A stretch of 20,349 bases of DNA from Candidatus Bipolaricaulia bacterium (GTDB lineage Bacteria; Bipolaricaulota; Bipolaricaulia; JBHIAT01), in assembly GCA_046758705.1 (NCBI GenBank), contig JBHIAT010000055.1, positions 1 to 20,349 on the forward strand, read 5' to 3'. Each line of letters starts with the position of its first letter. Position 1 is the stretch's first letter. Below the pieces are notes generated by a model. It was not told the DNA's origin and searched no databases. It saw nothing but the letters and a program-made list of their open reading frames with translations. Shown one piece after another: positions 1 to 20,349 of the stretch. A program made the position numbers and the translations under genes.

Positions 1-192
1 CTCGACCTCCTCTGGAGACAATTTGCTGCTCGTAAAAATTTCGTAATGCACCCAAGTCATCGATACTTGGGAGATGACGATAACCCCACTCGAAGGAGCT
101 TTCACAGGTCGATTCAAAATAGGGCTTCCTGGGAAACCCAGGGTCGCTGTGCGGATACAGCGGGTGACCTAAGGGGAAATTTGAACGAGCAA

Positions 193-221
193 TTGTTTTT
201 GTTCAGGCATCGGATTATAAT
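193..221 (+). promoter_or_regulatory. Sigma70-type promoter of the catabolic operon
   Basis: TTGTTT (193-198), 17-bp spacer, TATAAT (216-221). SD AAGGAG precedes the ATG at 264. Confidence 0.7.
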
Positions 222-235
222 GATTAAAACGATTA

Positions 236-251
236 CAGAAAACGTTTTCAG
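236..251. promoter_or_regulatory. LacI-family operator, copy 1
   Basis: CAGAAAACGTTTTCAG with perfect palindrome GAAAACGTTTTC (238-249) and the central CG typical of LacI/PurR/RbsR sites. Identical 16-mer at 5859-5874. A degenerate site TAAAACGATTAC lies adjacent at 225-236. Confidence 0.85.
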
Positions 252-263
252 AAGGAGAGTGAG

Positions 264-1145
264 ATGTCTGTCAAAGTACTTCTCGATACGGATATTGGAT
301 CCGACATCGACGATGCTGTCTGCCTCGCCTACCTATTGGCCCAACCGGAGTGTGACTTGCTCGGTATCACGACCGTCACCGGCGAGCCGGAGAAGCGGGC
401 GATGCTGGCCAGTGCCATCTGCAGAGTCGCCGGCAAGGAAATCCCGATCTTTCCAGGGGCACCGCAGCCGCTGTTGGTCTCTTCAAGGCAACCTCAGGTG
501 CCTCAGGCGGCCGCGTTGGAAAACTGGGAATACGCCACGGAGTTTCCTCAGGGTCGGGCGCTGGGATTCATGAGGGAGACGATCTACGACAATCCTGGCG
601 AAGTCGTCCTGTTGGCGATCGGTCCGATGACCAATGTGGCGCTGCTGTTCAGAATGGATGCGAGGATCCCTGAACTACTGAAGAGCTTGGTATTGATGTG
701 TGGCGTGTTCGTTCGTTCAGCCGGCAGAAGAAACCTGCTGGAATGGAACGCCCTGGTGGACCCGCACGCAGCGGCGATTGTCTATCAGACGGATGTGAAC
801 GTCCATCGTTCGGTGGGTCTGGATGTCACCACGCAGGTGGTGATGGATACCGAGGAAGTCCGAGCGCACTTTAGCGTGGATCTGCTGCAGCCGGTGCTCG
901 ACTTCGCCGAGGTCTGGTTTGAGCAAAGGGACGAGATCACATTTCACGATCCCCTAGCTGCAGCTGTGATCTTCGACGACGGAATCTGCACATTCAAGCG
1001 CGGAGAGGTGCAGGTAGAGCTGGCAAGCGCGCCGTTGCAGGGGATGACTCTTTGGAATTCGCGCGTTTCAGACCCGAAGCACGAGATCGCGCTGGAGGTA
1101 GACAGCGAGCGGTTCTTCGAGCACTTCTTCTCCGTGTTTCAATAA
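264..1145 (+). CDS. Inosine-uridine-preferring family nucleoside hydrolase
   Basis: N-terminal [10 protein letters not shown] (DxDxxxDD) Ca-binding motif, plus AIGPMTN, EWN..DP.AA, GLDVT and FHDPLAA. Good SD. Confidence 0.93.
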
Positions 1146-1155
1146 GGGGGATGAG

Positions 1156-2175
1156 ATGCCTATAACGGTCTATCCCGATACCCAATGGGCGTGTATATCG
1201 CCTGATGAAGCCGACATGTCGGCCGAGAAACTCGACGATGCCAAACGCTGGCTCGACAGCTGCGTCGGCGACGGGCACTATCGCGTCGTCATCGTCCGAG
1301 GCGGTCGCCTCGTCGCCGAGTGGAACCATCGCGTCGACCGTGACGAACAGCTGTGGTTGGCTTCTGCGGCCAAGTCGATCTTTTCCTGCATCCTGGGCAT
1401 CGTCATCGAAGAGGGAAAAATTCCATCGGCCGACGCCAAAATCGTCGACTACTATCCCGAAGCGATGGACGTGCCGGAGGGCGAAGGCCCTAAGTTAGGG
1501 CGCTACGCGTTTGAAAAGGACCGCGACATCACTTTTCGTCAACTCATCTCTAATACCTCCGGCTATATGAAGCCCAATGAAAAACCGGGCAAGGTGTTTC
1601 ACTATCAGACCTACGGCATGAACATCCTCACTCATGCCATCGCCAAGATCTACGGCCTCTACGACATCCGCGATCCTGAAGGGTCGCCCGGCTTCAAGCA
1701 ACTGGTTGACGAAAAGCTGCGCATCTCCATCGGTGCGACTTGGGGTTATTACCTGATGAACTTTGACCTGCATCCCAAGGCTCGTATCCACATCTTTGGC
1801 TACTACGACGGCGTTCAGGCCAATGCGCTCGACATGGCCCGATTGGGCTGGTTATGGTGCAACAGAGGTCGCTGGGAGGACAGACAGCTCATTCCGAAGG
1901 CATGGTTGCGCGAGGCGACGCGGACCGCACCTGACATCTGTGCGAACTGTCCGTCGGAGCAGTGGAAGTATGGCTACGCTTTCTGGACCAACGACCATGG
2001 CCAGCTCTGGCCCAGTCTGCCTCACGATGCTTATGCGGCCTCAGGCGCGGGCAGCCAGCACATCTGGGTCTGCCCCGGTCTGGACTTGATCGTCGTACAG
2101 AGTCCAGGGCTGTGGCAGGATCAGGAGGAAAACGACACTGGCCTGCTGAGACTGGTGGTCGATGCCTGTGTATGA
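1156..2175 (+). CDS. Beta-lactamase-related serine hydrolase (esterase/amidase type)
   Basis: ASAAKS (SxxK), ITFRQLISNTSG, PGKVFHY, DMARLGWLW, YGYAFW, ASGAGSQ..PGLDLIVV. No signal peptide. Confidence 0.88.
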   Translation: MPITVYPDTQWACISPDEADMSAEKLDDAKRWLDSCVGDGHYRVVIVRGGRLVAEWNHRVDRDEQLWLASAAKSIFSCILGIVIEEGKIPSADAKIVDYYPEAMDVPEGEGPKLGRYAFEKDRDITFRQLISNTSGYMKPNEKPGKVFHYQTYGMNILTHAIAKIYGLYDIRDPEGSPGFKQLVDEKLRISIGATWGYYLMNFDLHPKARIHIFGYYDGVQANALDMARLGWLWCNRGRWEDRQLIPKAWLREATRTAPDICANCPSEQWKYGYAFWTNDHGQLWPSLPHDAYAASGAGSQHIWVCPGLDLIVVQSPGLWQDQEENDTGLLRLVVDACV

Positions 2176-2225
2176 AAGAAACAAAGAGATCGCTCTCACG
2201 GAGATGAAAGGGTAGGGGTTCTGTA

Positions 2226-3110
2226 ATGAAGGTAAGACATGCAGTGCCTATTGGTGTATTGGGTGCATATCGGGATCGGTTCCACGAATACCAAAAAGCG
2301 CGACCACTGCAGGAAAGGTTGGAAATGACAAAACAGATCTCCGGTGCTGATGGAATCGAGATTGTTTATCCACAAGACTTTGATGTGCCCGAGACGACCG
2401 TTTCGCTCGTCAACGACCTGAACCTTACGGTGTCCGCGGTCAATGTGAACTTGAAATCGGAAAAGAAATGGCGGTTTGGCTCCCTGACCTCCACCGACTC
2501 CAACCTGCGGGCTGAAGCTGTCGAGTATCTAAAAACCGCCATGGACTTGGCCGCGGAGCTGGGTGCCAACATGATCACCGTATGCCTCCTGATCGACGGC
2601 TGGGACTATAACTTTCAGGTGGATTATCGGAACCAGTGGAGGTGGCTCGTTGCGGGTTTGAAGACCACCGCTGGACATCGCCAGGACGTCAACATCAGCC
2701 TGGAGTACAAGCCTTACGTGGGCATAACTCTGGACGTGGGCCATGCCCTGGCTGCTGGGGAAACCCCCGCGGCTGAAGCCTGCCTTGCCAGCGATGCAGA
2801 GCGGCTCTTCCACCTCCACTTCAACGATAACAACCGGATTTGGGATTGGGATATGCTGCCTGGCGCGGTCAACCTCTGGGACATGATGGAAACCCTCTTC
2901 TACCTCAATCGTATGGAATGGCAGGGTTGGATCGCTTACGACGTCTTCTCGCGGCAAGGCGATCCTGCAGATACACTGGCCACAGCCATCGGCATGATCA
3001 AAACTCTGGAATCCTGGGTCGAGGAGAACGGTCACCGAGTCGAGGAACTGATCGAAACGAGCACCCCTGCCTACGCATTCCGCAAGCTCATCACGGAGAT
3101 GTTGTTTTAG
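2226..3110 (+). pseudogene. Xylose-isomerase-like TIM-barrel sugar isomerase/epimerase with apparent in-frame internal deletion
   Basis: GSLTSTD..LR..AV, DGWDYNFQVDY, LEYKPY, LDVGH and HLHFNDN..WDWD motifs. LEYKPY is fused directly to VGITLDVGH (junction about 2717), whereas this family normally has EP plus roughly 25-30 aa between them. Confidence 0.7.
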
Positions 3111-3122
3111 CGAGGGACTGAC

Positions 3123-3672
3123 ATGCGGCTTGGAATAGGAAGCTATGCGTTCCGTTGGGCGGTGGGGACGAAGAGATTTCGTCCCGCTCGCCCCCTAACT
3201 CTGGTGGATCTTGTACACAGAGCCGTCGAGCTGGAGGTCGATGTTGTCCAGTACGCGGATAATCTGCCGCTTGACGACCTTTCCCCTGTGGAAAGGGTGG
3301 CACTGAAGCGTGTGGCTCAAGATCACGGGATGGTGTTGGAGGTTGGAACGGCACTCGAACTGGCCGCTGGAGACGGTGAGCATGCTTGCCCCGTGCGCTC
3401 TCAGTCTCCACCTCAAGGACTACGTGATCCGGCCGGACCTGGAAGGTATCGGCCTCGTCATCACAGGTGTGCCATTAGGTGAGGGGATGCAGAACAGTGA
3501 GCGGATTCTTGAGATCGTCCGGGCCAGCGAAAAAGATCCCAACGTGATTCTGGAGCAGTGGATGCGTCACCGGGAGAGCGAGGTCGAGACGTTGCAGATG
3601 GAGCTCGAATGGATGCGAAAGAGCGTTGGGGCCGGACGACAGCTCATCCGGCCCCTGGGAGGAGGATCATGA
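3123..3672 (+). pseudogene. Second TIM-barrel protein (resembles 3-oxoisoapionate decarboxylase OiaC-like family), deleted and frameshifted
   Basis: The N-part MRLGIGSYAFRW...LEVGT is in the frame of 3123. The C-part WPLETV...LHLKDY...GVPLGEG...ILEQW is in another frame ending at TGA 3672. Frame switch at about 3350-3370; the central part of the barrel is missing. Confidence 0.75.
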
Positions 3673-4784
3673 CAGCTGCATCTGGAGAAGCCCGAACTTA
3701 TTACCCCCCTCCGGAATCGGAGGGAGGATGGCGTTGGCTCAAAGGGCCTGAGGAGGTTCGATCGATCGGGGGGATGGATCCCGATAGGCTTCAGTTCGCC
3801 TGTGAATGGAACGCGCTGTATTCCAGCAGCTCGGAGGTGGTCATCATCCGCCACGGATACCTGGTTACAGAGTGGTACGAAAACCATACCCTCACCCCCA
3901 CCCGATTTGACATCTGGTCATGCACCAAGTCGTTCACAGGTACGGCATACGGCGTTCTGTTCGAGGACAGTCAGCTGGACAAGCTTTCCTCGGACAAGCG
4001 CGTCGATCTGGACAGCTTCGTCTACCCCCTCATCCCGGAGGGGTATCCGTTGAGCGATCCGCGGAAGGAGCAGATCACATTTCGTCATCTACTGTCCATG
4101 ACGTCCGGCATACCTGGCCAGAGATCGGGTGTTTACGGTCTCCCAACCGAGATCGGGGTGGGCCCGTTTGAGGCGGCGTTGGGCTGCGCACCGGTGAAGG
4201 CCCGCCGATGGCCGACCGAACGATGGGCATCCCAATTGTCGGCAGAGCCAGGGACCCAATGGGATTACAGCGATCCCGCAATGGCCCATCTGGCACTGGC
4301 TTTCTATCATGTGACTGGCCGGGAGATCAGCGAGTTTATGCAGGAGCGGGTGTTCGACCCCATCGGCATCGAGAGCCTCAGCTGGGACATGCAGGGCGTC
4401 GGTGCCGAATTCATCGGGCCGCATACCAATGCCCACACTGGTATCCATATCTGCGCTCGTGAACTGGCGCGATTTGGCTACTTGATGTTGCGCAACGGGG
4501 TTTGGGATGGGCGACAGATCGTAGCGCCCTGGTGGATCGAGGTGGCGACCCAAACCTCACAGGAGTTCAATCCCAACTATGGCTACACCTGGTGGGTAAA
4601 TACACAAGGGATCCAGTGGCCTGGGGTTCCACGGGATGCGTTTGCGGCCATGGGACATCTCTGTAACCGATGTTACGTGATCCCTTCGCTCGACCTGGTG
4701 GTGGTGCGCATCGGTTCGGGACCCGCAAGTTGGGAGGAGCCAGTGTTCATCGAGAAAGTCGTCGATGCGGTTATCGCCGATTGA
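3669..4784 (+). CDS. Beta-lactamase-related serine hydrolase (second paralog)
   Basis: Start reassigned to ATG 3669 (GGAGG SD, ATGA overlap with the upstream stop). Motifs WSCTKS (SxxK), ITFRHLLSMTSG, PGTQWDYSD, ELARFGYLML, YGYTWW, PSLDLVVVR. Confidence 0.9.
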   Translation: MTAASGEARTYYPPPESEGGWRWLKGPEEVRSIGGMDPDRLQFACEWNALYSSSSEVVIIRHGYLVTEWYENHTLTPTRFDIWSCTKSFTGTAYGVLFEDSQLDKLSSDKRVDLDSFVYPLIPEGYPLSDPRKEQITFRHLLSMTSGIPGQRSGVYGLPTEIGVGPFEAALGCAPVKARRWPTERWASQLSAEPGTQWDYSDPAMAHLALAFYHVTGREISEFMQERVFDPIGIESLSWDMQGVGAEFIGPHTNAHTGIHICARELARFGYLMLRNGVWDGRQIVAPWWIEVATQTSQEFNPNYGYTWWVNTQGIQWPGVPRDAFAAMGHLCNRCYVIPSLDLVVVRIGSGPASWEEPVFIEKVVDAVIAD

Positions 4785-4813
4785 CGCCTTTGCATAAAAG
4801 GGAGGATAGGCAA

Positions 4814-5800
4814 GTGGAGAAACCGGTGATCGCGATCACGATGGGCGATGCGGCCGGAATAGGACCGGAGCTTATCATCAAGGTCCTATCTCAGAGGACG
4901 GCCTGGGACATTTGTCATCCCTTTGTTGTCGGTGACCCCAAGATCATGGTCGATATTTGCAGGATGGTGGGAACAAATCTGCAGTTCAAGGCCATCGGAA
5001 ACTTATCAGAGGTCAACTTCTCTCCATCAGTTGTCGAAGTCCTGTGTCCAGAGGGACTGCGTGTGGATCACGTGCGGTGGGGTCAGGTCGATCCTGCCAT
5101 GGGAAGGGCAGCGGCCTTGTGTCTACAAAAGGCTTTCGAGATGGCTCTCGTTGGGGAAATCCATGGCGTGGTCTCAGCGCCTCTTAACAAAGAGGCGTTC
5201 CATCTGGCCGGGTATCAGTACATGGACGAACTCGCCTATTTGGCCCATTTGACAAGAAGTTCGGAACCGTTCACTGTGGGCGTCATGGATCGGGTTTGGA
5301 CCGTTGCGGTGACCGAGCACGTTCCCTTCAGGGATATCGTGGATCTGATCAAGAAAGACAGGATCCTGAAGCAGATCAGCCACCTACACGGAATCTTGAA
5401 GAAAGCAGGATTCACCGATCCCAAAATCGCGATGGCAGCACTGAACGTTCACGCCGGAGAGGGAGGGCTTTTCGGGCGAGAGGAGATTGACGAAATTGGA
5501 CCCGCGATCCAACGGGCGAAGCAGCAAGGGATAAATGTCCAGGGACCCTTCCCTGCTGACACCGTATTCGTGACGGCCATGGATGAGGGCTTCGATGGGG
5601 TCGTCTGCATGTACCACGATCAGGCCAACATCGCACGGAAATTGTTGGCGAAACGAACGGGGGCGACCCTCTTCATGGGCCTGCCGGTGATCTGTGGTAC
5701 CACCGCACATGGCACCGCCTTTGATAAAGCGGGAAAGGGAATCAGCGATCCAGGTAGCCTGGAAGCCGCGCTAAAGTATACGGTCAAGCTTTCTTCTTAG
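4814..5800 (+). CDS. pdxA: PdxA-family metal-dependent dehydrogenase, divergent (catabolic PdxA2-like context)
   Basis: GTG start after GGAGG. Motifs IAITMGDAAGIGPE, SAPLNKE, TEH, LNVHAGEGG.FG.EE, GPFPADT.F, MYHDQ, HGTAFD.AG. Confidence 0.85.
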   Translation: MEKPVIAITMGDAAGIGPELIIKVLSQRTAWDICHPFVVGDPKIMVDICRMVGTNLQFKAIGNLSEVNFSPSVVEVLCPEGLRVDHVRWGQVDPAMGRAAALCLQKAFEMALVGEIHGVVSAPLNKEAFHLAGYQYMDELAYLAHLTRSSEPFTVGVMDRVWTVAVTEHVPFRDIVDLIKKDRILKQISHLHGILKKAGFTDPKIAMAALNVHAGEGGLFGREEIDEIGPAIQRAKQQGINVQGPFPADTVFVTAMDEGFDGVVCMYHDQANIARKLLAKRTGATLFMGLPVICGTTAHGTAFDKAGKGISDPGSLEAALKYTVKLSS

Positions 5801-5818
5801 TCGTTCATCAGCCCTGGG

Positions 5819-5847
5819 TTGATTTTGACTAGGTGTTGAGTTAGAAT
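5819..5847 (+). promoter_or_regulatory. Sigma70-type promoter upstream of the transporter genes
   Basis: TTGATT (5819-5824), 17-bp spacer, TAGAAT (5842-5847), followed by operator copy 2. Confidence 0.6.
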
Positions 5848-5858
5848 TGAAATAATCT

Positions 5859-5874
5859 CAGAAAACGTTTTCAG
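5859..5874. promoter_or_regulatory. LacI-family operator, copy 2
   Basis: CAGAAAACGTTTTCAG, identical to 236-251 and in a similar position downstream of a -10 box. Confidence 0.85.
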
Positions 5875-5883
5875 GGGGGCAAG

Positions 5884-6024
5884 ATGGGGGTGGTTGGTTT
5901 CGACAACATCCTGCTCACTTCTGACGGGATGAGAAACCCGAAACAGAATAAAGTGAAGTTCTCCGACCAGGGGTCGAAGTATCCAAGTCCCAAATCTTAT
6001 AAACCCGAAGGGGGGATGCCATAG
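5884..6024 (+). pseudogene. 46-codon ORF, probable relic of a LacI-family repressor
   Basis: Translates as MGVVGFDNILLTSDGMRNPKQNKVKFSDQGSKYPSPKSYKPEGGMP. VVGFDNI is the conserved C-terminal motif of LacI-family effector domains. It lies directly behind a LacI operator. Confidence 0.5.
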
Positions 6025-6085
6025 GGAAAAATCTCTGCTTCCGGAGGGAAGCTCTAGCAAAACTAATCTCAAGGAGGGAGATAAA

Positions 6086-7117
6086 ATGAAGTCCAGAGGT
6101 TTAGTGGGTGGGTTTTTAATCGTCGTTCTAGCCATGGCGTTGGTCATGCCGGTCTCCATCGCTCAGGAAGAGCCACTCGACGTCGCACTCCTGATCTCCG
6201 GCATGATGCACCCGTTCTTTGTGACGGTGGCGGATGGCGCCAAGGCTGCGGGAGCAAGATTTAATGTGGCCGTGACGGTGCTTGATGCACAGGATGACCC
6301 GGAGTTGCAGACCAGACAGGTCGAGGACAGCATCATAGTGGGATATGACGCGCTGTTGATCAACCCGGCGGATGTCGAGGCGCTGGTCACGGCGGTGAGG
6401 CGGGCGAACGAAGCGGGAATCCCGGTGTTCACCGTGGATCGAGATGTGATTGCAGGGGAACGGTTTGCCTATATCGGCACGAGCAACGTGATGGCGGCGG
6501 AGCAAGGGGCCGAATTCCTGGTAGACCTCCTCAGATTCTCGAGACGGCCCAAACCGTGGAAGGTCGTGATGCTCGAAGGGATCCCGGGGGCCTCATCGGC
6601 CAGGGAACGGGAGGAAGGCTTCCACAACGTCCTCGATTCGCTCAAGAAATCAGGGGACATCCTGATCGTTGCCGATTTGACCGCGAACTTCGACCGGGCG
6701 ACCGGCCTGAGGGTTATGGAGGACGTCCTAGCGGTCACCATCGATATCGACGCCGTGATCGCGGCGAACGACGAGATGGCATTGGGAGCGTTGGAGGCGC
6801 TGAAGGGGGCGGGCCTGGGTGTCGAGTGGCCCGATGGGGTCTTCGTCGTCGGATTTGATGCCATCGATGACGCCGTCGAAGCGGTCAGGAGAGGTGACTT
6901 CCAGGCGACGGTCGCACAGGCCCCCTTCATCATGGGCTACTGGGCTGTGGAAGCGGTGGCCAAGAACCAGAGGGAAGGATGGATGCTCCCTGAGGGGACG
7001 CCGATCTATGAGCCGACCGGTGCGCTCCTCATCGCCACCCCTGTACTGGTCGTCACCTGGGAGAATGTGGATCAGGTGGAGGAGATCACCAAGGTACCGC
7101 CTCCACTTGTTCCCTGA
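6086..7117 (+). CDS. Sugar ABC transporter substrate-binding protein (RbsB-like)
   Basis: Signal peptide (KSR plus hydrophobic core, SIA|Q), HPFF, GIPVFTVDR, LEGIPGASSARER, ANFDR, NDEMALGA, VVGFD, ATVAQ. SD AAGGAGG. Confidence 0.93.
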   Translation: MKSRGLVGGFLIVVLAMALVMPVSIAQEEPLDVALLISGMMHPFFVTVADGAKAAGARFNVAVTVLDAQDDPELQTRQVEDSIIVGYDALLINPADVEALVTAVRRANEAGIPVFTVDRDVIAGERFAYIGTSNVMAAEQGAEFLVDLLRFSRRPKPWKVVMLEGIPGASSAREREEGFHNVLDSLKKSGDILIVADLTANFDRATGLRVMEDVLAVTIDIDAVIAANDEMALGALEALKGAGLGVEWPDGVFVVGFDAIDDAVEAVRRGDFQATVAQAPFIMGYWAVEAVAKNQREGWMLPEGTPIYEPTGALLIATPVLVVTWENVDQVEEITKVPPPLVP

Positions 7118-7184
7118 TCTCTTGGGATACCAAATCCTATTCAAGGTGGTGTATCGGACACCATAGAATCTGGTAGAGTCGTAG

Positions 7185-7230
7185 AGCAGGGCGGGGATCG
7201 GTTGTTCTCCCCGCCCTGCTGAGCTTTTTT
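7185..7230 (+). terminator. Strong intergenic hairpin / leaky terminator after the binding-protein gene
   Basis: AGCAGGGCGGGGA (7185-7197) pairs perfectly with TCCCCGCCCTGCT (7208-7220). T6 at 7225-7230. Confidence 0.75.
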
Positions 7231-7262
7231 CGATATCTGCTCGCAGAAATTCAAGGAGATCT

Positions 7263-8219
7263 ATGGACAAAGTCAAATCTCTGATCGGTGTGTTGAACAA
7301 AAATCGAGAGATCTTTGCCCTGGTTGCCCTCATCGGATTGATCATCGTCTCATCACTGCTCTCCCCGCACTTCCTGACGACTCGGAATATCAAAAATGTC
7401 CTGGCTCAGGTCTCCGTTATCGCGGTGCTGGCCGCGGGCGAGACCTACGTTATCCTGACGGGGGGCATCGATCTTTCGGTCGGTTCAGTCCTGGCGTTGT
7501 CGGGGGCGATCACCGCCGCTCTGATGAAATGGTGGGGGATGCCGATCTACGTCTCCATTCTGGGCGGACTGGCCATCGGCTCCCTGTGCGGGGCGATCAA
7601 CGGACTGCTCGTCTCCAGGATCAGAATCCCGTCGTTCATCGCGACATTGGCGATGATGGCCGTGGCCCGGGGCGGAGCGCTGGTGATCATGAAGGGGGCG
7701 CCGATCTCGCTGTTCCCGCCCGAGTTCAGGATCATCGCCAGATATGCAGGCCCGATCTCCGGCCTGACGATCATCGTCATCGTCGTATACGTGATCTGGC
7801 AGCTGATGCTCTCTTATACCAAGACCGGGCAATACATCTATGCCATCGGCGGTAACGAGGAGGCCGTCCGGGTCTTGGGGGTCAAGGTGGATAACGTCAA
7901 GCTGTTTGTGTTTACCTTCTCCGGTTTCTGCGCCGGGCTCGGCGGGATCATGTTGAACGCGCGGCTCGACGCTGCCTATCCGACCGCGGGCCAGGGCTAT
8001 GAGCTCGACGCGATCGCGGCGAGTGTGCTCGGCGGGATCAGCTTCACCGGGGGCATCGGGTCGTTGATAGGGACGTTCATGGGAGCGTTGATCATGACGA
8101 TCCTGGGCAACCTGCTGAACCTGCTCCGCGTTGCCGCCTTCTATCAGTTTATCGCCAAGGGGTTGATCCTGGCCATCGCGGCCATCTCGCTTTCAAGAGG
8201 GTTGAGATATGCCAAATGA
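7263..8219 (+). CDS. Sugar ABC transporter permease (RbsC-like)
   Basis: Multiple hydrophobic segments, [43 protein letters not shown]. Confidence 0.95.
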
Positions 8220-9003
8220 GGATAAGGTGGACGGAGCCCCCGTGGTGCAGATGAAACGGATCTCGAAGCGGTTCGGTGGTATCAGAGCATTGCAACGGGT
8301 GGACTTCGAGTTGAACCACGATGAGATCGTGGGGCTGGTCGGAGATAACGGTGCCGGTAAGTCGACGTTGATCAAGATCCTGGCCGGTGTCTACTCCCCG
8401 AACGAGGGAGAGATCCTGTTCGAAGGGAGGCAGGTGACCATCCGAAACCCGAAAGACGCAAAGCTATTGGGGATCGAGACGGTCTATCAGGAGTTAGCGT
8501 TGGTCGATAACATCGACGTCGCCGGCAACATCTTCCTGGGACGGGAGCCCACCCGGTTTGCGCTGGGAAATCTGATCGAGGTCATCGACAGGAGAAAGAT
8601 GAGACGGGAAGCCCGACAGCTCCTGAATCGGTTAAAGATCAACGTCAATTCGATAGGGGCGAGGGTCGGGGAGCTTTCCGGAGGCCAGCGCCAAGCGGTG
8701 GCCCTGTCCCGGGCGCTCTACACGGAGCCGAAGGTCGTCATCATGGATGAGCCGACCTCCGCTCTGGCGGTGAAAGAGGTGAGGAAGGTGCTCGACCTGA
8801 TGGTCCAGCTGAAGGAGCGCGGGGTCTCGGTCATCTTTATCAGCCACACCCTGCAGGAGATCCTGTCCGTCGCGGATCGGATCTTCATCCTGAGAAAGGG
8901 CAGGAAGGTAGGAGACAAGCGAGTCGAGGACACTACCTTGGATGAGATCGTCAAGTTGATGGTCGGGGGGGAGGAAGGCGAGCTCGGTGAACCAGCGGCG
9001 TAA
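8209..9003 (+). CDS. Sugar ABC transporter ATP-binding protein (single domain)
   Basis: Walker A GDNGAGKST, Q-loop VYQE, signature LSGGQ, Walker B VIMDEPT, H-loop ISH. Confidence 0.95.
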   Translation: MPNEDKVDGAPVVQMKRISKRFGGIRALQRVDFELNHDEIVGLVGDNGAGKSTLIKILAGVYSPNEGEILFEGRQVTIRNPKDAKLLGIETVYQELALVDNIDVAGNIFLGREPTRFALGNLIEVIDRRKMRREARQLLNRLKINVNSIGARVGELSGGQRQAVALSRALYTEPKVVIMDEPTSALAVKEVRKVLDLMVQLKERGVSVIFISHTLQEILSVADRIFILRKGRKVGDKRVEDTTLDEIVKLMVGGEEGELGEPAA

Positions 9004-9009
9004 GTGTCT

Positions 9010-9405
9010 ATGAAGAAGCAAGGCATCCTGAACGAGCGGGTCAGCGCGGTACTCGCCCGCCTGGGGCACACCGATTGGCTCGCCATTGCCGATTGTGGCC
9101 TTCCCATCCCCGATGGGGTGGAGCGCATTGACTTGGCCCTGGTTCAGGGCATCCCGCGCTTCCAGGACGTGGTGCAGGCCATCGCCAGCGAGCTGGTCGT
9201 CGAGAAGGTCATCCTCGCCCAGGAGACCCAGTCACACAACCCAGACTGCTATCGGTTCCTCACCGAGCAGTTTGGAGATGTGCCCGTTGAGGAGATCTCT
9301 CACGAGGAACTGAAACGTCGGCTCAAGGCGGTGAAGGCCGTGATCCGCACGGGCGAAGCAACTCCTTATGCCAACGTGATCCTCCAGGCTGGAGTGGCCT
9401 TCTAG
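9010..9405 (+). CDS. rbsD: D-ribose pyranase
   Basis: MKKQGILN..LGHTD..IADCGLPIP..IDLAL..SHEELK..IRTGEATPYAN. ATG 9010 is preferred over GTG 9004. Confidence 0.95.
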   Translation: MKKQGILNERVSAVLARLGHTDWLAIADCGLPIPDGVERIDLALVQGIPRFQDVVQAIASELVVEKVILAQETQSHNPDCYRFLTEQFGDVPVEEISHEELKRRLKAVKAVIRTGEATPYANVILQAGVAF

Positions 9406-9459
9406 TGTTGATAGAAGGCGGCCTGGAGACCCGTCACAGTTCCCCCATTCGTTATTTCC

Positions 9460-10638
9460 CTAACGAGATTGAATACCTCTTCGCACGACACGATTACCGA
9501 ACTGTTTCTGGAGTTTGTCCAGCAACCGGTCGATCTCAGTCTGCTTTGCACTTTGTTCCTGGAACAGGGGGAGAGGAAGTTGAAGTGGCTGTGATTTCTG
9601 TTGGCTCAGGTTGACAACGCCGACGCCGAGCAGGCGGATGCCGCGGCCATGTCGGCGGGCCATCTTGTTCGCGAACAGGGCGACCACCTCGTCCCGGATG
9701 ACCTCGGTCGCATGGGTGGGCACGTTGAGAGTGGTGCTTCGGGTTATGGTGGTGAAGTCCGGAAACCGCACCTTGATCTGAACCGTGCGCCCGTTGAGCC
9801 TGGATTCCCGGAGCTTCTGGGCCACCGCATCGCTCAACTCGTGAAGGGTTCGGACGATTCTGTCGGGGTTGCGGACGTCCGTCTCAAAGGTGACCTCGCG
9901 TGAGATCGATTTAGGCTCCCGCTCCGGCTCCACCGGGCGGTCATCGATCCCCCGAGCCAGGTGGTACAGCCGAGCTCCATACTTCCCAAACTGCTCCTTG
10001 AGCGTGCGGCGTGGCACGTTACGGAGCGCCCCGATAGTGCGAACGCCTATCGCATGCAGCTTCTTTTCGGTGGCCTCCCCGACGCCCCAGATCTTATTGA
10101 CCGGCAGGGGAGCGAGGCGCGCTTCGATCTGATCCGGACGGATCACAACCAACCCATCGGGTTTTTTCATGTCGGAAGCCAGCTTGGCCAGGAATTTGTT
10201 GGGGGCGACGCCGATGGAGCAGGTGAGATCGGTTTCCTCCCCGATCCGGGCTTTGATCTGTTGTGCCAGCGATGTGACCGGTCCGTGAGGGGAGTGGGTG
10301 ACATCCAGGAACGCTTCATCCAGGGAGATGGGCTCCACCAACGAGGTATAAGCGCGGAAAATGTGGCGAATTTGTTCGGAGATCTCCCGGTAGTAACCTA
10401 TCCTGGCGGCAAGAAAGGTGGCCTGGGGACAGAGCTTTCGCGCCCGGGCCATCGGCATTGCACTGTGAACCCCGAACCGTCTCGCTTCATAGGAGGCGGC
10501 GGCGACGACACCGCGACCTCCCAGGCCGCCGACGATCACCGGGGTGTCCTTCAGTTCGGGCCGGTCCCGCTGCTCAACGGACGCATAAAAAGCGTCCATA
10601 TCGACGTGGATAATCTTCCGAGACGGGAGCGGCGTCAT
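9460..10638 (-). CDS. dinB: DNA polymerase IV (Y family)
   Basis: IHVDMDAFYASVE, ASYEARRFGVHSAM, SLDEAFLD, NKFLAKLASD..KPDG, RLLGV, and a C-terminal clamp-binding-like QLPLPLF. Confidence 0.96.
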   Translation of the reverse strand: MTPLPSRKIIHVDMDAFYASVEQRDRPELKDTPVIVGGLGGRGVVAAASYEARRFGVHSAMPMARARKLCPQATFLAARIGYYREISEQIRHIFRAYTSLVEPISLDEAFLDVTHSPHGPVTSLAQQIKARIGEETDLTCSIGVAPNKFLAKLASDMKKPDGLVVIRPDQIEARLAPLPVNKIWGVGEATEKKLHAIGVRTIGALRNVPRRTLKEQFGKYGARLYHLARGIDDRPVEPEREPKSISREVTFETDVRNPDRIVRTLHELSDAVAQKLRESRLNGRTVQIKVRFPDFTTITRSTTLNVPTHATEVIRDEVVALFANKMARRHGRGIRLLGVGVVNLSQQKSQPLQLPLPLFQEQSAKQTEIDRLLDKLQKQFGNRVVRRGIQSR

Positions 10639-10648
10639 GATCTCAAGT

Positions 10649-10683
10649 ATCTAAGATTATGATAATCGATCCTTAGATGTCAA
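10649..10683 (-). promoter_or_regulatory. dinB promoter overlapped by nested inverted repeats
   Basis: Minus strand TTGACA (10678-10683), 16-bp spacer, CATAAT (10656-10661). Overlapped by ATCTAAG-N16-CTTAGAT (10649-10678) and GATTAT-g-ATAATC (10655-10667). Confidence 0.6.
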
Positions 10684-10746
10684 GCTCCTCCGGATGATTA
10701 TACCACTGAGTCTCAACTGCTGGGCGATCAGAAAAGCAGGGAGGTT

Positions 10747-10791
10747 CATCGGTCAGGTGACCTATAAACTCCATCGGTCAGTTGACCGATG
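10747..10791. promoter_or_regulatory. Two tandem palindromic sites (candidate transcription-factor operators)
   Basis: CATCGGTCAggTGACCtATa (10747-10766) and perfect CATCGGTCAgtTGACCGATG (10772-10791), with a 25-bp period. TATAAT follows at 10812-10817. Confidence 0.6.
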
Positions 10792-10867
10792 TTTTCCGTT
10801 GAAATTTGGTATATAATTATAGAAACAGTATAAATCCCCGATTTTCGTGAAACGATAATCAGGGAAT

Positions 10868-10899
10868 CCCAAAGATACGTCCACGACAAAGGCAAACCC
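10868..10899 (+). repeat. 32-bp leader repeat, copy 1 (inverted relative to 11872-11903)
   Basis: CCCAAAGATACGTCCACGACAAAGGCAAACCC, 30/32 identical to the reverse complement of 11872-11903. Confidence 0.9.
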
Positions 10900-10902
10900 A
10901 CT

Positions 10903-11346
10903 ATGGTGGAGGTCAGAAAGCTCAAGATCCTGCTGATCGAAGACAATCCTGATGATATCGAGATGACTGAGCAGGCGCTGAAGAAGAGCGAGTTCGACAG
11001 CGATCTGTTCGTCGTCCGGGATGGTGAAGAGGCGCTCAACTTCCTGCACAAACAGGGAGAACACCAAGATGCGCCACGGCCCGATTTGATCCTGCTCGAT
11101 CTGAACCTGCCCAAGATAGACGGCCGGGAGGTACTGGTCCGGATCAAGCGGGATGAAAAGCTCCGGCGGATCCCGGTGATCGTGTTGACCATTTCGGAGT
11201 ATGAAAGAGATATAGCGAAAGCTTACAACAGCGGGGCGAGCAGCTACATCACCAAACCAATTGACTTCAGCAAGTTTGTGAAGATCATAAAGACCGTCCG
11301 GGACTATTGGAGGATCGTTCAACTACCCTCCGAGGAGGAAAGGTGA
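10903..11346 (+). CDS. Single-domain response regulator (Rcp1-like receiver), RR1
   Basis: LLIEDNPDD, RDGEEAL, PDLILLDLNLPKIDG, IPVIVLT, YITKP, and the C-terminal YW typical of the Rcp1-like subfamily. Confidence 0.93.
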   Translation: MVEVRKLKILLIEDNPDDIEMTEQALKKSEFDSDLFVVRDGEEALNFLHKQGEHQDAPRPDLILLDLNLPKIDGREVLVRIKRDEKLRRIPVIVLTISEYERDIAKAYNSGASSYITKPIDFSKFVKIIKTVRDYWRIVQLPSEEER

Positions 11347-11383
11347 ATCAGAAGCAGGATACAGAACGGACAGACCGTCTTCC

Positions 11384-11848
11384 TCACGTCAGTGGTGGAG
11401 GGGTGTTCAACTTCAACCAGAAACTATTGACACCCTGGATCAGCTCCTCAAGATCCTTGTACTTCATCGGTTTCATCAGATACCCATTCGCTCCGCTATC
11501 GTAGCATCTCACCAGATCCTGCCTCGTGATAGAAGAGGTCAGGATCACCACCGGGATACGCCTCAGCACCGGGGTACTCTTGATGTGCTCAAGCACCTCA
11601 AACCCATCCACTTTGGGTAAGTTGAGGTCGAGCAGAATGAGTCTCGGTAGCGGATACCGCTTGCGATCCGTAAACGGTCCGCGGCCGAACAGGTAATCCA
11701 AAGCCTCTTGTCCATCCCGGACAACATGCACCTGGCTCGCGATCGCTTGCTTCCTGCAAGCTCGCAGGATCATGATGATGTCGTTTTCATCGTCCTCAAC
11801 GAGCAGAACCTGGATATCAGTCGCCGTCACGTTCATGTTCGTGTTCAT
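11384..11848 (-). CDS. Single-domain response regulator (Rcp1-like receiver), RR2
   Basis: LLVEDDEND, RDGQEALDYL, LILLDLNLPKVDG, VILTSS, YLMKP, FW. Confidence 0.93.
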   Translation of the reverse strand: MNTNMNVTATDIQVLLVEDDENDIIMILRACRKQAIASQVHVVRDGQEALDYLFGRGPFTDRKRYPLPRLILLDLNLPKVDGFEVLEHIKSTPVLRRIPVVILTSSITRQDLVRCYDSGANGYLMKPMKYKDLEELIQGVNSFWLKLNTPPPLT

Positions 11849-11871
11849 GTTACTGGCTTAGCTCCATCGTC

Positions 11872-11903
11872 GGGGTTGCCCTTGTCGTGGACGTATCTTT
11901 GGG
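11872..11903 (-). repeat. 32-bp leader repeat, copy 2
   Basis: Minus strand reads CCCAAAGATACGTCCACGACAAGGGCAACCCC, upstream of RR2. Confidence 0.9.
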
Positions 11904-12038
11904 TTTCACTTTATATTATGCGTCAAAAACCGAAGTGTCAGACGCGAGTGATGGACAGACATAGGTTATGGATATTTGAGCCACTCGTCCCGTCCGGCGA
12001 CGACGCGTCGGGGAGGGGATGCGCCGACTGCGGATGCG

Positions 12039-12096
12039 CTCTGTCGCCATCATCGGCAACGGTATAGATGAGCGTAATCGCATAGTTCCCTTCTCT
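12039..12096 (-). pseudogene. 3'-end remnant of a paralog of the pilin-like gene at 19259-19843
   Basis: Minus-strand translation REGNYAITLIYTV matches RDGDYAITLVYTV. The downstream DNA also aligns (ctctgtcgccatcatcgg vs ctctgttgccgtcatcgg at 19241-19258). No start codon. Confidence 0.85.
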
Positions 12097-12180
12097 CGGT
12101 CACGAAGTGGTTGTTGTGGGTTAACGCATGTCCTTCATCCAGAGAGGGATAGAGACTAAACTGTTTGAGGAGAGGAGATG
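12084..12180 (+). repeat. Leader shared by the pilB-like gene and pilT, copy A
   Basis: Colinear with 20126-20219. Shared blocks GTCACGAAGTGG, GGTTAACGC, CCTTCA, GGAT.GAG.CTAAA, ending in GAGATG. Confidence 0.85.
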
Positions 12181-12255
12181 GGAAACCCTGCAATGGGTGG
12201 TTATGCTCCCCTCCCCTCTTTTTACTGTCCCATAATGCACAGCGAGGTGAAGTGA
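12178..12255 (+). CDS. Possible 25-aa leader ORF before the pilB-like gene
   Basis: MGNPAMGGYAPLPSFYCPIMHSEVK with a GAGGAG SD. Its ATG corresponds to the pilT start in copy B, and its stop ends 1 nt before the ATG at 12257. Confidence 0.3.
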   Translation: MGNPAMGGYAPLPSFYCPIMHSEVK

Positions 12256-12256
12256 G

Positions 12257-13405
12257 ATGCCGAGATTCGGTGATCGCCTGGGGGAGATCCTGATCGACAT
12301 GGGAAAGCTCTCCGAGATCGAACTACAGAAGGCACTGGCAATCCAGAAGACCGACGGGAACGGAAGACGGCTTGGTGAGATCCTGATCGAGCAAGGTTTC
12401 ATCACCGAGGAGGAGCTCGGCCAGGCGCTCTACCTCCAGACGGGTTATGAATATATCCAGCTGGCCAACCAAGAGATCGATCGCGAAGCGCTGGCGTTGG
12501 TCGATAAGGATTTTGCCCGCCGCAAGATCGTGATGCCGGTCCAGAAGATCGATCATCAGTTGGTGGTGGCGATCGGTGACCCCAATGACGTCACGATCAT
12601 CGATGATCTGCGGTCTCAGACGGGTATGAAGATCAAGCCACGTGTCTCCACCCCCTCCGAGATCAAGCGGAAGATCGAGACCGCTTACAGCCAAATGCGG
12701 CTCAGGGACCCCGGGGTGAAAGAGGAGAGGATCCCCCCGCTCACCCAGGTGACCGACGATATGCCGGTCAGCCAACTCATCGAGGTGATCATTAACGAAG
12801 CGCTGCGACGAGAGGCCAGCGACATCCACATCGAACCGCTCGCCGATCAGCTTCAGGTACGTTATCGCATCGACGGGGTCCTGCAAGGAGTGACGCGATT
12901 CTCCATGGACATCCACGCACTCACCGGCCACCTCGTCTTCTCGACGCTCCACACCAATTCAGCCGTCGACGCTGTGCCGCGACTGCTCAACATGGGTGTG
13001 GAGCCCTACCTGCTGGTTGCTGCGTTGAGAGGGGTCGTCTCCCAGCGGCTCGTCCGCAAGCTCTGTAGCAATTGCAAACAGCCGGTTCAACCGGAGAAAT
13101 GGGAGCAGAAGATCTTCGCAGACCACCTTCACGGAACGGTCGAACCGGTGGAGACGATCTATCGTCCGGTCGGCTGTCCCCGGTGCAGCAACCGGGGATA
13201 TCGGGGAAGGATCGGCATCTTCGAGCTGTTTGTCATTGACGAATGGACCCGGGAGATGATCGTAGACGGGGCTTCTGATGAGGAGATCACCCGAGAAGCG
13301 ATCAAAGGTGGGATGACCACCCTCATCGAGGATGGTTTGTGTAAGGTCATCAGCGGCATCACCTCGCTGGAAGAGGTGCTGTGGCACAAAGGATCGAGCA
13401 TCTGA
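12257..13405 (+). pseudogene. PilB/GspE-family protein with N-terminal MshEN domain and deleted ATPase core
   Basis: Tandem MshEN motifs RLGEILIDMGKLSEIELQKALAIQ and RLGEILIEQGFITEEELGQALYLQ; ASDIHIEP; RYRIDGVL. The sequence then jumps at about 12917 to ALTGHLVFSTLHTN, SQRLVRKLC, CxxC..CxxC and GYRGR. No Walker A, Asp box or Walker B. Confidence 0.85.
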
Positions 13406-13427
13406 ATGTGACTGCCCGAGGGGATAA

Positions 13428-14069
13428 ATGATGGAACAGGTCAACCAGAAGGATTCCTGGAAGCGCTCCTGGATCTTCTCCGACCTCGATCAGGAGGCCT
13501 TGGCAGAGCTCGACTCCATGGTTCGGCTCATCGATTACGAGAAGGGTGAGGTGATCTTCCACGAGGGGGAATTGTCGTTCGGTATCTACTTCATCTGCCA
13601 TGGCAAGGTGAAGCTGGCCAAGCGTTCAGTTCGCGGCAAACGCCAGGTGCTGAAGCTGCTCGGTGCTGGCGAACTGCTCGGCGAGAAAACGCTCTTCGAC
13701 CGGGAAACCTACACCGCCTATGCCAAGACGTTGGAGCCGTCGAAGTTGGCATTCATCGAACGCAGAGAGTTTCTCGCGTTCCTCAATCGGCACCCCGAGG
13801 TGCTGTTGAAGGTCATCGAAAAACTCTTCATCAGCAAGACGTACGGGGTCGAGGAGGAGAACGGCCTGTACATCGGGGTTGAGCTCTCCCGGGCGGAGCT
13901 GGCCGAGATGGCCGGCCTGTCGACCGAGACAGCTATCCGCACGTTAGGCAAGCTGAAGAATCGGAGCTTCGTCGAGCTTGACGGTCACAAGATCTACATC
14001 ATCGACAAATCCGGGTTGGGAAAACTCGCTGAGCCGTTCCTGGTCACGTTGAAGGAAAATCTGTTGTAA
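13428..14069 (+). CDS. Crp/Fnr-family transcription regulator, probably with an internal in-frame deletion
   Basis: cNMP-binding fold (KGEVIFHEGE, GKVKL, GELLGE) and HTH (LSRAELAEMAGLSTETAIRTL). VIEKL is joined directly to FISKTYG at about 13826, without the usual rest of the C-helix and the 'RLA..LL' segment. Confidence 0.85.
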   Translation: MMEQVNQKDSWKRSWIFSDLDQEALAELDSMVRLIDYEKGEVIFHEGELSFGIYFICHGKVKLAKRSVRGKRQVLKLLGAGELLGEKTLFDRETYTAYAKTLEPSKLAFIERREFLAFLNRHPEVLLKVIEKLFISKTYGVEEENGLYIGVELSRAELAEMAGLSTETAIRTLGKLKNRSFVELDGHKIYIIDKSGLGKLAEPFLVTLKENLL

Positions 14070-14155
14070 GTGTAAGTTGTAGCAAGCGCCCGATGTCGAT
14101 GGGCTCGGCAGCGTCTACCTGGTGGCACCCAAAAGGTTCGCTACCGTTATAGCGT

Positions 14156-17100
14156 TCATGGACTCGTTGATAGCCCGGTATCTGCGCGTAGATCCTGAAT
14201 GACCGTCTCGAAGTTCTGCTGCTCGAGTTTTAACTCCTCTACCTTGACCTTTCCTTTGCCTTCGACGTATTCCACGATCTTTCGCATCGCCGCCTCCCGG
14301 CAGATGTAGGCGATGTCGGCACCGTTCATTCCCTCCGTCTGCAGGGCAAGCGGTTCAAGATTGATACGCTTTGAGAGCGGCATCCCGCGGGTATGAACCT
14401 TGAAGATCTCGACCCGCTCAGCCAAGTCGGGTTCATAGGTCTTCAGCTTCAGCTCAAGCCTTCCCGGTCTCAGCAAGGCTTCGTCCATCATGTCTATCCG
14501 ATTGGTCGCCCCGATGACGATCACCTGTTTCAGCGACTCGATCCCGTCGAGTTCGGTGAGCAACTGGCTGGTCACCCGTTCCGGGACGTTCGATCCCACC
14601 TCTCTACCCCTTAGGGAAGCTAACGCATCGATCTCATCCAAGAAGATGATACAGGGCGCTGCCTGTCGGGCTTTCTTAAAGATCTCCCGCACCTTCCTCT
14701 CGGATTCCCCCACGTACATGCTGAGCAGCTGCGGTCCTTTGACCGGGATGAAGTTCACCTCGGTCTCGTGGGCGATCGCCTTCACTAGCAGCGTCTTGCC
14801 GGTGCCAGGGGGGCCGTAGAGGAGGATCCCGCTCGCCGGCTCCACGTTGAGCCGAGAGAAGGCCTCCCTGTACTTCAACGGCCATTCGATCACCTGCTGC
14901 AACGTGGCCTTGATCTCCTCTAATCCACCGATATCGTCCCAGGTGACGTCCGGGGTCTCGATGAACACCTCCCGGATGGCTGAGGGCTCGATCTCTTTGA
15001 GGGCGTCTTCGAAGTCGCTTCGCATCACCCTCAGATTGAAAAGAACCTCGTAGGGTATCGCACCGGATTCGAGATCCAGATCGGGCAGGATCTGTCTCAA
15101 GGCACGCATCGCCGCCTCCCGACACAGGGCCTCGAGATCGGCGCCGACGAAACCGTGGGTGATGTCAGCGAGCCTGTTGAGATCCACATCATCGGCCAGG
15201 GGCATCCCTCGGGTGTGAATCCTGAGAATCTCCAGTCGACCTTCGACATTGGGGATCGGGACGGTGATCTCCCGGTCGAAGCGGCCCGGCCGCCTGAGTG
15301 CAGGATCGAGGGCATCCGGGATGTTCGTCGCACCAATAACCACGAGTTGGCCCCGTTGCTCCAGCCCGTCCATCAGCGCCAAAAGCTGAGAGACGACCCT
15401 TCGTTCCACCTGTTTCTCGCTGCTCATCTCCCCCCGCTTGGGGGCGATCGCATCGATCTCGTCGATGAAGATGATGCTAGGGGCGTTCCGTTGTCCCGCT
15501 TCAAAGACCTGCCGCAACCGAGCCTCGCTGTTGTGGGCAAAGATGCCCCCCCAACCGGCCACGAAGTTCTCACCTGGTTCGACAGCGATGTCATAAACAA
15601 ACTCCGGATGATCAGGCAGTTCCTCAACCGCTACCACCTTGTCCCAGAACAGATCACCTTCCAATGCGGGCTTCAAAGGAGCAGGTAGCAACGCAAGTCT
15701 CTTTTTTACAGCGTTAATGCCGATGCTGGTCAGTCCTTCCCAGGAATGAACTCTATAACCGAGCAGATCCTGCACGGCCGCTAATGGTATGCGGTCACGT
15801 CGGGATGCTGCTGCTACGTCGAGATATTCTTTGATGACTGAGATTCTATCCGAATCCAAGAAGCCTATCTTCAGGAAACGTTCCAGATTCTCAACGTCTG
15901 CGAAGCAAATCCGCTTATGTGATTGAGCAACACGGTCGTATATTTTAGCTACAATGCCGAAGTACAATAGCAGGTGGCAAATATCATCGGCTAGGGCTGT
16001 ACTGGCAGTGCTGATCTCTATTTGTGGAGCTGGTGTGGTGCGATTGATCGAACCATCGCCGGAGATATAGCCTCGTAGAAAAGCGGCCAGATTTGGTCTG
16101 GACAGATTGTAGACAAACGCCGGTACGCGCTTTCGGCGCGCACCACCCACGAAGCCTAACGCCTGCATCGCTTTAACCAGCGGAAGTGAAGAGACTAAGA
16201 TATCCACGGCTTTCTTGCCTGCACGACGATAAATAGTTACGTGGCCAAAGAGACGGGTGCAAAGAGCAATAACGACATCTGCCTCGTCAGCATGAACACT
16301 GACACGTACACTCCCTTTTAAAAATGAACCTTCAGCCAGCCATAGCCCGAAGAAGGTGCATAGGTCTTCGCTTAGTGTCATGATCGCTGGTATGTCCTTG
16401 TATCGCTTGATCGTCGCAAGCGTCAATCTTTTTGGATCCACGGAAAGGTTGGCAGCTTCAGCCAGATGCAAAAACCTGGGCAGCCGAATCCCAACGTGCT
16501 TAGACGAAAGGTCATATGTGTATTTCACGCTCACTCCGAGGAGTACTGCACACTGGTTGCGACCGAGAGCAGTGATGGCCTGACGGATGAGCTGTTCGAC
16601 ATAGGGTCCCCTGACCACGATGCTATCATCGTCTCTTAGTAAAGCTAGCAAATTAAGTTTGCCAAGTGGCTCGGCTACGAACGGCAGACACTTAGGTACG
16701 GCGACAAACGACTGACCGACCACTAGCTCAGAAGTCTTGATGCTTTTGACGCCATCGGCATCGAGAGTAAAGAGGGAATGATCATCAGTGACCCGAATCG
16801 AGCGACCGCTAGCCGTACGTACACGAAGCAGCCTGCCGTTGAACGGATGTTTGTAAAAGCCAGCAACCTGACCGAACCGTATCTTGCCGTCTGGACCAAA
16901 GCACGGTACTCGAAGCGCAGTATCCTCCTGGGCAACGATATCAGCGATAGGCCTGCGTTCAAGAAATCCATCCTTGAGGACAAGGACTAATTCATCCCCT
17001 GGTAACGACTCCCCATAGTACTTTCCGATGACCTCAGGCCCCCCGATGTGAAAGAAGCTGGCATCGGTCTCGTTCGCCAGTGCCCGGGCGATGAGGGTCT

Positions 17101-17797
17101 TCCCCGTCCCCGGAGCGCCGTGTAACAGAACGCCCTTCGGCGGGTCGATTCCCAGTTGGTCGAACAACCGTGGATACTTCAACGGGAGTTCGATCATCTC
17201 CCGGATCCGATCGACCTGGCCTCCCAGCCCGCCGATGTCCTCATAGGAGACGCCTCGCTTTTCCGTTCCCCGCTCCCGTTCTTTCTCTTTGGCCGCCTGC
17301 TCCGCGATAACTACGCGGGTATCCGGGGTGATGATGACGATCCCCGATGGCTCAACCTTTAAGACCTTGAAGTTCTGGAACCCGGAACCCAGTAAGTTTG
17401 CCCGAACCTGATCCCCATTCTTCATCGGGATGTTCAGGAGGAGTTTCTTGATATAAGCCCGATCCTCAGCCTGAGGCGAAGCGCTTAACGTCAACGGAAG
17501 GAGCCGGACAACCCGCGCCGGTCGATAGTCGGCCTTCATCACCTGCACCTGACCGTCCACCCTGGCACCGGTGTTCCCCCGCAGGATGCCGTCCATGCGG
17601 ATGATCCCTTTCCCCCGGTCCTCAGGATAGGTGGGCATCACCTTGGCGACCGCCGACCCCTCGGCCTTGATCTCCACTACATCTCCGACCTCAACGTTCA
17701 GCTCCCCCATATGTTCGGGATCGATGCGCACGATCCCGCGCCCGACGTCCTCAGAGGAAGCCTCAGAAACTCTTAATTTAATTTTCTCGTTTTTCAT
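14156..17797 (-). CDS. CDC48/p97/VAT-family AAA+ ATPase, intein-containing (about 720 aa after splicing)
   Basis: N-domain [18 protein letters not shown]1 GAPGTGKT / IFIDEID / [13 protein letters not shown]2 GPPGTGKT / IFLDEID / ALLRPGR. Start taken at ATG 17797 ([10 protein letters not shown]). Confidence 0.93.
15530..17008 (-). mobile_element. Intein with LAGLIDADG homing endonuclease (493 aa)
   Basis: Interrupts GKYYGE|SEARLR. Block A SLPGDELV, block [14 protein letters not shown], endonuclease motifs [10 protein letters not shown] and [11 protein letters not shown], block [15 protein letters not shown], block G IFAHN followed by +1 Ser. Visibly more AT-rich than the host gene. Confidence 0.95.
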
Positions 17798-17974
17798 CTT
17801 TAATTTAGGATAACCACCGATCCGGTAAACTGCTAAGACAACAGGGACGCTTCGATGGGCCATCGATCACCCGATTTCGGGACAAAGTCCACCTCGCTAT
17901 CAAACTCAAGTCCTGCCATCTCAAGGTGGGGGGGTTTATAGTGAGTGGAGAATGCGCTGAGGAGGTGAGAGGGG

Positions 17975-18595
17975 ATGCCTGATCTACTGAGGTTGGGGTC
18001 AACCTCCTGCTTGATCGTGATGGTGATGATGATCGCCTCCGTCTCCGTCTCTGTCTACAGCTACGACTATGAAGAGTTTGAATCCCGAATGTTAAGAGTA
18101 ATCCAGGCCTACTACCCTGATCTATTCCAGATGAACCCGACCCGGCCGGTTGAGATCATCCGGGGAATCTGGGGAGCCTGGGAGCAAACGGGGGTCGATC
18201 CTTGGCTGCTTGCCGCCGTCTGTGCCCGGGAGAATGAATTCAGAAATCGCCCGGGCGCTGCTGGTGAAGTCGGCTACTGTCAGATGATGTCGGAGACGAT
18301 CCGGGTGGTCGGCCGGCTGCTTAAGATCTCCACTGCACCTGAGACGTTCCATCTCCGTGTCGACCTTCAGTTCCTGTTCGCGGGCACGTGGCTCCAATAC
18401 AACATCAATAATTACGGGCTCCTGGAAGGAATCGCCCGTTACAACCACACCTCCCACCAAGACCGATATGTTCAGCAGGTCCTACGAATAACTGCGGCGT
18501 TCCGCTACAGCGACGGCGAGAGAGAGTGGCTGTTTTACAATGACCCCTCCCTGTTTTTCTCTGGACCCTCTGGGGATGATGATCATCTTATGTGA
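17975..18595 (+). CDS. Lytic transglycosylase (SLT-domain) protein, secreted or membrane-anchored
   Basis: N-terminal hydrophobic segment; GVDPWLLAAVCAREN.F (catalytic Glu), AGEVGYCQMM (GLMQ-like), IARYN, YVQQV. SD GGAGG. Confidence 0.75.
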   Translation: MPDLLRLGSTSCLIVMVMMIASVSVSVYSYDYEEFESRMLRVIQAYYPDLFQMNPTRPVEIIRGIWGAWEQTGVDPWLLAAVCARENEFRNRPGAAGEVGYCQMMSETIRVVGRLLKISTAPETFHLRVDLQFLFAGTWLQYNINNYGLLEGIARYNHTSHQDRYVQQVLRITAAFRYSDGEREWLFYNDPSLFFSGPSGDDDHLM

Positions 18596-19052
18596 GTGGG
18601 GGAGGGACGTTCAGCTTCAACCAGAAGCTATTGACACCCTGGATCAGCTCCTCAAGATCCTTGTACTCCATCGGTTTCATCAGATACCCATTCGCTCCAC
18701 TATCGTAGCATCTCACCAGATCCTGCCTCGTGATGGAGGCGGTCAGAATCACCACCGGGATACGCCTCAACACCGGGGTGCTCTTGATGCGCTCAAGCAC
18801 CTCAAACCCATCCACTTTGGGTAAGTTGAGGTCGAGCAGGATGAGCCTCGGCAGTGGATACTGGTTGTGATCCGTATACGGTCTGCGGCCAAACAGGTAA
18901 TCCAAAGCCTCTTGTCCATCCCGGACGACATGCACCTGACTCGCGATCGCTTGCTTCTTGCAGGCTCGCAGGATCGAGATGATGTCGTTTTCATCGTTCT
19001 CAACGAGCAGAACCTGGATATCAGTCACCGTCACGTTCATGTTCGTGTTCAT
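18588..19052 (-). CDS. Single-domain response regulator RR3, near-duplicate of RR2
   Basis: By manual count, 141/154 aa are identical to RR2. The acidic pocket reads VEND instead of VEDD. Confidence 0.92.
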   Translation of the reverse strand: MNTNMNVTVTDIQVLLVENDENDIISILRACKKQAIASQVHVVRDGQEALDYLFGRRPYTDHNQYPLPRLILLDLNLPKVDGFEVLERIKSTPVLRRIPVVILTASITRQDLVRCYDSGANGYLMKPMEYKDLEELIQGVNSFWLKLNVPPPLT

Positions 19053-19095
19053 GTTATGGGCTCAACTCTATCCCATTGCTTTCTCATTACTGAAC

Positions 19096-19212
19096 TGAAA
19101 CCAGGAAGGACAGGGTTAGTAAGGCGCCTTCTGAAGCTCAAGACGCATCCTCAACCTTGAAGGAGGTGATTAAGGTAGGAAACCCTCACTGCCCTGTCCT
19201 TCCTACGTTTCA
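19096..19212. other. Long stem-loop element (candidate structured RNA)
   Basis: AGGAAGGACAGGG (19103-19115) pairs perfectly with CCCTGTCCTTCCT (19192-19204). The stem is extended by TGAAAC/GTTTCA outside and TAGT.AGG/CCT.ACTG inside. Confidence 0.6.
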
Positions 19213-19258
19213 AGATCTTGCTTCCTTGATCGTGGATGATCTCTGTTGCCGTCATCGG

Positions 19259-19843
19259 TTACACACCACTGACGGTATAAACGAGCGTGATCGCATAGTC
19301 TCCGTCTCGATGTCTCTTCTTATCGAATAGCACTTTGTAATTGATTCCGATCGCCTGTTGCTTTCGGCCGATTGCCACCGTTTGATATGTCCGGGAAATC
19401 GCTTGGTAGCTCCCTCCATCTGCCCGCCACAAAAAGTCACTTAACGGTTTGGTGTACGTCCGATCGTGGCTCGTTCCCATATCTGTCGCGCGGGTACTGA
19501 CGCTGAGCACCCAATCGGTGTTGCTCCAAACACTCCCCTCGACGGCATCGACAATCTCGATGAACCCGACCTCAAAATCTCTGGCGGTAGGGATGGGCAG
19601 TGTAAAGGTAGAGGCTGCGGTTGAGGAATCGACCTGTGTGACATCAACAAGCGGTGAGCTGGAACGGATACTCAGCTGAATGATGTAAGGGATCTCGAAG
19701 GTGACGGTTGCGGCTGACTCTGATCGGACGGAACCGGCTTGAACCGTTGAGGAAAGTAAAAGTAACACCAGAGAAATCAAAGAAGACAGGATGACCATTG
19801 CGGTCCAGCCTGTCCAGGTTGGATTTGAGCTGTACTTTTTCAT
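19259..19843 (-). CDS. Secreted beta-rich protein, fimbrial/pilin-like
   Basis: Signal peptide ending VQA|G; alternating beta-strand patterns; SNTDWVLSV; C-terminal GDYAITLVYTV resembling the G-x-Y..L-x-Y-T ends of Csu/CS1/WxL-type subunits. SD AAGGA. Confidence 0.7.
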   Translation of the reverse strand: MKKYSSNPTWTGWTAMVILSSLISLVLLLLSSTVQAGSVRSESAATVTFEIPYIIQLSIRSSSPLVDVTQVDSSTAASTFTLPIPTARDFEVGFIEIVDAVEGSVWSNTDWVLSVSTRATDMGTSHDRTYTKPLSDFLWRADGGSYQAISRTYQTVAIGRKQQAIGINYKVLFDKKRHRDGDYAITLVYTVSGV

Positions 19844-19844
19844 T

Positions 19845-19932
19845 GTCCTTCGGCAGCCCAGCCACCCTCGGCTTTACGTTAGGGTCTGTGGCTTTGTGTC
19901 CCTCCCTTTCGGGAGGTTTACCCTTTCGGGAC
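19845..19932 (-). ncRNA. c-di-GMP-I (GEMM) riboswitch, proximal aptamer
   Basis: GGGUAAA-CCUCCC-GAAA-GGGAGG-GACACAAAGCCACAGACCCUAA...AGGGUGGCUGGGCUGCCGAAGGAC: P2 with GNRA loop, GACRCAAAGCC core, P3, and GCUGCCGA 3' end. It overlaps the SD. Confidence 0.93.
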
Positions 19933-19942
19933 CGGTAAACCC

Positions 19943-20037
19943 CCTTCGGCAGCCCGGCAATCTTAATCAGCTTTAAGTTCTGTTTAAGACCCGTGGCTTT
20001 GTGTCCCCTGCTCACGCAGGGTTTACCCGTTCGAGTG
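19943..20037 (-). ncRNA. c-di-GMP-I (GEMM) riboswitch, distal aptamer
   Basis: GGGUAAA-CCCUGC-GUGA-GCAGGG-GACACAAAGCCACGGGUCUUAA...UUAAGAUUGCCGGGCUGCCGAA, with compensatory stem changes relative to the proximal aptamer. Confidence 0.93.
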
Positions 20038-20125
20038 GATTGCTATCAAAGACCTTTACTTTAATATACCCTCAAATCGAGCACTTTATAGTTATTGTTA
20101 CCATGTTCACCTTTTCAGCGGACAG

Positions 20126-20219
20126 AGGTCCCATCCCTCAGTCACGAAGTGGATATTCTTGGTTAACGCTCGCCCTTCACCCATATAGAAGGATGGAGGC
20201 TAAAATCTTGAGAGAGATG
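20126..20219 (+). repeat. Leader shared by the pilB-like gene and pilT, copy B
   Basis: Colinear with 12084-12180. Confidence 0.85.
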
Positions 20220-20349
20220 ATCAACAACGTTGAAGAGATCCTGACCCAGGCATATCAGTGCGGGGCTTCCGATATCCATATCACCGTCGGAAGGCCGCCG
20301 ACCTACCGCATCCACGGCAAGCTGGTCCCATGGCGTGAGGGCGGCGCCG
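20217..20349 (+). CDS. pilT: Type IV pilus retraction ATPase PilT/PilU, 5' partial
   Basis: MINNVEEILTQAYQCGASDIHITVGRPPTYRIHGKLVP matches the PilT N-terminal ASD.H...G.PP..R.HG.L motif. Runs off the window edge. Confidence 0.85.
   Translation, partial: MINNVEEILTQAYQCGASDIHITVGRPPTYRIHGKLVPWREGGA

Follow-up and report, generated by a model that had tools for sequence, protein, structure and literature searches.

Evidence that two c-di-GMP-I aptamers share one translational expression platform ahead of a gene for a conserved secreted, fibre-like protein

The leader of a gene for a conserved secreted, fibre-like protein, close to one end of the 20,349-nucleotide stretch of DNA analysed here (the window, which is contig C55 of a 3.7-Mb assembly), is well supported as a c-di-GMP-I riboswitch of two aptamers that share a single translational expression platform. 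The main interest of the locus lies in the conserved order of its parts, namely an SD-like purine tract, an aptamer and the start codon. The reading put first, which is held tentatively and given a little less than an even chance, is that of an OFF switch on which both aptamers push the same way, with a steeper, two-ligand response and not an inverted or band-pass one.

Two aptamers in one leader and the gene behind them

A search of the whole window against Rfam returned exactly two matches, both on the minus strand (as are all features of the leader described below) and both full length (model positions 1–80). The distal aptamer, at 19,944–20,036, has a long P3 and a GUGA loop on P2, and scores 64.5 bits with RF03167 (E 2e-13) and 68.5 bits with RF01051; the proximal aptamer, at 19,848–19,931, has a GAAA loop on P2 and scores 69.7 bits (E 6e-15) and 69.1 bits with the same two models. 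A permissive search of 19,700–20,349 found no further aptamer beyond these two. With RF01051, the canonical GEMM-I family, both scores lie far above the cut-off of 35 and cover model positions 1–87, which bears out the claim of an earlier, sequence-only reading of this DNA that two complete GEMM-I aptamers are found here. Each has the P1–P2–P3 junction with a GNRA loop on P2, and the stems differ between the copies by paired changes, as had also been claimed: P2 is CCCUGC/GCAGGG in the distal aptamer and CCUCCC/GGGAGG in the proximal one, and P3 is CGG/CCG and CAG/CUG, respectively.

The top-scoring model for both aptamers is RF03167 (c-di-GMP-I-GGC), with a cut-off of 59 that both exceed. The ‘GGC’ of this name presumably denotes a G that replaces A at the middle position of the ligand pocket. 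In both aptamers, the pocket bases at model positions 10, 37 and 75, which we take to be G20, A47 and C92 of Vc2, are G, A and C. Since an A is aligned to G37 of the RF03167 model in each copy, the two are read as canonical aptamers that merely resemble the seed sequences of that family. The A that marks the cGAMP-sensing GEMM-Ib type at position 20 is replaced by G in both. Passages in PMC6456294 describe G at this position as the c-di-GMP state and A as the cGAMP state, with an A20G change that flips the selectivity, and a passage in PMC9262584 treats position 20 as a selectivity factor and not as a hard filter. With G at the discriminating position and C at model position 75 in both aptamers, the claimed specificity for c-di-GMP over cGAMP stands. 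By these sequence features, both elements are confirmed as c-di-GMP-I aptamers with a canonical pocket, and c-di-GMP is their predicted ligand.

Upstream of the aptamers, a putative −10 box, TATATT, with GGG before it, lies at 20,063–20,068. It was recognized from a GGGTAYAAT-like motif that is conserved at the equivalent place 5' of the first aptamer in paralogous cassettes, and a scan for the sigma-70 consensus showed no full promoter; transcription would start near 20,056. Terminator-like sites number 0 in 19,600–20,349, in agreement with the earlier statement that none was evident, and the translational output that had been proposed is the most likely one. At the other end of the leader, the proximal P1 extension has GGAC (19,845–19,848) as its 3' strand, and a single nucleotide separates this strand from the start codon, the AUG at 19,841–19,843, which is kept at the same place in the paralogue C149. 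This strand overlaps an AAGGA at 19,846–19,850 that had been taken for the SD. The AAGGA is indeed present at the 3' strand of the proximal P1, but it lies only 2 nt from the AUG and is a weak partner of the anti-SD (−5.4 kcal/mol), and the linker between the aptamers is the stronger candidate.

The AUG opens an ORF at 19,259–19,843 for a protein of 194 aa that carries a signal peptide and has no Pfam or NCBIfam match. Six relatives, none of them with a name, were found in a large protein collection. From 23 sequences, AlphaFold2 gave a model (mean pLDDT 89.4) that resembles donor-strand fibre subunits; its best matches among those listed by Foldseek are the environmental fibrils TLP-1a and TLP-1b (E 1e-4, TM 0.48 and 0.41), the CfaB and CooA pilins, and archaeal bundling pili and threads. 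The product is, to judge by the model, probably an extracellular fibre subunit, which is to be taken as a lead and not as proof. The locus would then tie c-di-GMP to an unannotated, fibre-like secreted protein with homologues in 88 of the 184 genomes of the class.

As to the surroundings, the downstream neighbour gene encodes a receiver-domain protein, the divergent neighbour encodes a protein with an N-terminus that is PilT-like by eye and has no match in Pfam, and a T2SS-type ATPase with an MshEN domain is encoded at 12,257–13,405.

The linker and its copies in the genome

The aptamers of this leader belong to a large set. Across the assembly there are 30 matches to the RF03167 model and 27 to the canonical RF01051, and GEMM-I is found in 145 of 151 genomes of the class. 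Nine leaders of the genome are closely spaced tandems, with 12–15 nt between the aptamers in each and a third aptamer further off in two of them. The usual tandem has a 74-nt aptamer followed by one of an 84-nt type, to which the proximal aptamer of the present locus belongs, and this type is the second member in five other tandems of the genome. The distal aptamer, of the long-P3 type, has a single aptamer on contig C66 as its sole close relative. The leaders on C55, C149 and C81 are copies of one cassette, which extends from the −10-like box across the two aptamers and about 110 nt further (alignment A1), the last stretch being the start of the coding region; for the conserved element of about 110 nt that lies 3' of the other tandems, no Rfam family was found. 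The C149 copy retains the AUG and has an in-frame indel of 6 nt downstream, the C81 copy has neither the AUG nor the frame and now lies ahead of a different gene, and C66 retains just the linker and 8 nt of a second aptamer. C66, with its SD-like tract and an AUG that follows 2 nt after the aptamer, was considered as a second example and rejected: the ORF is shorter than 60 aa and the true gene starts about 157 nt further on.

Searches for variants of the junction outside this set were of little help. An IUPAC pattern across it matched 9 places in genome contigs and 14 in metagenome contigs, all by chance and, on inspection, devoid of aptamer features; records of the window's own genome were possibly excluded from these scans. 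A DNA search of 61 related genomes gave only class-level kin and aptamer-sized matches, with none of the same genus, family or order, and contigs from DNA sequencing runs, which break inside the repeated aptamers, offered no linker variants, the gene appearing in them only as a variant with about 87% identity.

The linker itself is 12 nt long (19,932–19,943) and is homologous to the 12–14-nt linkers of the paralogous cassettes (A1). Across the end of the distal aptamer and the start of the linker runs the SD-like purine tract AAGGGGGU (19,939–19,946). The 16S rRNA of the source genome ends in the canonical anti-SD CACCUCCUUUC, and a 10-mer around the tract binds the anti-SD at −11.5 kcal/mol, which places it in the top 0.3% of the 10-mers of the locus and makes the linker the strongest SD-like tract there. 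The last base of the linker, G19932, opens the 5' strand of the proximal P1, in which GUCC (19,929–19,932) pairs with GGAC (19,845–19,848). In the paralogues, the 5' half of the linker pairs with the leader 5' of the distal aptamer as the 3' strand of an extended distal P1 (A1); this pairing reaches significance in C81 and C52b, with 0 and 1 of 500 shuffles as good, respectively, and is less strong in C149, C52a and L110. At the present locus, with −3.1 kcal/mol, it is weak and does not surpass that of shuffles. The linker is homologous, moreover, to the tract-plus-P1 strand before the aptamer in single-aptamer relatives, as well as to the linkers of other tandems. Read through the comparison of 28 homologous loci described below, it looks like an SD-like tract plus P1 strands, and not like a free toggle or a neutral spacer.

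The same strand is also strongly complementary to both aptamers, as the sequence-only reading had said. Together with G19944, the linker forms 11 pairs, one of them G-U, with 19,912–19,922 of the proximal aptamer, and 10 pairs, again with one G-U, where this motif recurs in the distal aptamer. The duplex energies of −19.4 kcal/mol (proximal) and −17.3 kcal/mol (distal) are reached by 1 and 0 of 500 shuffled linkers, so that the complementarity is real. The two matches are not independent of each other, because the conserved GGUAAACC motif is common to both aptamers. On the proximal side, the pairing makes an alternative hairpin of 11 bp, with its 5' arm at 19,934–19,944 and its 3' arm at 19,912–19,922, spanning the junction and the 5' strand of the proximal P2; its energy is −17.8 kcal/mol, with 1 of 500 shuffled linkers as strong, and when it forms, P2 of the proximal aptamer is excluded. 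With the distal extended P1, the shared linker strand has three possible pairings.

Conservation of this complementarity, one of the checks that the earlier reading had set for itself, is lacking. Thirteen tandems were compared, these being the present one, eight elsewhere in the genome and four ahead of homologous genes, and strong complementarity of the linker to both aptamers is confined to the present locus, being absent from all 12 others. Likewise, C55 alone among the nine in-genome tandem sets has a fold-back hairpin that beats its shuffles. Over the 28 homologous loci, the duplex between the flank and P2 amounts to −19.5 kcal/mol here, with −13.1 kcal/mol for the next locus and −7 to −11 kcal/mol for most, and reaches the 0.05 level against shuffles in 5 of the 28. 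A weaker GGAGGU/ACCUC pairing does recur, since the P2 strand begins with CCUC in 17 of the 28.

How the pairings compare was estimated for the RNA 20,056–19,815 from secondary-structure energies only. The minimum free energy is −80.4 kcal/mol; with the linker paired to the distal aptamer it is −78.6 kcal/mol, with the linker paired to the proximal aptamer −77.9 kcal/mol, with the latter pairing plus a folded distal aptamer core −77.7 kcal/mol, and with both aptamers native, including their P1 helices, −67.1 kcal/mol. Free of ligand, the alternative pairings are thus favoured by about 10 kcal/mol over the native aptamers; the hairpin state being lower than the native one, the hairpin is favoured without ligand, and ligand energy is needed to fold both aptamers. 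The energies alone do not decide between the proximal and the distal pairing of the linker. The proximal partner lies 11 nt from the linker, and the distal partner is already in a hairpin that folded about 70 nt earlier. An unconstrained minimum-energy fold of 301 nt was uninformative.

Homologous loci and the sense of the switch

The 29 best loci of homologues of the 194-aa protein were taken for an Rfam check of the upstream region. A c-di-GMP-I aptamer lies directly upstream, on the strand of the gene, in 27 of them, the exceptions being L112, with its sole match on the opposite strand, and L113, with no match. Four of the 27 (L090, L092, L095 and L110) are tandems with linkers of 12–18 nt. 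These 27 and the present locus make up the set of 28, which come from related lineages and are not independent samples. In all 28, the start codon lies 1–9 nt past the 3' end of the aptamer, and the proteins have 171–194 aa and a signal peptide. An SD-like tract (−8 kcal/mol or stronger with the anti-SD) stands just 5' of the aptamer in 23 of the 28; it is usually GGAGGUG and sometimes GGGGGU, with a median of −11.6 kcal/mol, and usually falls in the top 0.5% of the 10-mers of its locus. The stretch from the aptamer to the AUG reaches −8 kcal/mol in a single locus, L102, which has a canonical SD there and no upstream tract.

Two helices can close the aptamer in these loci. Both, like the spacings, were found by searches for contiguous helices, an automatic duplexfold estimate having been set aside as it ran into the SD tract or into non-native pairs. 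The first is an extension of P1, in which the 5' flank pairs with the short spacer before the start codon; at least four contiguous pairs are found in 27 of the 28 loci, and the helix ends over the start codon or no more than 1 nt from it in 23 of those 27. In L090 and L092, this helix takes in the AUG itself, and in L102 it takes in the canonical SD. Shuffle controls at single loci were not significant, because the spacers are so short, and the support comes from variation between lineages: at least six unrelated helices occur (CUUCG/CGAAG, GGUUC/GAACC, GGUCC/GGACC, GGCC/GGCC, CAUCC/GGAUG and AUCUC/GAGAU), which on sequence comparison is taken as compensatory variation. In the alternative register, the 5' flank pairs with the 3' end of the aptamer itself in 4–8 contiguous pairs that include the C92-equivalent, and since that base is then held in the helix, this register is incompatible with ligand binding. 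Of the 24 loci in which the core motif was found, 21 would then have 7–13 nt between the tract and the AUG, and the remaining three, L104–L106, would have 21–22 nt. The 3' motif of P1 is repeated directly before the AUG in many loci, and such a repeat is a requirement of a helix-register switch.

At the present locus, the tract is the linker and the AUG lies 1 nt past the 3' strand of the proximal P1, so the proximal aptamer stands between the SD-like tract and the start codon. An OFF switch built on this order would work as follows. Without c-di-GMP, the tract would pair with the 5' half of the proximal aptamer to make the 11-bp hairpin, leaving that aptamer unfolded and the region of the start codon single-stranded; alternatively, the tract would be free and the two halves of the ribosome-binding site (RBS) would be about 12 nt apart across the closing helix. 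From either state, translation would proceed. With c-di-GMP, the distal aptamer would pull the G-run into its P1, by which the hairpin would be weakened and the tract hidden, and the proximal aptamer would then fold, with a ligand-stabilized P1 extension closing up to the AUG. The capture of the G-run is carried over from the paralogues, the distal P1 extension of the present locus being weak. The OFF reading is put first because the ligand-side helix covers the AUG in L090 and L092, covers the SD in L102 and is flush with the AUG in most loci. What keeps it tentative is that a helix ending at the AUG with an SD 4–8 nt before it fits an ON switch as well, that a tract which is a working SD would be hidden ligand-free by the strong hairpin, lowering the ON state, and that this hairpin is peculiar to the present locus, the only one of the 13 tandems to have it and the strongest of the 28 loci.

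More generally, the register of the closing helix may decide whether the two halves of the RBS make a working initiation site, one register pairing the 3' end of the aptamer itself and the other, stabilized by ligand, pairing the bases beside the AUG. In the tandem form, the distal P1 would hide the SD and the proximal P1 would hide the AUG. This would be a platform of an undescribed type, used throughout the class before one family of fibre-subunit genes, and is a somewhat unlikely proposal.

The opposite sense, an ON switch through a split RBS, is the main rival but unlikely. Here, in the absence of ligand, the hairpin would hold the tract against the 5' strand of the proximal P2, the anti-SD-like ACCUCC; c-di-GMP on the proximal aptamer would draw this strand into P2 and so free the tract, and with P1 closed, the distance from the tract to the AUG, some 95 nt along the sequence, would shrink to about 8 nt or less. 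The distal aptamer would compete for the tract and could lower expression again at high ligand. In its favour, c-di-GMP often raises the expression of adhesin and fibre genes, the hairpin at the present locus covers the whole tract, and the distance from the tract to the AUG is, by eye, 4–8 nt once the P1 extension has formed. No usable SD is found downstream in 27 of the 28 loci, upstream tract and downstream SD being complementary in L102, and the CCUC with which 17 of the 28 P2 strands begin is kept even where a change of the partner gives U-G, which suggests a constraint beyond P2. A precedent for such bridging is given by phage T4, in which intervening structure reduces the spacing from 22 to 5 nt in gene 38 and from 27 to 11 nt in gene 25 (passages of PMC3014915). 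Against these points stand the full pairing of the AUG in the ligand-side helix of L090 and L092, that of the SD in L102, and the helix that abuts the AUG in most loci, all of which led to the preference for an OFF switch. In addition, the pairing of the tract with P2 is weak elsewhere (−7 to −11 kcal/mol, with the 0.05 level reached in 5 of 28), and no natural case is known in which an aptamer of 85 nt is tolerated between SD and AUG.

That there is no designed coupling, the aptamers being independent or the distal one decaying, is quite unlikely. The complementarity would then be a by-product of a G-rich tract adjoining C-rich P2 strands and of the GGUAAACC motif that both aptamers share. 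Its absence from 12 of the 13 tandems fits this well, as does its make-up of two parts, GGGGG opposite CCUCC or CCCU and UUUACC opposite GGUAAA, with UUACC already present in C81; the cassettes have been copied and recombined round the genome, witness the C81 copy without its AUG and the remnant of a second aptamer on C66, and the distal P1 is weak at the present locus. Whatever their origin, however, 11 contiguous pairs at −17.8 kcal/mol will form and compete with the proximal P2, and an energy as low as this was seen with only 1 of 500 shuffled linkers; neither aptamer has lost its full-length score or its pocket bases, and the spacing of 12–15 nt is held in nine of nine sets.

The toggle of the sequence-only reading, in which ligand on the distal aptamer would free the linker from the distal P2 to invade the proximal aptamer and expose the RBS, is very improbable: pairing of the linker is possible with the distal aptamer (−17.3 kcal/mol) and with the proximal one (−19.4 kcal/mol), and structures forced into either pairing (−78.6 and −77.9 kcal/mol) come within 2.5 kcal/mol of the minimum of −80.4 kcal/mol, but the homologous linker's 5' half is the 3' strand of the distal P1, so that a bound distal aptamer should capture that half and not free it, which contradicts the claimed release; to pair with the distal P2, the linker would have to invade a hairpin that had folded about 70 nt before, with the proximal partner at a distance of 11 nt; both complementarities stem from one shared motif and are not conserved in the 12 other tandems; and nothing was found that favours the inverted or band-pass output, which is unlikely.

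Comparison with known systems

The c-di-GMP-I class is the commonest among tandem riboswitches, and its tandems are treated as rows of independent switches. The portions of Sherlock et al. 2022 (PMC9481103) drawn on here count 347 doublets and 12 triplets of this class and file them under ‘multiple expression platforms, pseudo-cooperative’, each aptamer with a platform of its own; in the Geobacter tandems, as a passage of PMC6456294 has it, the RNA ends after the first unit. The present locus is like the known c-di-GMP-I tandems, including the Bacillus thuringiensis triplet and those of Geobacter, in that the aptamer class is repeated in one leader ahead of a gene for a surface or extracellular product, and a sharper response is expected here as it is there (passages of PMC9481103 and PMC6456294). 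Unlike the Geobacter and pseudo-cooperative tandems, it does not have one platform for each aptamer: 12 nt lie between the aptamers, no terminator-like site is found in 19,600–20,349, and a single translational platform is shared. Its anatomy is that of the glycine riboswitch, for which passages of PMC9481103 describe two homologous aptamers joined by a short linker, the second of them followed by the only platform. The glycine aptamers dock by tertiary contacts, whereas the sole visible link here is the predicted competition for the linker strand.

The switches on contig C14 of the same genome, of which there are two copies, served as a control. They have the same aptamer class and likewise exert control at the RBS, but the order of parts is the reverse of that at the present locus: an anti-SD-like CACCUC flank and the aptamer are followed by a canonical AAGGAGGU about 17 nt past the aptamer and 7 nt before the AUG. 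No description of a natural riboswitch in which the aptamer parts an upstream SD from a downstream AUG was found in the literature searched. The nearest likeness is to T4 genes 25 and 38, in which SD and AUG are parted by structure and a closing helix gives the working distance (passages of PMC3014915), an arrangement that is putative here. The insert in the T4 genes is a small constitutive hairpin; here it would be an 84-nt ligand-binding aptamer with a closing helix that can take two registers. If the tract is a working SD, the locus would be a natural case of a split initiation region with a helix that ligand binding shifts from one register to another, a mechanism that, to our knowledge, is known only from constitutive phage hairpins and engineered helix-slipping switches.

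Tandem c-di-GMP-I switches as such were thus already known. What would be new, going by the literature searched, and is worth testing, is the putative split RBS; at this locus and its relatives, aptamers lie 12–15 nt apart with no platform between them, an SD-like tract comes before the last aptamer and the start codon follows flush behind it. The locus is in this respect a compact natural two-aptamer device with a dose-response that can be measured directly, and in its plan it stands closer to the glycine riboswitch than to the rows of separate switches among which its aptamer class is usually placed.

Aptamers across the genome

A search with the Rfam model places 30 c-di-GMP-I-type aptamers in the 3.7-Mb genome from which the window derives, among them nine closely spaced tandem sets. 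Unrelated genes in this genome appear to have been the recipients of copied tandem-aptamer cassettes, which sometimes, as on contigs C81 and C149, appear to have brought along a decayed 5' piece of the fibre gene (window 19259-19843, minus strand).

Six other tandem sets are followed, in place of a gene, by a conserved element of ~110 nt, which lies on the minus strand of contigs C52 (~3380-3497 and ~5040-5153), C97 (~260-374) and C112 (~3620-3736), and at C23 28411-28527 and C190 4580-4700. An AUG or UUG is found 4 nt 3' of the aptamer, within the stem AUGCAAAG / CUUUGCA, and the short ORFs at the six elements vary in length. The element has no matching family in Rfam.

Start sites and the P1 extension

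Two single aptamers on the minus strand of contig C14 (2003-2076 and 4297-4370) have a classical translational layout, with the anti-SD-like CACCUC in the 5' flank, an AUG ~30 nt past the aptamer and AAGGAGGU 7 nt upstream of that AUG; both look like ON switches. Among the homologous fibre-gene loci compared, only L102 (genome G106) has an SD downstream of the aptamer, and it is base-paired inside the P1 extension, the helix between the 5' flank of the aptamer and the short spacer before the start codon. At two tandem loci, L090 (G097) and L092 (G043), it is the start codon itself that is paired in this helix, as CAUCC/GGAUG.

Other copies of the fibre gene

The samples of sequencing runs X1-X3 also contain another version of the fibre gene, compared over window 19302-19859. 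It shares roughly 87% identity with the window, with 53-72 differences over about 370-560 nt, and its contigs end within the proximal aptamer (window 19848-19931). Within the genome itself the fibre protein has a single paralogue, 36% identical and encoded at C21:4446-4964 (minus strand); no aptamer lies upstream of this gene, and AAGGAGGUG lies immediately 5' of the candidate start codon, GUG or AUA.

Other genes in the window

Translation of window 14156-17863 (minus strand) gives a Cdc48-like double AAA ATPase of 1235 amino acids with a long insertion, ending in HN and then S, after which the ATPase motifs pick up again; judged by eye, the insertion looks like a candidate intein. A profile match identifies a T2SS/T4P-type ATPase of only 382 amino acids at window 12257-13405 (plus strand), of which the Walker-A part may be absent, since the T2SSE match is confined to profile positions 233-369. 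This protein also carries an MshEN domain, a module known to bind c-di-GMP.
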